DNA of 64,000 nucleotides. Source: Myxococcales bacterium. GTDB lineage: Bacteria > Myxococcota_A > Polyangia > Polyangiales > DASUME01. Below, piece by piece: positions 1 to 64,000 of the stretch. The DNA lies in the NCBI GenBank assembly GCA_047601445.1, contig JASGJH010000001.1, positions 3,968,001-4,032,000 on the forward strand, read 5' to 3'. Both the position numbers and the translations under genes were made by a program. A model generated the notes under the pieces. The model was given only the letters and a program-made list of their open reading frames with translations, searched no databases and was not told the origin of the DNA. Position 1 is the first letter of the stretch. Each line of letters begins with the position of its first letter.

Positions 1-2469
1 CGAGCGTACTTGAGCGCCACGGGCGCGCGCTGCGAGGACCTGCTCGGGCGGAATGTGTTCGATCTTTACCCGCACGACGAGCAGGACGAGCTCAATGAGA
101 GCGCGCGAATCCTGAGGGCATCGTTCGAGCGTGTGCTCGCCGAGAAACGTGCCGACACCCTCGCCTTCATCCCCTATCGGGTGCCCAAGCACGGCGAGCC
201 CGTGGAAGAGGCCGAGGTCCGCTACTGGAGCGCCACTAACATCCCTCTGCTCAATGAGGCCGGCGAGGTCAGCTTCATTCTGCAGCACACGGTAGACGTC
301 ACCGAGCTGCATGCGTTGCAGCAGAGCTCGCGCCGCGTTTCCGTAATTCCTGAACCGAACGCCCGACAGAGCCACATGGAAGCGGGCGTCTTGCACCGCG
401 CCCGCAGCGTCCAGGACGAGAACCTCACGCTCGAGGCCGAGCGCAAGCATCTGCGGCGCCTGCTGGAGCAGGCCCCCGGGTTCACCTGCTTCTTGCGCGG
501 CAAGGACCACGTGTTCGAGCTCCCCAACAGCGCTTATCTGCGGTTGGTGGGGCACCGCGACATCGAGGGCAAGCCACTTCGCGAGGCACTGCCCGAGGTG
601 GTGCATCAGGGGTTCGTACAGCTGTTGGACGAGGTGTTGCGCAGTGGAGAGCCGTACGTCGGTCGCGGCGTGCGGGTGGAACTGCAGCGCGCGGCGGGGG
701 GCCCGCTGGTGGAGACCTACTTGGACTTCGTCTACCAGCCGATCGTGGAACCCAATGGCGCGGTGTCCGGCGTGTTCGTGCAGGGCCATGACATCACCGA
801 GCAGCGTCGCGCCCAGCAGGAGCTCGCGCGCTACCGCGAGCACCTCGAAGAGCTCGTGCACGAGCGCACCCAGGAGCTCGAGCGCAGCGAGCAAGAGCGC
901 AGCGAGACCGAGGCTCGCCTGCGTCAGGCCATGAAGATGGAAGCGGTGGGCAACCTCACCGGAGGTGTCGCGCACGACTTCAACAACATTCTTCAGGTCA
1001 TCGCGGGGAACCTGCGCATGCTGGAGGGCGAGCTACCGCAAACGGCGAGCGCGAATCAGCGCCTACAGACCACGCTGCGCGCCGTGCAGCGCGGCCGCAA
1101 GCTCTCGCAGCAGCTGCTGGCCTTCGCGCGCCGACAACCGCTGGCTCCTCGCGTGGTCAGCCCAGAGCGTGCCCTGGGTGGCATCGACGAACTCCTGCGG
1201 CGCACCATGGGCGAGCACATCGAGCTCGCGATCGAGACGGATCCGAATGTGTGGAACACATTCGTCGATCCGAACCAGCTGGACAACGTGCTCTTGAACC
1301 TCGCCATCAACGCGCGGGATGCCATGGGCGACTCGGGCCTTCTCACGCTGCAGGCCGACAACGTGCACGTGGACGTGGCCCAGGAGCAGGTCCGCTCGGG
1401 CGACCTCGCGGCCGGCGAATACGTTCGCATCAGCCTGTCGGACACGGGCTGCGGCATGCCTCCGGAGGTCGCCGAGCACGCCTTCGAGCCGTTCTTCACC
1501 ACCAAGCCGGAGGGCCACGGCACCGGGCTCGGGTTGAGCATGGTGTACGGCTTCGCCAAGCAGAGCGGGGGCTATGCCTCCATTCGTAGCGTCGAGGGGC
1601 AAGGCACCACGGTGGAGCTGCTGCTGCCGCGCACGTTGGCGCAAGAAGAGCCCGAGGCCGAGACCGCGCCGCAGCTCATGGAAGGTGGATCGGAGACGGT
1701 CCTGGTCGCCGAAGACGACAGAGAAGTCCGCGCGACCGCCGTCGACATGCTGCGCCAGCTCGGCTATCGCGTGCTCGAGGCGGGTGACGCCAACGCCGCA
1801 CTGTCCACGCTGGTGCGCGAACATGTCGATCTACTCTTCACCGACGTGGTGATGCCGGGTCCCCTGCGTAGCAGCGAGCTCGCCGAGCGGGCCACGCAGC
1901 TGCAGCCGGGCATCGCGGTGCTCTTTACGTCGGGCTACACGCGCGACGACATCACGCAAGAGGGTCGCCTCGATCCGGGCGTCAGCTTGCTGAGCAAGCC
2001 CTACGAACAAGTTGAGCTCGCGCTCAAGGTGCGTGCTTCCTTGCGCGCCCGCAGCATCCACGCGGTCTCCTCGAGCTCGCCCGTGCACGTGGCTCCCATG
2101 GTGAGCGAGCGCAACCGAGTGCTGCTGGTAGAGGACGACGAGGACGTGCTCGAGCTCTCCAAGCTGCAACTCGAGCGTCACGGCTACTTGGTGGAGCCGG
2201 CCCGCAGCGCCACGGAGGCCGAGCACAGCCTCAACCACCACAAGTTCGACGCTCTAGTGACCGACCTCGTGCTACCGGATACCTCGGGCCTCGAGCTCGC
2301 CCGTAATTGCGCGGAGCGCTTCTCGCGCATGGGCATCGTGCTGGCCACCGGCTACAGCGATCTCGAGCTCGAACCGGAGCTCGCCCACGCAGTAGTGCTC
2401 ACCAAGCCCTTCGAGGAGAAGGACATCGTGTCAGCGGTCACTCGCGCGCAGACGCAAGCTTCGACTTGA
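1..2469 (+). CDS. Hybrid sensor histidine kinase (PAS-PAS-HisKA-HATPase-REC-REC), 5' end truncated by window
   Basis: Frame open from base 1; H-box GGVAHDFNN, N-box NLAINARDAM, G-boxes DTGCGM and GTGLGL, two receivers (LVAEDD..LFTDVVMP; LLVEDD..LVTDLVLP). Confidence 0.93.
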   Translation, partial: RAYLSATGARCEDLLGRNVFDLYPHDEQDELNESARILRASFERVLAEKRADTLAFIPYRVPKHGEPVEEAEVRYWSATNIPLLNEAGEVSFILQHTVDVTELHALQQSSRRVSVIPEPNARQSHMEAGVLHRARSVQDENLTLEAERKHLRRLLEQAPGFTCFLRGKDHVFELPNSAYLRLVGHRDIEGKPLREALPEVVHQGFVQLLDEVLRSGEPYVGRGVRVELQRAAGGPLVETYLDFVYQPIVEPNGAVSGVFVQGHDITEQRRAQQELARYREHLEELVHERTQELERSEQERSETEARLRQAMKMEAVGNLTGGVAHDFNNILQVIAGNLRMLEGELPQTASANQRLQTTLRAVQRGRKLSQQLLAFARRQPLAPRVVSPERALGGIDELLRRTMGEHIELAIETDPNVWNTFVDPNQLDNVLLNLAINARDAMGDSGLLTLQADNVHVDVAQEQVRSGDLAAGEYVRISLSDTGCGMPPEVAEHAFEPFFTTKPEGHGTGLGLSMVYGFAKQSGGYASIRSVEGQGTTVELLLPRTLAQEEPEAETAPQLMEGGSETVLVAEDDREVRATAVDMLRQLGYRVLEAGDANAALSTLVREHVDLLFTDVVMPGPLRSSELAERATQLQPGIAVLFTSGYTRDDITQEGRLDPGVSLLSKPYEQVELALKVRASLRARSIHAVSSSSPVHVAPMVSERNRVLLVEDDEDVLELSKLQLERHGYLVEPARSATEAEHSLNHHKFDALVTDLVLPDTSGLELARNCAERFSRMGIVLATGYSDLELEPELAHAVVLTKPFEEKDIVSAVTRAQTQAST

Positions 2470-2472
2470 GGG

Positions 2473-3321
2473 TCAGTAGGGAGCTTGGCCCTGAACGTTG
2501 CCTGCGGCGCTGTAGTTGCAGACCCAGACATCGACGTTGTAGACGCCCGACTTGCAAGTGGCCACGCCGCAGCCGACCTCGACGCTCTTGCGCCAGACGA
2601 TCTGCGTGTAGTGATAGCAACCGTCGCTGTTGATGTTCGACGAGCAGGTCATGTTGCAAGAGTCCGTGGTGAGAATCTTGCCGAAGGTCCAGCACGCCTT
2701 CTCGGCCGCCCAGGCGTCCACCGCGGTCTTCGCCGTGCTGACCTGACCCGAGCCGCTCGCGCCGCGCATGGCGATGTTCTCGCCGTAACCCTTGGCCATC
2801 AACATGGCCCGCGTCCTGTGCTGAGGCCCAAGGCAGTTCTCGGCCGCCTGCTTGGTGGCCCACTCCTGCGCGTAAGCCGCGATGGTGGCGTTCCACTTCA
2901 TGGGAGGCAGCGCAGGATTGGGGTTCGGGCCAGTGGTCGCCGCGCGCACGGAGTTGTGGAGATCCGTCATGCCCACCATGCGACCCATCTCGACGTCGCC
3001 GCCAGTGGCATCTCCATCGCCGCTGGTGCCGGCGTCGTGAGGGGCGTCGCCGTCGCCGGTCGTATCGCCGTCGCCATCCCCGCGCGTATCCCCGTCACCA
3101 TCGCCATCGCCATCCCCGTCACCATCGCCATCCCCGTCACCGTCACCGTCGCCGTCTCCGTCACCATCTCCGTCGCCATCGCCATCGCCGTCGCCATCTC
3201 CATCCCCATCACCGGCCTCGGAATGCAGGCCACTGTCGAGATACGAGGGCGCAGTGTCGTCCCCGCAGCCAACGGCGATCAGGAGACACAAATAGCCCAG
3301 CGACGCGCCACGAATTTTCAT
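2473..3321 (-). CDS. CAP/SCP (PR-1-like) domain lipoprotein with Gly-Asp repeat linker
   Basis: Lipobox LIAVGC after ATG 3321; CAP motifs HNSVR, GENI, HYTQIVW, VGCG, VCNYSAAGN. Confidence 0.9.
   Translation of the reverse strand: MKIRGASLGYLCLLIAVGCGDDTAPSYLDSGLHSEAGDGDGDGDGDGDGDGDGDGDGDGDGDGDGDGDGDGDGDGDGDTRGDGDGDTTGDGDAPHDAGTSGDGDATGGDVEMGRMVGMTDLHNSVRAATTGPNPNPALPPMKWNATIAAYAQEWATKQAAENCLGPQHRTRAMLMAKGYGENIAMRGASGSGQVSTAKTAVDAWAAEKACWTFGKILTTDSCNMTCSSNINSDGCYHYTQIVWRKSVEVGCGVATCKSGVYNVDVWVCNYSAAGNVQGQAPY
3088..3213 (-). repeat. Coding hexamer repeat encoding (Gly-Asp)x21
   Basis: 126 nt of degenerate GGN-GAY codons within the CAP gene. Confidence 0.95.
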
Positions 3322-3569
3322 GGTGGAGGAGCCAACCCTTCTTTGACCTGAAATACAAGCATGAGTAGTAAGGGCGCAAAAATCCAACCCGCGCGGCGCG
3401 GCGAGCGCACGGAGCAAGGAATTTCCCGTCCTGATTGCATCGCTGCTTGGCAGGCCCCGAAAGGCAGCGAACGCGGGAGGCTAGCCACTCCGTGTGCGAG
3501 CTGACAATCGCGCGCGGACGTCCGCGCTGAATCGCTTGCGGACGCGGCGACTTTGGAGCCGGAGGACGT

Positions 3570-5486
3570 TCAGCGGATGCTGCCCAAGAAGTCGCGCATC
3601 TGCACGGCGAGGCGACGATCGAAACGCTCGAAGGCCGCGTTCATGTCGCCACCGATCTTGGGATCGTACTCCGCTCCCACGCCGGTCGCGCGCAAGCTCT
3701 CTGGCGCGAACACCGCGCTCTTGACGTAGTCCGCGAAGGGTCCGGAGCAGGTCTCGGCCTTGCTGAGATCGAAGGTGGTGCGAACGGCCGGAGCATGCAT
3801 GGCCGTGGGCTGATCGTCGCGCTCCACCTGCCTGCGCACCACGGCGTCGGTGGGGAAGCAGTAGGAGAGCATGTGGTCGAGCACCACGCGTCCCTGGATG
3901 GGCTCGATGACCACGTAGCGCTGCTGATCGCCGATGCGGACCGGATCGAGCGCCTCGCGGTCGACGATGAGGTACTGGGGCTTGATGTGCTCGCGCACCC
4001 AGGCTTCACCGACCCCGTGCTTGCGAGCCTCGAGGTAGGCTTTGCTCGCCACCAGCCCCTCCAGCGGGAACACGCGCACGTTGGAGGGCGCCCAGTAGCC
4101 GAGGCCGCCCGCGCGATCGCCCATGGCGATGACCATGGGTTCGCCGCGCGCGGCGAAGCGCTGGTCGTCGGCGATGTTGCGGCGGTTGTAGGAGCCCGAG
4201 GGGACGCCGCCCTGGCGCTGATTGTCGAGCATCTGGCCGGCGACCATGGCCTCGACGTAGATGGCGAAGAACACCGTGGGCAACGACGCGGCAAGCAAGG
4301 CCGCCGACTGGGCACGGCGCGGCTTGGTCCAGCGCGATTGGGACGCCACGGACTGCGCGATGCCGATCAGGCGCATCACGACCAGCACCGTCATCAGCGC
4401 GAACACGTAGAAGTACCAGGGCCACGGAATCCAGCCCGTGAAAGCCGCGAAGAAGAAGTAGTGGATGCCCAGCGCCACGGTGAGCACCCCCAGCGCGCCG
4501 TAGACGAAGCGCCCGCCCTCGAACTTGCTCCACAGCAGCTCGATGCCCAGCAGCACCAAGCCTGCGACGAACACGGGCGAACCGTGCAGCAAGTAGTAGT
4601 GAAGGATGCCCCAGTTGGAGAACAGCGGCGCGCCAAGGCGCTTGGCCACCCCGCTGATGGGCGCGGCCTCGCCGAACACGAACCAGTTGCACGCCATGTA
4701 CGCGGCGAGCGTGGTGGCGGCCGGAAGTCCGAACTTGATCAGACGCAGACTGGCGCCGCGTACGCCTTCGGCCTTGTACCAGACATAGGCGAGCGGGAGC
4801 GCATAGGCCACGAGCAGGCACACGGCATCGAGCCGGATCATCACCACGCCCGCGAATAGGAAGGACACACGACGGGCGCTCGTGGCGAGCCCTTCGTGCG
4901 CGGCGGCGCACACGGCCACCATGGCGGGCGCGAAGAGCGCGGTCTCCATGCCGCACGAGAACACGTGCGGATACACGGCGTAACCCGCGGACATGCCCGC
5001 GGCCAGTGCGATGAAGAAGGGTTCGCGGTAGCGCTTGAGGCAGTAGAGAAGCGGCAGACCGACGACCAGCGAGGTGAGTCCTTGCAGCGCCACGAACAAG
5101 CCGTGCTTGTCGAGCCGAAGGACCGCCTGCGTGGCCGCGAGAAGCGCCAGCCAAAGCGGCTGATAGCCGTTGGTCTCGCTCACGCCGTCGAAGGTGGAGT
5201 GCCCGTCGAGGCCAAGGTTGTAGGCGATCTGCAGATAGTAGTAGGCGTCGTCCATCACGAGATCGACGGTGGCCGCAGGATCGAGCGCGCGTGCGAGCCA
5301 CCACAGCGAAAGCCGGAAGCCCAGCGCGAGCACGGATGCGCCCCCGACGAACCACGCGATGGTGCTCGCACGGACGCGACCGCGCGGTGCGACGTCCGAA
5401 GTAGTGCTCGCAGGCTCGTGCAGCGGAACGGCATAGCCGCCCGTAGTTGCTTCAGCGTTAGGTGACCAGATTGCCAAGGGAACCAC
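3570..5486 (-). CDS. Polytopic membrane protein, probable GT-C fold glycosyltransferase
   Basis: DDAYYY after first TM, TNGYQPLW, GMET, RLD motifs; many hydrophobic segments; soluble C-terminal domain. Confidence 0.6.
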   Translation of the reverse strand: MVPLAIWSPNAEATTGGYAVPLHEPASTTSDVAPRGRVRASTIAWFVGGASVLALGFRLSLWWLARALDPAATVDLVMDDAYYYLQIAYNLGLDGHSTFDGVSETNGYQPLWLALLAATQAVLRLDKHGLFVALQGLTSLVVGLPLLYCLKRYREPFFIALAAGMSAGYAVYPHVFSCGMETALFAPAMVAVCAAAHEGLATSARRVSFLFAGVVMIRLDAVCLLVAYALPLAYVWYKAEGVRGASLRLIKFGLPAATTLAAYMACNWFVFGEAAPISGVAKRLGAPLFSNWGILHYYLLHGSPVFVAGLVLLGIELLWSKFEGGRFVYGALGVLTVALGIHYFFFAAFTGWIPWPWYFYVFALMTVLVVMRLIGIAQSVASQSRWTKPRRAQSAALLAASLPTVFFAIYVEAMVAGQMLDNQRQGGVPSGSYNRRNIADDQRFAARGEPMVIAMGDRAGGLGYWAPSNVRVFPLEGLVASKAYLEARKHGVGEAWVREHIKPQYLIVDREALDPVRIGDQQRYVVIEPIQGRVVLDHMLSYCFPTDAVVRRQVERDDQPTAMHAPAVRTTFDLSKAETCSGPFADYVKSAVFAPESLRATGVGAEYDPKIGGDMNAAFERFDRRLAVQMRDFLGSIR

Positions 5487-6022
5487 CCGTTGGTGCGCTA
5501 GGCAAAACTCGACCTCTCGTCGCTTGCTCAGCGACGGCGATCGGGCTCAGCTCGTTGCCCGACACTCGAGAACCGCGGTGACAAAAAAGGGAACCGAACG
5601 GCCTCGAGTGTTCCTACCCGTGAAGTGGTCGGTGGGTATGGGGGTTATTTGATAAAAAGGAATGCGAGTCTCCATACACGCGTTTTTCACCCCTTTTTGA
5701 CGGCTCGGTGTCGCAGTGATGGAAAAATGCGCCGTTGGAAATGGCCTCACGGACACGCGCTGCATGCCAGTGGCTCCGAATGTCAAAGCGTTCTTTTCCG
5801 CGGAAATGCGCTCTGTGATTTGACTGGCACCGCGCAGCGTGCTGCGTGGCGTTGCAGGTCCGTGGCCTGGCCAACCAGGGTCAGCTGACCACGACATCCT
5901 CACGCAACATGCACGCTTTGCGCAGGCAACGCCGCGCTCAGCGGCGCGGAGGCAAGCGCGAATCGCCCCGCCGAGCGGGCCAGAGGTCACCGAGACTCCG
6001 TGGGCCCCCGGCTCTCCCAGTG

Positions 6023-8023
6023 TCAGGGGACCGCAGGCTGACAGCTCACGACGACATTGACCACGTTGGCGGAGCCAATCGTCCCCGAGTCGTTGTTCAC
6101 CGAGCAGGTGCGATTGGCCGGCACCGTCAGCACGGTCACCTTGTACATGCTGCCCTTGGGGAGCGCCGTCGCGAAGTGGTACTGACCGTTGGCGCTGACC
6201 GTCAGATTGTCGCCACCGTTGTTCTGCAGCACGAGCGAGCCACCGCCCAGTCCGATGGCCACGCCTCCCACCTTGTACAGGCGGTCGGTGCAGGTGATCA
6301 CGATGTTGGTGACGTCGGCGTCGGGAGCCACACCCACGCCATTCTGCACGCTGCAGCTCTGACCGACCGGCTGATTCTTCACGGTCACGCTGTAGATGGA
6401 CCCCGTGGCGATCAAGGTCTTGAATGTGAAGGCTCCATCGACGCTGACCTGAAGCAAGTCTCCGCCATTGTTCGCCAGCACCATGCCAGCCTTGAGGCCG
6501 GTGACCGTGCCGCCGAGCTTGTGCGTATTGGACACGCAAGACACCGAGACGCCTGTCACATTGCTGGTGCCGACCTTGCCATTTCCGCTGCTGACGATGC
6601 AGGTCTGACCGGTGGGCTGATGTTGCACGGTCACGGCGTAGCTCGCTCCGCTGGCGAGTGGGGTGGCGAAGGCGAAGCTGCCATCGGCACTCAAGGTCAG
6701 GTTGTCGCCGCCGTTGTTCTGCAGCACTAGGTTGCCCGTGAGGCCCGTGACGCTACCGCCCACCGTGAAGAGGTCCTTGGCGCAGTTCACGACCACGCTG
6801 GACACGTCGGCATCGCCCACGCTGCCGGTCCCACCGCTCACGGTACAGACGGTGCCCGTGGGCTGCGTCGACACGCTCACGTTGTAGGAGGCGCCGCTCT
6901 CGAGCTTGGTGGCGAACGCGAAGCTACCGTCGGCATTCAACGTGAGATCATCGGCGCCGTTGTTCTGCAGCGTAGCGCTGCCAGACGCTGCGAGGCCCAC
7001 GAGCGTACCCCCGACCTTATAGGTAGCGGTGGTGCAAGTGACCTGGACGTTGGTCACGTTGGCGCCTGCCACCGCACCCGAACCGTTCGCCACCGTGCAG
7101 GTCTGCCCCACGGGCTGGGCGACGACCGTCACGTCGTAGGCGGTCGTCGTGGCCAATGGCGTGGAGAATGCGAAGCTGCCGTTGGCGGTCAGCGTGAGCT
7201 CGTTACCGCCGGAGTTCGCGACAATCAGCGTGCCGCCATCGAGCCCGCTCACGTTGCCGCCGATGGTAAAGAGGTCGGAGGCACAGTTGACGGTAATGCT
7301 CTGAACGTCACCCGCGCCCACGGTGCCAGTACCTCCACTGACCACGCAGTTCGAGCCCTCGGGCTGAGTCAGCACGGTCACCGCGTAGGCTGCGCCGCTC
7401 GCAGCGTGGGTCGAGAAGGCGAAGGGGCCGTCGGCGCCGACCACGAGATCGTCGCCGCCGTTGTTCTGCAGTGTGATGCTGCCACTCAGGCCCACCACGG
7501 AGCCGCCGACAGCGAAGCCGTCCGTGGTGCACACCACCGCAACGTCAGTCACGTCCGCGAAACCTACCGTGCCGGCCCCTTTCGAGACCATGCAGGTCTG
7601 ACTTGGGCTCGTAGGCTGAGTCAACACGCTGACGGCATAAGCGCCGGTGGTGTCGACCGTGGCAGGGAACTGGAAAGTCCCGTTGGCAGAGAGGGTAAGG
7701 TTGTCGCTACCGTTGTTCTGCAAGACGAGGCTGGCACCATCGGCCAACCCGGACACGCTGCCGCCGATCACATGGGGACCGGGCACTTGAGGCACCTGAC
7801 TGTCGCCCTGATTGCCTGCGTCGCCGCCCAATGCTGCATCGCCGTCTCCGCCGCCAGCGTCGTAACCGGCGTCCGCATCCAAGCGTTCGCCGCCGCCACC
7901 GCCACCGCCGCAGGCCGCCGTCGCGGTTAGGCCCGCAGCCAACAAGAGAGAGAATAGCGAAGGAAGAGCATGAGCCCCGCGCCAACCAGTGCGCCCTAGT
8001 CCGAGTTCTCCATGGGTAGTCAA
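6023..8023 (-). CDS. Surface lipoprotein with seven ~83-aa beta-rich repeats (GGxVxGL..LQNNGGDxL..NGxFxF..QP..C..C)
   Basis: Lipobox LTATAAC; seven tandem repeats each with two Cys; exact start uncertain. Confidence 0.85.
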   Translation of the reverse strand: MTTHGELGLGRTGWRGAHALPSLFSLLLAAGLTATAACGGGGGGGERLDADAGYDAGGGDGDAALGGDAGNQGDSQVPQVPGPHVIGGSVSGLADGASLVLQNNGSDNLTLSANGTFQFPATVDTTGAYAVSVLTQPTSPSQTCMVSKGAGTVGFADVTDVAVVCTTDGFAVGGSVVGLSGSITLQNNGGDDLVVGADGPFAFSTHAASGAAYAVTVLTQPEGSNCVVSGGTGTVGAGDVQSITVNCASDLFTIGGNVSGLDGGTLIVANSGGNELTLTANGSFAFSTPLATTTAYDVTVVAQPVGQTCTVANGSGAVAGANVTNVQVTCTTATYKVGGTLVGLAASGSATLQNNGADDLTLNADGSFAFATKLESGASYNVSVSTQPTGTVCTVSGGTGSVGDADVSSVVVNCAKDLFTVGGSVTGLTGNLVLQNNGGDNLTLSADGSFAFATPLASGASYAVTVQHQPTGQTCIVSSGNGKVGTSNVTGVSVSCVSNTHKLGGTVTGLKAGMVLANNGGDLLQVSVDGAFTFKTLIATGSIYSVTVKNQPVGQSCSVQNGVGVAPDADVTNIVITCTDRLYKVGGVAIGLGGGSLVLQNNGGDNLTVSANGQYHFATALPKGSMYKVTVLTVPANRTCSVNNDSGTIGSANVVNVVVSCQPAVP

Positions 8024-8274
8024 AGGTAGCCTCCTAGCCTGTTCGCAAGCGCCCGGCTCTCGGGCGTCAAACGCACCGAGCCCCTCGCTTGCTCGTTCTG
8101 GAAGCTAGAGTGGAGGGTCTGATCAGCTTGGTTGAAGCCATCGCTGCGGAGACGCACCTTGGTTTGCCGACCATTATCGAGTTGTTATCGAGAGTTCGCG
8201 CGTCGTTCGCTTCAACCTTTTCGACGCCGATTTCCACCTTACTGTCCATGGTCGTAGGTGGAGTGTCTGGCGCC

Positions 8275-9825
8275 TTGAAACGTAATCGGTTCGATCTCGC
8301 CTGTACGGTTTTGTTGCTGCTCGGTGGGCTAGGTTGCGACGGCGGGGAAATCGCCGGCCCCGCCGATGGCGTTCACCAAGGGGACAGCGCAGAGGACGCT
8401 GGGAGCTGCGCACCCACACTGGCGTCGGTGAGCGCGATGCTCTCCGCGAGTTGCACCGCGTCGGGCTGCCACAGCTCTGCTTACCCGGCGGGCGGCCTCG
8501 ACCTCGGTGCCGGCGACCTCGCCACGCGACTGGTGGGTCAATCGGCAGGCACCTGCGACGGCTGGCAGCTCGTGAGTCCAGGACGCCCGGAAAGCTCCTT
8601 GCTCGTGAAGAAGCTCGTGGGCGACGTGCCCATGGACTGCGGCGATCCGATGCCCCCTACGGGTCAGCACCTCAGTGCGACCCAGATAGGCTGCATCCAG
8701 GGTTGGATCGCGGAACTCGCGGTGGACGCCGCCGTGAGCGATCCCGTCTCCTGCGAGACCTGCGGAACCTCCTCCTGCGTGGACACGGACACCGACCTGC
8801 TCCACTGCGGCACCTGCTCCAACGCGTGTCCGAGCGGCGCAAGCTGCTCCTCGGGCACGTGCACTTGTCCTGCGGGCTTCGAGCTCTGCGGCGGACGTTG
8901 TGTCGACGTCTCTCGCGACGCCGCCCATTGCGGCAGCTGCGGCAAGTCCTGCGGTACGGGCAGCGTCTGCACCAACGGTGCCTGTGCGTGCAGCGACGGC
9001 CTGGACTCGTGCGGAGGCGCGTGCGTTGAGCTCGCTTCGGATCCCGAGAATTGCTCGGGCTGCGGCGTGGTATGCGGACCCGGCAAGTTCTGTACGCCTA
9101 CAGGATGCGGTACGCAGGTCGATTGCACGGGTCTCACCAAATGTGGAAGCTCCTGTGTCGACACCAAGACCAGCTTGCTCAATTGCGGCGGCTGCGGCGT
9201 AACGTGCAAGGCGGGAGAGTCTTGCAACAACGGCGTGTGCGGTTGTGCCGGCGGAGCGGTCTCCTGCAACGGCAGCTGCACGAGCGTGGTCGACGATGCC
9301 GCCAACTGCGGCGCCTGCGGAAACGTCTGCCCCACGGGCACCAGCTGTGAAAACGGCGCTTGCGCCTGCCCCGGAGGCGGATCCTCGTGCGGCGGCGCTT
9401 GCATCGACACGTCGAGCGACCTCGAGAACTGCGGCGCCTGCGGACACGCCTGCGCCCCCGGACAAACCTGCCAGGCTGGGCATTGCGCTTGCTCGGATCG
9501 CGTGGTGGACTTCACCAAGGACGTCGCGCCCATTCTGCAGAGCGCCTGCACCAACGCCGGCTGTCACTCCGGTACGAAGCCCAAGGAGAACCTCTCGCTC
9601 AGCAGCAGCACGTCCTATGCGGAGCTGGTCGGCGTCAAAACGTCGCAATGCAACGATGGACGTCTTCTGGTGAAGCCCGGTGATCCAGGGACGAGCTATC
9701 TCATGCAGAAGCTACTCGGCCAAGACCTGTGCTCCGGCACGCAGATGCCCAAGGCCGGCAGCAGCCTGCCAGCTCAACAACTCGAGACCATCACAGCCTG
9801 GATCTGCCAGGGCGCGGCGAAATAG
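8275..9825 (+). CDS. Lipoprotein with two cytochrome-c-like domains flanking six Cys-rich repeats
   Basis: TTG start after GGTGGAG, lipobox LGGLGC; CTASGCH..DPMPP and CTNAGCH..TQMPK; repeats of CVD...D..NCGxCG..C. Confidence 0.75.
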   Translation: MKRNRFDLACTVLLLLGGLGCDGGEIAGPADGVHQGDSAEDAGSCAPTLASVSAMLSASCTASGCHSSAYPAGGLDLGAGDLATRLVGQSAGTCDGWQLVSPGRPESSLLVKKLVGDVPMDCGDPMPPTGQHLSATQIGCIQGWIAELAVDAAVSDPVSCETCGTSSCVDTDTDLLHCGTCSNACPSGASCSSGTCTCPAGFELCGGRCVDVSRDAAHCGSCGKSCGTGSVCTNGACACSDGLDSCGGACVELASDPENCSGCGVVCGPGKFCTPTGCGTQVDCTGLTKCGSSCVDTKTSLLNCGGCGVTCKAGESCNNGVCGCAGGAVSCNGSCTSVVDDAANCGACGNVCPTGTSCENGACACPGGGSSCGGACIDTSSDLENCGACGHACAPGQTCQAGHCACSDRVVDFTKDVAPILQSACTNAGCHSGTKPKENLSLSSSTSYAELVGVKTSQCNDGRLLVKPGDPGTSYLMQKLLGQDLCSGTQMPKAGSSLPAQQLETITAWICQGAAK

Positions 9826-9921
9826 CGACCACTCGATCGGTGTACCCGCCTGGGGGACTCACACCGAGATGGCCCTCCGAAGGCCTCGCGCCCCGCCCCC
9901 GGCACGGCGTAGTGTCCTCCC

Positions 9922-10644
9922 ATGACCACCGAACCCGGCCCCATCTCCTCCGATGCCTGGATCACCATCGCCACCCTCACCGACCCGGTGGAGGCGGAGA
10001 TGCTCGAAGAGCTCCTGCGCAACGAGGGCATCCCGGTGGCCATGCCGGGGCTACAGCACCGCGCGATGCTCGGCGTGCTCGGCGGCTACGTCAGCATCCC
10101 CGTCCAGGTGCCCGTGCGCGAGAGTCAGCGCGCCCGCGAGTTGCTCGCCGCGTTCCGCGGGGCCCCGGGCTCGCACGAGGAGCCGAACGAAAGCAGCGCG
10201 GACACCAACTCAGGTGCGACACAGGCAGAGCCGGCCACCCCAGTACGCTCGGCCAAAGCCGCGGCGGGCGTGGCGATGCTCGGCACTGCTGTCCTGGGAA
10301 GCGTGGGGGCGGGCCATCTCTACATGCGGCAATACGCGGCCGCGGCGGCGCTGTTCGTGCTCGGGTGGATCACAGTGATCAGCCTCTTTGCGGGCGCCAA
10401 CACGTGGCCGGGCCTGCCGCTCCTGGTCTTCGTCGACATCGTGGGTGCAGCCAGCATCGCGCGCAGCCAGAGCCGCGGAGAGACGGAGAACACGTACCTC
10501 CACGCGAGCGTGGTGATCGTGATGGCGGTGGCGGCGATGGTGATGGCGCCCTGGTTATCCAGCCTGCTCGCGAGGCACGTGGAGACGCCTCCCGCCATGC
10601 ACGGGCCCACGCGCAACGTGGGCTGGGATGGAAGGACGCGGTGA
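9922..10644 (+). CDS. DUF2007-like putative signal-transducing domain fused to membrane segments
   Basis: N-terminal 'WITIATLTDPVEAEMLEELLRNEGIP..VQVP..ARELL' then several TM helices. Confidence 0.65.
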   Translation: MTTEPGPISSDAWITIATLTDPVEAEMLEELLRNEGIPVAMPGLQHRAMLGVLGGYVSIPVQVPVRESQRARELLAAFRGAPGSHEEPNESSADTNSGATQAEPATPVRSAKAAAGVAMLGTAVLGSVGAGHLYMRQYAAAAALFVLGWITVISLFAGANTWPGLPLLVFVDIVGAASIARSQSRGETENTYLHASVVIVMAVAAMVMAPWLSSLLARHVETPPAMHGPTRNVGWDGRTR

Positions 10645-10669
10645 GGGCTTGTGCGGGCGCTGTGTGGAG

Positions 10670-11227
10670 TCAGCGCCCGCGCCGGTAGTGCACGGCGACC
10701 GCGCCGCTGCGGAGCGGCTTCGCCGAGACCAGCTCGAGCCGTCGCGTGCTGGGCAGCCCGCTCTGGTACAGGGTCGGGCCGTGGCCGGCGATCCTCGGGT
10801 GGAGGAGAAACTTGTACTCGTCGATCAGATCCAGCCGGTCCAGCTCGGTCGCGAGCTTGCCGCTACCGAGGAGCACGCCGGCCGGGGTCGCGTCCTTGAG
10901 CTTCTGCACGCCAGTGCGCAGGTCGCCGGCGACGTGGTGGCTGTTGGTCCACGGGAAGTCCTTTCGCGTCGACGACACCACGTACTTCGGCTTGGCCTCC
11001 AGCTTGACCGCCCACTCGCGCAAGGCCGGCGGCGCCTCCGCGTCGCCGCGGGCGACCGACGGCCAGTAGCTCTCCATCATCTCGTAGGTGACGCGGCCCC
11101 ACAGCATCGCCCCGCCCTCGTCCATGAGGCGGGTGAAAAAATCGTGTGTCTCGTCGTCGGCGATGCCCTCCTGGTGGTCGACGCAGCCGTCCAGGGTGAC
11201 GTTGATGCCGAAGGTCAAGAGTCCCAC
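10670..11227 (-). CDS. Dihydrofolate reductase / RibD C-terminal family protein
   Basis: NVTLDG, GRVTYEMM, KYVVSST, GSGKL, LIDEY..HPRIAGHG motifs. Confidence 0.9.
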   Translation of the reverse strand: MGLLTFGINVTLDGCVDHQEGIADDETHDFFTRLMDEGGAMLWGRVTYEMMESYWPSVARGDAEAPPALREWAVKLEAKPKYVVSSTRKDFPWTNSHHVAGDLRTGVQKLKDATPAGVLLGSGKLATELDRLDLIDEYKFLLHPRIAGHGPTLYQSGLPSTRRLELVSAKPLRSGAVAVHYRRGR

Positions 11228-11274
11228 GGTGTCCTCCGTTCGAGATTCGCGACGAGACAGCTCCGCTGGCGCCG

Positions 11275-12051
11275 CTAGTTGAACTTGTACCCAAACCCAA
11301 ACATCTGCCGGAACAGCGCGTGGTTCCGATAGTACAGGTCATTGGATCCGTACTGCGCGCCCGCGTTGATGATGGTGAGGAAGAACATGTTGCGCCAGAA
11401 CGCCTCGAGGCCGAGATCGATCCAGGTAGCACCCGCGAAGTTGTTGCTGTGGGCGTCGATGTCGCGGTTCCTGGCGTTGAGCAAGCCGAGCTGCTGCTCG
11501 ATGCCCACCACGATCTTGAACAGCTTGGGCAGCGCGATGTCGGTCACGAAGCCAAGGTTCAAGCCTACGCCCACGGTGCGAAAGCCGCAGCTGTGACCGC
11601 CGTCGTCGACCACGACGACGTTGGGGCCCGGACCAGGCAGATCGCGATAGTGGCGATAGCGACCGTAGCAAGCGCGACCGGCGTGGAAGTAGGGCCCGAT
11701 CTTGAAGGAGCCATTGGCTCGGGCCCAGTTGGCCAACAGGAAACGGAACGGCGCGCGCACGTCGATGCCGAGGGATTGGCCCCAGCCCGGCAAGGTATCG
11801 TTGCCGAACGTGGGCGCGGAAAGCTCGAGCCCGAAATCCTGCTTGGCGCTGCCGGTGTAGAACCCGCCGCGCAACGCCGCATAGCCGACTTCACCCACGA
11901 GCGCCGTGCCGTTCATCGGCGTGCCGCCGTGCACGGTTGGCGTCGATGTGGTTTGCACGGGCACCTGGGCCGACGCTTCGGCACTGCACATCCACGCGAG
12001 CGACAGGCACGCGAGCGACAGGGTAAGGCGCTTCAAACTCGACTTCATCAA
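11275..12051 (-). CDS. Secreted hypothetical protein, possible outer-membrane beta-barrel
   Basis: Signal peptide ending AEASA; alternating hydrophobic strands; C-terminal FGFGYKFN. Confidence 0.55.
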   Translation of the reverse strand: MMKSSLKRLTLSLACLSLAWMCSAEASAQVPVQTTSTPTVHGGTPMNGTALVGEVGYAALRGGFYTGSAKQDFGLELSAPTFGNDTLPGWGQSLGIDVRAPFRFLLANWARANGSFKIGPYFHAGRACYGRYRHYRDLPGPGPNVVVVDDGGHSCGFRTVGVGLNLGFVTDIALPKLFKIVVGIEQQLGLLNARNRDIDAHSNNFAGATWIDLGLEAFWRNMFFLTIINAGAQYGSNDLYYRNHALFRQMFGFGYKFN

Positions 12052-12282
12052 CTGAAACCCCCGGTTTGGTCCCCAAGGTCATCACGGCCTCGAGATCGGT
12101 GCAAGCTCTTGCGACGCCGTGCAATTTTCTTTCAACCGTGGGCGCGCGTGATTCCTCCAAGAAAGGTGCCGCACCGCCCAGGCCCTGATCCGCATGGGCC
12201 AGAGCCCGCGGTCCGCGCCTGCAAGAACGACACAGCTGGGAGGCAAGCTGCGCTGCCCTGCCTCAGCTGCTAAGTCGGCCGC

Positions 12283-12624
12283 ATGGGACGCACGTTCCTG
12301 AGCCGCCGCGCCAGCTGGCCCCTCCCCGCCATGCTGGCCGTGCTCGTGGTGGTGGTCTGCAGACCGGCGCTGTGGGCTCAGCCGCCCGGTCATCGCTCGG
12401 TCTCGCTCGGACTGATCTCGTGCGCGTTCACGCTGCTGGGCAGCCTGGGCTACTGGCTGACGCTCGTCCTCTCGGATGCGGGGTTGCTGCACTTCCGGAG
12501 TCGGATGGGCATGCGCGAGCCGAGTGAACAGGAACTCGCGGTGGCCGACTGGTTCACGCGGATCCTGTGCTTACTCGTGGCCTACGGTGGTGTGGTGCTC
12601 GCCGCCTTCGCTGCCCCGGGCTAG
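12283..12624 (+). CDS. Small membrane protein
   Basis: 113 aa, three hydrophobic segments, fills the intergenic gap. Confidence 0.5.
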   Translation: MGRTFLSRRASWPLPAMLAVLVVVVCRPALWAQPPGHRSVSLGLISCAFTLLGSLGYWLTLVLSDAGLLHFRSRMGMREPSEQELAVADWFTRILCLLVAYGGVVLAAFAAPG

Positions 12625-12657
12625 CAGCGCTAGCCGCGGCGGCGCTCTTCCTGACGA

Positions 12658-12693
12658 ATATTCCCTTGCACGCATATTCTGTTAATGGAATAT
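12658..12693 (+). promoter_or_regulatory. Putative ArsR autoregulatory operator (two overlapping ATATTC-N8-G(C/A)ATAT sites)
   Basis: AT-rich inverted repeats directly upstream of the ArsR ATG. Confidence 0.6.
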
Positions 12694-12700
12694 ACAAGTC

Positions 12701-13042
12701 ATGCACGAGACGTTCGCCGCGTTGGCCGACCCGAATCGCTTCCGCATCGTCGAGCTCCTGCGCGTGGGCCCCCGCCCCGTGAACGAGATCGGGGAGCGCC
12801 TCAAGCTGCAGCAGCCTCAAGTCTCCAAGCACCTCAAGGTGCTCAAGGAGGCCGGCCTGGTGGAGGTAGAGGCGCGCGCGCAACAGCGCGTCTACGAGCT
12901 GCGCGGCGAGTGCTTGCACGAGTTGCACGAGTGGCTCGAACGCTACCGCCGGCTGTGGGATGCGCGCTTCGCCGAACTCGATGAGCTCATCGTGGAGCTC
13001 AAGGCGAAGGAGACGTCCGAAGATCGCAAGAAGAGGAGGTGA
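12701..13042 (+). CDS. ArsR/SmtB family transcriptional regulator
   Basis: FAALADPNRFRIVELL, VSKHLKVLKEAGLV. Confidence 0.93.
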   Translation: MHETFAALADPNRFRIVELLRVGPRPVNEIGERLKLQQPQVSKHLKVLKEAGLVEVEARAQQRVYELRGECLHELHEWLERYRRLWDARFAELDELIVELKAKETSEDRKKRR

Positions 13043-13045
13043 CGG

Positions 13046-13531
13046 ATGCCCGGGAATGAAACCATCATGCAGCTCACGTCGGACCGCGAGATCGTCATCG
13101 AGCGCACGTTCAATGCTCCGCCACGCCTGGTGTTCGACGCGTGGACCAAGCCCGAGTTCGTGAAGCGCTGGTGGGCTCCCAAAGGCCTCGGTGTTGCCAT
13201 GGTCTCCTGCGAAGCCGACGTGCGCGTGGGCGGCAAGTATCGCTACGTGATCAAGCCGGCACGCTTCGACGCCGTGGCCTTCTCCGGCGAATACTCCGAG
13301 ATCACTCCCTACTCGCGCCTCGTGTACACGCAATTTTTCGAGCCCATGCGGAACGCGGGCGCCGTCGTGGTCAGCGTCTCCTTCGAAGACCTCGGCGACA
13401 GGACGCACCTCATCTCGCACGAGCTCTATCCTTCCAAGGAGGCGCGTGAGGCCGCCTTGAGCTCCGGCATGGAGCAAGGCATGCGCCAGACCATGGACCA
13501 ACTGGACGAGTTGGTGGCCTCTCTCATCTAA
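13046..13531 (+). CDS. SRPBCC/AHSA1 domain protein
   Basis: IERTFNAPPRLVFDAWTKPE, DVRVGGKYR, GMEQGM..LDEL; usual partner of ArsR. Confidence 0.9.
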   Translation: MPGNETIMQLTSDREIVIERTFNAPPRLVFDAWTKPEFVKRWWAPKGLGVAMVSCEADVRVGGKYRYVIKPARFDAVAFSGEYSEITPYSRLVYTQFFEPMRNAGAVVVSVSFEDLGDRTHLISHELYPSKEAREAALSSGMEQGMRQTMDQLDELVASLI

Positions 13532-13594
13532 CCAGATGCGCGTTGGACAAAACGCCCTCGTACCCGGCTGGCCTGCCGTGGTAACGAGCGCTCT

Positions 13595-14575
13595 GTGTTC
13601 CCCCTCTTACCGCCCCGAGCCCGTTGGCACCGCATTGGCCAGGCGCCGGGCTGGGGCTTGGTCGCGCTCGTCTGGCTGGCGCTGACCGCGTCGGCCAGCC
13701 GGGCGCAACCGCGTCAGGTGCAGCTCGAGTGGGAGCGTCCCGTAGCCAGCATGTGTCCGTCGGGCGAAACCGTGCAGCAGGACGTCGAAGCCTTGTTGGA
13801 CGAGCGCGTGTTCACCGATGGACCAAGCGCGGGCGGCGTGATGCGCGGCGTGGTCACCGAGGACGAGCAGGGCGTGAACGTTCAAATCGAGGCGCGCAGC
13901 CGCTCCGGAGAGCTACTCGGCCGCCGTGAACTCGCGGCGCCAGCGGGCGAATGTGCCTCCCTGCGACGTCCCATCGCCCTGGTACTCGCCGTGCTCTTCG
14001 ACCAACAGGCGACGGCGCAGGACGGAATGCGCGCGCCTAGCGCAGCCCGTGGCGAACGTTGGATTGGGCTCACGGCCGCGGGGAGCACGGCCATCATGCC
14101 CCGTATCGCGCCCAGCCTGGGGCTCACACTGGGCTTCGCCACGCGCTCGGCCTGGAGCGTCCAGGCGGACGCTGGCTATTGGCTGCCGGTCACGGCGCAG
14201 ACGGCAGGAGGCCTCGGGGCTCGCTTCTACGCGTTTGGGGTCGGGCTCTCGCTGTGCCGGCGCCTGGCTCGCCGCGCCGAGACCCTCGAGCTCGCGTTGT
14301 GTGGCGGCGCACAGGCGGTGCCCCTGTTCGCCAAGCCCATCGGTCTGGGCACCCATACGCGTCAGGTGCGCGTGCTCGCGCGGGCAGCAGTGGAGGTAGC
14401 GCTGTCAATGCGGATCGGCGCGACGAGTGCGATACAGGGGTCGCTGGGACCGATCTTGTCCCTCTGGCGTCCCCGCTTCTTCCTCGAGCAGGCGGATGGG
14501 TCCACGCTGGAAGTCCATCGCCCGGCGACCGTGGGCGCGATTCTTCGGCTGACACTCATAATTTCCGAGCCTTGA
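13595..14575 (+). CDS. Secreted protein of an ECF sigma locus (possible C-terminal beta-barrel)
   Basis: Signal peptide ASASRA, CP motif, beta-rich C-terminus; directly upstream of ECF sigma. Confidence 0.65.
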   Translation: MFPLLPPRARWHRIGQAPGWGLVALVWLALTASASRAQPRQVQLEWERPVASMCPSGETVQQDVEALLDERVFTDGPSAGGVMRGVVTEDEQGVNVQIEARSRSGELLGRRELAAPAGECASLRRPIALVLAVLFDQQATAQDGMRAPSAARGERWIGLTAAGSTAIMPRIAPSLGLTLGFATRSAWSVQADAGYWLPVTAQTAGGLGARFYAFGVGLSLCRRLARRAETLELALCGGAQAVPLFAKPIGLGTHTRQVRVLARAAVEVALSMRIGATSAIQGSLGPILSLWRPRFFLEQADGSTLEVHRPATVGAILRLTLIISEP

Positions 14576-14590
14576 GGACATGGCCGGTCA

Positions 14591-15196
14591 GTGGCGAAAG
14601 AACACGCGATAGTCGGCCATGAGTCGGGCGAGGCGAGCCTCGCGGCCAAGGCCACTTCCGGCATCGATGGGGCTCACGGAGCGCCCACGCCCCGGCTGCG
14701 CGAAGTGTTCGACGAACACGCGTCGTTCGTGTGCCGCAGCTTGCGCCGGCTCGGGGTTTCCGAGACCGACCTGGACGACGTGCTCCAGGAGGTGTTCCTG
14801 GTGGTCTATCAGCGACTGAGGGACTACCAGGAAAGAGGCCGCGCCCGCTCCTGGCTGTACTCCATCTGCACGCGGGTGGCGCAGGCCCATCGGCGCAAGT
14901 CGCTGCGGAGACGCGAGCACCTGACGTCCGAGCCGCCCGAAACGATGGCGGCAGCAACCCAGCTGGCCCAGCTCGAAGACCGTGACGCCCTCGCGCTCGG
15001 CCATCACTTGCTTTCGCTGCTCTCGCCCGAGCAGCGCGAGGTGTTCGTGCTGTACGAGGTGGAGGACATGACCATGCCCGAGATCGCCGAGGCGCTCTCG
15101 TGCCCGGTGCAAACCGCCTACTCTCGCTTGCACAAGGCCCGCGAGCGCATCCTCGCCGAAGTCCGGCGCGCCCACGACCAGGGGTCCCAGTCATGA
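14591..15196 (+). CDS. ECF RNA polymerase sigma factor
   Basis: DDVLQEVF, RSWLYSI (region 2); QREVFVLYEVE..EIAEAL..TAYSRLHKAR (region 4). Confidence 0.93.
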   Translation: MAKEHAIVGHESGEASLAAKATSGIDGAHGAPTPRLREVFDEHASFVCRSLRRLGVSETDLDDVLQEVFLVVYQRLRDYQERGRARSWLYSICTRVAQAHRRKSLRRREHLTSEPPETMAAATQLAQLEDRDALALGHHLLSLLSPEQREVFVLYEVEDMTMPEIAEALSCPVQTAYSRLHKARERILAEVRRAHDQGSQS

Positions 15197-16122
15197 CCGA
15201 GCGCATTCCCCCACTCAAGCTCAGCGATGAAGTGCCGCCCGAGTTGCGCGATGCGCTGCGCGCTCTGCGGGGCGAACAGATCGACCCGGGCCGACTCGCG
15301 CGCGTGAGCGACAAGCTCTCGGCCGTGCTCGACGCGCCGCCGCCTCCGCCGTCAGCGCTCCCCTCGTGGTTGCGATTTGCCCCCTCCAAGGCGCTGCTCG
15401 CACGTGTGGCGGTCTCGGCCATTTTGGCCGGCAGCGCCGCCATCTGGCTCGCCACGCCCGCGGAGCGCAGCGCGCCGCCCGCCAAGCCAGCGCTCACCAC
15501 CAGCACACCGGCGCAAGTTCCCGTCACCGACGACACGACCGCCGCGTCCGCGCCTTCGCCTGCGGAGCTGCACACCATGGCGGACGCACCTGCGAGTCCG
15601 AGCTCGGCGCGCGACAAGAACGGCGCAACCACTCCCGCGACGGCGCCTGCACGGCCCCAGCGCCCACGCAGCGACAAACAGCACGTACAACCCCATGGCC
15701 ATGGCACTGCGGCGACCCCCGCCAGCGCAAACTACAGTGGGCGCGATCCAAGCGATGCGCCGAGCGACGCGCTCGACGCGCGCATGGAGCACGAGCCGCC
15801 TGCCGCGAAACCGGAGCCGGTCGCCGACAAGCCCGAGCCGGTCGCCGAGAAACCCGAGCCCCCCGCCCAGCGCAGCGAAGTCGAACTCCTGTTCGAGGCC
15901 CGCCGGCTGATCAAAAAGGATCCGGGCGCCGCCCTGAGGGTGCTGGACGAACATGCCGCGCGGTTTCCGGACGGCATGCTGGTGCCCGAGCGCGAAGTGC
16001 TCGCCATCGATGCACTACGAAAGCTGGGACGCGAGGCTCAGGCCACGCGGCGTCTGCAGGCGTTTCGGACGCGCTATCCTGACTCGTTCCATATCGGCGG
16101 CCTCGAGCGCGCGCCCCGCTGA
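15193..16122 (+). CDS. Putative anti-sigma factor (TM, Pro/Ala linker, C-terminal TPR-like domain)
   Basis: ATGA overlap with sigma stop; single TM; C-terminal EVELL..AR..HAARFPDGML..ERE..IDAL. Confidence 0.75.
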   Translation: MTERIPPLKLSDEVPPELRDALRALRGEQIDPGRLARVSDKLSAVLDAPPPPPSALPSWLRFAPSKALLARVAVSAILAGSAAIWLATPAERSAPPAKPALTTSTPAQVPVTDDTTAASAPSPAELHTMADAPASPSSARDKNGATTPATAPARPQRPRSDKQHVQPHGHGTAATPASANYSGRDPSDAPSDALDARMEHEPPAAKPEPVADKPEPVAEKPEPPAQRSEVELLFEARRLIKKDPGAALRVLDEHAARFPDGMLVPEREVLAIDALRKLGREAQATRRLQAFRTRYPDSFHIGGLERAPR

Positions 16123-16230
16123 AGCGCGGCGCACGCTGGCGACGAACCGGGTTTGGTGGAGGGGTCGTCATAATTCCTACGCACCAAGAACATAGCGGGC
16201 ATGCACAAACGCTCGCCCTCCTCGCTCTCG

Positions 16231-18336
16231 ATGCGCTGCTTCGCCCGCATCGCGATCATGGTCCCCTGGCTCGCAGCCGCCTGCTCCGGCGCTGAGAAGC
16301 CTACCCAGACTCCGGGCACCATCATGGGAGACCCCGACGCCGGCGCCGGCGACGGCCCTGACGAGGATGAGTCCGACTGTCCCGAGGCCAACCCCTTTTG
16401 CGCGGAAGACGACGACTCGGAGAATGGCTGCGGCAACCAACCCATCGATCTCACGCCGGCGGGCGTGAACATCATGGTCGCCGTGGATGGCGCAGCCTCC
16501 ATGGCCAGCCATTGGCCGCGAATCCAAGCCGCGCTCAAGGACCTGCGCGCCAACCATCCGGACAGTCAGATCGGCCTGCAAGTGTTCTGGGGCGAGCTGG
16601 TGGAGGACGTGAACCAGGGCCTGGCCAAGTCCAACTGGTGCGGCAACACCAAGAACAACGTGCTGGAGGTCGGAGACCATACAGCAGACGAGCTCGCGAA
16701 GTTCCTGGGCGCCATGCCTCCTGGACCGAGCTACGTGGGCGGCCTCTGGGAGACGTCCCCGGTGATCGAGCCCCTCAACTACTACCTCACCCACGCCAGC
16801 AAGCTCGCCGACCCCGAGCGCACGAACTATCTCGTCTTCATCACCAACGGCAACGACAACTGCTTCGGCTCCGTGTATGCCCGCAAGGAGGAGAAGCTGC
16901 TGGCCTACGAGAAGCTCGCGGTGGAGCTGAGCAAGCTCAACATCCGCACCATCCCCATCGGCTTCGACGCCTCGGCCAAGCCCGGCGCCAACGGTACCTG
17001 GGGCATGACCAACGGGAACACGGACCTCGACGTGCTGAGCACGCTGCTCGCGCACGGGGGCTCCGGACTCACCGAAGTCCCCAAGGTCGACGATCCCGCG
17101 AAGCTCATCGAGGTGCTCGCCAAGGTCGGCGAGGCCGCGCGCAACTGCCGCTTCTCCATTCCAGACGCGCTCGACCCCAGCAAGAACTTGAACCCTTTCC
17201 AGCTCGATTTCGCCGTGAATGGCAAGCTGGTGACGCGCGACCGGCTGCTCAAGGAGGGCTGGAACTTCGTGGATGGTGACACCAGCCAGGTGGAGTTCTT
17301 CGGCAAGGCCTGCCAGGCAGTGCAGGGCAAAGCCAAGCTCGAGGCCCGCCAGACCTGCGCAGACGATGTGTGCGGCACGGCGGCCGTCTCGGTGGAGACC
17401 AAGCCGCGCGCGGTGCTGTACTTGCTCGACTCGTCGGCGTCGCGGATCGAGTGCGTGGACGGCATGCTGGGCTGCCTGGTGCCTCCAAACGTGCCGGCGG
17501 AGCTCTACACGCGCACGTCGATCACGTTCTGGGAGCAGGTCGAGCACAGCCTCGGTCAGGCGCTGGTGGCACCCATCAACGATGACATCGAGTTCGGCCT
17601 GCAATTCTTTCCCGGTAAAGCAGCCTCGAGTCTGAGCTGCGACGTGGCGACGAGCCCGGAGATCCAGCCCGCTCAGGGCACGGAGATCACCATGATGAGC
17701 AACATGCTCGAGAAGCTCCCGCTCGGTCGCACGCCCATCGTACAGGCGCTGGAAAACGTGGCGGCAGCACCAGGCAGGTTGGCGGACCCGAGCGTGCAAG
17801 GGGCCATCGTCATCCTGTCCGACGGCGGCGACAATTGCACCGGTGTGCCCGAAGACCAGATCGAGGCTCGCCTGCGATCCGCCGCGGGCAAGCTGCTCGC
17901 CGCGGGCGTGAAGACCTATCTGGTGCGCTACGGCTCGACGTCGGGCAAGAGCCCCGAACAGGAAGCCCAACTCAAAGCCATCGTACAGAGCGGCGGTACC
18001 GACATGTCGGATCCGCATGATCCCAACCAGCCCGCGTACATCGACGCGAAGAACGACGCCGAGCTCAACGCCGCGCTCGCCGGCATCGCTGACAAGCTCG
18101 CCAACTGCGCGTTCAGTCTCTTCGGGCTGCCCGAAGATGCAGACAAGGCCAACGCCAACATCTACCTCAACGGCGAGGTCGTCCCCTTCGACAGCACCGA
18201 GACGGAGGGGTGGGCCTGGCAGGACGAGGAGCAGACCCAGGTGGAGCTCTTCGGCAACGCCTGCAATGCCTTCAAGACCAATCGCCGCACGAGCCTGGTG
18301 GTCGAATTCGGTTGTGCACCCATCGTGCTGCTGTGA
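16231..18336 (+). CDS. Tandem von Willebrand A domain lipoprotein (CglB-like architecture)
   Basis: Lipobox LAAAC; two vWA units (VAVDGAAS..FITNG; YLLDSSAS..ILSDG), each followed by a Cys-bounded module. Confidence 0.75.
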   Translation: MRCFARIAIMVPWLAAACSGAEKPTQTPGTIMGDPDAGAGDGPDEDESDCPEANPFCAEDDDSENGCGNQPIDLTPAGVNIMVAVDGAASMASHWPRIQAALKDLRANHPDSQIGLQVFWGELVEDVNQGLAKSNWCGNTKNNVLEVGDHTADELAKFLGAMPPGPSYVGGLWETSPVIEPLNYYLTHASKLADPERTNYLVFITNGNDNCFGSVYARKEEKLLAYEKLAVELSKLNIRTIPIGFDASAKPGANGTWGMTNGNTDLDVLSTLLAHGGSGLTEVPKVDDPAKLIEVLAKVGEAARNCRFSIPDALDPSKNLNPFQLDFAVNGKLVTRDRLLKEGWNFVDGDTSQVEFFGKACQAVQGKAKLEARQTCADDVCGTAAVSVETKPRAVLYLLDSSASRIECVDGMLGCLVPPNVPAELYTRTSITFWEQVEHSLGQALVAPINDDIEFGLQFFPGKAASSLSCDVATSPEIQPAQGTEITMMSNMLEKLPLGRTPIVQALENVAAAPGRLADPSVQGAIVILSDGGDNCTGVPEDQIEARLRSAAGKLLAAGVKTYLVRYGSTSGKSPEQEAQLKAIVQSGGTDMSDPHDPNQPAYIDAKNDAELNAALAGIADKLANCAFSLFGLPEDADKANANIYLNGEVVPFDSTETEGWAWQDEEQTQVELFGNACNAFKTNRRTSLVVEFGCAPIVLL

Positions 18337-18386
18337 TCCGAACTCCCATGAACGGCCGTGCCCGCGCCCAGCGCGAAGGAGCTTCC

Positions 18387-19955
18387 ATGTACCTCTCGCT
18401 GCGCCATTGCGTCTCGTGCATCGCCCTCGCCGCGCTGGCGGCCTGCGGCAGGGCTCCGAGCGCAGACCGCGCGGGCACCGGTGTCGACGACGCACCGTCC
18501 TCCGAAGAGCCCGACGGAACCACTAGCGATCCCTCCCACGACCAAGCTGCCCCTTCACACCAAGACCCCGACCCCAACACGGACGCCAGTGTCGGTCCCG
18601 ATGGCGACGCACCCACCGACGCAGGGAAGCCCGCGGTGCGCCGGGCGCGGCCCATTCTCGACGGCACCATCACCGGCGCGATCCATGGCAAGAATCCGCC
18701 CTTCGCCATCAAGCACATCGACCTCGCCCAGGTGGGCTACGTGGAAGAGGAGTTCACGCTCGCGGGGCAAGCCACTGCCTACAAGGCCGACGGAGAGCAG
18801 GGCCTCGATGGCAAGTGGAAGGCCGTCCCGGACACGCAAGCCGCCTACAAGACCAGACTCCTGGTGCGGCGACCGGCTGCCATCGAAGACTTCAACGGGA
18901 GCGTGATGGTGGAATGGCTCAACACTACGGGCGGTCTCGACGCGGAAATCGGCTTCGGCCTCACGTCGGAGGAACTCCTTCGAGGTGGCTACGCGTGGGT
19001 GGGCGTGTCGGTGCAGCAGTCGGGCGTCGACGCGCTCAAGAGCACCGACTCCGAGCGCTACGCGGAGCTGAAACACCCGGGCGATACCTATTGCTACAGC
19101 ATCTACGCCCAGGCCGGCGCCGCCATCGGTTGGCCCGGAGACGTGGACGCCATGGGCGGCTTCCCCGTGGAGCGCTTGATCGCTTACGGCGAGTCCCAGT
19201 CGGCCATGCGCATGATCACCCACGTGAACGCGGTGCAGCCCCTGACCCACGTGTTCGACGGCGTGGTCATCCACAGCCGCGCGGGCTGGGGTGCGCCCAT
19301 CGGCAGCGAGGGCAACGGTCTGCTCGGCAACGGCATGCCCGTGCGCGTGCGCACCGACAGCGATGCGCGCGTGCTCCAGTTCTTCACCGAGAGCGAGATC
19401 TTCCTCTCACTCGGCCCTGCCTATGCCGCCAGACAGCCCGACAGCGAGCGGCTGCGGAGCTGGGAAATCGCCGGTTCCGCGCACGCCGACCAACACATGC
19501 TCGGCGACGATGCAAACGTGGGATGCGGTCCAGCCGGTCTCGTCAATGATGGACCTCAGCACTTCGTCTTGAAGGCCGCCCTGCGTGCCATGCACCACTG
19601 GCTCAAAGACGACATCGGTCCCCCACACGGAGATCCGCTTCAGGTCGACGCCGAGGGAACCGCCATCGTGCGCAACGCGGACGGGAACGCGCTGGGCGGC
19701 ATCCGCACGCCTGCCGTCGATGTGCCCATCGCCACGCTGACCGGCGAAGCCTCACCGCTGAGCCCCCAATGCTTACTATTCGGCCAGACCATCCCTTTCA
19801 CGCCGGAGCACCTGCTCGCGCTGTATCCGACGCACAAGAGCTACGTGGACCAAGTGGTCGCGGCGGCCAAGGGCGCCCGCGCAGCCGGCTTCTTGCTGCC
19901 CGAGGAGGAGGCGACCATCGTGGCCGAGGCGCAAGCCGCCGCCGTTCCAAAGTGA
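18387..19955 (+). CDS. Alpha/beta-hydrolase domain lipoprotein
   Basis: RBS GAAGGAG, lipobox LAAC; YKTRLLVRRP..FNGSVMVEWLN, GESQSA nucleophile-like motif, GNALGGIRTP. Confidence 0.8.
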   Translation: MYLSLRHCVSCIALAALAACGRAPSADRAGTGVDDAPSSEEPDGTTSDPSHDQAAPSHQDPDPNTDASVGPDGDAPTDAGKPAVRRARPILDGTITGAIHGKNPPFAIKHIDLAQVGYVEEEFTLAGQATAYKADGEQGLDGKWKAVPDTQAAYKTRLLVRRPAAIEDFNGSVMVEWLNTTGGLDAEIGFGLTSEELLRGGYAWVGVSVQQSGVDALKSTDSERYAELKHPGDTYCYSIYAQAGAAIGWPGDVDAMGGFPVERLIAYGESQSAMRMITHVNAVQPLTHVFDGVVIHSRAGWGAPIGSEGNGLLGNGMPVRVRTDSDARVLQFFTESEIFLSLGPAYAARQPDSERLRSWEIAGSAHADQHMLGDDANVGCGPAGLVNDGPQHFVLKAALRAMHHWLKDDIGPPHGDPLQVDAEGTAIVRNADGNALGGIRTPAVDVPIATLTGEASPLSPQCLLFGQTIPFTPEHLLALYPTHKSYVDQVVAAAKGARAAGFLLPEEEATIVAEAQAAAVPK

Positions 19956-20021
19956 CCTTAGCGGCGCAGAGCGGAGTGCAGACCACTCGCTCGAACGGAT
20001 TGCGGCGCTACTCCGCGCACC

Positions 20022-21473
20022 TCACGCCGGCACTTCGAGCTCGCTCAGCTGCAGAGGCAACGGCTCCGAATCCCGAGTGGACTCTCCGCTCGGGCGCTCG
20101 ACCTCCGTTGAGTTTGCGATCTCGATGATCACCTTGGTGCCCCGTCCGACCTCGCTCTGAATCTGGATCTGCGCACCATGGCGACTGACGATGCCAGCGA
20201 CGATCGCCATGCCGAGGCCCGTCCCCTTGGCCTTCGTCGTGTAGAGTGGCTCGAAGACCCTGGCGACGACTTCGGGCGTCATCCCGCCCCCATCGTCTTC
20301 CACGACCAGACGCGTCACACCGTTCTCGGGGCTCGCGCTCACGATCACGCCTCCCCCTTCGGTCCGCTCCTGAACCGCCTCCACGGCGTTCTGCAGCAGA
20401 TTGATCAGCACTTGCCGAAACTGGGCCTTGTCGAGCAACGGAGCTGGCATGTCATCGGAGATGCGGTTCTCGACCGAGACAGAATGAGCCGGCAACACGC
20501 CGAGCGCGTTCGAGACCAGGGCGCGCAGCGGAGTTCGCTCGAGTAGCAAGGGGCGTTCGCGCGCAAAGTCGAGCAGGTCACCCACGATGCGCGTGCATGC
20601 CGCTAGCTCCCCCTCGATCACGCCAAGAAGACGCCCGGTCCTCTCGTCGACGGACGCCGAGTCCATGCGCTTCCGCAGCACGGCGCTCGCGTTGCGAATC
20701 GCCGTCAACGGATTGCGCAACTCGTGTCCCACACTTGCGGCAAGCCGTCCGACCGCGGCCAACTTCTCGGCTCGCACGAGGGCATCACGGGACAGCGCGA
20801 GCTCCTCGCTCTTGCGACGCTCGCGGGCCGAGAGGTCTTCCACGGCTGCCTGGCGCTGGGCGATCTCCAGCATCTCTTGCTGTCCTTGCAGACAGGCGAG
20901 GATGAGCACGACGTCTTCGAAGGCGACCCAACCCGCGTGCTCGAGAAAGCGCCACCAGGTCGGGTCGGGAATTCCATAGACGGACTCGGGCCAGAAGACC
21001 TGGCGCAGCAGGTGGTCGAGCGCGACGGCTAGCGTTGCCGGGACCAACACGGTCCAATCGCGATAAAACGAGAGAAAGGCGAGTGAGCCGAACACATGAA
21101 AGTGCGTCTCGATCCTTCCTCCAGTCAGGTGGATGAGCAGGGCAGACCAAAGCATCTGAGCGCAAGCGATCACGTAGCGTGTCGTGCGAGCGCCGGGCGC
21201 GCGCCACGCGAGAAGCACGGGCAAGCTCGTCAGAACGGCCCCGAGCAGCGTTGCTGCGTACACGTGCTCATGAACAGTCTGCCTTTGGCCCGACCACCCG
21301 TAGGGCGAATAGAGAACGGCCACCCCAATCGCCGCCAACCACTGCATGACCATGAGACCGGCCAGCAGGCGATCGACTCGCCGGTAGATGTCCTGCTGAT
21401 GTTGGTGGTACAGGGCTAGCGCCCGTTGGTCGGGTGCTGCGGAGGACAGCGCAACTTCCTGAAGCTGAACCAT
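20022..21473 (-). CDS. Membrane sensor histidine kinase, RedC-like
   Basis: Multi-TM sensor with IETHFHVFGSLAFL; H-box VGHELRNPL; NLLQNA, DDGGG, GTGLG. Confidence 0.88.
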   Translation of the reverse strand: MVQLQEVALSSAAPDQRALALYHQHQQDIYRRVDRLLAGLMVMQWLAAIGVAVLYSPYGWSGQRQTVHEHVYAATLLGAVLTSLPVLLAWRAPGARTTRYVIACAQMLWSALLIHLTGGRIETHFHVFGSLAFLSFYRDWTVLVPATLAVALDHLLRQVFWPESVYGIPDPTWWRFLEHAGWVAFEDVVLILACLQGQQEMLEIAQRQAAVEDLSARERRKSEELALSRDALVRAEKLAAVGRLAASVGHELRNPLTAIRNASAVLRKRMDSASVDERTGRLLGVIEGELAACTRIVGDLLDFARERPLLLERTPLRALVSNALGVLPAHSVSVENRISDDMPAPLLDKAQFRQVLINLLQNAVEAVQERTEGGGVIVSASPENGVTRLVVEDDGGGMTPEVVARVFEPLYTTKAKGTGLGMAIVAGIVSRHGAQIQIQSEVGRGTKVIIEIANSTEVERPSGESTRDSEPLPLQLSELEVPA

Positions 21474-21515
21474 GTTTCCCCCTCCATCGCTGCTACATGC
21501 GCTGGCCGCCCACGC

Positions 21516-22124
21516 TCACCGTGGGTCCCACAACTCACAGCCAAAGACCGAGCTCACGACGTCGCGCGCGTGGCGTCCGCTGACCCCGCTGATCAGCGCG
21601 GCCACGCGAGCGCGCCCGAGATTGTCACCCTCGTGACCGCGCGAGCCGGTGATGCCGCCGCTAAACGTCAGCAGTCCCTCAGGGTCGTACAGAAGCACCT
21701 GGCCCGAAGTCATGCTGCGAAACCTCTGGGATTCTTCACCGCGCTGGTCCTCGAACACTCGGATGCCGCCCATCGAGCGCGCGAACGCCACGATCGTGCT
21801 CTGGAGCCAGCCGGACCCGGTTCCCGCAGGCTGCGGAAACACGACGTAGGTCGACACTTGCTCCCGATGTTGCCGCACGATCCAGGCGAGTTCGTTCAAG
21901 CTAGCCCGAGTGCAGGAACACCGCGGGTGGGCGAACATCAGCAAGGTGAAGCGATCACCCCGCTTGATGGCGCTATCCTCGGGCCACGCTCGTGGCGCCT
22001 GCGCTCCAGCACCCGGCGTCGTCGCGTACATCCACAGGGCCGCGATGCCGGCGACTGCCACTGCAAGCCACGCCCCCGCAACCATGCGGATCGAAAAGCC
22101 GGGGCTTTGCGCTACGTGGTCCAC
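21516..22124 (-). CDS. redB: RedB-like membrane-anchored thioredoxin-fold protein
   Basis: GTG start overlaps upstream stop; N-terminal TM; MFAHPRCSCTRASLNEL, TSGQVLLY, GGITGSRGHEG, VFGC. Confidence 0.7.
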   Translation of the reverse strand: MDHVAQSPGFSIRMVAGAWLAVAVAGIAALWMYATTPGAGAQAPRAWPEDSAIKRGDRFTLLMFAHPRCSCTRASLNELAWIVRQHREQVSTYVVFPQPAGTGSGWLQSTIVAFARSMGGIRVFEDQRGEESQRFRSMTSGQVLLYDPEGLLTFSGGITGSRGHEGDNLGRARVAALISGVSGRHARDVVSSVFGCELWDPR

Positions 22125-22564
22125 TATTTCTTCTGAACCCGCGTGGCCAACCGCTGCGACTCCACGGCAGCCTCGTGAGAGACTTGCTTCATCCGCGAGA
22201 GCTTGGCCGACCGCGCGACCATCGAGTGAAGCTGTTGGGGCTCGTACGGCTTGAGTAGAACCAAACACGGAACTTCGCGAAAGCTCGACTGGTGCTCGGG
22301 ATAGTCGGCGTAGGCGGTCACGACGATGCCCGTGATCCCAGGATACATGCGCTGTGCAGCGCGGAGCAGGTCCACCCCCGTCATGCCGGGCATGCGATAG
22401 TCCGTGCAGATCACGTCGAAGCGTCGGCTTCCAAGCAGCTTCAGGGCCTCGCGCGCATTGGCGGATTGCTCGACCACGTAATCATCCTCGAGCAGCGCGG
22501 CGGTGGTGTCTCGGATCGCTGGCTCATCGTCGACGACGAGCACCGACACGGCGGAGGAGGACAT
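22124..22564 (-). CDS. Single-domain response regulator
   Basis: VLVVDDE, ICTDYRMPGMTG, VTAY, LLKPY. Confidence 0.9.
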   Translation of the reverse strand: MSSSAVSVLVVDDEPAIRDTTAALLEDDYVVEQSANAREALKLLGSRRFDVICTDYRMPGMTGVDLLRAAQRMYPGITGIVVTAYADYPEHQSSFREVPCLVLLKPYEPQQLHSMVARSAKLSRMKQVSHEAAVESQRLATRVQKK

Positions 22565-22955
22565 GGATCGGACACTACGCGCACGGGTTCCAACTGTCAG
22601 CCGCGCAACTTCTTGCGTTGCCAATCGAGGCCGATGGGCGAGCGAGGCGCGCTCTGTTCGTACTGCCCCTGGGGGTGCAACATCTCGGGAAGCGAGAGCC
22701 GTGGCGTCCAGCCTCGACGTCACGAATGCGGGAAGACTTGAGCTGACACTATGACAATCTGACGCTCTTCGACATTTGCGCTCGCCATCTGTGAGCGGCT
22801 CTTGTGCACTGTTCCGTTCGCTCGCGACACTTGGGTGCTACTGACCTCCACAAAACCCAATGGCTTTGCTGCGACCGGGGACGCATGGAGGGGCTGGCCG
22901 CATTCTTGCTCTCTGGTCATTGGACTTGGCGAGCTCGGACGCCAGGAGGTAATCG

Positions 22956-23525
22956 GTGCTCCAATTTTTTCCCAGAACTGCCGGACGCGCGCTTACGCTG
23001 GCACGCTCGGGCCCCAATGGTCTCGCCATGCATCGAGTGGCCGCCGCAGGGACTCCGGAATTCGCGGTCACGAGCCCAGCGTTCATCGCCAACATGGCCA
23101 TCCCGTCTTTCTACACTGCGGATGGCCGCGGCCTCTCGCCGCCCGTTCGTTGGCGAGGAGCGCCGCTCGAGGCGCGCTCGATCATGCTGGTGATCGAGGA
23201 CGTCGATAGTCCTTCCCTGCTTCCGTTGGTGCACGGCATGGCCTGGGTGGCCGGCCGCCCCCAGGGCGAGATCATCGAAGGCGCGCTGAACGCCGGCTCC
23301 GATGGCGCCCTCACGACCCTGGGCCGCAATTCCTTCCTGCGCGCGGGATATCTGCCGATGGATCCTCCGCCCGGCCACGGCCCGCACCACTACATGTTCC
23401 AGGTGTTCGCGCTCAAGAACGTGCTTCAGCTCCAGGGCATCCCGGGACGCAACGCCGTGCTCGACGCCATGCGAGGACAGGTTCTCGCTCACGGCAGACT
23501 GCTGGGCATCTACGAGCGGCGTTGA
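22956..23525 (+). CDS. YbhB/YbcL (PEBP, Raf-kinase-inhibitor-like) protein
   Basis: VTSPAF, SPPVRW, EDVDSP, DPPPGHGPHHYMFQVFAL; start uncertain. Confidence 0.85.
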   Translation: MLQFFPRTAGRALTLARSGPNGLAMHRVAAAGTPEFAVTSPAFIANMAIPSFYTADGRGLSPPVRWRGAPLEARSIMLVIEDVDSPSLLPLVHGMAWVAGRPQGEIIEGALNAGSDGALTTLGRNSFLRAGYLPMDPPPGHGPHHYMFQVFALKNVLQLQGIPGRNAVLDAMRGQVLAHGRLLGIYERR

Positions 23526-23529
23526 CCGC

Positions 23530-23916
23530 TCAGACCTTGCTCAGCGTCACTCGGAAGGCGCCGTCGGGGGCCTTCTTGATCCAGAGGTAGGGCAACGCGA
23601 TGGGGTACTTACGCTTCATCAGCTTGACCACCTGCGCCATCTCGCCTTGCTCGGTCACCTGACGGACCTCGCCCTCGAAGGTCTCGCCACCGATCTGAAG
23701 CGACACCTTGGGGCGCGCCTGCACGTTCTTGATCCACTGGCGCTTCATGTTCATCGTTTGCAGGTTCACCTGGTCACCGTCTACCGTGAACCAGATGCGC
23801 ACGCGATAGGGCTTGCCGGTCTTGCGACCGAAGTGCGTGAGCAGCAAAGTTTGCTTCTTGGAGACGCGTGCGAGGCGCGCGCTGAGCGGTTCGTTGGTGC
23901 TGACGGTCTGGGACAT
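23530..23916 (-). CDS. Deazaflavin-dependent nitroreductase-like (split beta-barrel) protein
   Basis: LLLTHFGRKTGKP, WIKNVQARPKV. Confidence 0.75.
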   Translation of the reverse strand: MSQTVSTNEPLSARLARVSKKQTLLLTHFGRKTGKPYRVRIWFTVDGDQVNLQTMNMKRQWIKNVQARPKVSLQIGGETFEGEVRQVTEQGEMAQVVKLMKRKYPIALPYLWIKKAPDGAFRVTLSKV

Positions 23917-24037
23917 GGGAGCTCCTGGAAGGTCGCGGAGTCGAAGCGTGGATCCAAGCCGCCCCCTTGGCAAAGTCCAAGGGCGCTGCAAGCCCCGAGC
24001 TGAGTGCAAGGCCCCCTGAGCCCAAGTCGGCGTCCGT

Positions 24038-24571
24038 TCAGTGGAAGCAAGCGTGATCGATGACGTTCACGAAGCCGCCGATCGTCGCGACGAATGCCGA
24101 GCTCAGCCCGGTCGCCAGCACCCGTGCCACACGTCGGCCTCGCGTGAGCGGCCATGGCTGCACGCCCTGTCGATCGAGCCGGCGTCTGCGCACCGCGCCC
24201 GCTACCACCAAGCCCGTGCCCACGAGGAGCGGCCCTGCCATCATGATGGGTGTCCATGCGCCATTGCAGGTGTCGCGCAGCTGGGGCGCTCCATCGAGCA
24301 AGGCGGCCCACAGGACGATCATGCCTCCCGAAGCCACCATCATGGTGCCCCCCGCGCGGACCCACCCGTCGGCACGCCGTCGCTCGAGACCAAGCGGCTC
24401 GCGAACCACCGCCGACGCGTGGGTTTCCGCCAGCGTCAGCGACGACACCTGGAGCGCCGCGCCGAAGCGCACCAGCTCCGGATCGATGGATGCTTGCGCC
24501 TCGACGCGCGCGGCCGAACTCACCAACGCAAGCCACGCGAACAACACGCATTTCAAGAGACGAGCTCTCAT
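24038..24571 (-). CDS. Secreted/membrane hypothetical protein (paralog 2 of tandem pair)
   Basis: ATGA overlap at 24568-24571; signal peptide, 3 TM; homologous to the upstream gene. Confidence 0.7.
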   Translation of the reverse strand: MRARLLKCVLFAWLALVSSAARVEAQASIDPELVRFGAALQVSSLTLAETHASAVVREPLGLERRRADGWVRAGGTMMVASGGMIVLWAALLDGAPQLRDTCNGAWTPIMMAGPLLVGTGLVVAGAVRRRRLDRQGVQPWPLTRGRRVARVLATGLSSAFVATIGGFVNVIDHACFH

Positions 24572-25167
24572 AGACACAACGCGTCGAGCGCGGCCGTCCC
24601 CATGCCGGTGGCCACCACGGAAGTGACGGCCACGGAGGTAGCGATGACCCGGAGGGCCCGTCGACCGGGCGTCATCGGATATGCGGTCGCGCCTTCGTCC
24701 ACGAGCCGACGCTTTCGAGCCACACCTAGGACGGTGAGTACACCACTGATGAGAAGCGGACCGGCCATGACCATGGGGGTCAACACACCTCCGCAGTAGC
24801 CAGTCTCGTCCTCCCCACCATCGGAGTTGCGCGAGACCGTCGCCCAGAAGAGCACCATCGCTGCGGATGCGGCGAACACCGGGGCGGCCCCGCGGATCCA
24901 GCCCTGGCTGCGCCGCAACTCGATGGCGTCCGGCTCCTCGAAGGCCGGCTGCGCTGGTCCGCGCGCGGAGCTCATTTGAAGCGCGCTGGTGCTGCTCGTG
25001 AGCAGTACTCGCGCCAGCGCCGGGTCCGTGGCCGCACCCACGATGATGGACGTGGTCGCCGCTGAGAGCGCCGCTGGCTCCTGTGCGTCCGCACGCGTTG
25101 CCCCGACCCTGTCGAAGCCGAGCACGAACAGCCCAGCCAACATCCACGACAGCGCGAGTCTTCTCAT
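24568..25167 (-). CDS. Secreted/membrane hypothetical protein (paralog 1 of tandem pair)
   Basis: Signal peptide, 3 TM, shared C..TP.MAGPLL..RRL..G..P.T.GRR motif. Confidence 0.7.
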   Translation of the reverse strand: MRRLALSWMLAGLFVLGFDRVGATRADAQEPAALSAATTSIIVGAATDPALARVLLTSSTSALQMSSARGPAQPAFEEPDAIELRRSQGWIRGAAPVFAASAAMVLFWATVSRNSDGGEDETGYCGGVLTPMVMAGPLLISGVLTVLGVARKRRLVDEGATAYPMTPGRRALRVIATSVAVTSVVATGMGTAALDALCL

Positions 25168-25298
25168 GGCCGTCCCCCGTCTCTACCCATGATCGGCGCA
25201 CTCAACCTACGGGCAGGTCGCCGCTATTCCCGGCCGGCCGCAATGGTCACGGGTCTTACCGCATCCGAGGGTAAGATATGGGTTCGTTCACCCCAACC

Positions 25299-28200
25299 TC
25301 AGTGCTGGCGTGTGAGATACCCGGTCAGCATCGTGGCGACCACCAGGAGCAGTTCGCTGGGATCGATGGGCTTTGCCAGGTGCATGTTGAAGCCCGCCCG
25401 CAGAGCCTTGCTGCGATCCTCACCCCGCGCGTAGGCCGTGAGGGCGAGCGCTGGAACGGCGCCGCCTCGCTCGCGCGAGAACTGGCGGATGCGGCGGATC
25501 AAGGAATAGCCATCCTCGTCGGGCATACCGATGTCCGAGAGTAAGACGTCGAAGTTTTTGCTCTCGAACAGGGCGAGCGCCTCGGCCGCACTGCCCGCGG
25601 TGGTCACGTCGGCTTCGCACTGCTCGAGCACGAAGCGCAGCAGATCCCGCGTCTCGGGCTCGTCGTCGACCACCAGTACGTGAAGTCCGCTGAGCTCGGG
25701 CGGACACTCGAACAACCTCCCTTCGGGCGCTCCGCTCTCCGGCTTGCGTGTGTCGGCCCGCTCCTTGCGCAACGGTGCCGTGGGCAGGCGCACCACGAAG
25801 CGCGCGCCCCGCCCCTTCCCTTCGCTCTCCGCCGCCACGGTGCCGCCGTGCAGCTCCACCAGCGAGCGCACGATGGCGAGCCCGAGTCCGAGCCCACCGA
25901 CACGACGCGAGAAGGAGGGATCCGCCTGACGGAAGCGCTCGAATACGAAGGGCAGGAAGTCGGGCTCGATGCCCTCTCCGTTGTCGGCGACGCCTACCTC
26001 CACATGAGACTGCTCACGACGCAGCCAAATCTGCACGCGTCCCCCCTTGGGCGTGAACTTGATCGCGTTGGACAGGAGGTTCCACACCACCTGCTGCAGG
26101 CGATCGGCATCGCCCACGATGGTGGCGTGCGAGTCGAGCACGGGTTGAAGCCGCACTCCCTTGGCGTCCGCTGCGGGCCGCACGGCGTCGATGGCCGCGG
26201 CCACCACCTTGACCATCTCGAGCGGTCCGACGCTGAGTACGAGCTTGCCCTGTTCAACGCGCGAGAGGTCGAGCATGTCTTCGATGAGGCGTGCCTGCAG
26301 GCTGGCGTTGCGCTCCACCGTCTCGAGCGCTTGCGCGGTACGCTCGGGACTGAGCGCCCCCTTCCGTAGCAGAGAAGCCCAGCCCACGATCGAGTTGAGT
26401 GGCGTGCGCAGCTCGTGGCTGAGCGTGTTCAAGAACTCGTCCTTGGCTCGACTGGCCTGCTCGGCCGCGGCGCGCAGGGCCTCCACCTTGCGGCGCGCCA
26501 GCACCTGTTCGGTGATCTCGACCGCGACCACCACCACGGCCGGCGCGCCCACGGTGTTGGCGAGACGTTGTGCCCCCACGGTGAAGTACGCTCCGCGCAG
26601 CGAGCCGCGGCGCTCCAGGTCCACGTGCAGCTCCGGCTCGCGGTAGGCCTCTCCCGTGTGGAACACGCGCTCCAGCACTTCGATGATTCCATGCCCCTCC
26701 AGCTCGGGAAATACGGCCCGCAGGGGCTTCCCCAGAATGCCTTGCCGGTCGACCATCTCGCTATACGCGGCGTTGGCCACCTCGAAGCGCAGCTCGTCGC
26801 CCGCGAGTACCGCGATGGGCACTGGCGCCTGCATGAACGCGTCGTAGAGACGCGCCCGCTCCTGCTCTGCCGCGCGCCGCAGGCGGGACAGCTGCACGTG
26901 AGTGCTCACGCGCGCCGTGAGCTCGCGCGCCGAGAAGGGCTTGACGAGATAGTCATCGGCGCCGGATTCCAGGCCCTCTACGCGGGACTCCTCCCCGGCA
27001 CGCGCCGATAGCATGATCACCGGCACGTGGCGCGTGCGCTCGTCGTGCTTGAGCGAGCGCAGCACGCCGAAGCCATCCAGGTTGGGCATCATCACGTCCG
27101 TGAGCACCAGATCGGGCGGATTTTCCAGCGCCGCCGTCACCGCCTGCACACCGTCCTCCACCGCCTGCACGGTCCAGCGTTCCTTCAGCAGGCGCTGCAC
27201 GTACTCACGCATGTCCGCGTTGTCGTCTGCGAGCAGCACGCGACCTCCGGACTCCTGCGCGGGCAACTCCCCCGCGAGCAGTTCCGCCGGCGCCGTCAGC
27301 TCCTGCTCCCGCTCACCCCCCGGAAGCCAACGCTGCGCCTCCTGAATGAAGGGAGCTGCGCCCACGGCCGTGGAGCCGAGCGCGCGCCTCGAGTTGATGC
27401 GCTCCTGGGGCAGGTGCAAATGACCGCGCGGAATCGCCACGCTGAAGGTGGTGCCCACGCCCTGTTCGCTCGCGACCGAGATGGTGCCCCCGTGCAGACG
27501 CACTAGCTCATTCACCAATGCCAAGCCGATGCCCGACCCCTCGTGCGTGCGTGAGCGGGTGCCCTGCACCCGGTGGAAGCGCTTGAACACGTTGCCCAGC
27601 TCGTGGGCCGGAATGCCGGCTCCGGTGTCGGCGACCTTCAGGCGCGCATGCTCATCGACGAGCTCGAGCGATACGCGAATGCTGCCGTCGAACGTGAACT
27701 TCAGGGCGTTCGAGAGCAGATTGAGGACGATCTTCTCCCACATGTCGTGGTCGACGTAGAAGGGCTCGGGCAACGGCGTGAGCTCCACCTCGAAGCGCAA
27801 CCCGGCGCGCTCGATGGCAGAACGGAAGGCGCTCGCCAGAATCCGCCGTGAGGGCCGAGAAGATCCGTGGACTCGTAGCTGGCGTCGGCACGGCCAGCCT
27901 CGATGCGCGAGAAATCGAGCAATGCGTTCACCAACTTCAAGAGGCGCAACGCGTTGCGGTAGGCGGTGTCGAGGTTCTTGGGGGAGATGCTGCGCTCGCG
28001 CGACGAGACGGCGTCTTCGAGCGGACCGAGCATCAAGGTGAGTGGCGTACGAAACTCGTGGCTCACGTTGCTGAAGAAGGCCGTCTTCGCGCGGTCGATC
28101 TCCGCGAGTGCCTCCGCGCGTTTGCGCTCCTGGTCGTAGGCCTCGGCGTTGGCCACGCTGGCCGTGATTTGCCCGGCGACCAAGCTCACGAAGCCGCGGT

Positions 28201-29134
28201 AGCCATCGTCGTAGAGGCGAAACGGGTTCAATCCCACGATCAGCACGCCGGCGTAGCCAGCTTCACTGGGGCTTGCGATGGGCGCCAGCGCAGCCTGGCC
28301 GGGTGCAGTGGACGATGCTCCGATTGGGAGCGGCGCAAAGCGGCCCTGGATGTCGTCCACCACGCGCATGGTCTGACTCGACAGCACCTCCGAGATGGGC
28401 CACGGCTCAACCGCTCCTAGCGAGATGCGCGTGGGCGCCGCGGGATGTCCAATCGGCAGACCGACGGATCCCTTGAGCTCGACGCAGCCGCGTTCCCGGT
28501 CCGCCAGGTAGATCAGGGCGAAGGGGAGATCCGACGGGTTCGTCCCCAGGGCACGCGCAGCGCGCGCGCAAGCATCCTGAGTGTCCCGCGCGTCCGCGGT
28601 GCCCTGGGAGAGCTCACGCAGCAAGCCGAGCTGGCGCTCGCCGATGATGCGCTGAGTGTCGTCGCTGTTGGCGCAGAGAATACCGCCCGTGCCGCCGGCA
28701 TCATTGGGGACCGGGCTGTAAGAAAAGGTGTAGTAAGTCTCCTCGGGATAGCCGTTGCGCTCCATGATCAAGCGCAGAGCTTCGTCGTAGGTGCCCTCGT
28801 TCTTGAGCATGGCGGAGCGCGCGCGTGGCCCCGCCTCCTCCCAGATCTCCTTCCAGACCACGGACGCGGGCTGTCCGAGTGCGGTCGGATGCTTGCCCCC
28901 CACGATCGACTTGTACGCATCGTTGTAGAGGTTGATCAGCTCGTCTCCCCACCACACGAACATGGGTTGCCGCGACGTGAGGATGATGCGGACACAGGTC
29001 CTCAAGCTCTGTGGCCACGAGTGCACGGGGCCAAGCGAGGTCTTCGCCCAGTCGAACTCGCGCATGCGCGCGCCCATCTCGCCGCCGCCCGCAAAGACCG
29101 TCGCCGCGTTGCTCTGCCCACCTGCTGTAGACAT
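25299..29134 (-). pseudogene. Large hybrid histidine kinase (PAS-GAF-HisKA-HATPase-REC-PAS-HisKA-HATPase-REC) interrupted by two +1 insertions near 27840 and 27860
   Basis: GGGEMG N-terminus, SHEFRTPL and SHELRTPL H-boxes; deleting two bases restores TDLSALTADLASAFRSAIERAGL; may be sequencing error. Confidence 0.85.
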
Positions 29135-29456
29135 CTCGATACCCTTCGCAGAGGAGATCCTCCTCTCATGTAAAGGCTCTGCGTCGAGATGCATCCGTAA
29201 AACGTCGAGAAAGCGCGCAGGATAGGCCGTTCCGCGCGAGCTCGCGGCGAGCCAAACAGAGTTCGGTTGCGGCAAAATGCGTCGGTGTGGCGAACGCGCG
29301 AGGCCCTCTCGAGGCGAAAAGCGACCTCACGGCTCGATTGAGTCGGCAGCAGACCGCCGAGCCGCGGTTCGACATGACCCGGATGCGCCGCCCTTTGGAG
29401 GCGGTTCGCGGGACTGTGAGATCGCGATCGCGGGCTCACCACGCTCAGCGCGGGGC

Positions 29457-30248
29457 TCAGCGCCGAGCGGCGGTCGGATACTCGTCGCGTCGACGCCACC
29501 AGACGCTGGTCTCGTTGCGCCCCTTGGGAGCGCGGTCGAGCAGCTGGTACATGCCCCAGAAGCCGTCGACGCCACGCGCGTAGGCCGAGTACGTGTGGTA
29601 CACGACTCCGTCCTCCAGCGCGAACACGCTGAGGCCCGGGCGCTCCCGCGTGTAGGCGCCCGCGTCGACGCCCGAGCTCGCCGCGAGCATCTCCACCGGG
29701 CCTTCCTCACCAGGTTCGGCAGGGCCGATAGCGCGGGGCTCCCACCTCTGCTCGCGACGGTAGTTGTACTCCACGGTGCCGGCCCGCTGTTGTTCCTCGC
29801 TGAAGCGAACGTTGTAGTCCGCGCCGAAGTCGCTCCCGAACGACGATACCCACGTGAACGTCCAGCCCATGCGACGCTTGTAGGCATCGAGCTTGGCGAT
29901 AGGCGCGCGCGATACTGCCGCGAACGCCACGTCATGGTTCTCCAGGTGCACCGTGACCCCATTGAAGCCGTCGGCGATGCTCGAGCACGAAGGGCAGCCT
30001 GCCGAGAACTCGGGCCCGAACATGAAGTGATAGATCATGAGCTGGGAGCGCCCCTGGAAGAGCTCCGCCAGCGAGCTGCGGCCTCCGCTCGACTCGAAGT
30101 GATACTCCTTCCCGACGCGAACCCAGGGCAGCTCCTGACGCCGCTTGGCGAGCTCGTCGCTGCGGCGCGTGAGCTCCTTCTCCTCCGCGAGCAGTGCAAT
30201 CCGCGCGCTGAGCCATTCCTCGTGGGTGCCTTTGATGTGCTTGGTCAT
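29457..30248 (-). CDS. DUF899 thioredoxin-like family protein
   Basis: EKELTR..RRQELPWV, YHFMFGP, GCPSCS, YHTYSAYARG, LDRAPKGRNE. Confidence 0.9.
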   Translation of the reverse strand: MTKHIKGTHEEWLSARIALLAEEKELTRRSDELAKRRQELPWVRVGKEYHFESSGGRSSLAELFQGRSQLMIYHFMFGPEFSAGCPSCSSIADGFNGVTVHLENHDVAFAAVSRAPIAKLDAYKRRMGWTFTWVSSFGSDFGADYNVRFSEEQQRAGTVEYNYRREQRWEPRAIGPAEPGEEGPVEMLAASSGVDAGAYTRERPGLSVFALEDGVVYHTYSAYARGVDGFWGMYQLLDRAPKGRNETSVWWRRRDEYPTAARR

Positions 30249-30282
30249 GGTCTTTGCTCCTTTCTGCGAATCGCTCGGGTGG

Positions 30283-31029
30283 TCACGCTGTGGGGCCCGC
30301 CATCATGGCGGCCATCTGTTGCTCCGAAGCCTTCGGTGAAGCTTGAAACCGTCGGCCGAAGTCGGCTGCGAACGGGTCCGGAAAGATGTCCTCGTGCCCT
30401 GCCTCGACACCATCGAGGATGGCGAGGGCCACGTCGGAGGGAGCGCTCTTGGGCAAGGCAAGCTCGCGCACCATGTCGGTATCGATGGGGCCCGCATAGA
30501 CGCCGAACACCGCCGTGCGCTGGGGGCCGAGCAAGAGCCGCGCAGCCTGGGTCAATGAATGCAGCGCCGCCTTCGAGGCGCTGTAGGTGGGCATCATCGG
30601 AACGTTGGTCAGGCCCGCCGCCGAGCCGATGTTAACCACCGCGCCGCCGCCATTCTTGGCGAGCACCGGAGCGAGCTGCTGCACGAGCTGGAGGGGGCCG
30701 AAGTAGTTCACCTCCATCTCGCGGCGCGCCAGGTCGACCACGCCGGCGTCTGCCAGACCGCGGGCCAGCGTGAGGCCGGCGTTGTTGAACACCAGGTCCA
30801 CGTCCTGGGCAGCCGCGACCGCCGCGCGCACCTGCTCCGGTTCGGTCACGTCGAGGCGCAGCTTGGCCACGCGCGGATCCGTCAGCGGTCGTAGAGACTC
30901 GGGAGTACGTGCGGTCGCGTAGACCTTCTTCACTCCGCGACTGAGCAGCGCCTCAATCAGTGCTCGACCGAGGCCACGGTTGGCCCCCGTCACCAGCGCC
31001 ACGGCTCCCTTCATCTTCGGTGCGTGCAT
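30283..31029 (-). CDS. Short-chain dehydrogenase/reductase
   Basis: TGANRGLG, NNAG, YSASK; RBS GGAGG. Confidence 0.93.
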   Translation of the reverse strand: MHAPKMKGAVALVTGANRGLGRALIEALLSRGVKKVYATARTPESLRPLTDPRVAKLRLDVTEPEQVRAAVAAAQDVDLVFNNAGLTLARGLADAGVVDLARREMEVNYFGPLQLVQQLAPVLAKNGGGAVVNIGSAAGLTNVPMMPTYSASKAALHSLTQAARLLLGPQRTAVFGVYAGPIDTDMVRELALPKSAPSDVALAILDGVEAGHEDIFPDPFAADFGRRFQASPKASEQQMAAMMAGPTA

Positions 31030-31287
31030 GTTCCTTCCTCCTGTGTTCGACACAGGAAGCGATAGCGCCGCGCCGTGGGAGGCAGGGAGTAACAACCAAG
31101 GCGCGATTGACCGAGCCCGCCGCACGGCCGACTGGGCGAGAGCAGGTAGGAGCGCGTGGGCGTCGCACCTGAAACGTCACCGTTGCGCTACCGCGCAGCG
31201 TGGGCTGCCCATGCGTGGACGCACGCTGCCTTGCACATCCCCATGGACGTCGGGTGATTGCCGCGTGATAGCATTTCACCGTCGTCC

Positions 31288-32124
31288 ATGGTTCCACGCT
31301 TGCGCCTGCCATCTCTCCGGTACGCCGCGCTGGCGGTCGTGTGGTCCAGCCTGCAAACTGGCTGCTTCCTGATCGGCTACGAGAGCCTCGGGGACGAGCC
31401 CAAGAGTCGCGAAGACTTCGCTCCTGACGGGCCCGACGCCGCGGACGGCACCGACGCAGCCCATGCCCACGAGGACGGCGGCTGGAAGGACTTCGACGCA
31501 GGGCTCGTGTTCGATGCCGGTCTGCCCGACGGCGGGTCCACGAATCCCTCGCTGGACGCGGGCTCGGATCTCGACGCGGGCTCGAACCTCGACGCCGCAA
31601 CGGACGCGGCCGCTGACCCCGACGACGCAGGCGGCGGCAGTCACAACGACGGCAGCGTGCCTCCCACCGACGGCGGCAGCACCTGGGTCCCCCCGGACGC
31701 CGGCGAATGGTGGAAGGGTCTCACGCCCACATTGGCCTGCACCAACCCCTACTCGTGCAACCAGGCCTGCACCTCGGCCACGTCGCCGTGCTCCTTCAAC
31801 TGCGGCTCCGTGTCCTGCGTGCCCAGCTGCCAGGCCAACACCAAGTGCGTCACGAACTGCACCGCGGGTTCCAGCTGCGTCACGGGCTGCGCCGCCGGCG
31901 CCACCTGCCTCAACGAGTGCCACTCGTTTACCTGCACCAGCACCTGCCAGGCGGGCTCCTACTGCGAGCTGGACTGCATGGACTCCACCCAGTGCACCCT
32001 GACCTGCGCCAAGGGCGCCCACTGCTTGGCCAAGTGCGATGGCCCGAGCTGCGAGTTGCCCTGCGAAGGCGCGCTGATGTCTTGCCCGGGCAACATCACC
32101 ACCTGCGACCGCGCGTGCCCGTAA
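31288..32124 (+). CDS. Lipoprotein with acidic DAG linker and periodic Cys-rich C-terminal domain
   Basis: Lipobox LQTGC; DAG repeats; CxxxC units every ~9-10 aa. Confidence 0.75.
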   Translation: MVPRLRLPSLRYAALAVVWSSLQTGCFLIGYESLGDEPKSREDFAPDGPDAADGTDAAHAHEDGGWKDFDAGLVFDAGLPDGGSTNPSLDAGSDLDAGSNLDAATDAAADPDDAGGGSHNDGSVPPTDGGSTWVPPDAGEWWKGLTPTLACTNPYSCNQACTSATSPCSFNCGSVSCVPSCQANTKCVTNCTAGSSCVTGCAAGATCLNECHSFTCTSTCQAGSYCELDCMDSTQCTLTCAKGAHCLAKCDGPSCELPCEGALMSCPGNITTCDRACP

Positions 32125-32207
32125 AACCTGACGACGTCCCGTAAACGTGCCCGTGCCCGTGGCCGCTGTGACTTCTGCGGTTCCTCGCTCCGCCAGGAAC
32201 GCAACCC

Positions 32208-33449
32208 TCAGTCGAGCGCGCGTACCGTGCCGGCCTGCGACAACCACTCGCTGACTCGCTGAGCTGGGATCGTCGACCCGAAATCGAAGTCCCCGCCCCC
32301 GAGGCGACGGATGGCGATCTGGCGTGAGGCCGCGTCGAAGATCACCAGGAAGGTGGCCGCTTCCAGGACAGGGCGCTCAAACGTCACGTCGCCTCCGCCC
32401 GTGATGTCCTGGAACGAATAGAGTGTGGTGGTGGCCTCGAGTGAGGTGGTGACGCCGCCGAGGATCTCGGCCACGTCGAGCTCGCCGCAGCCGCCCTTGT
32501 ACACGGGATCCGAGCCAGCCCCGCGGCAGTTGCACCCGTATTGCGAGCTGCGCAGCACCTGCGACGGCAAGATCCAGTACGCGGGTGTCTTGCTCCCGAT
32601 GGGCATCCTGAACTTGGTGGCGAAGATCTTGCTGCCCTGGCTATCGCCCTGAAACCCGTGCAGCGGCAGCCCCGAACTCCATCCACAATCGCTCGCCGCG
32701 TCCGAGCCCGAACACGCCTTACTCGACATCACGTGCACTTCCGTGCCCGCAGCGATGGATCCCGAGAACAACACGGGCTGCGCGGTCTCCTTGGTGCCAT
32801 CGGCGGTCACGTAGCTCTGCACGAAGCCGCCACACTCGTACCAGGACTTGTTGCCCGTGAACGCGAGCCCCGAGCTCTGGCAGCGATCCCAGTAGGCCGT
32901 ACGCTTCCAACTCGCGCTGTCCGGCGCATAGACCGCTACCTGGTAGAGCTCCACGGGTCCCGCGAACACCAGGCTCATTTCCTCGTTGAAGGGCGCGAGC
33001 GGTCCCTCCACGTGCTTGGGCTTGCGGTACGTATTCCTGCAAAGGCTGCCGTCCTTGTCGCCCACGCACCCGGTGGCCTTCGACCAACCCGTGACCACTT
33101 GCGCGTAGTCGCCGGCGGCGCCCACGTTGGTGTAGGTGAGCGCGGCCACGGCCTTTTTGCCCGTATTCGCCACGAACTTGTCCACGCCGAGTGGCCGGCT
33201 GCCCTGTTCACTCGCCTCGCACACCGGAAGCGCCGGGTCATCGCGGCCCGCGTCGTGCGCGACCGAATCAACGCCGCCAGCATCGTGCGCGCCCGGGTCC
33301 TGCATGCTCTCGGCGTCCGAAGCCGGATCGGACGGAGTGCCCGTGTCGTGACCTGCACCGACCCCCGCTTCGCCAGGCGACGCGGAGGGATCTCCCTGGC
33401 AGCCCACGAGCAAGGCGAACAGTGGCAGCACGACTCGTCGCGACGTCAT
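32208..33449 (-). CDS. Lipoprotein resembling fungal TOS1/YJL171C (DUF2403+DUF2401) putative beta-glucanase
   Basis: Lipobox LLVGC; YTNVG..Y, GPLAPFNEEMSLVFAGP..LYQVAVY, KIFATKFRMP, PAYWIL..RSSQYG.CNC, GCGELDVAE. Confidence 0.72.
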   Translation of the reverse strand: MTSRRVVLPLFALLVGCQGDPSASPGEAGVGAGHDTGTPSDPASDAESMQDPGAHDAGGVDSVAHDAGRDDPALPVCEASEQGSRPLGVDKFVANTGKKAVAALTYTNVGAAGDYAQVVTGWSKATGCVGDKDGSLCRNTYRKPKHVEGPLAPFNEEMSLVFAGPVELYQVAVYAPDSASWKRTAYWDRCQSSGLAFTGNKSWYECGGFVQSYVTADGTKETAQPVLFSGSIAAGTEVHVMSSKACSGSDAASDCGWSSGLPLHGFQGDSQGSKIFATKFRMPIGSKTPAYWILPSQVLRSSQYGCNCRGAGSDPVYKGGCGELDVAEILGGVTTSLEATTTLYSFQDITGGGDVTFERPVLEAATFLVIFDAASRQIAIRRLGGGDFDFGSTIPAQRVSEWLSQAGTVRALD

Positions 33450-33492
33450 CCGCCGGAGCTTACCTGAAACCGCGGGCGCGATGACACGCCCT

Positions 33493-35268
33493 TCAGCGCG
33501 GCCCCACTTCACCGGCCTGGATGCGCTGGAACAGCACCTGGTCGATTCGCACGTAGGTCTCACCGTCGAGGAAGAACAGGGGATCACTGACCTTGTTGGG
33601 GTCGAAGCCCTCGTCGCGATAGCCGAGCTTCTGATGCTTGAAGGTGCCCGTGATACGCATCTCCTGCTGCAGGCGCAGGAAGTACGGGCGCTGGTAGGCC
33701 GGCAGACGATCGACCACGTAGCGAGCGAACTCCCCGAGGTCGAGCTCCGGGTTCGCATTGATGCTGGCCATGCCGGCGCGGCCCTCGCTGCCAGGCACCG
33801 CCACGCCGTACACGTTGCTCTCGAGCACACCCTTGGCGCCGTTCAGCACCTCGGCCACCTCGTTGGTGGACACGTTCTCGCCCTTCCAGCGGAAGGTGTC
33901 GCCCACGCGGTCCGCGAAGGACACCCAGCCGTCCGCGTGACGCTCCAGCAGGTCGCCCGTGTTGAAGTAGGCGTCTCCCTGGCGGAACACGTTGCGCATG
34001 ACCTTCTTCTCGCTGGCGCTCCGATCCACGTAGCCGTCGAAGGCGATCAGCGGGCTGATGCGGCCGAGCAGAATGCCCTTCTGCCCCACGTCAACCTGTT
34101 CGCAGAAGCCCTGTGCGTTGCGGAACACCTCACCGCTCGCCTCGTCGCAGCGCGCCAGCACCTGCCCTGGATTCAGCCGCCCCAGCAGCCCCGGACGCCC
34201 CTCGAAGTTCACGATGGGCGCGTTGCTCTCAGTGGCCATGTAGAACTCGCGGAACAGGGGCATGTTGAAGCGACGCTGGAAGGCCTCCCAAACGTCCGTT
34301 CGCAAGCCGTTGCCCACCGCCACGCGCAAGCGGTGGCTGCGCTCGCGCGGATGCTTGGGCGCGTTGAGCAAGTAGCGACACAGCTCGCCGATGTACACGA
34401 AGATCGACGCGTCGTAGTTGTACACGTCCTCCCAGAACTGCGAGGCCGAGAAGCGGCGCCGCAGAGCGATGGCTGCACCGCTGCCCAGCGCCGAGCCGAA
34501 GCCGATGATGAACGCATTGGCGTGGTACAGCGGCAGCGTCACGTAGATCACGTCACGGGAGGTCGCTTCCATGCACGACGCGCCATAGAGATAGGCGCCG
34601 GACATGAAGCGCTTGTTGGTGACGATGGCAGCCTTGGGCAAGCCCGTGGTGCCGGACGTGTAGATGTAACACATCACATCCGAGGTATTCGGCAGCGTGA
34701 TGCGCGGAGGCCGCGCCCCGGACTGCTGCGCGACGGCCTCGTTGATGCGCTCGAAGTCGTGGGCAGGTTCCGCGCCCTTGTCGACCTGCATCCAAAGCCG
34801 GCCCTGCTGCGCGGCCAACGCGGAGCGCACGTCTTGCATCGCCTCCGCGTGCTCGGAACCGAACAGCACGGCCTTGGCCTTGCACACCGTGATCGCGTGC
34901 GTGAGCGCGATGCCCGAAGCATTCGTGTTGATCAGCGAGGCCACCGCGCACAGACGATTGAGCCCGAGCGCCGCGAACAGAAACTCCGGTCGGTTGTCCA
35001 TGAAGAGGGCGACAACGTCCTTGGAACCGATGCCTCTGCTCTGAAAGAAGCGCGCATACTGGTTCACGCGCAGGTCCAGATCGCGCCAGGTGTAGCGCTC
35101 GTCCAGGTACGCGAGCGCGAGGCCGTTGGGGTTCTCCGCCACGCGCTCGTCCAACAGGCGCGACGCGCTCCAGGGGCGGTTCGAGACGAAGCGAGGCAGA
35201 CGCCTGCCCGTGCGTGAAAGGGACCACAGCTCGAATGCCGTCGACTTGGCTTGCTCTAGCCTGCTCAT
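33493..35268 (-). CDS. Long-chain acyl-CoA synthetase, FATP/very-long-chain family
   Basis: YIYTSGTTGLPKAA, YIGELCRYL, DRVGDTFRWKGENVST, GRAGMA. Confidence 0.93.
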   Translation of the reverse strand: MSRLEQAKSTAFELWSLSRTGRRLPRFVSNRPWSASRLLDERVAENPNGLALAYLDERYTWRDLDLRVNQYARFFQSRGIGSKDVVALFMDNRPEFLFAALGLNRLCAVASLINTNASGIALTHAITVCKAKAVLFGSEHAEAMQDVRSALAAQQGRLWMQVDKGAEPAHDFERINEAVAQQSGARPPRITLPNTSDVMCYIYTSGTTGLPKAAIVTNKRFMSGAYLYGASCMEATSRDVIYVTLPLYHANAFIIGFGSALGSGAAIALRRRFSASQFWEDVYNYDASIFVYIGELCRYLLNAPKHPRERSHRLRVAVGNGLRTDVWEAFQRRFNMPLFREFYMATESNAPIVNFEGRPGLLGRLNPGQVLARCDEASGEVFRNAQGFCEQVDVGQKGILLGRISPLIAFDGYVDRSASEKKVMRNVFRQGDAYFNTGDLLERHADGWVSFADRVGDTFRWKGENVSTNEVAEVLNGAKGVLESNVYGVAVPGSEGRAGMASINANPELDLGEFARYVVDRLPAYQRPYFLRLQQEMRITGTFKHQKLGYRDEGFDPNKVSDPLFFLDGETYVRIDQVLFQRIQAGEVGPR

Positions 35269-35396
35269 TTTGACGATGTCTCCTTGGAAACCCCGGGCCA
35301 GCCCGTAGAGCCCATGCAAAAGCGACCGAGGTGGACCTTCCCCACCCCGGCCAAAAATCAGTTAACGCACCGAAATCACTTCGATTACACAAAATG

Positions 35397-35447
35397 TGAT
35401 GTCGGACGTCGTCAGTTTCTTTTACAATCTGACGACAGGTGTCGTCA
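35397..35447. promoter_or_regulatory. Two TetR-type operators (TGACGAC-N4-GTCGTCA perfect at 35430-35447; imperfect at 35397-35414) around a TACAAT -10
   Basis: Palindromes in the divergent region between acyl-CoA synthetase and TetR. Confidence 0.7.
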
Positions 35448-35448
35448 A

Positions 35449-36108
35449 TTGCCAATCAGTGACCGCGAAGGCCGCGAACGCGTCTACGGGGGCCAGACCC
35501 AGGCCGAGCGCCAGGCCAAACGCCAACGCCAGTTCTTGGAAGCCGGGCTTCAGGTCTTCGGCACGGCCGGCTACCGAGAGGCCACGGTGCGCCAGCTCTG
35601 TAGACAGGCGCAGCTCACGGACCGCTACTTCTACGAGGCCTTCGGCAGCACCGAGGATCTTCTGGTGGCGGTCTACCTCGAGTGCATTCGAGGGCTGCGC
35701 GACCGCGTGATCCGGCGCGTGCTCGAGGCCGACGCCAAACACCCGGAGCAGCTCGTGCGCGGCGCCCTCGATGGCTTCTTCGAGGCTGTGCAGGACGCAA
35801 GGCTCGCGCGCGTGGTCTGGCTCGAGGTGCGCGGCGTGAGCCCGCGCGTGGACCAGATCTATACGGGCAGCCAGCGCGAGTTCGCCAAGCTCCTGATCCA
35901 ACTCGCCCAGCGCATGCATCCGCAGCTCGACGAGACCAACCCCTTGCACCGCATGACCACCATCGGCCTGATCGGCGCCCTGAGCGAGTCGGCGCGTCAG
36001 TGGATGCTCCGCGAGTACCACGAGCCGCGCGAGCTGATGGTAGAAGCAGCAGCCACCATCCTGCTCGCGGTGAGCGATGGCTGGGCCCGCAAAGGCGGCG
36101 ACATGTAG
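35449..36108 (+). CDS. TetR/AcrR family transcriptional regulator
   Basis: YGGQTQAERQAKR..GYREATVRQLCRQAQLTDRYFYEAF; TTG start inferred. Confidence 0.9.
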   Translation: MPISDREGRERVYGGQTQAERQAKRQRQFLEAGLQVFGTAGYREATVRQLCRQAQLTDRYFYEAFGSTEDLLVAVYLECIRGLRDRVIRRVLEADAKHPEQLVRGALDGFFEAVQDARLARVVWLEVRGVSPRVDQIYTGSQREFAKLLIQLAQRMHPQLDETNPLHRMTTIGLIGALSESARQWMLREYHEPRELMVEAAATILLAVSDGWARKGGDM

Positions 36109-36168
36109 CCTCGGCGTCTGCTTTTCGGCGCCAGTGCCGCCAGCGCTGCCGGTGGTGGATCTTCCCCG

Positions 36169-36360
36169 ATGGGCAACTCACTCGAAGGACGCGTAGCGCA
36201 GCGCACGCTCGACGTGAACCTGACGGCAGGGCGCGTGGGCCGCCCGGAAGACGTGGCCGAGCTCGCCCTGTATCTAGCCTCGGATCAAGCCGAATTCATG
36301 ACCGGACAAGTGTTGATCCTCGACGGCGGCATGACGCGCAAGATGGTCTACGCCGAGTAG
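36169..36360 (+). pseudogene. C-terminal remnant of an SDR oxidoreductase
   Basis: [32 protein letters not shown] with no N-terminal Rossmann or catalytic region. Confidence 0.7.
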
Positions 36361-36411
36361 CCTCGAGTTCGGGCTTCACCTTTCCCCTGCGGCGACATAG
36401 AGTCGCGCCTC

Positions 36412-37716
36412 GTGGCTGCTCTCCGGCACTGGTGTTTGATCGCGACCGTAGGCAGCGCGGGCGGTCTCCTCGGCTGCATCGACACGGTGAGCCTCGGCAG
36501 CGAGTGTCTGCCCTTGATGCCTGGCTGCACGCGCGACGAACAGCCGGGAGAAGTTTTCGACGCCGGCCCTGGTCAGCCTCGCACCGACGCGGGCATGCCG
36601 CCGCAACAGGACGCGGGCTGGCCGTGCATCGCGCCGAGCCTCGGTGGTTCGGACTGTTCCTGCGTGGCGCAGTTGCCCGCCCCGAACGCGCAGTTTTCGT
36701 TCGATGAGAACGCGGGGCTGATGGTCCATGACACGGTGGGCGACGGCCCCTCGGCGAGCCTGGAGAATTTCGTGATGTCCCCGTGGGGCGCGGGACGCCT
36801 GGCGAGCGCCCTGGTGCTCGATGGCATGGACGATGGCGTGGAAGTCGGGAGCCTGTCACGACCCGCGCGCACGCTCGCGATGTGGATCAAACCCACGAGC
36901 ACCTATGTGGTCACCACCGAGTCCTCGGTCCTCATGGCCAGTGACCACGGCCCCATCGACGACTGGACCAATCCCGAGAAGGCCTACGCCGACGACGACG
37001 ACTCGGCCTGGGCGGCCGGTTTGTTGAACGTGTCCCGCCAGCAGCACTGGGGCGGCTTTCATCTGGATCGCGAGGTGCCCGCGGGCGCGCAAATCGTGGG
37101 CATCGACGTGTTCGTCGACACCGCCAGCTTAGGCCTCTTGGGATACTTCAGCGTGGAGCTGTCCTGGGACGGCGGCCTCTCTCACACCGATGCGAAGTAC
37201 GGCTGGGCGCAGCTGGTGGCAGGGTCGGGCCCCCAGCACGCCGGCGGCGTCGACAAGCTGTGGGGCCGCAACTGGAGCTCCTCCGAGCTCAGCGACACGA
37301 ACTTCCGTGTGCGCGCGTCCTTCGGCGGCATCGTCAACACCATGTTCGTCGACTACCTCGCGGTGCAGGTCCACTACGCACCCTTCCCAGAACCGCGAGA
37401 GATCTTGGGGCTCGCCAATCCCGCTCGGCTCACCTTCGCCAACCAGGGCCTAGCGCAGGTCAGCACGCACGAGCTGCCCGGCGCCACGGCCTTCGTGAAC
37501 GGTGTGGCAGGCGGCACCCTGACGCGGGACTGGAACCACGTGGCGCTGGTCTCGGCGGAGCCTCTGCCGACGGAAAGACTGCAGCTCGGGCACGAGAGCG
37601 AAGCGCGCACGGGGTTCGCCTTCCAGGGCAGCCTCGACGAAGCGGTCCTGTTCGAAGACGCGCTGGCGCCGGCGCAGATCGAGGCCTTGGCGCGGGCTCC
37701 GGAGTGCCTGCCCTGA
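36412..37716 (+). CDS. LamG-like jellyroll lipoprotein with inserted domain
   Basis: Lipobox LLGC; FSFDENAG, ALVLDG, TLAMWIKP ... WNHVALV, FQGSLDEAVLF. Confidence 0.7.
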   Translation: MAALRHWCLIATVGSAGGLLGCIDTVSLGSECLPLMPGCTRDEQPGEVFDAGPGQPRTDAGMPPQQDAGWPCIAPSLGGSDCSCVAQLPAPNAQFSFDENAGLMVHDTVGDGPSASLENFVMSPWGAGRLASALVLDGMDDGVEVGSLSRPARTLAMWIKPTSTYVVTTESSVLMASDHGPIDDWTNPEKAYADDDDSAWAAGLLNVSRQQHWGGFHLDREVPAGAQIVGIDVFVDTASLGLLGYFSVELSWDGGLSHTDAKYGWAQLVAGSGPQHAGGVDKLWGRNWSSSELSDTNFRVRASFGGIVNTMFVDYLAVQVHYAPFPEPREILGLANPARLTFANQGLAQVSTHELPGATAFVNGVAGGTLTRDWNHVALVSAEPLPTERLQLGHESEARTGFAFQGSLDEAVLFEDALAPAQIEALARAPECLP

Positions 37717-37739
37717 AGCGCGCAGCCCCCCAAAGAGCA

Positions 37740-37763
37740 AACTAGTTGACTAGGAAACTAGTT
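37740..37763 (+). promoter_or_regulatory. Putative MarR operator (AACTAGTT-gactagga-AACTAGTT)
   Basis: Palindromic AT-rich site upstream of the DUF1398-MarR operon. Confidence 0.6.
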
Positions 37764-37843
37764 GCCTTACTCTGAGAACGCGGAGCCGCAGCAGGGATCG
37801 TCCTGAGTGCAGTTCCGGTGCCGATTCGCAGGAGCACAGCGAC

Positions 37844-38257
37844 ATGGACGCACAACGCATCGCCATCGCGGAGGAGTGCCTCGCGGCCTCCTACGCCGCG
37901 ACCAAGGACTTCCCCAGCATCGTGCGCTCGTTGATCGGTGCAGGCTTCGAGGGCTACACGGTGGACTTCAGGCGCGGCACGGTCACCTACTACTTGCCCA
38001 GCGGCGACAGCGTAGAGCTCGCCTCGCCTCGGGGCTCGAGCCACGCCGAAAGCAAGGTCGCCGCGGAGTTCAAGGCCGGCGTCGTCGAAGGAGCCGTGCG
38101 CGAGGCCCAGACCAACGCTCCCGGCTACACGTACCAGGGCTTTTGCGAGAAGGTGAAGGCCGCAGGCTGTGCCGGTTACCTGGTGTCGTTTCTCGGCAAG
38201 CGCGTGGTGTACTTCGGTCGCAGCGCCGAGACCCACGTCGAGCACTTTCCCCAGTGA
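37844..38257 (+). CDS. DUF1398 family protein
   Basis: FPSIVRSL..GFEGYTVDF..TYY; Y..FCEKV..AGC..Y.VSF.G.RVVY. Confidence 0.8.
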   Translation: MDAQRIAIAEECLAASYAATKDFPSIVRSLIGAGFEGYTVDFRRGTVTYYLPSGDSVELASPRGSSHAESKVAAEFKAGVVEGAVREAQTNAPGYTYQGFCEKVKAAGCAGYLVSFLGKRVVYFGRSAETHVEHFPQ

Positions 38258-38745
38258 AGCGCCCGGGTCGCAAGGGCGAAACCACACCAGCCGACCACAC
38301 CGCGAGCGACCTCGAAGCGCACCTCGGCTATTGGCTTCGCTTCGTGTCGAACCACGTGTCCCATGGCTTCAAGGCCAAGGTCGAGGCCCACGGCGTCACG
38401 GTGGCCGAGTGGGTGGTGCTGCGTGCGCTGCTCGACGTGGAAGGCATCACACCGAGCGAGTTGGCCGACAAAATCGGCCTTACACGCGGGGCCATCTCCA
38501 AGCTCGTCGATCGCCTGTCCGAAAAACGTTTGGTGCTTTGTCGGGCCAACAAGGCAGACCGGCGCTCCCAAATCGTGTCGCTCGCCGAAGCGGGCCGGAA
38601 GCTCGTGCCGACCCTCGCGAAGCTGGCGGACGAGAACGACGCCGAGATGTTCGGACACCTCGACGACCACGACCGCTTCATGCTGCTCTCACTGCTCAAG
38701 CGAATGGTCGAGCACCACGAGCTCAAGGCCGTGCCGGTGGACTAA
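38254..38745 (+). CDS. MarR family transcriptional regulator
   Basis: GTGA overlap; HLGYWLRFVSN, ELADKIGLTRGAISKLVDRL, DRRSQIVSL..GR. Confidence 0.92.
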   Translation: MKRPGRKGETTPADHTASDLEAHLGYWLRFVSNHVSHGFKAKVEAHGVTVAEWVVLRALLDVEGITPSELADKIGLTRGAISKLVDRLSEKRLVLCRANKADRRSQIVSLAEAGRKLVPTLAKLADENDAEMFGHLDDHDRFMLLSLLKRMVEHHELKAVPVD

Positions 38746-38902
38746 CGCCCACAGGAATGAGGGACAACCCAGCGCATTCGGGGTGAATCACTCCCCTTCG
38801 CGATTGACTAGTTCCGCCTTCCGGCCCCAAGTCAGAATCTGTTCTACTGGCACAGCGATCGGCGGCCGCCGGACCAGCTGGGCGCGGACGGACCCGACCA
38901 CG

Positions 38903-40282
38903 ATGGAATCCCCCCAGCCGCCAGAGTGCACGGAGCGACGCGAGGGCGCATCGGAAGAGTCACCTGCGCTCGGCCCGAGCCCAGAGCAGCGGCCCGCGAC
39001 CGCGTTCGAACAAGGCAGCTGGTACTTCGAGCGAAGGCTCACACAAACCGGCCCCTGCACACTTGCCACACTGCAGGAGCTCGCCGGCCTGGGCGCGCTG
39101 TCACCGGACGATCGGGTGCGCGAGGGCAGCGAGGGCGAGTGGATGCGGGCCGACTCTGTGAGCGAACTCGAGGGGCGGTTCGTGCGCTCGCAGCCCCCCG
39201 CGGCGTCCCGAGCATGGCACGCCCAGGTGGGTCCCACGTGGGTGGCGCTCACGGGCGCGCTGGTGCTGATGGTCTTCGAGCTGGTGCCCACGCCTACCAA
39301 TGGGCTCCTGCGCACGCGCCTGCAAGTCTTCGGTAGCTTCGGTTGCCTGCTGGCCGGCCTGTGGGCGCTGCCGTGGCTGTGGCGCCGACGGCGACGCCAT
39401 CTCGCGGAGACCTGTCTGCGCATCGCGGCGCTCGGCCTGGCCTTCCTGGTGCTCGTGCTCTGCGCCTCCTACGTCTCCAACGGTCGCGATCAGCTCAAGG
39501 TCGCGGTGGGTTCCGATCCCTTTGGCGACTACCAGCTCGCACTCCTGCCGGGAGGACGTGAGCTCGAGCTCAGCGGGTCCTTCGGCGCCGGCATCGCTGC
39601 CGCGGTGATCGAGTTGCTCGATCAGCACCCCGAGGTGCGCGTGCTTCACCTCAACAGTCCAGGTGGCTGGGTCGCCGAAGGCGTGCAGCTGAGCGAAGCC
39701 ATCCGTACGCGCGGCCTGGACACGTACTCCGCTACCGGCTGCTACAGCGCATGCGTATTGGCGTTCGGAGCGGGCAAGCACCGCAGCATTCAGCGCGAGG
39801 CCCGCCTGGGACTCCACTCGGCCTGGGCAACCCACGCCGACCCGGTGTACTCGCTCAACGCCAACGAGAACATGAAGCGCGAGCTGCTGAAGCTGGGGGC
39901 CTCCATCAAGCTGGTGGATCAAGCCATCAGCATCTCCCACGAGAACATGTGGTTCCCATTGAACCCCTACGCCATCTCGGAGGGGCTTCTCGACGCCGAA
40001 GTCGACGGCCTCGGATTCGCGACCTCCGGCGAAAGCAACGAGCGCATCGCCCAGCGCATCCAGGGCATCCAGGCCAAGCTCGCCTCCCTGAAGATCGACG
40101 AGCGCTCGGCGGAGCAGAAGCAGCGCCTCCATCGCTCCCTACTGCTCGCCTATGCGCGCGGTGCCCTGCCCTGGGAGATCGACGCGCTACTCGCCGACTA
40201 CGCGCTTGGCTCGCCGGCCGAGCGGCATCCCGTGGTAGTCCCCGCATCGACGACCGACGTGCTCGAGGAGAACGAACCATGA
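38903..40282 (+). CDS. GYF_2 (DUF4339) domain membrane protein with ClpP/crotonase-like periplasmic domain
   Basis: WY..QTGP..L..L..D.VR..W; 3 TM; LHLNSPGG, CYSAC, LGLHS. Confidence 0.7.
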   Translation: MESPQPPECTERREGASEESPALGPSPEQRPATAFEQGSWYFERRLTQTGPCTLATLQELAGLGALSPDDRVREGSEGEWMRADSVSELEGRFVRSQPPAASRAWHAQVGPTWVALTGALVLMVFELVPTPTNGLLRTRLQVFGSFGCLLAGLWALPWLWRRRRRHLAETCLRIAALGLAFLVLVLCASYVSNGRDQLKVAVGSDPFGDYQLALLPGGRELELSGSFGAGIAAAVIELLDQHPEVRVLHLNSPGGWVAEGVQLSEAIRTRGLDTYSATGCYSACVLAFGAGKHRSIQREARLGLHSAWATHADPVYSLNANENMKRELLKLGASIKLVDQAISISHENMWFPLNPYAISEGLLDAEVDGLGFATSGESNERIAQRIQGIQAKLASLKIDERSAEQKQRLHRSLLLAYARGALPWEIDALLADYALGSPAERHPVVVPASTTDVLEENEP

Positions 40283-41370
40283 CTTGGTATGCACAGAAGG
40301 GCGATCGCGAGCTGGGGCCCATGACCATCGAAGCGCTGAAAGCCCTGGTGGCCTCGGGCGAGCTCGCCGCGTCGGCGCCGGTGAGGAAGTCCGAGGAAGG
40401 CACCTGGAGCAGCACGGCCCAGGCGGTCCTCGCGAGCTCGGGCTCCACACCCATCTCCGTCGTACGGCAGTCCGTCGAGCTCGCAGGTCCCTGGGCGCGC
40501 TACTTCGCCCGCATGATGGACATGCTCGTGGGCGTGTTCTTGATCTCCTTCCTGCTCGGCGCCATCGCGCCCAGCATGTTCCAGCCTGACGCGTTCTTCG
40601 GCGGGCAAAGCGGCGGCCAGCGCCTGTTTCTGTTGATCATGCCACTCGTGATGGTGGTGGAGGCCGGCCTCTACGCGCTCTTCGGCACCACGCCCGGAAA
40701 GGCATTGGTGGGCCTGCAGCTGCGCGGCGCCCAGGGCCGCATTCCTTTCCTCACCTACCTGCGTCGCAACGCCAGTATCTGGTGGTTCGGTCTGGGCACC
40801 GGCTTTCCACTCGCGTCGCTGATCACGCTCGCGATTGCGCACAAGAAAGCGAAGAACGGCGAACCCATGCGCTGGGACGTCAAGCTCGGCACCAGCGTGG
40901 TGCGCACGTCGACGAGCCTGTGGCGGCCTGCGCTGGCTGGGATGCTCTTCCTGGCACTCTCGGCCTACGGCGCCTGGACTAGCTTCCAGGAGAAGATGGC
41001 TCGCCTCAATCCCACCAGTGCGCCGGTCGATCCGCTTCAACCCCTGCGCAGCATCGCGGCCGAGGTCAACAAGCTCGCTCCCCTGATGGTGGATCCCGAG
41101 ACCCGTCTCGACGGCTGCGAAGCCAGTGCGGGTCCTATCTTCAAGTACAAGTACACCGTGCTGAGCATGACCGCGGGTCAGGTGAACACAGAGACCTTCG
41201 ACGGCATCCTACGCAACCAGCTGCTGCCCACCGTCTGCGGCAACGATCTCAAGCCCGTGCGCGACCTTGGCGCGACCATCATCTACGAGTATGCCGACAA
41301 GCAGGGCGCCCCGCTCACGAGCATCACGTTTCCTCCCTCGGACTGCGCGGCCGTCGCCTCGGGCAAGTAG
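40279..41370 (+). CDS. GYF_2 + RDD family membrane protein with C-terminal periplasmic domain
   Basis: ATGA overlap; WYAQKG..LGP; PWARYFARMMD, GTTPGKALVGL, WD..GTSVV; C-terminal PLMVDPETRLD. Confidence 0.8.
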   Translation: MTWYAQKGDRELGPMTIEALKALVASGELAASAPVRKSEEGTWSSTAQAVLASSGSTPISVVRQSVELAGPWARYFARMMDMLVGVFLISFLLGAIAPSMFQPDAFFGGQSGGQRLFLLIMPLVMVVEAGLYALFGTTPGKALVGLQLRGAQGRIPFLTYLRRNASIWWFGLGTGFPLASLITLAIAHKKAKNGEPMRWDVKLGTSVVRTSTSLWRPALAGMLFLALSAYGAWTSFQEKMARLNPTSAPVDPLQPLRSIAAEVNKLAPLMVDPETRLDGCEASAGPIFKYKYTVLSMTAGQVNTETFDGILRNQLLPTVCGNDLKPVRDLGATIIYEYADKQGAPLTSITFPPSDCAAVASGK

Positions 41371-41377
41371 CGCCTAC

Positions 41378-42616
41378 TCAGTTGGTGTCGCACGCCGAGA
41401 GAGAGCGCACGCCCTGCCCCGCCGCGTTGGCTTCACACAAGTTGGCGTATTGCTGGTTGTTGCACCCGCACACGGGCAAGTAGATGTCGTCGCAGCCCTC
41501 GGGGCGTGGCAGGCACACGGCAGTGGCGTCGGCGGATCCGCAGCTCCAGCCTGGCATATAGGCGCAGTATTCATCGGCGCCGCATGGGCCTCCCTCGAGC
41601 CCGCCGCATCGCTTGTACTCGATCTGCTCGCAGCCCGCGTACTCCGTCTCGCACGCCTCCATCGTGGCAAAACTGCGAGCGCAGTCGGGTCCCTCGCAGG
41701 TGCAGCTAGTCTGGGCCTTACACGTGCCCGACTCGCGATAGAAGCGTGCGGGGGACGGCGCGCAGCGGCCATCGATGGTCACGGCCTGCCCCCAACAGAA
41801 CTTCGCGGAGAGCTCGCAACACAGCCCCCCTTCGATGAAGCCGTCGATCGTCCCCAGCGCCTCGCGTCCTGGACCACAGCCAGCGTCGAGCAAGCGGCCG
41901 TCGCCTGGATCGGCAAGCGCGATGCCACCCGCGGCCTGGCACGCCTCCAGCGTCAATAGCGGCAGGTCCGAAGGATCGAACGACCTCACGTCCCAAGTCG
42001 CAACCGTGGGCCCCATGCCCACGGCGCTGCCCGTGGTGAACTCCTCCGAGATCGAACCGGAGAACGCATCGCTGCCCAGGTTCAGCCCGAAATACACCGC
42101 CGAGAGCTTCCCGTCCTCGGTCCCCTGCCGCACGTAGTCCCCGTGTAGCTCGCTCGTCTTGAGGTGAACGTACGTGCTCAGCGAGCCGCCCTCGCCACAG
42201 CCGCCCTCGAAGGCCACGTGCGGAAACTGCTCGTCCACCCGCCCGTCGGTGGTCTTCACGCTCAGGCGAGACTCTACGCGCAGTCGGTCGTCGCAGTGAA
42301 CCGGAACGTCGAGCGTGAACTTGGGGTCCTGCCTGCTCTTCACCTTCACGACCTTGACCTGCGAGGTGCTCACCGCGAGTTCCGTGCTGGAGCCATCCCG
42401 CCACTGAATCTGGGCCTTCCGCTCGCCACTGGCGAGGTCGAGCAGCGCCTGGGCGTCTTTTCCCTCGAGGGTGGTCGCATCTGGGGTGACCGCGCTGGTG
42501 GTCTCAATGCAGCCCTGGCGAGCAAACGAGCTCTCCTCGTTACCTCCAGGTCCCTGCCCGCCCCCATCCCCGCATGCCACAGCCAGCGCCAAAAGTGCGA
42601 TCCACCGTGCTTCCAT
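41378..42616 (-). CDS. Lipoprotein with Kunitz-like and Kazal-type protease inhibitor domains
   Basis: Lipobox LAVAC; GRC...RFY..C..C.G..F.T.EAC; CDDIYLPVCGCNNQQYANLC. Confidence 0.75.
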   Translation of the reverse strand: MEARWIALLALAVACGDGGGQGPGGNEESSFARQGCIETTSAVTPDATTLEGKDAQALLDLASGERKAQIQWRDGSSTELAVSTSQVKVVKVKSRQDPKFTLDVPVHCDDRLRVESRLSVKTTDGRVDEQFPHVAFEGGCGEGGSLSTYVHLKTSELHGDYVRQGTEDGKLSAVYFGLNLGSDAFSGSISEEFTTGSAVGMGPTVATWDVRSFDPSDLPLLTLEACQAAGGIALADPGDGRLLDAGCGPGREALGTIDGFIEGGLCCELSAKFCWGQAVTIDGRCAPSPARFYRESGTCKAQTSCTCEGPDCARSFATMEACETEYAGCEQIEYKRCGGLEGGPCGADEYCAYMPGWSCGSADATAVCLPRPEGCDDIYLPVCGCNNQQYANLCEANAAGQGVRSLSACDTN

Positions 42617-42690
42617 GACTTCTCCTGTGCGCCAGATTGTGCCACTCGCGAGGGCCGCAGGCCTCGCGGCGTCGCCTGGAGGGGGAGTCG

Positions 42691-42707
42691 AGCATTCGCC
42701 GTGCCAA
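42691..42707 (-). promoter_or_regulatory. Putative sigma-54 promoter TTGGCACGGCGAATGCT
   Basis: GG-N10-GC with TGGCACG, ~75 nt upstream of the inhibitor lipoprotein start. Confidence 0.6.
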
Positions 42708-43071
42708 TACCTTGCTCAGGAGGATCCAGCGATGAGGATAGGGTCCGAGGGCTTCGCTCAACGCGTACAGCCAGCACTCATTGGTCTCCACTAGACCCAC
42801 AAGTCTCTGGGCGCCGTTCCTGGATCAACGCTGCGAGGTCTTCGTGCCGACGATTCGCCGCATGCACATTCGCCACGAGCCATGAAGCGAGCACGGCATG
42901 TGGGCGCTCTCCCTCGAAGCCCGCGTGCGACAACACCCGAAAGCCCGCGCGTTGGGTCTTGAGCTCGTCAGGAGCACTCTCGTCCTGCACCGAGTGCGTG
43001 CGCCGCCCGTTCTCGGCGGGATTGCACGCGCACGCGCAAGGGCCCCGCAACCCTGCACGTGGCGTGTCCGC

Positions 43072-43596
43072 TCAGAATGCAGAGTGTCCGGGCGTGCCGG
43101 CCGAGAGCTGATCGACGGTCACGCTGCCGCTCGACTCGTGGAGGCTCTCTGCTTGCCGGAGGATTTTCTTGGCAGCGGCGTGATCGGTGGAGGTGATCGA
43201 GATGTGCGTCATGTGGCCCTTGGAACGAACGGCGACGCTATCCACGCCCTGCACGCGCAACGGATCCACCGAGGCATCCGGGCCAGTGCCCTTTCGTGCA
43301 TGGCAGCTGAGCTCGCGCTGCATGTACGCGTCGTGCATGCCGGGCTGGGCGGGAATCTGGATCTCGGCGCCCGCGACGTACTCGGGCTGGATGGCGCGCG
43401 CGATGAACTCCTTGCGATAGAGCGCGCGGACCTTCTTGATGTTGCCGGGCGCATAGAGCGCCGCGACGGCGTCACCGCTCACGTTCGTGCAATCGACCCA
43501 AGCGAGCTGGGATGGCTGGGAGCGCTTTTGGGTCCCGGCGCAGGCGGCCAACAGCAGCACCGAGCCCAGGGCCAACGAGGCTGTCTTCGTACGCAT
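43072..43596 (-). CDS. Hypothetical lipoprotein
   Basis: RBS AAAGGAG, lipobox LAAC. Confidence 0.7.
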   Translation of the reverse strand: MRTKTASLALGSVLLLAACAGTQKRSQPSQLAWVDCTNVSGDAVAALYAPGNIKKVRALYRKEFIARAIQPEYVAGAEIQIPAQPGMHDAYMQRELSCHARKGTGPDASVDPLRVQGVDSVAVRSKGHMTHISITSTDHAAAKKILRQAESLHESSGSVTVDQLSAGTPGHSAF

Positions 43597-43788
43597 GGCT
43601 TCTCCTTTCTGGAGATCATTGCCAACTAAAGTCGTTGATGTTTCTCAACTGTTTCTAGCGTACCGACTGGGCTGGCGCCGACAAGGCTCATTTCGCAAAT
43701 TCTGGCCTACTTTCCAGCAGGTATCCAAACGCGTCATTTGGAACCCCGCCGAAATCAGGAGGAAAACGCGAGTTGCTTCCCTAGAGGG

Positions 43789-44562
43789 ATGCGCCTGACC
43801 CACCGCCTCCATGGGCTGAGCAAGGCCTCCTTCTTTGGCGTCACCTCCGCCGCCGTCCATGGCGGGCTGGCGCTGGCGTTCCCGACGTTGCCTCCCGCGG
43901 CCGAAACAGCGCCAACGCCCACGGTGGTTTGGCTGACTGCGGCGGACACGGGGACGGGGGCCGGCGAGCAAGAGAGGGCATCTTCGATGGCGCCCGCTTC
44001 TACACCCGCTCCTGTCGCGGCTCATGCGCCACGCCGTCAGCATAAGGTCGAGCGCGTCGCGCATCGCGTGCCCACCGACGAGGTCAGCCCGGCCCACGCG
44101 CGCGAAAGCACGGAGGAGCAGCACGAGCCAGCCATCGCATCGAACCTCTCGAGCGAAGAGGGCACCTCCGACGTCGGTCCATCAGCTGCGGCTGGCAATC
44201 TCAGTGGCCTCGGATCGGGCGCTGGAGCGGCCACGGGCGCCGCGGGTGATGGTACGACGGGTACGGGCGCTGGAGCAGGCCTCGCGCATGGACCTGGTCT
44301 CATCGCGCGCGGCAGCCCCTGTCATCGCTACTTCCCCGTCAACGCGCGTGCCGACGCTGGTGAAGTGCAGATCGAAGTGAGCGTGGACGAACACGGACGC
44401 GCCCACGCCAGCAACGTGCTCGTCGAGATGCCCAAGGGACATGGCTTCGCGTCGGCTGCCAGCGCCTGCGTCGCAGAGCTGCGCTTCGATCCCGCACTCA
44501 CGCAAGACGGCGCGCAGGTGGCAGGACGCGCGAAGCTGCGTCTGCGCTTCCGCCGCAGCTAG
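43789..44562 (+). CDS. TonB-like energy transducer
   Basis: N-terminal TM with SAAVH, low-complexity linker, C-terminal FP..AR..GEV.IEVSVDEHGR..GHGF..A..LRFDPA. Confidence 0.75.
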   Translation: MRLTHRLHGLSKASFFGVTSAAVHGGLALAFPTLPPAAETAPTPTVVWLTAADTGTGAGEQERASSMAPASTPAPVAAHAPRRQHKVERVAHRVPTDEVSPAHARESTEEQHEPAIASNLSSEEGTSDVGPSAAAGNLSGLGSGAGAATGAAGDGTTGTGAGAGLAHGPGLIARGSPCHRYFPVNARADAGEVQIEVSVDEHGRAHASNVLVEMPKGHGFASAASACVAELRFDPALTQDGAQVAGRAKLRLRFRRS

Positions 44563-44841
44563 GCATCTGTCCAACCAATTGTCGTCTGGGTCCATACGCG
44601 CGAGAGCTGTTACCGCGCCCACAGGCCCGTTGACATGTGGGACCGCGAGCCACACGAAATCGCGCCAAATTCGCGCAAAACGCGGCCCATTCGAGGCTTT
44701 CTTCGGAGCGCTCTGACCCGCGCTTCGCATGCGTGCGCTCTGTCCCGGAGCCGGCGCGCGCAACTTGTGTCCGTATTCGCGACATGCGGCCGGCGTTTTG
44801 TGGTTAGCCTGACCCGCCTTTCTCGCATGGAGCGCATCACG

Positions 44842-46842
44842 ATGAATCGACCCCTCCTGGGCTTCGGCTTGCTCTGCTCGTTCTCCCTCGCGTGCAGCGA
44901 TGCAGATCCAACGCCGGGCGAGTGTCATGACTGCACACCGCAGATGGACGCTGGCGATGCTGTCGAGGACGGCGGCAACATGCAGACTGGCGACGGGGAT
45001 TCCGACACGCCCACTCAGGATGCGGGCCTCGAGAACGACGCAGGAAGTGCACCGGATGCAGGCCACACCTGGCCCACGGGGCCGATTCGTCCGAGGCGCT
45101 TTCACATCGCCGATCCCACGGTGAAGCAAGGCCCGTGTGCGAACGGCGGGAACGGCAGCCTGACCGGACACGAGGTGTTGCTCGGGCAAACTCACCTGAC
45201 GCCCAAGGATTGGCCCTTTCAAACCGTGTCCGCGCAGCGTCCGCTCACGGTGGCCATCGCCGCTAGCGGCAACGGCGCCGCGCCGAGCTTTCAGGCCACG
45301 GTTCAAAAGGGGAGCGACAAGTTGGTGCTGTGTCTGGAAGGGCCGAGCACGCTGCCTGCAGACGCGAGTGATCTCGAGAAAAGCCTGTACCGCACCACGC
45401 TGCCGGCAGCGTGGGTGGTGCCGGGCATCAGCGTGCGCGTCGAGGGCCCGGGCGTCGACGAGACGCTGACACCGAGCGTGCAGCCGGAGAACGGACTCAC
45501 CGTGTACTACGTGCAAGCCAAGCTATTTGGCGCGGGAGATCCTGGTGATGCGCCATCCGATGCGCAGTGGACCGAATTCCTGGCACGCCTCCCGGTGAGC
45601 TTTCTCGACGTGGGCGTGAATCCCTTCGGTGTGTGGCAGCCGGAGAAGTTGCTGCTCAACGCGCGCGATGACGGGCGCACGCCGAACGGAGACACCACGA
45701 GTCACCCGGCCATCGTGATCGACGAGAACCCCCACTGCAGCAACAGCGACAAGACGAACGGCACCTGCACCACGCAGTCCGGCTACGGCGTGATGGCAGG
45801 TGTGCTGAACACCCTGGACACGTTCCGCGAAGCCAACGGCGTCGGCGGCAGCTCGACCTGGTTTGCATACCTGGCGGTGGCGCTGGGCGGCGGCCTCGCA
45901 GGAGGACAGCGCGGCACCGGTGACGACGCGGACCTCACGATGAACCACGAGCTCGGCCATGCCTGGGGCTTCCCGCACTGGGCGGCGGACGACACCGAGT
46001 ATCCCTACGAGGGCGTACAACGCGACCGCGGCGGGTTCGGCGACCGCTGGGGCTTCGATCAGGCGCGCAGCTTGTTGCTGTCGCCGCTCTGCAAGGGGCT
46101 CGAGCGCCAGAGCCCCATGCAACGCGCGGGGTCGTGCGTGCCGCAGGGGTCCTGGTACGACCCGTACTCCGACTACGAGGCCATGCGCCTGTTGCGAATG
46201 AACCTGGGCGCGAGCCAGGCCATCACTGGCAACGTGCCCTATCACGGCGGAACCGAGAATAGCCTCGAGCGGGCCTTCACACTGCAAAAGGAGGACGGTC
46301 GCGGGCATATGGAGTTCCACGCGGACGCGGCCGGCTTCACGCTCCAGCGCTTCGATGAGTCCACCCATGCGTACGAGGACGTCGCCCCCGACGACTGGAA
46401 CCGTGTGCTCGAATCCGAGGTCCCGGTGACCATGTTCGCCGGTGCGCTCATCATGGGCGGTGAGAACTTCTTCGAGAAGCCCGTGAACTACGTGGGCAAT
46501 GTGTTGGCCCACCTCAATCCCACGGTGAGCGAAGACTACGCGTACGTCTACGCGCATCGCTCGAGCGACTTCTACTGGGCCAGCGATCTGATGCTGCGCT
46601 TCACCTTGGACGACCAGACGAGCTTCACTCGGATGTACGGCGGCGAGGCCAAGCTGCGAGCCGCGGGTGATTTGGCGCGCTTCGCGTTCAATCTGCCGCA
46701 AGACGTGGGCAAGCGCGTGACCAAGCTCGAGATCTTGAGTCGCCCGCTCGGCCAGTACGACCAGAACTCACGTTTGAGTGCGAGCGACTCGGCCAGCAAC
46801 TACCTTCAGAACGCGACGGTGCTCGCTACCTGGAAGCCCTGA
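44842..46842 (+). CDS. Metzincin metalloprotease lipoprotein (peptidase M66/StcE-TagA-like)
   Basis: Lipobox SLAC; HELGHAWGFPH; TTLPAAWVVPG, LPVS, WGFD, SPM Met-turn. Confidence 0.78.
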   Translation: MNRPLLGFGLLCSFSLACSDADPTPGECHDCTPQMDAGDAVEDGGNMQTGDGDSDTPTQDAGLENDAGSAPDAGHTWPTGPIRPRRFHIADPTVKQGPCANGGNGSLTGHEVLLGQTHLTPKDWPFQTVSAQRPLTVAIAASGNGAAPSFQATVQKGSDKLVLCLEGPSTLPADASDLEKSLYRTTLPAAWVVPGISVRVEGPGVDETLTPSVQPENGLTVYYVQAKLFGAGDPGDAPSDAQWTEFLARLPVSFLDVGVNPFGVWQPEKLLLNARDDGRTPNGDTTSHPAIVIDENPHCSNSDKTNGTCTTQSGYGVMAGVLNTLDTFREANGVGGSSTWFAYLAVALGGGLAGGQRGTGDDADLTMNHELGHAWGFPHWAADDTEYPYEGVQRDRGGFGDRWGFDQARSLLLSPLCKGLERQSPMQRAGSCVPQGSWYDPYSDYEAMRLLRMNLGASQAITGNVPYHGGTENSLERAFTLQKEDGRGHMEFHADAAGFTLQRFDESTHAYEDVAPDDWNRVLESEVPVTMFAGALIMGGENFFEKPVNYVGNVLAHLNPTVSEDYAYVYAHRSSDFYWASDLMLRFTLDDQTSFTRMYGGEAKLRAAGDLARFAFNLPQDVGKRVTKLEILSRPLGQYDQNSRLSASDSASNYLQNATVLATWKP

Positions 46843-46862
46843 ACGGATCCTGAGCGCGACAC

Positions 46863-47702
46863 CTACTGGAACGCGAGCTCCATGAGCATGCACTCCGGCG
46901 CACCCGCTGCGACGCGATAGGCCGCGGGATCGACGCCCTTGCTGACCACCAGCGTGTCGGCGGCGAGCGCCTGATCCCCGACCATGCAGGATCCCTGAAG
47001 GATCAAGAGCACGTTGGCCTGGAGATCGAGCGGCCCCGCTTGCGGCTTCACCAGGCGACTGCGCATGCCGCCGCTCTCGACGAGCGGCAGGGCGTAGCAG
47101 AGGCTCCCGTCCGCACAGGGCACGAACGGCAGCTGGGCGTAGTCCGCGCCGATCTTGACGCTCTCGTAGGGCACGATGTCTTCGGTGCGCTTGAAGTCCG
47201 GCGGCGCCGCGTACGAGAGCAAGAAGAGTCCCGAGCTGTCGAAGACGTTGTGGCCGCTGCCCGGGGGATTGAAATAGAAGCTGCCCTTGCCGTAGGTGCC
47301 CTTGGCGTCCGATTGACTGCCTTCGATCACGAAGATGGACTCGGTCTTGTCGTGATAGTGGAGCGGCACGGCTCCTGGCTTCCCTTCGGCGCCATACCAC
47401 AGCACGCTCACGTGACGTGACTCCGGTGTGCCGCTGAGGATGAGCTTCTTCACGCCCGGCCGGAAGTCGAACCAGTCGTAATTGGCCGTGTCACTACGCA
47501 GGCTCGAGAGCGCGATCACGGTGGCCTCGGCGAGTGCGCTCGGTGCCACGACGGCGGGCTCTTCGGCCATCTTCTCCTCCAGCTTGGCGGATGGTTCCTG
47601 GACTGCCTTGACCTGCGGTGCGGTGGCGCAGCCGCCCAGGGACATCCAGAGCCAATAGCCAAGGCACGCGACCCAGCTCGCCTCAGGCGCGACTTTCCCC
47701 AT
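46863..47702 (-). CDS. Cupin (ChrR-like) domain protein, probably exported
   Basis: VPLHYH..E.IFVIEGSQSD..G..NPPGSGH; possible lipobox LGGC. Confidence 0.75.
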   Translation of the reverse strand: MGKVAPEASWVACLGYWLWMSLGGCATAPQVKAVQEPSAKLEEKMAEEPAVVAPSALAEATVIALSSLRSDTANYDWFDFRPGVKKLILSGTPESRHVSVLWYGAEGKPGAVPLHYHDKTESIFVIEGSQSDAKGTYGKGSFYFNPPGSGHNVFDSSGLFLLSYAAPPDFKRTEDIVPYESVKIGADYAQLPFVPCADGSLCYALPLVESGGMRSRLVKPQAGPLDLQANVLLILQGSCMVGDQALAADTLVVSKGVDPAAYRVAAGAPECMLMELAFQ

Positions 47703-48069
47703 GTGTGAAGCCCTCTCCGTTGCGCACGTTCGGCGTGCTCGAAGGCCTATATCAGAGCCATCACGGCCACGCTGCTCGTGAACGAGGCCTCGCGCGCGCT
47801 CGCAGTGCGATTGCTGATGGCCCGTGTTTCTCGGCGGAAACGCGGGGCTTTCTCGTCTTTCTGGGCGCTGCGTTTTCACCTCTCCGAAAACTCGTCGCAA
47901 CGCTCGGCGAGGAGAGCATCGAGCGCGTGGCTTGGTCGCCAAGTGGACACGGCATGCGCCACGCTGCCGGCATACGAGGCCGAAGCCTGACTTCTCACAT
48001 GGCATTCAGGATGGCGCTACGTTCAGAGAAGTCGCCAGCCCGCTCTGAAGTTTGGTCTAATCCGTCTCG

Positions 48070-48483
48070 ATGAACGAACTCGCGAGAACGTCCCAAGCTC
48101 AAGCTGTCTTCTCCCACATTCTGCGCGCGTCGGCCTTCGCCGCGCTGCTCTTCTCGACTGCGTGCGGTGACTCCGGGAGTGACGGACCACCCGCGCAACA
48201 GGTGGAGGACATGTCCGGTCGCAGCTGCTCGGTCCAGGACGCGTTCACTGTGTCCTGTGATGTGGATCCGATGCCCACGGGCGGTTGTCAGACCGGCGAA
48301 ACGGCGTGCTTTCAGCTCGGAACCACGGGCGATGCTTCCGGGCCGGGCGCCATCTGCGCGGCCTGCTGCAAGGGCAATACGAGCCGCAGCATCGCCGCTG
48401 ATTGCGTCAATCTCGTCTGCTCCACGGCGGACGACTGCCCGCCCGAGTACGGCCGCTGTGTCAGCAGCATCTGTCGATACTGA
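48070..48483 (+). CDS. Small Cys-rich lipoprotein
   Basis: Lipobox FSTAC; many Cys in mature part. Confidence 0.7.
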   Translation: MNELARTSQAQAVFSHILRASAFAALLFSTACGDSGSDGPPAQQVEDMSGRSCSVQDAFTVSCDVDPMPTGGCQTGETACFQLGTTGDASGPGAICAACCKGNTSRSIAADCVNLVCSTADDCPPEYGRCVSSICRY

Positions 48484-48835
48484 CTTGAAACCACGACAGG
48501 TCGCGCGACTCGCTGCCGTCTGCAAGCAGCCTTGCGCGTAAGCTCGATGCACGGCGCGTGAGTGTCGTTGGCGGTTGGACCTCTCGTTAGCGACCGCTGT
48601 TCGACCGAGTGCGCCAATCAGCGCTTCTGGAGGCAGCGTCAGCTCGCCGTGTGGCGGAGCGCGCCTTCGCGAGTGCGCCGTGCGCCCGCGCCGGCGCACC
48701 GAATTCCGTCCTTACGGCCCACTCTTGCGGATGGCTCCGTCGAGCCTACGAAGGGGAACATTACGGAGGCCCGAGCTCGAGACCGGCCGGGCGAGTGTGA
48801 CCGTCGCTTCATCGTCTATCCGCGGAGGAAGAATC

Positions 48836-49618
48836 ATGGGCATCGCTGGAGGCACCACGAGCACCGAAACGCGCAGCCCGGCCGGCCACCGCAAGCCCGA
48901 ACTCCTCGGTCAAACGGTCGCCGTCATCGGTGGCAGCGCGGGCATCGGCCTCGAGACGGCGCGACGCGCGCACGCCGAGGGCGCCAAGCTCATCGTCACG
49001 GGTCGCAACCACGAGCGCTTGCTGCAGGCGGCGCGCGAGCTCGACACGCTGAACACGGCGGCGTTCGACGCCAACAACGCGGCTCACCTCGAGCGCTTCT
49101 TCAAAGACTTGCCCTGCCGACTCGACCACCTGATGGTGACCGCGGGGAAACCTTACTACGCACGCCTGAATGAGATGGACTTCGTCCATGTGCGTCGTGC
49201 GATCGACGAGCACCTGTTGTTGCTCCTGCAGGTGGCTCGGCACGCGAGCGAAAAGATTCGACCGGGCGGCACGCTGATCTTCATGGGCGGCACGGGCGCT
49301 CGCCGCCCTGCCCCGGGGCTCTCGGTGATCGCGGCACTCACCGCGGCACTCCCGGCGCTGGTCCAAAATCTCGCCCTCGAGCTCGCCCCGGTTCGCGTCA
49401 ACTTGATCGCGGCTGGCTTCGTCGACACTCCGCTCTCGGCGGCGCTGCTCGGTGACCAGCTCGACGCGCGGCGCACTCAACTGCGCTCCACGCTTCCGAT
49501 CCAACGCGTTGTCATGCCTGCCGATGTGGCGGCCCTCGCCGTGCACTTGATGGCAAACACGGCCCTCACGGGCGCGACCTTCGACGTGGACGGGGGCCAG
49601 CAGCTGATCGTGAGCTAA
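48836..49618 (+). CDS. SDR family oxidoreductase (atypical)
   Basis: RBS GGAGG; IGGSAGIG, ELAPVRVN, TGATFDVDGG; no YxxxK. Confidence 0.88.
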   Translation: MGIAGGTTSTETRSPAGHRKPELLGQTVAVIGGSAGIGLETARRAHAEGAKLIVTGRNHERLLQAARELDTLNTAAFDANNAAHLERFFKDLPCRLDHLMVTAGKPYYARLNEMDFVHVRRAIDEHLLLLLQVARHASEKIRPGGTLIFMGGTGARRPAPGLSVIAALTAALPALVQNLALELAPVRVNLIAAGFVDTPLSAALLGDQLDARRTQLRSTLPIQRVVMPADVAALAVHLMANTALTGATFDVDGGQQLIVS

Positions 49619-49771
49619 GCAACCGCGGCCCCAGACCTTGGAAGCTAGCTCACCAGAAGTGCGTGGAAGAGCTCACCCGACGGAATTTTCCAACCACAGG
49701 CTAAAACACCCTCCATTCAACGGAGCGTCCCGGTTCCGGCCATTTCGTCTCGAACGCTTAGGAGGCGCGAG

Positions 49772-50272
49772 ATGAAAATCACTGGAAAGAAGTTGGTGTT
49801 GTCCCTCTGGCTGTGCGTCGCGGCGCTCATCGTCGCGCCTGCCTGCGGAAGCAGCGGCGGCGGTGCCAAGGAAGCCAGCAGTGCCTTGACCAACGACACC
49901 GACGACGATGCCGACGGCGAGATCGACGAGGCCGGTGAGGGCACCGACAACGACGAGGACGGCAAGACCGACGAGGCCGGCGAAGACGCTGACGACGGCG
50001 ACGACAACGACAGCGACGGCGAGGTCGACGAGGCGGGCGAGGACTGCGACGAGCACGGCGGCGAGCACGGCAAGGGCGGCGACGACGACGACGGCGTCGA
50101 TGATGACAGCGATGGCCGCATGGACGAGGGCGGAGAGCACGAAGGCAAGCACGGCGACCACGGCGGCGATCGCGGTGACGACGACGGCGACGACGAGGAC
50201 GACGCGGACGACGACGACGACGAGTCGGACGACGACGACGCGGACGGCGGCGCAGAGTCCGACGACGACTGA
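49772..50272 (+). CDS. Highly acidic lipoprotein with DxDxDGxxDE repeats
   Basis: RBS AGGAGG, lipobox VAPAC; four DxDxDGxxDE units; His-Gly segments; poly-Asp tail. Confidence 0.75.
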   Translation: MKITGKKLVLSLWLCVAALIVAPACGSSGGGAKEASSALTNDTDDDADGEIDEAGEGTDNDEDGKTDEAGEDADDGDDNDSDGEVDEAGEDCDEHGGEHGKGGDDDDGVDDDSDGRMDEGGEHEGKHGDHGGDRGDDDGDDEDDADDDDDESDDDDADGGAESDDD

Positions 50273-50318
50273 GGCCCGGAGAACCCGGCGAGCGCTGGCG
50301 AGGGGCTACACTCGGCCC

Positions 50319-50731
50319 ATGGAAGACTTGACCTTCAGCGCTCCCGGACTCCTGTTCCCGGCCATCTCTCCCTGCTCATGCTGGCCTACACGAATCGCTT
50401 CTTGGGCCTGGCCGGCGTGGTCCGCAACTTGATCGCCAAGTACCGCGAGCACCACGACGCTCCGACCGCGGCGCAGGTGGCGAGCCTGCGCCATCGGCTA
50501 CACCTCACGCGCCGCATGCAAGCGCTGGGTGTGCTCTCCTTGAGCCTGTGCGTGGCCTGCCTGTTCGCGCTGTTCTTCGATGCGCAGTTGATCGGACGTT
50601 GCCTGTTCTCGGGGGCGCTCTTGCTGATGTTGAGCTCGCTGGTGCTCTCTCTCCACGAGATCACATTGTCGGTGCACGCACTGGAGATCGAGATCTCGAG
50701 CGTGCTTCCTCCGGAGCAGTCCCAGCCCTGA
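50319..50731 (+). pseudogene. DUF2721 family membrane protein with frameshift at ~50367-50371
   Basis: MEDLTFSAPGLLFPAIS joins LLMLAYTNRF in another frame; two extra bases (TC). Confidence 0.75.
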
Positions 50732-50770
50732 GTCGCTTCCAATGACAAGCCGACCCATCGGCAGCGTTGC

Positions 50771-52408
50771 TCAATACGTCACCCACTGACCGCGAATCTC
50801 GACATCGGATCCCGCACGTGCCGGCCAGACGATCAGCGCCTGACCCGGCACTCCCACTGCGAGCACAGGCTCCCCGCAGCCTTCCCAGGCATCGGGATTC
50901 GGAATGTCCGTTGCGATCGTGCGTGCGGCACTCGCCTGCCAGGCCGTTCCCTGCGGCGCGCCGTTGTAGCCGATCTCGATCTTTGTGCTGTTGATCTGGG
51001 TCCAGAGAGCAAGGCGCCCCCCTTGAGCATCGATATGCATGGCCAGGGATGCGGACGAGGCGACCTGCGATCCTGCAGGAGCGACGGGATCGACCGAGCT
51101 CCAGCTGCTCGTCATTGGATCGTACGTCGCGGAGCCCGGTTGACGCGAGCCGTGGATCAGCCAAAGCGCCGTCGCTCCGTTGCCCGGACCCGAGGCGAGC
51201 GTTGGGGAACTTCCCTCTGCGATCGCAGCCGTCGCCGGCCGCTCAGGCGTAGACCAGACGCCGTCGTTGCTGCGGTTGGTCCATAGGTTGTTGGGCGTGC
51301 CCTCCACGTACTGTTGCCACAGCGTGAGCACGTCGTCTCCGATCTCGGCAATGGCGAGCGCGAGGGGAGACTCAGGGCCCAGCTGCTTGTTCCCGACGAC
51401 GACGGGCGCCCGCCAAGTCCCGCTCGCCACGTCCAAGCTCGCGGCGACAACTGGCTCGTACTGTTGGTCCTGTACCTCGGTCCACACCACGAATGTTTCG
51501 CCTCCGGGCGCCGTTCCCTGCACCCAGTGAGTAACGTCGTGGCCGTCCTGACTAATGGGCTGATAGGGCTCCCAGGTGGACGCCGCGGGCGTATAGCGGC
51601 TTGCAAGCAGTCGCACCGTGTAGTCGGTCGGTCCCGCGCCGGGTTTTGTCGACGACTCACTGTCGGCCCAAACCGCGACGATGCGACCCATCGCATCGGG
51701 TGGGCTCACCTGCAATGGTCCGGAGAACTGGTTTTGCGCGACGAGTTGCGCGTCGTGCCACTTCCCCATCGTCCACGTACGGGCCCACAAGGTCAGCAGC
51801 TGGGTCCAGAAGACCGCGACGGTGCCCTCGTCGTCGATGACGACGCGCGGGTAGGACTCGTCCGTGGTGCTGGCCGGATCGGAGACGAGCTCCGGCGCAA
51901 GCCACTGGTGTTGCTGGCCATCGAAACGGCTCATCCATATCTGGTCGATCGGTGGATCGGAAGAGGCCTTCTGGAGCCAGACCACCGCCGCATCACCGTG
52001 TCGATTGACGGCAACCTGTGGATCGTGACCGCTCGACACGAGTTGGAACGACGCGCTCGGCAGCGTGCCGGCATCATTCTCATGGACCCCAGAGTCTTGG
52101 CGCCCGACCGTCGCGTCCGAGTCTGAGCTCGCGTCGGAGGCCACGTCTGCGTCGTTGCCGGCGTCGCCCGAGGTTGTCGGTCCGTCGCCCCTCGGCATCT
52201 CACCCGGGTCCACGCTCGACGCATCGCCCGCATCCATGTCCGACGCATCGCCCGCGTCCATGTCCGACGCATCGCCCGCGTCGGCGCGCCTCCGATACTC
52301 CTCGAAATGCACGCCGAGCAGGGACTCACAACCGGTGCAACAGAGGAGCGCCACGAGCAGCCAGCTGCGGTAGTTCAGCGAGCGTTCCACGCGAATGGGC
52401 AAAAGCAT
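50771..52408 (-). CDS. Lipoprotein with DAG repeats and repeated beta-blade (propeller-like) domain
   Basis: Lipobox CTGC; repeated P.VA....G...VVW.Q and W..P..V units. Confidence 0.7.
   Translation of the reverse strand: MLLPIRVERSLNYRSWLLVALLCCTGCESLLGVHFEEYRRRADAGDASDMDAGDASDMDAGDASSVDPGEMPRGDGPTTSGDAGNDADVASDASSDSDATVGRQDSGVHENDAGTLPSASFQLVSSGHDPQVAVNRHGDAAVVWLQKASSDPPIDQIWMSRFDGQQHQWLAPELVSDPASTTDESYPRVVIDDEGTVAVFWTQLLTLWARTWTMGKWHDAQLVAQNQFSGPLQVSPPDAMGRIVAVWADSESSTKPGAGPTDYTVRLLASRYTPAASTWEPYQPISQDGHDVTHWVQGTAPGGETFVVWTEVQDQQYEPVVAASLDVASGTWRAPVVVGNKQLGPESPLALAIAEIGDDVLTLWQQYVEGTPNNLWTNRSNDGVWSTPERPATAAIAEGSSPTLASGPGNGATALWLIHGSRQPGSATYDPMTSSWSSVDPVAPAGSQVASSASLAMHIDAQGGRLALWTQINSTKIEIGYNGAPQGTAWQASAARTIATDIPNPDAWEGCGEPVLAVGVPGQALIVWPARAGSDVEIRGQWVTY
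52217..52282 (-). repeat. 24-bp coding tandem repeat (DAGDASDM, ~2.7 copies)
   Basis: Near-identical gacgcatcgcccgc(a/g)tccatgtcc units. Confidence 0.85.
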
Positions 52409-52418
52409 GGCGGGGCTC

Positions 52419-53945
52419 TCAACGTTTCGCGCTTCGACGCCGGACTTCGAGACCGTGCTTCGCGATCAGCCGGTGCAGCACGAAGCGATTCTTGAGGCCG
52501 AGCGCGCGAAACGCCTTGTCGAACGAGCCATTGTGCGCATCGAGCGCGGCCTGAATACGCCCCGGTGTGAGCTCGGCGACATCTGCGTCCGAGGGCGGGC
52601 CTGGCACGCAGTGTAGCGGGACGCTCGATGTGGAGGCGGGCGACGTCGTGGGCGCGTCGAGTGATGCATGGCCGTGCAACTTGAGCTCACCCCGACGAGT
52701 CTCCGTGACCGCCCGCCAAAGCAACGCCTCGAGCTCGCGCACGTGGGCGGTGTACGGGTGGCGCACGAGTGTCGCCATCAGCTCGAGTGAGACCGCGGGT
52801 GCGAGCCGCAGGTCCCCGCTCGGAAAGGCGCGCTCGCGTACGAACGCGTCGCGCTCTGCCATCCTGCGCAAGAGCTGATGAGCCACGAGCGGAACGTCCT
52901 CGCGGTGCGCGCCGAGGTCGGGCGTCTCGATGCGTAGCTTGAGGCGCGCCAGCACGTCGTGCTTGAGTGCCGCCGGGGGCCGATTGGTGGCGCCGACCAG
53001 TCGGAACGACGAAGTGCGCACTTTGGTGTCGCCGAGCCGCTGGTACTCACCGGCATCGAGCACGCGAAGAAGATGCGCCTGCAAAGCGAGCGGCAGCTCG
53101 GCGATCTCGTCGAAAAATAGCGTCCCACCGTCGGCTTCGCCCACGAGACCGGGTCGCTCGGCCATGCCCGAGTTTGGGTAGTTCTTGGCATTGCCGAACA
53201 ACTCGGCGTCCACGAGGGTGTCCGGAATGGTCGCCGCATTGCGCGACACGAGCGGCTTGCTCCCGCGGGCGGAGAGCGCGTGCAGCGCGCGTGCGACAAG
53301 CTCCTTACCGGTGCCGCTCGAGCCGCACACGAGCACATGCTCGACGCGGGCCGCTGCGAAGGCGAGCTGCTCGCGCAGGCGGTGTATGGCGGGCGCCTCG
53401 CCGATGATGCCAACTGCGTCGGGCTCACCGAACTCGCCGAATTGGTAAGACGTACTGAATGACGCGAGCCGAACGGGTCGCCGCGCGCACCAGAGGAGCA
53501 GTTGCTGGCCCACCTGAAGTAGATCACCCGCCCGGACCTGTACGAGCGACGCCACGGGCGTGCCATTGTGCCACAACGGACAGCGCCCAAGGTTCTCGAC
53601 TTCGAGCTGCTCCGAACCGCGCACGGTCAGCTTGAGCTGCTCGCGAGAGAGTTGAGGTGAGCTGAGCGCCGGCAGCGCTACGCTGCCACCTGGCCGCTGC
53701 TGCACGAATGAGACCCGATGGATCCGTTCGGTTCGAAGTTCTCCCTCAGCGGTGCGAGCGGACGCCGACGGCGCCTCGCCTCGCCCGAGCAGAAAATGTC
53801 CGGAAGCCGTTGCAGGCAACAATGCGACCGAGCCCAGTCGCCAAGCCTCGCCGCGACAGTACACGACGACGAGCGCCAGCGCCTCGGGCGCATCACCGTG
53901 AGATGATCGCGAGCCGTCGTCTTCCGGTATCGTTGTAGCGTCCAT
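52419..53945 (-). CDS. FHA-domain sigma-54-type enhancer-binding AAA+ protein with non-canonical L1 loop
   Basis: FHA-like LGRG..LSREQ..NLG; Walker A GSSGTGKE, Walker B LFFDE, VRELE, C-terminal HTH. Confidence 0.88.
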   Translation of the reverse strand: MDATTIPEDDGSRSSHGDAPEALALVVVYCRGEAWRLGSVALLPATASGHFLLGRGEAPSASARTAEGELRTERIHRVSFVQQRPGGSVALPALSSPQLSREQLKLTVRGSEQLEVENLGRCPLWHNGTPVASLVQVRAGDLLQVGQQLLLWCARRPVRLASFSTSYQFGEFGEPDAVGIIGEAPAIHRLREQLAFAAARVEHVLVCGSSGTGKELVARALHALSARGSKPLVSRNAATIPDTLVDAELFGNAKNYPNSGMAERPGLVGEADGGTLFFDEIAELPLALQAHLLRVLDAGEYQRLGDTKVRTSSFRLVGATNRPPAALKHDVLARLKLRIETPDLGAHREDVPLVAHQLLRRMAERDAFVRERAFPSGDLRLAPAVSLELMATLVRHPYTAHVRELEALLWRAVTETRRGELKLHGHASLDAPTTSPASTSSVPLHCVPGPPSDADVAELTPGRIQAALDAHNGSFDKAFRALGLKNRFVLHRLIAKHGLEVRRRSAKR

Positions 53946-54082
53946 GGACAAGTGCAATGTGCCAGAAGGGGTGAGCGTAACTATATACCGCGAGAGCCTG
54001 TAAAGCTTGCCTCGGTACACCAGATCGTGGGTAAGTGAGGGGCGTCTTTCCCGTCCCATTCAATGCTTGGCACTGAGTCCGT

Positions 54083-55576
54083 ATGACGTCGTCGCTCGAC
54101 CTCGCCGCCTCCGCGAATCCCTCCGCCATGCTCGGCCGCGTGCTGTGCAACAAGTGGCGTCTCGTCAGGGTGCTGGGCACGGGCGGCATGGGCAGTGTAT
54201 TCGAGGCGGTCCACCGGAATGGCAAGCGCGTGGCCGTCAAGGTGCTGCACCGCGAGTTGTGCGCGAACCGGCGGATTCGAGAGCGCTTCGCGCGCGAGGG
54301 CTACATCGCCAATCAGGTGAACCATCCGAGTGCAGTCGCGGTGCTCGACGACGACGTCCATGACGATGGGACGGTCTTTCTGGTGATGGAACTTCTGCAG
54401 GGCGAGACGCTCGCACAAAGGGCGCGGCGGCACGGCGGAACGCTGCCGCTCGAAGAGCTCCTCGCGGTCGGAGCGCAAGTGCTCGACGTGCTCGCGGCGG
54501 CACACCGGCGCGGCATCGTGCACCGGGACGTGAAGCCGGACAACATCTACTTGGTCGAGAATTCCGTGGTTAAGCTGCTCGACTTCGGCATCGCACGGGT
54601 ACGCGACGCCGCCGAAATCGGGCTCGATGCTACGCGCGCGGGCGCGACACTAGGTACGCCCGGCTTCATGGCGCCGGAGCAAGCGCGCGCCCGCTCCGAC
54701 CAAATCGATGCGCGCAGCGATTTGTGGTCGCTCGGGGCGTGCTTGTTCACCCTGCTCTCGGGGGAACGCGTGCATCGAGGGGTGAGCGGGAACGAAGTCC
54801 TGATCGCGACAGCGACCCTGGCGGCTCCGACCCTCGCGAGCGTCGTGCCGGACGCCCCGCCCGCCGTCTGCGCACTTGTGGACCGGGTTCTACAGCTCGA
54901 CCGCGACGCGCGCTTCGCGAACGCAGCCGAGATGCAAGCGGCCTTGCGTGCGGTGTGGCGCGAACTGGGTTTCCCGGACGAGCCTGAAGCATTCCGGCTC
55001 GTGCTACCGCGCGAAAACCCCACGACGCTTCCCGAATTGCCGGCCCACGACGATCTTGCGGTGGCCAGCCTCGTTCAATCGCGCGCTCAAGAGCGTGCTT
55101 CTGCCAGCACGCCTGCCAGTCTAGCGCAGCGTCCGCCGCGGGGTCGCGGTGCACTTCTTCGGGGCGCGCTCGCGCTGCTCGGCGTGCTCGCCGTCGTGGC
55201 TTCGCTCGCTGCGCTCGACCGGCGCCCACACAGCCAGGGCGGGCAGGCAGCGCCTGCGGCGACGAGCCTCGCAGTGTCACCACACGAATCGTTCGTGAAG
55301 CCGGCCGACGATACGCCGCGAGCAGACGACACGCGAAAGCCCGACGCCGCGCCCCTGCGGGCGGTCATCGCTCCCGACACTCTTGACGCGAACCGAGCGT
55401 CGAGCGACAAGGCCGTGGCGCGGCGCGCGCGTCAGGTCACGAAGAAGGTAGTGTCCGCCCAGGACGCGAGCGCGGCGGACATCGCCCAGGAGCCGGCTGC
55501 GCCGCCAAGCCTCCCGTCAGCCAGTGAGGCGACGCCGCCCATGACCCGCCCCGACTTCCTCGATCGACGCGAATAG
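54083..55576 (+). CDS. Ser/Thr protein kinase (Hanks type) with TM segment
   Basis: GTGGMG, VAVK, HRDVKPDN, DFG, APE, DLWSLG. Confidence 0.95.
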   Translation: MTSSLDLAASANPSAMLGRVLCNKWRLVRVLGTGGMGSVFEAVHRNGKRVAVKVLHRELCANRRIRERFAREGYIANQVNHPSAVAVLDDDVHDDGTVFLVMELLQGETLAQRARRHGGTLPLEELLAVGAQVLDVLAAAHRRGIVHRDVKPDNIYLVENSVVKLLDFGIARVRDAAEIGLDATRAGATLGTPGFMAPEQARARSDQIDARSDLWSLGACLFTLLSGERVHRGVSGNEVLIATATLAAPTLASVVPDAPPAVCALVDRVLQLDRDARFANAAEMQAALRAVWRELGFPDEPEAFRLVLPRENPTTLPELPAHDDLAVASLVQSRAQERASASTPASLAQRPPRGRGALLRGALALLGVLAVVASLAALDRRPHSQGGQAAPAATSLAVSPHESFVKPADDTPRADDTRKPDAAPLRAVIAPDTLDANRASSDKAVARRARQVTKKVVSAQDASAADIAQEPAAPPSLPSASEATPPMTRPDFLDRRE

Positions 55577-55581
55577 AGCCG

Positions 55582-56511
55582 ATGACACGACTGAATTTCG
55601 CCTTGATGGTTGGCCTCCTTCTCGCGCTCGCGTCGCACGCATTTGCGCAGGGCGCGAGCGACGCGGACTATTGGTTCCGCGAAGGGCGCGCCGCGCACAA
55701 GCGCGGAGACAGCGCTCTCGCCTGCGAGATGTTCGGGCGCAGCTTCGCGGTTCAGCCCGCGCTCGGCACGCTGCTCAACCTCGCGGTGTGCGAGCAGGAG
55801 CTCGGTCGCGCCGTGGAGGCATCTCGCTCGTTCTCGGAGTTCTTGCGGCGCGCAGCGCCGGACGACGACCGTCGCCCGTTTGCGACCGCGCAGCGCGATG
55901 CGGTGAACGCGAGCCTCGGCGCGCTACGCATCGAGCTAGCCGAGAGCGCCGGGGGCTCGGTGTTTATCGACGGCGCTGAGGTCGGTCACAACGCGCTCGC
56001 GGAGCCGGTGTGGGTCGAGCCCGGCGTACACCACCTCGAATTACGCAAGCAAGACACCTCGGTTTGGTCTGCGGACGCGCTGGCTGTTCAAAGCAAGCTG
56101 GCAGTCGTGCGCGTCCCCAACGCCGCCCTCGCGGGCGCACTGAGCGCCTCCGCTACGACCACTTCCGAGCACGCGAACGGCGGTGGTCGCGCGCGCAGGC
56201 GCAAGCTCGCGGTGCTCGTCACAGGCGGCGTCGGGGCCGCAGCGATGATCGCCGGCGCGGTCACCGGCGGTCTAGCCCTCGGCGACAAGCACACGGTGCA
56301 TGACGAGTGCGATGCAGAGCGCACGTGCTCCACGAAGGGGGCGCGCGCGGCACACAACGGCCACGCGTTCGCGACCGCTTCCACCGCGGCCTTTACAGTG
56401 GGTGGCGCCTCGCTCGCATCGGCAGGGCTGGTGTTCTGGCTGGGCGGCGTACGCGAGCAACTGTCGCACGCGCTCGACGGCTTTACGGCGGGTGTGCGCG
56501 GCAGGTTTTGA
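55582..56511 (+). CDS. TPR + PEGA-like domain secreted/membrane protein
   Basis: Signal peptide AFA; FREGR..C..F..S..GTLLNLAVCE; V.IDG..V.PG.H; C-terminal TM hairpin. Confidence 0.85.
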   Translation: MTRLNFALMVGLLLALASHAFAQGASDADYWFREGRAAHKRGDSALACEMFGRSFAVQPALGTLLNLAVCEQELGRAVEASRSFSEFLRRAAPDDDRRPFATAQRDAVNASLGALRIELAESAGGSVFIDGAEVGHNALAEPVWVEPGVHHLELRKQDTSVWSADALAVQSKLAVVRVPNAALAGALSASATTTSEHANGGGRARRRKLAVLVTGGVGAAAMIAGAVTGGLALGDKHTVHDECDAERTCSTKGARAAHNGHAFATASTAAFTVGGASLASAGLVFWLGGVREQLSHALDGFTAGVRGRF

Positions 56512-56698
56512 AGGGGCCCCCCTCTGCCGGCTGCCACCTCCAAGGGGTGAGCCCCCTGTTCGGGCGCTGTCGCTGCGTCGTGTGCCGCGCACCGCGGTGC
56601 GCACATCGGTGCGCGCGCGGTACCGCAGGAGGCCCCCAGAGCACACGCGGACGAGCCGTCGTGCGCCAGCAAAAGCGAATCTGGCACGTCCATTCCGG

Positions 56699-56714
56699 TG
56701 GCCTGCCAGTTGCA
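56699..56714 (+). promoter_or_regulatory. Putative sigma-54 promoter TGGCCTGCCAGTTGCA
   Basis: GG-N10-GC with TTGCA, upstream of the LuxR pair. Confidence 0.4.
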
Positions 56715-56848
56715 ACCCGCCGCTCGGCATGGAATCGCCCATTCGCCGCTGGCCCCCTCGACAACCGCCTCGTGATTTGGCTGCACCCGGAGCGACCGCT
56801 GTAAATCCCATCAAGCCCACGGAACCGTTGCCCCCTCCCGGCCTACGC

Positions 56849-57139
56849 ATGACCCACATCGAAGGTCAGGACGCCCGGCTCGTCGTGATCAGCTTTCCAC
56901 TCGAGCGCGAGCTTCCCAACTTGGACGCGCTCACCGCCGCCGAGCAGGACGTTGCAAAGTCAGCAGCCCGGGGACTGAGCAACAAAGCGATCGCGCAGGC
57001 ACGAGGGACCTCCGAGTACACTGTTTCCAAACAGCTCGCCTCGATCTATCGCAAGCTCGGCGTCGACTCACGACGACAGCTGCGGATGCTGGCAAGCACC
57101 GCTGAGGCCGTGGAGCACGCGGGAGGCGAGCTCTCGTGA
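56849..57139 (+). CDS. Small stand-alone LuxR-type HTH protein
   Basis: LTAAEQDVA..GLSNKAIA..RGTS..TV..QLASIYRKLGV.SR. Confidence 0.85.
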   Translation: MTHIEGQDARLVVISFPLERELPNLDALTAAEQDVAKSAARGLSNKAIAQARGTSEYTVSKQLASIYRKLGVDSRRQLRMLASTAEAVEHAGGELS

Positions 57140-58107
57140 CGGACCCAGTGCGGATCATCGAGACCGCGTACGACTTGGACGCCGACGACGACACCCTGTG
57201 GCTCGCGCGCCTCTCTCGAGAGGTTCGCCGTGACCTGGAGCCAGCCGGGCCCCCGTTTCTCGCCTGGACCTATCTCGTCGACCGAACCGGGTATGTGCAC
57301 CTGCAGGCGGTCGCCCACGAAGGCATCGGCGACGTCGGCAGCCGCACGCTCAGCGTGGACTTGGACTCGGCGGGGCAGGACCTACTGGCCGGGTTCCACT
57401 TGCGTGCAGGGATCCACTACGTGACTCGCGCGCTCCATGCACCTCAGGGAAGTCCGCTCGCCCTCTACTGCGATCGCTCGTTCGAGGCGCTCGGCGCGTC
57501 GGACATGCTGGCCGTGGTTTCGGTGGACCCGAGTCGTCACGGCTGCATCATCGGCTTGCTCCAGAAGGCGAGCGGGGACATCCATCCGCTGGTGCGCCAA
57601 CGGTGGCAGCGGCTGGGAACGCACATTGCGGCGGCCTATCGTCTGCGCCAAAAGCTCGCAGGACGCACACGTTTCAGTGCGCGAATGGAGCAAGCGGAAG
57701 CCATTCTCGAGGCTAGCGGCAAGGTGAGCCACGCCGCGGGGCCCGCAACCTTACGCGGCCCTCGAGACCAGCTTCGTGCCGCGGTGCGCGCCATGGAACG
57801 AGCCCGTGGACCGCTGCGCGCCGAGAACTCGGAAGAGGCGCTCGACGCGTGGCAGGGGCTGGTCGCCGGACGCTGGAGCCTCGTCGATGTCTTCGACACG
57901 GATGGACGCCGCTACGTGGTGGCCCATCGCAATGACCCGGAGGTCACCGACCCTCGCGGGCTCACTCCTCGCGAACGCCAGGTCCTCGGCTACGCGGACC
58001 TGGGACGCTCGAACAAGGAGATCGCCTACGAGCTGGGCTTGTCAGAGGCCACTGTGGCGGTTCACCTCCACCGCGCCTGCCTCAAGCTGGCGTCGCTGCG
58101 GTCCTAA
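57136..58107 (+). CDS. LuxR family regulator with N-terminal sensory domain
   Basis: GTGA overlap; C-terminal LTPRERQVL..GRSNKEIAYELGLSEATVAVHL. Confidence 0.88.
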   Translation: MTDPVRIIETAYDLDADDDTLWLARLSREVRRDLEPAGPPFLAWTYLVDRTGYVHLQAVAHEGIGDVGSRTLSVDLDSAGQDLLAGFHLRAGIHYVTRALHAPQGSPLALYCDRSFEALGASDMLAVVSVDPSRHGCIIGLLQKASGDIHPLVRQRWQRLGTHIAAAYRLRQKLAGRTRFSARMEQAEAILEASGKVSHAAGPATLRGPRDQLRAAVRAMERARGPLRAENSEEALDAWQGLVAGRWSLVDVFDTDGRRYVVAHRNDPEVTDPRGLTPRERQVLGYADLGRSNKEIAYELGLSEATVAVHLHRACLKLASLRS

Positions 58108-59630
58108 AGGTTCTCGCACGCGATGACGGGGGCGTCGCCTGGGGCACTGTACACTTGGGCGTCGCAATCCCCGTTGGAAGCGTGCATGAGCAGCCCTTTG
58201 ATTTCATTGGGCACAAGCAGGGACAACACGTCTCCGGCGTTGGTTGCCACGTGGAAGTTGAACCGCACGCCATTGTTCTTCACGGCATCCCAAGCCGTCT
58301 CCAGCGCGGGGGCCCAACCATCGGACAACCAGGTGCTATCGCGGTCTGCCCCGCAGCAGGTCCCGGACACGGTGTCCTCTTGAGTCCAGACCAAATTCGT
58401 GCCGGCGGGAGGATTGGAGACGCTAACGTCGAACACGTAGTCGTCCGCCCAGAAGCCGTAGTCGTGCACCTGTCCCCGCCACACGAACCATCCGTTGCTC
58501 CAGACCGTGAGCCACGCCTGACCGTTCTCTTCCTGGATGTCGAAATAGTCCGAGGCGAACTCAAGCTTCTCGATCGCCGGCCAGATCAGGTTGGGGTACC
58601 AAGTTTGTCCCAGCGGCTTGTTCTGAAGCACGCACTTCGAGAGCACGGCCGGCGTGAGCGGATTGGGGCTCTCACCCTTCACGTCCGCGCAAAACTGCGG
58701 GAGATAGCCGCCGCCAAACCCGTTGGCCAGCATCGATCCGGCCAGAATCCACTTCTGCAGATCCGAGTTGTTGCACCCTTGAACCTGTAGTGCGGCATTC
58801 GACGCGCCGCTCGCTGCGCCGATGCAGTTGCCGGTGGTCGTCAACAAGTGATTGTTGGCGTCGAAGTGAAACCATTGTGCGTTGGTTCGGTTGCACTGGA
58901 AGTTGTCGAGCGGAGTCCCCGGCAGATTCTCGAAGTCGAGCCACACATCCAGGCACTGCAAGTTCGCATTCGCTGGACCGTGTGGCGGAGCATAGTAGGG
59001 ATGCGGCCCGGAGGGGTTCGTCGGGGCGCCGAGGCCGTTCACGAACATGAGGTTGAAGTCGATCGGCAAGAACGATTTGTTGCCGCCGTCCGAGCTCGCG
59101 CAATCCGCGATCGCGATCGGGGAGCCGTTGTCCCAATTCAAGTTGCTCACGCACTTGTCCAGGTGCTGCGCGGGCGTGAGGTGGCCGAAGTTCCACGTCC
59201 ACTCTTGAAGCGCTGTGCCGTTGCATTTGGCGAGCCACACCGCTTTCGTCGTCACGTCGGACTCGACGCAAAGGTCGCCCATCTTGAGGCGACCCTGCAC
59301 GCCGTCAGGGGCCGTGTTGTTCTTCGTCACCGCCAGGGTGAAACGATGGCTCGACGCGACGCCGCAATCACCCAACTTGAAGCTGGATCCCATGGCAGCA
59401 TTGGCGTTGGTGGGGACGATGCAGAGACCGTTGGGCGCCTGGAAGCGTCCTCCACCCGCCGAGGTCAACGCCGCTTCGGAGCCATGTACCTCGCCGTGCT
59501 CCGTAGCCGTCGGATCAGCCGAGTCTTCTCCCGTTTCGTCGGTCAGTCCATCCGCTTCCGCAAGTTCTCCGGCACACCCGGCCATGCCCATCGCGCCGAC
59601 GATGATGAGATCGAATAGTTTGTATCGCAT
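58104..59630 (-). CDS. Ricin-type beta-trefoil lectin lipoprotein (two trefoils plus unknown C-terminal domain)
   Basis: Lipobox MAGC; repeated CL(D/V)...C...QxW (QEW, AQWF, QKW, QTW). Confidence 0.82.
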   Translation of the reverse strand: MRYKLFDLIIVGAMGMAGCAGELAEADGLTDETGEDSADPTATEHGEVHGSEAALTSAGGGRFQAPNGLCIVPTNANAAMGSSFKLGDCGVASSHRFTLAVTKNNTAPDGVQGRLKMGDLCVESDVTTKAVWLAKCNGTALQEWTWNFGHLTPAQHLDKCVSNLNWDNGSPIAIADCASSDGGNKSFLPIDFNLMFVNGLGAPTNPSGPHPYYAPPHGPANANLQCLDVWLDFENLPGTPLDNFQCNRTNAQWFHFDANNHLLTTTGNCIGAASGASNAALQVQGCNNSDLQKWILAGSMLANGFGGGYLPQFCADVKGESPNPLTPAVLSKCVLQNKPLGQTWYPNLIWPAIEKLEFASDYFDIQEENGQAWLTVWSNGWFVWRGQVHDYGFWADDYVFDVSVSNPPAGTNLVWTQEDTVSGTCCGADRDSTWLSDGWAPALETAWDAVKNNGVRFNFHVATNAGDVLSLLVPNEIKGLLMHASNGDCDAQVYSAPGDAPVIACENL

Positions 59631-59793
59631 ACTAGTTTCGCCTTCGGTGAAGAGTGGAAGAGCCGCGCAGCTGCCATCACGAGCAGCCACGCAATCCATC
59701 CCAGCCCTATCACCGCCTGCGCGGGTCGCTCCATGGCAACCTCCTTTAGTCGTTGCTCCGGCGCACTCGGGCCGCGCAGCCGCGCATTCGCCT

Positions 59794-60045
59794 AAAGGAA
59801 GTGTCCATGACTACGGATTCTTCTCCGATTTCTACTTGATGACGGTTACCCTCGCGACGCCCCCGGCGGGGACGCACGTCGCCTGGACGCAGGAAGACAC
59901 TGTATTCGGGACATGCCGTGCAGGCTCGCGTGACAGCACGCGGTACGCAAAGGGATTGAACCCGGAGCTCGTCCCGGTGTGGAACGCCTTGAAGAGCGGC
60001 GGCCTGAATTTCAACTTTCATGCAGCGACCAACTTCGGAAGCGTC
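59794..60045 (+). pseudogene. Inverted, start-less paralogous copy of the lectin's C-terminal domain
   Basis: Ungapped manual alignment gives 45/84 identical aa to the region 58227-58478. Confidence 0.8.
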
Positions 60046-60462
60046 ATTCCTGGCCATCGATCTCGGCGTAGCGGCGACTTCATCGCTGACCGGGGCCAAG
60101 GCAAGCCATGGAGACTGCAATACGAGCGTGCATTCGGATGGCAAGGGAGGCGGAGGAATCGAAGTTGGGTGTCCATTGAACTAGGCCGCACGCTTCTGGC
60201 GAGCTGGCTTCGCGTCCCCTCTTCCGCTTCGGGCGCGGGGCGAGTACGAGCGCGAAGACCAGGTCCCCTCGGCGGGGCAAAACACCTCGTCGAGGAAGCA
60301 GCGCACGCGGCGCGTGCTCTCGGTCTCCGGACCTGATCTCGCGCTGTTCGCGCCTCCTCGCACGCTCTCGAGAACGGCGTAAGCGGCTCTCCACGCGTGC
60401 ACGCTGCGGGAACGCTCCTTGCGTTCGAGTGGCCCAGGCAAACCCGTCGCGAGGAGACCACG

Positions 60463-62805
60463 ATGCCAGCAAAGCGCTTCAATGGCCGCATCACCTTGGA
60501 TGTGCGCACCTCTCAACCCGATTGGTCCGCCTTCGCGCCGCCGCGCGCTCCCGACGGGGCTCCCAACGTGCTGATGATCGTCTTCGACGATGTCGGCTTC
60601 GGGGCCTTCGATTGCTACGGCGGTTTGATTGAAACGCCGAACATGACCCGCATCGCCAAGCTCGGCCTGCGCTACTCCCAGTTCCATACCACCGCGCTCT
60701 GCTCGCCCACCCGCGCCTGCGTCTTGACGGGCCGCAACGCCACCTCCAACGGCATGGCTTGCATCACCGAGGGCGCCAGTGGCTATCCGGGCTCGAGCGG
60801 ACGCATTCCGTTCGAGAACGCCATGATCGCGCAGGTGCTGGTGGACCGCGGCTACAGCGCTTACGCGCTCGGCAAGTGGCACCTCACACCGGGTTACGAT
60901 CAGCACGCCGCGGGTTCGCGTAGTCAGTGGCCACTGGGACGGGGTTTTGAGCGCTTCTACGGCTTTCTCGGAGGCGAGACCAACCAGTGGTACCCGCTGC
61001 TCGTGCAGGACAACCAGTCCATCGACCAACCCTACCTGCCAGAGCAGGGCTACCACCTGAGCAAGGACCTGGCGGACAAGGCCCTGCAATACATCCGCGA
61101 CGGTAAGGTGTCGGAGCCGGACAAGCCCTGGTTCCTGTACTTCGCGCCCGGTTGCGGACACGCGCCACACCACGTGCCCAAGGAGTGGGCCGACAAGTAC
61201 AAGGGCAAGTTCGACATGGGCTACGAAAAGTACCGCGAGCTGGTGCTGGCCCGTCAGATCGAGATGGGACTCTTGCCCAAGGGCACCAAGCTCTCCCCCA
61301 TGAATGCCTACATCCACGAGCGTTCGCCGGGCGGGAAGCCGTGGCCGTTGCTCGACATGGTTCGCCCGTGGGAGCCGCTCACGGACGACGAGAAGCGCTT
61401 GTTTTGCCGCATGGCCGAGGTCTACGCGGGCTTCGTCTCCCACTGCGATGCACAGATCGGCCGACTGCTCGACTACCTGGAGGAGACCGGGGACCTCGAC
61501 AACACCATCATCGTGGCCATCTCCGACAACGGCGCCAGCGGCGAAGGCGGTCCGAATGGCAGCGTGAACGAGATGAAGTTCTTCAACGGTGTCTTCGACG
61601 ACATGAAGGAGAACCTCAAACACCTCGACGACCTGGGCTCGCCGCGCACCTACAACCACTACTGCACCGGCTGGGCCGAGGCGTTCTGCACGCCCTTCAA
61701 GATGTACAAGCGCTACGCCAACTACGAGGGAGGAACGGCGGACCCGCTGTGGATCGCGTGGCCCAAGCGCATCAAGGCGCGCAACGAGATTCGCCACCAG
61801 TATTGCCATGCCATCGACATCGTGCCGACGCTCTACGAGTGCCTGGGCATCGAGCCGCCGGACACGGTACACGGCTACACACAGTCGGAGATCGAGGGGG
61901 TAAGCTTGGCCGACAGCTTTCACGACGCAGCCGCGCCCACCAGGAAGCAGTCCCAGTTCTACGCCATGCTGGGCACGCGCGGCGTCTGGCTCGATGGCTG
62001 GCACGCGTCGGCGGTGCACCCTGCCCTGGGGGGCTGGGGAGAGTTCGAGAAGGATCGCTGGGAGCTCTTCAATCTCGAAGAGGACCGCAGCCAGTGCAAC
62101 GACCTGGCCAAGCAGCATCCCGAGAAGGTCGAACGCATGAAGGGCCTGTGGGCCATGCTGGCCGGCAAGTACAACGGCCTCCCGCTCGACGACCGACCGC
62201 CGCTCGAGCTGCTCGCCGACCCACGTCCGCACCCGGGAAAGCCGCGCGATGCCTACGTGTACTATCCCGACTGCGAGGCCGTGCCTGCTGGAGTCGCTGT
62301 GAGTACGGTGCAGCGAGCCTTCGAGATCGAGGCCGAAGTCGAGATCAAAGATCGCGATGTGGCAGGCGTGGTGTTCGCCCAGGGCAGCAACGCGGGCGGG
62401 CACACGCTCTACGTGAAGGACGGGCGCGTGCACTATGTGTACAACTGGCTCGGCGACGTGCAGCAGAAGCTCTCCTCGAGCAAGCCGCTCACGCCGGGTA
62501 AACACGTGCTCGGCGTCAGCTTCGAGATCAAGACCCACGACCGCGACAAGAGCCCGCGCGGACCAGCGCGCCTGGTCATCGACGGCATGGAGGTGGCCTC
62601 GGAGGAGATCAAGACCCAGCCGAGCTTCTTCGGACTGGAAGGCGTCGTCACGGTCGGTCGAGACGTGGGTCGCCCCGCCTCGGACGACTACAGCTCTCCC
62701 GATGCCTTTCGTGGCGGCACGATCGCCAAGGTCACAGTGTCGGTGCAAGGCCAGGCCCACCGCGATCCGGAGACGGAAGCGAAGATGGCACAGTCGCGAG
62801 ACTGA
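60463..62805 (+). CDS. Arylsulfatase (Cys-type, formylglycine-dependent)
   Basis: RBS GAGGAG; PNVLMIVFDDVG, CSPTRACVLTGR, GKWHL, SDNG. Confidence 0.95.
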   Translation: MPAKRFNGRITLDVRTSQPDWSAFAPPRAPDGAPNVLMIVFDDVGFGAFDCYGGLIETPNMTRIAKLGLRYSQFHTTALCSPTRACVLTGRNATSNGMACITEGASGYPGSSGRIPFENAMIAQVLVDRGYSAYALGKWHLTPGYDQHAAGSRSQWPLGRGFERFYGFLGGETNQWYPLLVQDNQSIDQPYLPEQGYHLSKDLADKALQYIRDGKVSEPDKPWFLYFAPGCGHAPHHVPKEWADKYKGKFDMGYEKYRELVLARQIEMGLLPKGTKLSPMNAYIHERSPGGKPWPLLDMVRPWEPLTDDEKRLFCRMAEVYAGFVSHCDAQIGRLLDYLEETGDLDNTIIVAISDNGASGEGGPNGSVNEMKFFNGVFDDMKENLKHLDDLGSPRTYNHYCTGWAEAFCTPFKMYKRYANYEGGTADPLWIAWPKRIKARNEIRHQYCHAIDIVPTLYECLGIEPPDTVHGYTQSEIEGVSLADSFHDAAAPTRKQSQFYAMLGTRGVWLDGWHASAVHPALGGWGEFEKDRWELFNLEEDRSQCNDLAKQHPEKVERMKGLWAMLAGKYNGLPLDDRPPLELLADPRPHPGKPRDAYVYYPDCEAVPAGVAVSTVQRAFEIEAEVEIKDRDVAGVVFAQGSNAGGHTLYVKDGRVHYVYNWLGDVQQKLSSSKPLTPGKHVLGVSFEIKTHDRDKSPRGPARLVIDGMEVASEEIKTQPSFFGLEGVVTVGRDVGRPASDDYSSPDAFRGGTIAKVTVSVQGQAHRDPETEAKMAQSRD

Positions 62806-62807
62806 GC

Positions 62808-62828
62808 GGCAGGGGGTGGGCCCCCGCC
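62808..62828. terminator. GC-rich hairpin between convergent genes
   Basis: ggc-a-ggggg-tggg-ccccc-gcc; no U-tract. Confidence 0.35.
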
Positions 62829-62830
62829 CA

Positions 62831-64000
62831 TTAGCCCGCTTGCTTCACCTGGGGAGCCGGCGCGCCTCCGGTCGGCTCCTTGCTGGGTTCGTCCGACTCG
62901 TCCACCTTGCACAGCAGCTCCATCAAGGCGTGCTTCGAGTCCCTCTCGGACAGCTGGCACAGGAAGAAGCCGGCGGCGCTGCGGAGCGGGGTGGAGCCAT
63001 CGGGCTCCATGAGCTGCTGAAAGCCGAATGCGCTGAGCAACTTGACGCTGTCGTTGGAGCTCGCCTCGCAGACGATGGCGAGATCGGCCGCTGCGGCCGG
63101 CTGATCCAGCTGTGTGCCCCGAAATTGCCGGATCAACGCCGCGAGGTGTTGCAGTGCGCAAAAGATCAGGAGTTGAGTGTCCGCTTGGTGGTGGGCGGCG
63201 TCCGGGTGAAGGTAGGCCTGGGTGTAGGCCTCGAAGCGCAGCGGACCCGCGTAGGGCTTTCCACGCGGCTCGGCGAGATACTTGACCGCCGCGTGATCGA
63301 GGTGAGAGAGCGCGGAGTTGAGGTGGCCGCGCGCGACCATCTCGAAGGACTCGGGCATCACGGGCACGATGACGCTGGCATAGCGAGCCCCTTCGGCGGG
63401 ACGCGCAATGGTCCACAACACCTCCGGCATTTGCTTGAGCCAGCCGTGGAGGTAGTGCGCTTCCGGATTCGCCCAGGCTTCGTCGTTGGACCCCATCTTG
63501 CCCAGCGCGAAGACCTCCGCAGAGGCCTTGGCGATCTCGCGTGCCTCGACCATGAGGACCTCGGAGCTCTGACCACGACGGGCGAAGGCCCCGCGAGCCT
63601 CCTGTTTTCGATACTCGGAAATACGCTCGATCAACTGGTCGTACAGCTCCGAGGGCGCGCTGGCCTTGACCCAAACGTCCCCGAAGGGATAGCCACGAAA
63701 GGCTTTTCTGGCCTGCACCGACGCGGCGCTCACCAGCCACAGGGTCACGACGAACAGCATCGACACTTCGAAGGCAGCGACCACCTGGTGAAAGCCGAAC
63801 TCGAGACGGTGCTTGGCGATGGCTTCCATGAGCTCGCGACGAATGGTCAGACCGGTAATCACCAAGAGGACGACCTCGATAGCGAGCAGCGTCTTGTGCC
63901 GGTGCTCGAACGATTCGTTCGCTACGAATAGGAAGCGGTAAGTGGGCGCGAGCACACGTCGGACGAAGCCATGATAGAGCGCCCGGAGTACGCCAGGCTC
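62831..64000 (-). CDS. Hypothetical membrane-associated protein, 5' end outside window
   Basis: Frame open to base 64000; two TM segments then a ~260-aa soluble domain. Confidence 0.7.
   Translation of the reverse strand, partial: EPGVLRALYHGFVRRVLAPTYRFLFVANESFEHRHKTLLAIEVVLLVITGLTIRRELMEAIAKHRLEFGFHQVVAAFEVSMLFVVTLWLVSAASVQARKAFRGYPFGDVWVKASAPSELYDQLIERISEYRKQEARGAFARRGQSSEVLMVEAREIAKASAEVFALGKMGSNDEAWANPEAHYLHGWLKQMPEVLWTIARPAEGARYASVIVPVMPESFEMVARGHLNSALSHLDHAAVKYLAEPRGKPYAGPLRFEAYTQAYLHPDAAHHQADTQLLIFCALQHLAALIRQFRGTQLDQPAAAADLAIVCEASSNDSVKLLSAFGFQQLMEPDGSTPLRSAAGFFLCQLSERDSKHALMELLCKVDESDEPSKEPTGGAPAPQVKQAG

Follow-up and report, generated by a model that had tools for sequence, protein, structure and literature searches.

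The gene at positions 32208–33449 on the minus strand of the window (the whole 64-kb stretch of DNA analysed) encodes a 413-aa protein, a genuine bacterial lipoprotein form of the Tos1/YJL171C family, which is known but biochemically unproven. The family assignment made in the preliminary description was confirmed by an HMM search for DUF2401 and DUF2403, in which PF10287 and PF10290 both exceeded their cut-offs. At slightly better than even odds (about 0.55), the protein would be a lipid-anchored, extracytoplasmic, retaining hydrolase of beta-1,3-glucan in eukaryotic walls.

Bacterial Tos1 members already carry automatic labels in NCBI and UniRef, and the surprise for a single gene is moderate. 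We found no paper on bacterial Tos1-type proteins in a mostly open-access literature, not counting the AcGlu13 glucanase study of Archangium (Zhang 2023); in the same mostly open-access material, publications naming DUF2401, DUF2403, PF10287, PF10290 or TOS1-like proteins deal, by their listings, with fungi or oomycetes throughout. A compact bacterial Tos1 with an intact active site motif, relatives in cultured myxobacteria and a sister clade lacking the nucleophile make substrate and mechanism directly testable, and the myxobacterial glucan-degrading kit would gain a family that escapes PF00722-based searches for canonical GH16.

Gene structure, domains and fold

The following features are discussed below.

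32208..33449, minus strand: Tos1/YJL171C-family lipoprotein gene, 413 aa (ORF, Pfam)
33399..33449, minus strand: signal peptide II-like N-terminus, residues 1–17, with lipobox LVG/C (LVGC at 33399–33410) and Cys17 (sequence)
33222..33398, minus strand: low-complexity Asp/Ala/Gly/Pro linker, residues 18–76 (sequence, relatives)
32922..33143, minus strand: PF10290 YJL171C_Tos1_N (formerly DUF2403), residues 103–176 (Pfam, E 6e-14)
32244..32912, minus strand: PF10287 YJL171C_Tos1_C (formerly DUF2401), residues 180–402, the GH16-like jelly-roll core (Pfam, E 2e-35)
32568..32585, minus strand: PAYWIL, residues 289–294, with W292, aligned with PA(F/I)W of GH16 laminarinases (profile alignment)
32466..32483, minus strand: ELDVAE, the ExDxxE motif (E323/D325/E328), aligned with GEXDI(L/M)E of GH16 (profile alignment)

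The frame runs from the ATG at 33449 to the stop at 32208. A GTG start at 33830 would give a longer frame overlapping the upstream acyl-CoA ligase gene; the ATG was preferred, since it yields a basic N-terminus, a hydrophobic stretch and the lipobox ending in Cys17. The linker is poorly conserved among the relatives and contains two DAG words. The lipoprotein signal stands as first described. By heuristic scoring, a lipobox-like Cys is present in 69 of 88 full-length-like proteins among the 120 relatives listed. Extracytoplasmic targeting is predicted from the lipobox by inspection, a bacterial signal standing in place of the eukaryotic one.

The gene is intron-free, lies on a single 9.5-Mb contig (contig GC 66%) and is present in one copy in the host genome. 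Its codon GC3 (0.84) resembles that of a neighbouring gene (0.88), and thus neither contamination nor a very recent arrival is indicated. Eukaryotic contamination or a mis-assembled piece, which the eukaryotic affinity of the nearest named non-myxobacterial relatives (37–42% identity) might suggest, has virtually no chance of being correct: it is refuted by the single contig, the bacterial neighbours, the lack of introns, the lipobox, the neighbour-like codon GC and the many copies on myxobacterial contigs.

PF10290 scores 52.7 bits against the gathering cut-off of 27, and PF10287, C-terminal to it, scores 122.9 bits against a cut-off of 27 and is covered from position 2 to 228 of 228; both matches are far beyond chance. 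All motifs quoted in the preliminary description are present, namely GPLAPFNEEMSLVFAGPVELYQVAVY (residues 149–174), KIFATKFRMP (274–283), PAYWIL, RSSQYGCNC (300–308) and GCGELDVAE (320–328), the latter providing the CGExDxxE context, with ELDVAE exactly at 32466–32483. Its reading as a GH16-type catalytic motif holds as well, the motif being intact and aligned to GH16 profiles. From the established GH16 roles, we take E323 to be the nucleophile and E328 the acid/base. The corresponding columns (E245/D247/E250) are nearly invariant in the family alignment, and ExDxxE is kept in 120/120 relatives listed.

Both profile and fold searches lead to GH16 laminarinases, and the jelly-roll fold with the ExDxxE catalytic strand was recovered. 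At that, the Pfam scan produced no match to canonical GH16 (PF00722) at E≤1; the protein is GH16-like, not canonical GH16. The best fold match is 5jvv, a GH16 beta-1,3-glucosyltransferase, with Z differences below 1 counting as ties; porphyranases, carrageenases and O-glycanases are close behind the top matches. Model residues 99–335 align with the N-terminal parts of GH16 structures (5jvv, 3–230 of 297; 3dgt, 5–223 of 278; 3azx, 7–208 of 252), and in such sequential alignments the PF10290 part and the GH16 C-terminus remain unmatched. For the engineered permutant 1ajo, the alignment begins at residue 12 of the model. The Tos1_N profile is in register with the GH16 C-terminus, at a non-significant E of 0.15. 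The modelling supports a GH16 fold and is compatible with a circularly permuted order, PF10290 being the likely permuted segment.

Distribution, phylogeny and genomic context

Among 8000 candidates scored, 237 relatives were found at E≤0.001. In the Polyangiales, a strong match is present in 8/401 genomes, the host included, and a weak match in 21/401; in the host genus, only one of nine other genomes has the gene. In a phylum-wide draw of 401 genomes the family profile matched at least two, a lower bound, as few candidates were scored per genome. Where close relatives have names, these are Polyangiaceae, Polyangiales or Myxococcales, and loci from the same order encode proteins placed by NCBI in Polyangiales; we therefore take the host to be a Polyangiales myxobacterium. 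Cystobacter fuscus and Melittangium boletus also have relatives of the ExDxxE type.

The weak Polyangiales matches form a second clade, here clade B (loci L018–L038 and L061–L074, proteins P0274–P0393), usually situated within clusters of GH128, GH64 and thaumatin lipoproteins. Its motif is GCG(Q/E)xNxFE, with Q in 17 and E in four of the 21 loci; Q is found in 118 of the 120 matches listed, the remaining two falling outside the motif pattern. Compared to ExDxxE, the nucleophile is mostly Gln and the Asp is always Asn. Clade B proteins of Sandaracinus, Nannocystis, Archangium and Myxococcus bear the NCBI name "DUF2403 domain-containing lipoprotein", and we regard the clade B proteins as candidate pseudo-enzymes or glucan binders present in cultured genera. 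A clade B profile yielded 15 further carriers among 46 GH128-positive genomes and none among 31 genomes not listed as GH128-positive, so that the two clades together cover at least 44/401 Polyangiales genomes (29 + 15).

By NCBI names, the range of the two clades also takes in Cystobacter, Melittangium, Archangium, Myxococcus and Nannocystis. Among the matches listed, all 16 bacterial relatives named below class level are myxobacterial, four carry no finer name than Pseudomonadota or Deltaproteobacteria and the majority are unnamed; thus the bacterial range is patchy rather than broad. The preliminary description held that a broad bacterial distribution would remove the novelty; the family does extend beyond one genome, to two myxobacterial clades, but not broadly.

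Outside the myxobacteria, the closest relatives with a name are eukaryotes at 35–42% identity: Chlorokybus, Globisporangium, Pythium, Bryopsis, Ostreobium, Protostelium, basidiomycetes and brown algae, with the ascomycetes after these. The family is thus wider than "only in Ascomycota", as the available text of PMC5872309 puts it with regard to a set of human-pathogenic fungi. The proposed inter-kingdom sharing is borne out by profile matches and trees, the family being common to myxobacteria and eukaryotes.

Three unrooted trees (129, 57 and 62 rows) all set clade B apart from everything else with full support. The ExDxxE bacterial rows fall among the non-ascomycete eukaryotes on a nearly star-shaped backbone, and the ascomycete clade is separate. 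The phylogeny of bacterial versus fungal homologs suggested earlier upholds an inter-kingdom family and, being unrooted, is compatible with transfer in either direction. Holding all bacterial rows together is not rejected in the unrooted trees (p-AU 0.574 with LG+G4, 0.374 with PMSF), which permits a myxobacterial origin. We put this forward as a speculative and rather doubtful scenario: the permuted-GH16 Tos1 would have arisen in myxobacteria, where the ExDxxE and Q/ExNxxE forms would be the two deepest branches, and the catalytic form would have passed from a myxobacterium to eukaryotes. Clade B, in its clusters with GH128, GH64, thaumatin and SUN-like proteins, would then be a glucan-binding or differently acting partner, and fungi, oomycetes, algae and amoebae would have recruited an enzyme of wall attack from a predator to remodel their own walls.

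Two groupings should be mentioned separately. In the PMSF tree, but in neither of the others, the green-algal homologues from the Bryopsidales (P0132, P0134) fall with the ExDxxE rows of bacteria (support 90). The Protostelium nocturnum transcript (P0139) groups with basidiomycete P0133, P0143, P0150 and P0453 at 99–100% support, reflecting either transfer or food-yeast contamination.

The neighbours in the window are, by Pfam, an acyl-CoA ligase, TetR, SDR, DUF899, a Cys-rich lipoprotein-like ORF and a LamG-like ORF. The long-chain acyl-CoA ligase-like gene (PF00501, 33493–36108) shares the strand of the Tos1-type gene and precedes it by 44 bp; a TetR gene is divergently oriented to it. No such ligase gene was seen beside the homologues. 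The Cys-rich ORF (31258–32124, plus strand) is convergent and has repeated CxxxC units and no Pfam match; another Cys-rich ORF is found close to the homologue in L012/L059. The lipoprotein-like ORF at 36412–37716 (plus strand) has a weak, below cut-off match to the concanavalin-like Laminin_G_3 (E 0.0017). Profiles of GH128, GH64, thaumatin, SUN-like, GH18 and GH16 proteins had no matches in the window, nor in the ten closest-group loci checked.

Other ExDxxE relatives do adjoin GH64 or GH128, in locus L007 and in 10 of 48 high-GC metagenome loci, the latter set including several near-duplicates and many short loci. For clade B, glucanase neighbours are seen in 11/14 loci, by profiles built partly from the same loci, and Pfam confirms GH128, GH64 or thaumatin in nine; of the 15 extra carriers, nine have a GH128 at adjacent coordinates. 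At E<1e-30, GH128 is present in 25/29 Tos1-positive versus 48/372 other Polyangiales genomes, a comparison in which two unpublished genomes (G649 and G732) are inside the 48, the 15 later carriers are left out and kin are not independent.

In clade B loci, a lipoprotein of about 460 aa adjoins the Tos1-type gene (L066:7706–9097, L068:5402–6808, L071:7729–9084, also L061 and L067). Weak similarity to Pfam SUN (GH132) was seen in all three proteins scanned (E 0.04–0.17), and the Atlas search gave no usable match; the protein may represent a second myxobacterial family of yeast-wall-type glucanases. One cluster (L071:6365–11271) contains two clade B paralogues, of the QxN and ExN types, two GH128 matches and the SUN-like gene.

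The host genome itself has a GH128 lipoprotein-like gene at 5.116 Mb, GH16 at 8.436 Mb, a thaumatin-like gene at 0.827 Mb and a GH19 chitinase at 1.176 Mb (E 2e-83), all scattered and all beginning like lipoproteins; searches of this genome for GH64 and GH30 found neither. A fusion of GH18, polysaccharide deacetylase and GT2 at about 0.58 Mb (L042:895–3642) is probably involved in polysaccharide synthesis rather than being a secreted chitinase.

Eukaryotic fusions of Tos1 and GH128, in both domain orders, are found in the brown algae Discosporangium and Nemacystus (P0148, P0166) and in L113 (L113:7–2919); P0148 also has WSC domains and L113 a PAN domain. In the available part of PMC7219551, the oomycete OPEL is described as Tos1 fused to a GH64/thaumatin domain.

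Probable function and its alternatives

The sequence evidence supports a link of the Tos1 family to beta-1,3-glucanases, and a beta-1,3-glucan substrate is supported indirectly, by the GH16 laminarinase profile matches, the beta-1,3-glucanase neighbours of the relatives and the eukaryotic GH128 and GH64-thaumatin fusions. Hydrolysis, substrate, outer-surface location and ecological use of this protein are inferred from these data. The beta-1,3-glucan activity of Tos1 reportedly rests on a 2010 prediction. In the proposed mechanism, a circularly permuted, disulfide-stabilised GH16 jelly roll, lipid-anchored on a flexible linker, would cleave beta-1,3-glucan by retaining double displacement, with E323 as the nucleophile and E328 as the acid/base. 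It would be one piece of a scattered kit with the GH128, GH16, thaumatin-like and GH19 lipoproteins, digesting the glucan and chitin walls of living or dead fungi, oomycetes or algae; a putative role in the attack on fungal or oomycete walls is plausible. The surface display proposed in the preliminary description is a possibility only, as a lipobox does not specify the membrane leaflet.

The main evidence against a beta-1,3-glucan hydrolase comes from two oomycete relatives: in the accessible text of PMC4915311, OPEL had no detectable activity on laminarin/beta-1,3-glucan while its elicitor activity needed ExDxxE, and in that of PMC7219551, truncated cell-free I06 did not clear laminarin. Both assays, as far as these texts go, and the ExDxxE dependence would be accounted for if the same active site, as in Crh or the elongating GH16 5jvv, mainly transglycosylated or remodelled beta-1,3-glucan, leaving little to be detected by plate or reducing-sugar tests. 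The 5jvv structure tops the fold list, but its lead is a tie in Z; fungal Tos1, which forms about 9–12% of the Candida albicans secretome and is among its most abundant proteins, is discussed in the available portion of PMC4664879 as a wall construction or remodelling protein, whereas the neighbours of the relatives are hydrolase families and wall building is of less evident use to a predator. We consider this reading unlikely, if a serious contender. The two negative laminarin assays, within the same texts, would also agree with a retaining hydrolase of another glycan (mixed-linkage or branched beta-1,3/1,6 glucan, the junction of chitin and glucan, or an exopolysaccharide or spore coat of the bacterium itself), as would the many substrates of GH16, the porphyranases, carrageenases and O-glycanases close in the fold list, and the uninformative neighbours of the host copy in the window. 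However, the contextual associations that were found, namely with GH64, GH128, thaumatin-like proteins and the WSC-carrying GH128 fusion, all tie the family to beta-1,3-glucan, and the patchy distribution speaks against a core self-envelope role, making such a substrate rather improbable.

Clade B, which mostly lost the nucleophile (QxNxFE in 118/120 listed) yet remains in glucanase clusters, indicates that the fold can be kept for a non-classical GH16 role. For the host protein, a non-catalytic glucan-binding or sensing lipoprotein is nevertheless quite improbable, as the full conservation of ExDxxE in the listed relatives of its own clade fits selection on catalysis.

Comparison with known systems

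Canonical GH16 laminarinases (ZgLamA 4bq1/4bow, Streptomyces 3dgt, Thermotoga 3azx) and the transglucosylase 5jvv share the jelly roll, PA(F/I)W and ExDxxE with the Tos1-type protein, which differs in its probable permuted order and several Cys pairs, the structural identity being only 11–17%. The predation glucanases GluM, IamC/LamC, AcGluA (GH55) and AcGlu13.1–13.3 are secreted or membrane-bound and act on fungal or oomycete walls, according to the available parts of PMC10800785, PMC10971235 and PMC11936981; none is described there as Tos1-like.

The "DUF2403 domain-containing lipoprotein" records (C. fuscus, M. boletus and the clade B genera) agree with the host protein in architecture. Those of Cystobacter and Melittangium fall with it in one broad ExDxxE group, whereas clade B has Q/ExNxxE. 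The C. fuscus DSM 2262 protein is automatically named glucan endo-1,3-beta-D-glucosidase in UniRef. All of these are database labels, and NCBIfam models gave no match.

The fungal wall proteins Tos1, YJL171C (Toh1) and Pga52 have both domains in the same order and share CGExDxxE, PAxW, QYxxCxC and the final RP motif, at about 30–40% identity. They are secreted, GPI- or alkali-linked, whereas the myxobacterial protein is a lipoprotein, and it lacks the long inter-domain insert that splits ascomycete Tos1 matches into two stretches. The compact two-domain ExDxxE core is shared with oomycete OPEL and I06 and with the non-ascomycete Tos1-like proteins of basidiomycetes, Chlorokybus, Bryopsidales, brown algae and Protostelium, a set that, oomycetes included, comprises the closest named eukaryotic relatives (35–42% identity). 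These oomycete and other non-ascomycete proteins have signal peptides and often additional GH64/thaumatin, PAN, ricin, GH128 or WSC domains, while the myxobacterial protein has only the lipid anchor and the linker.
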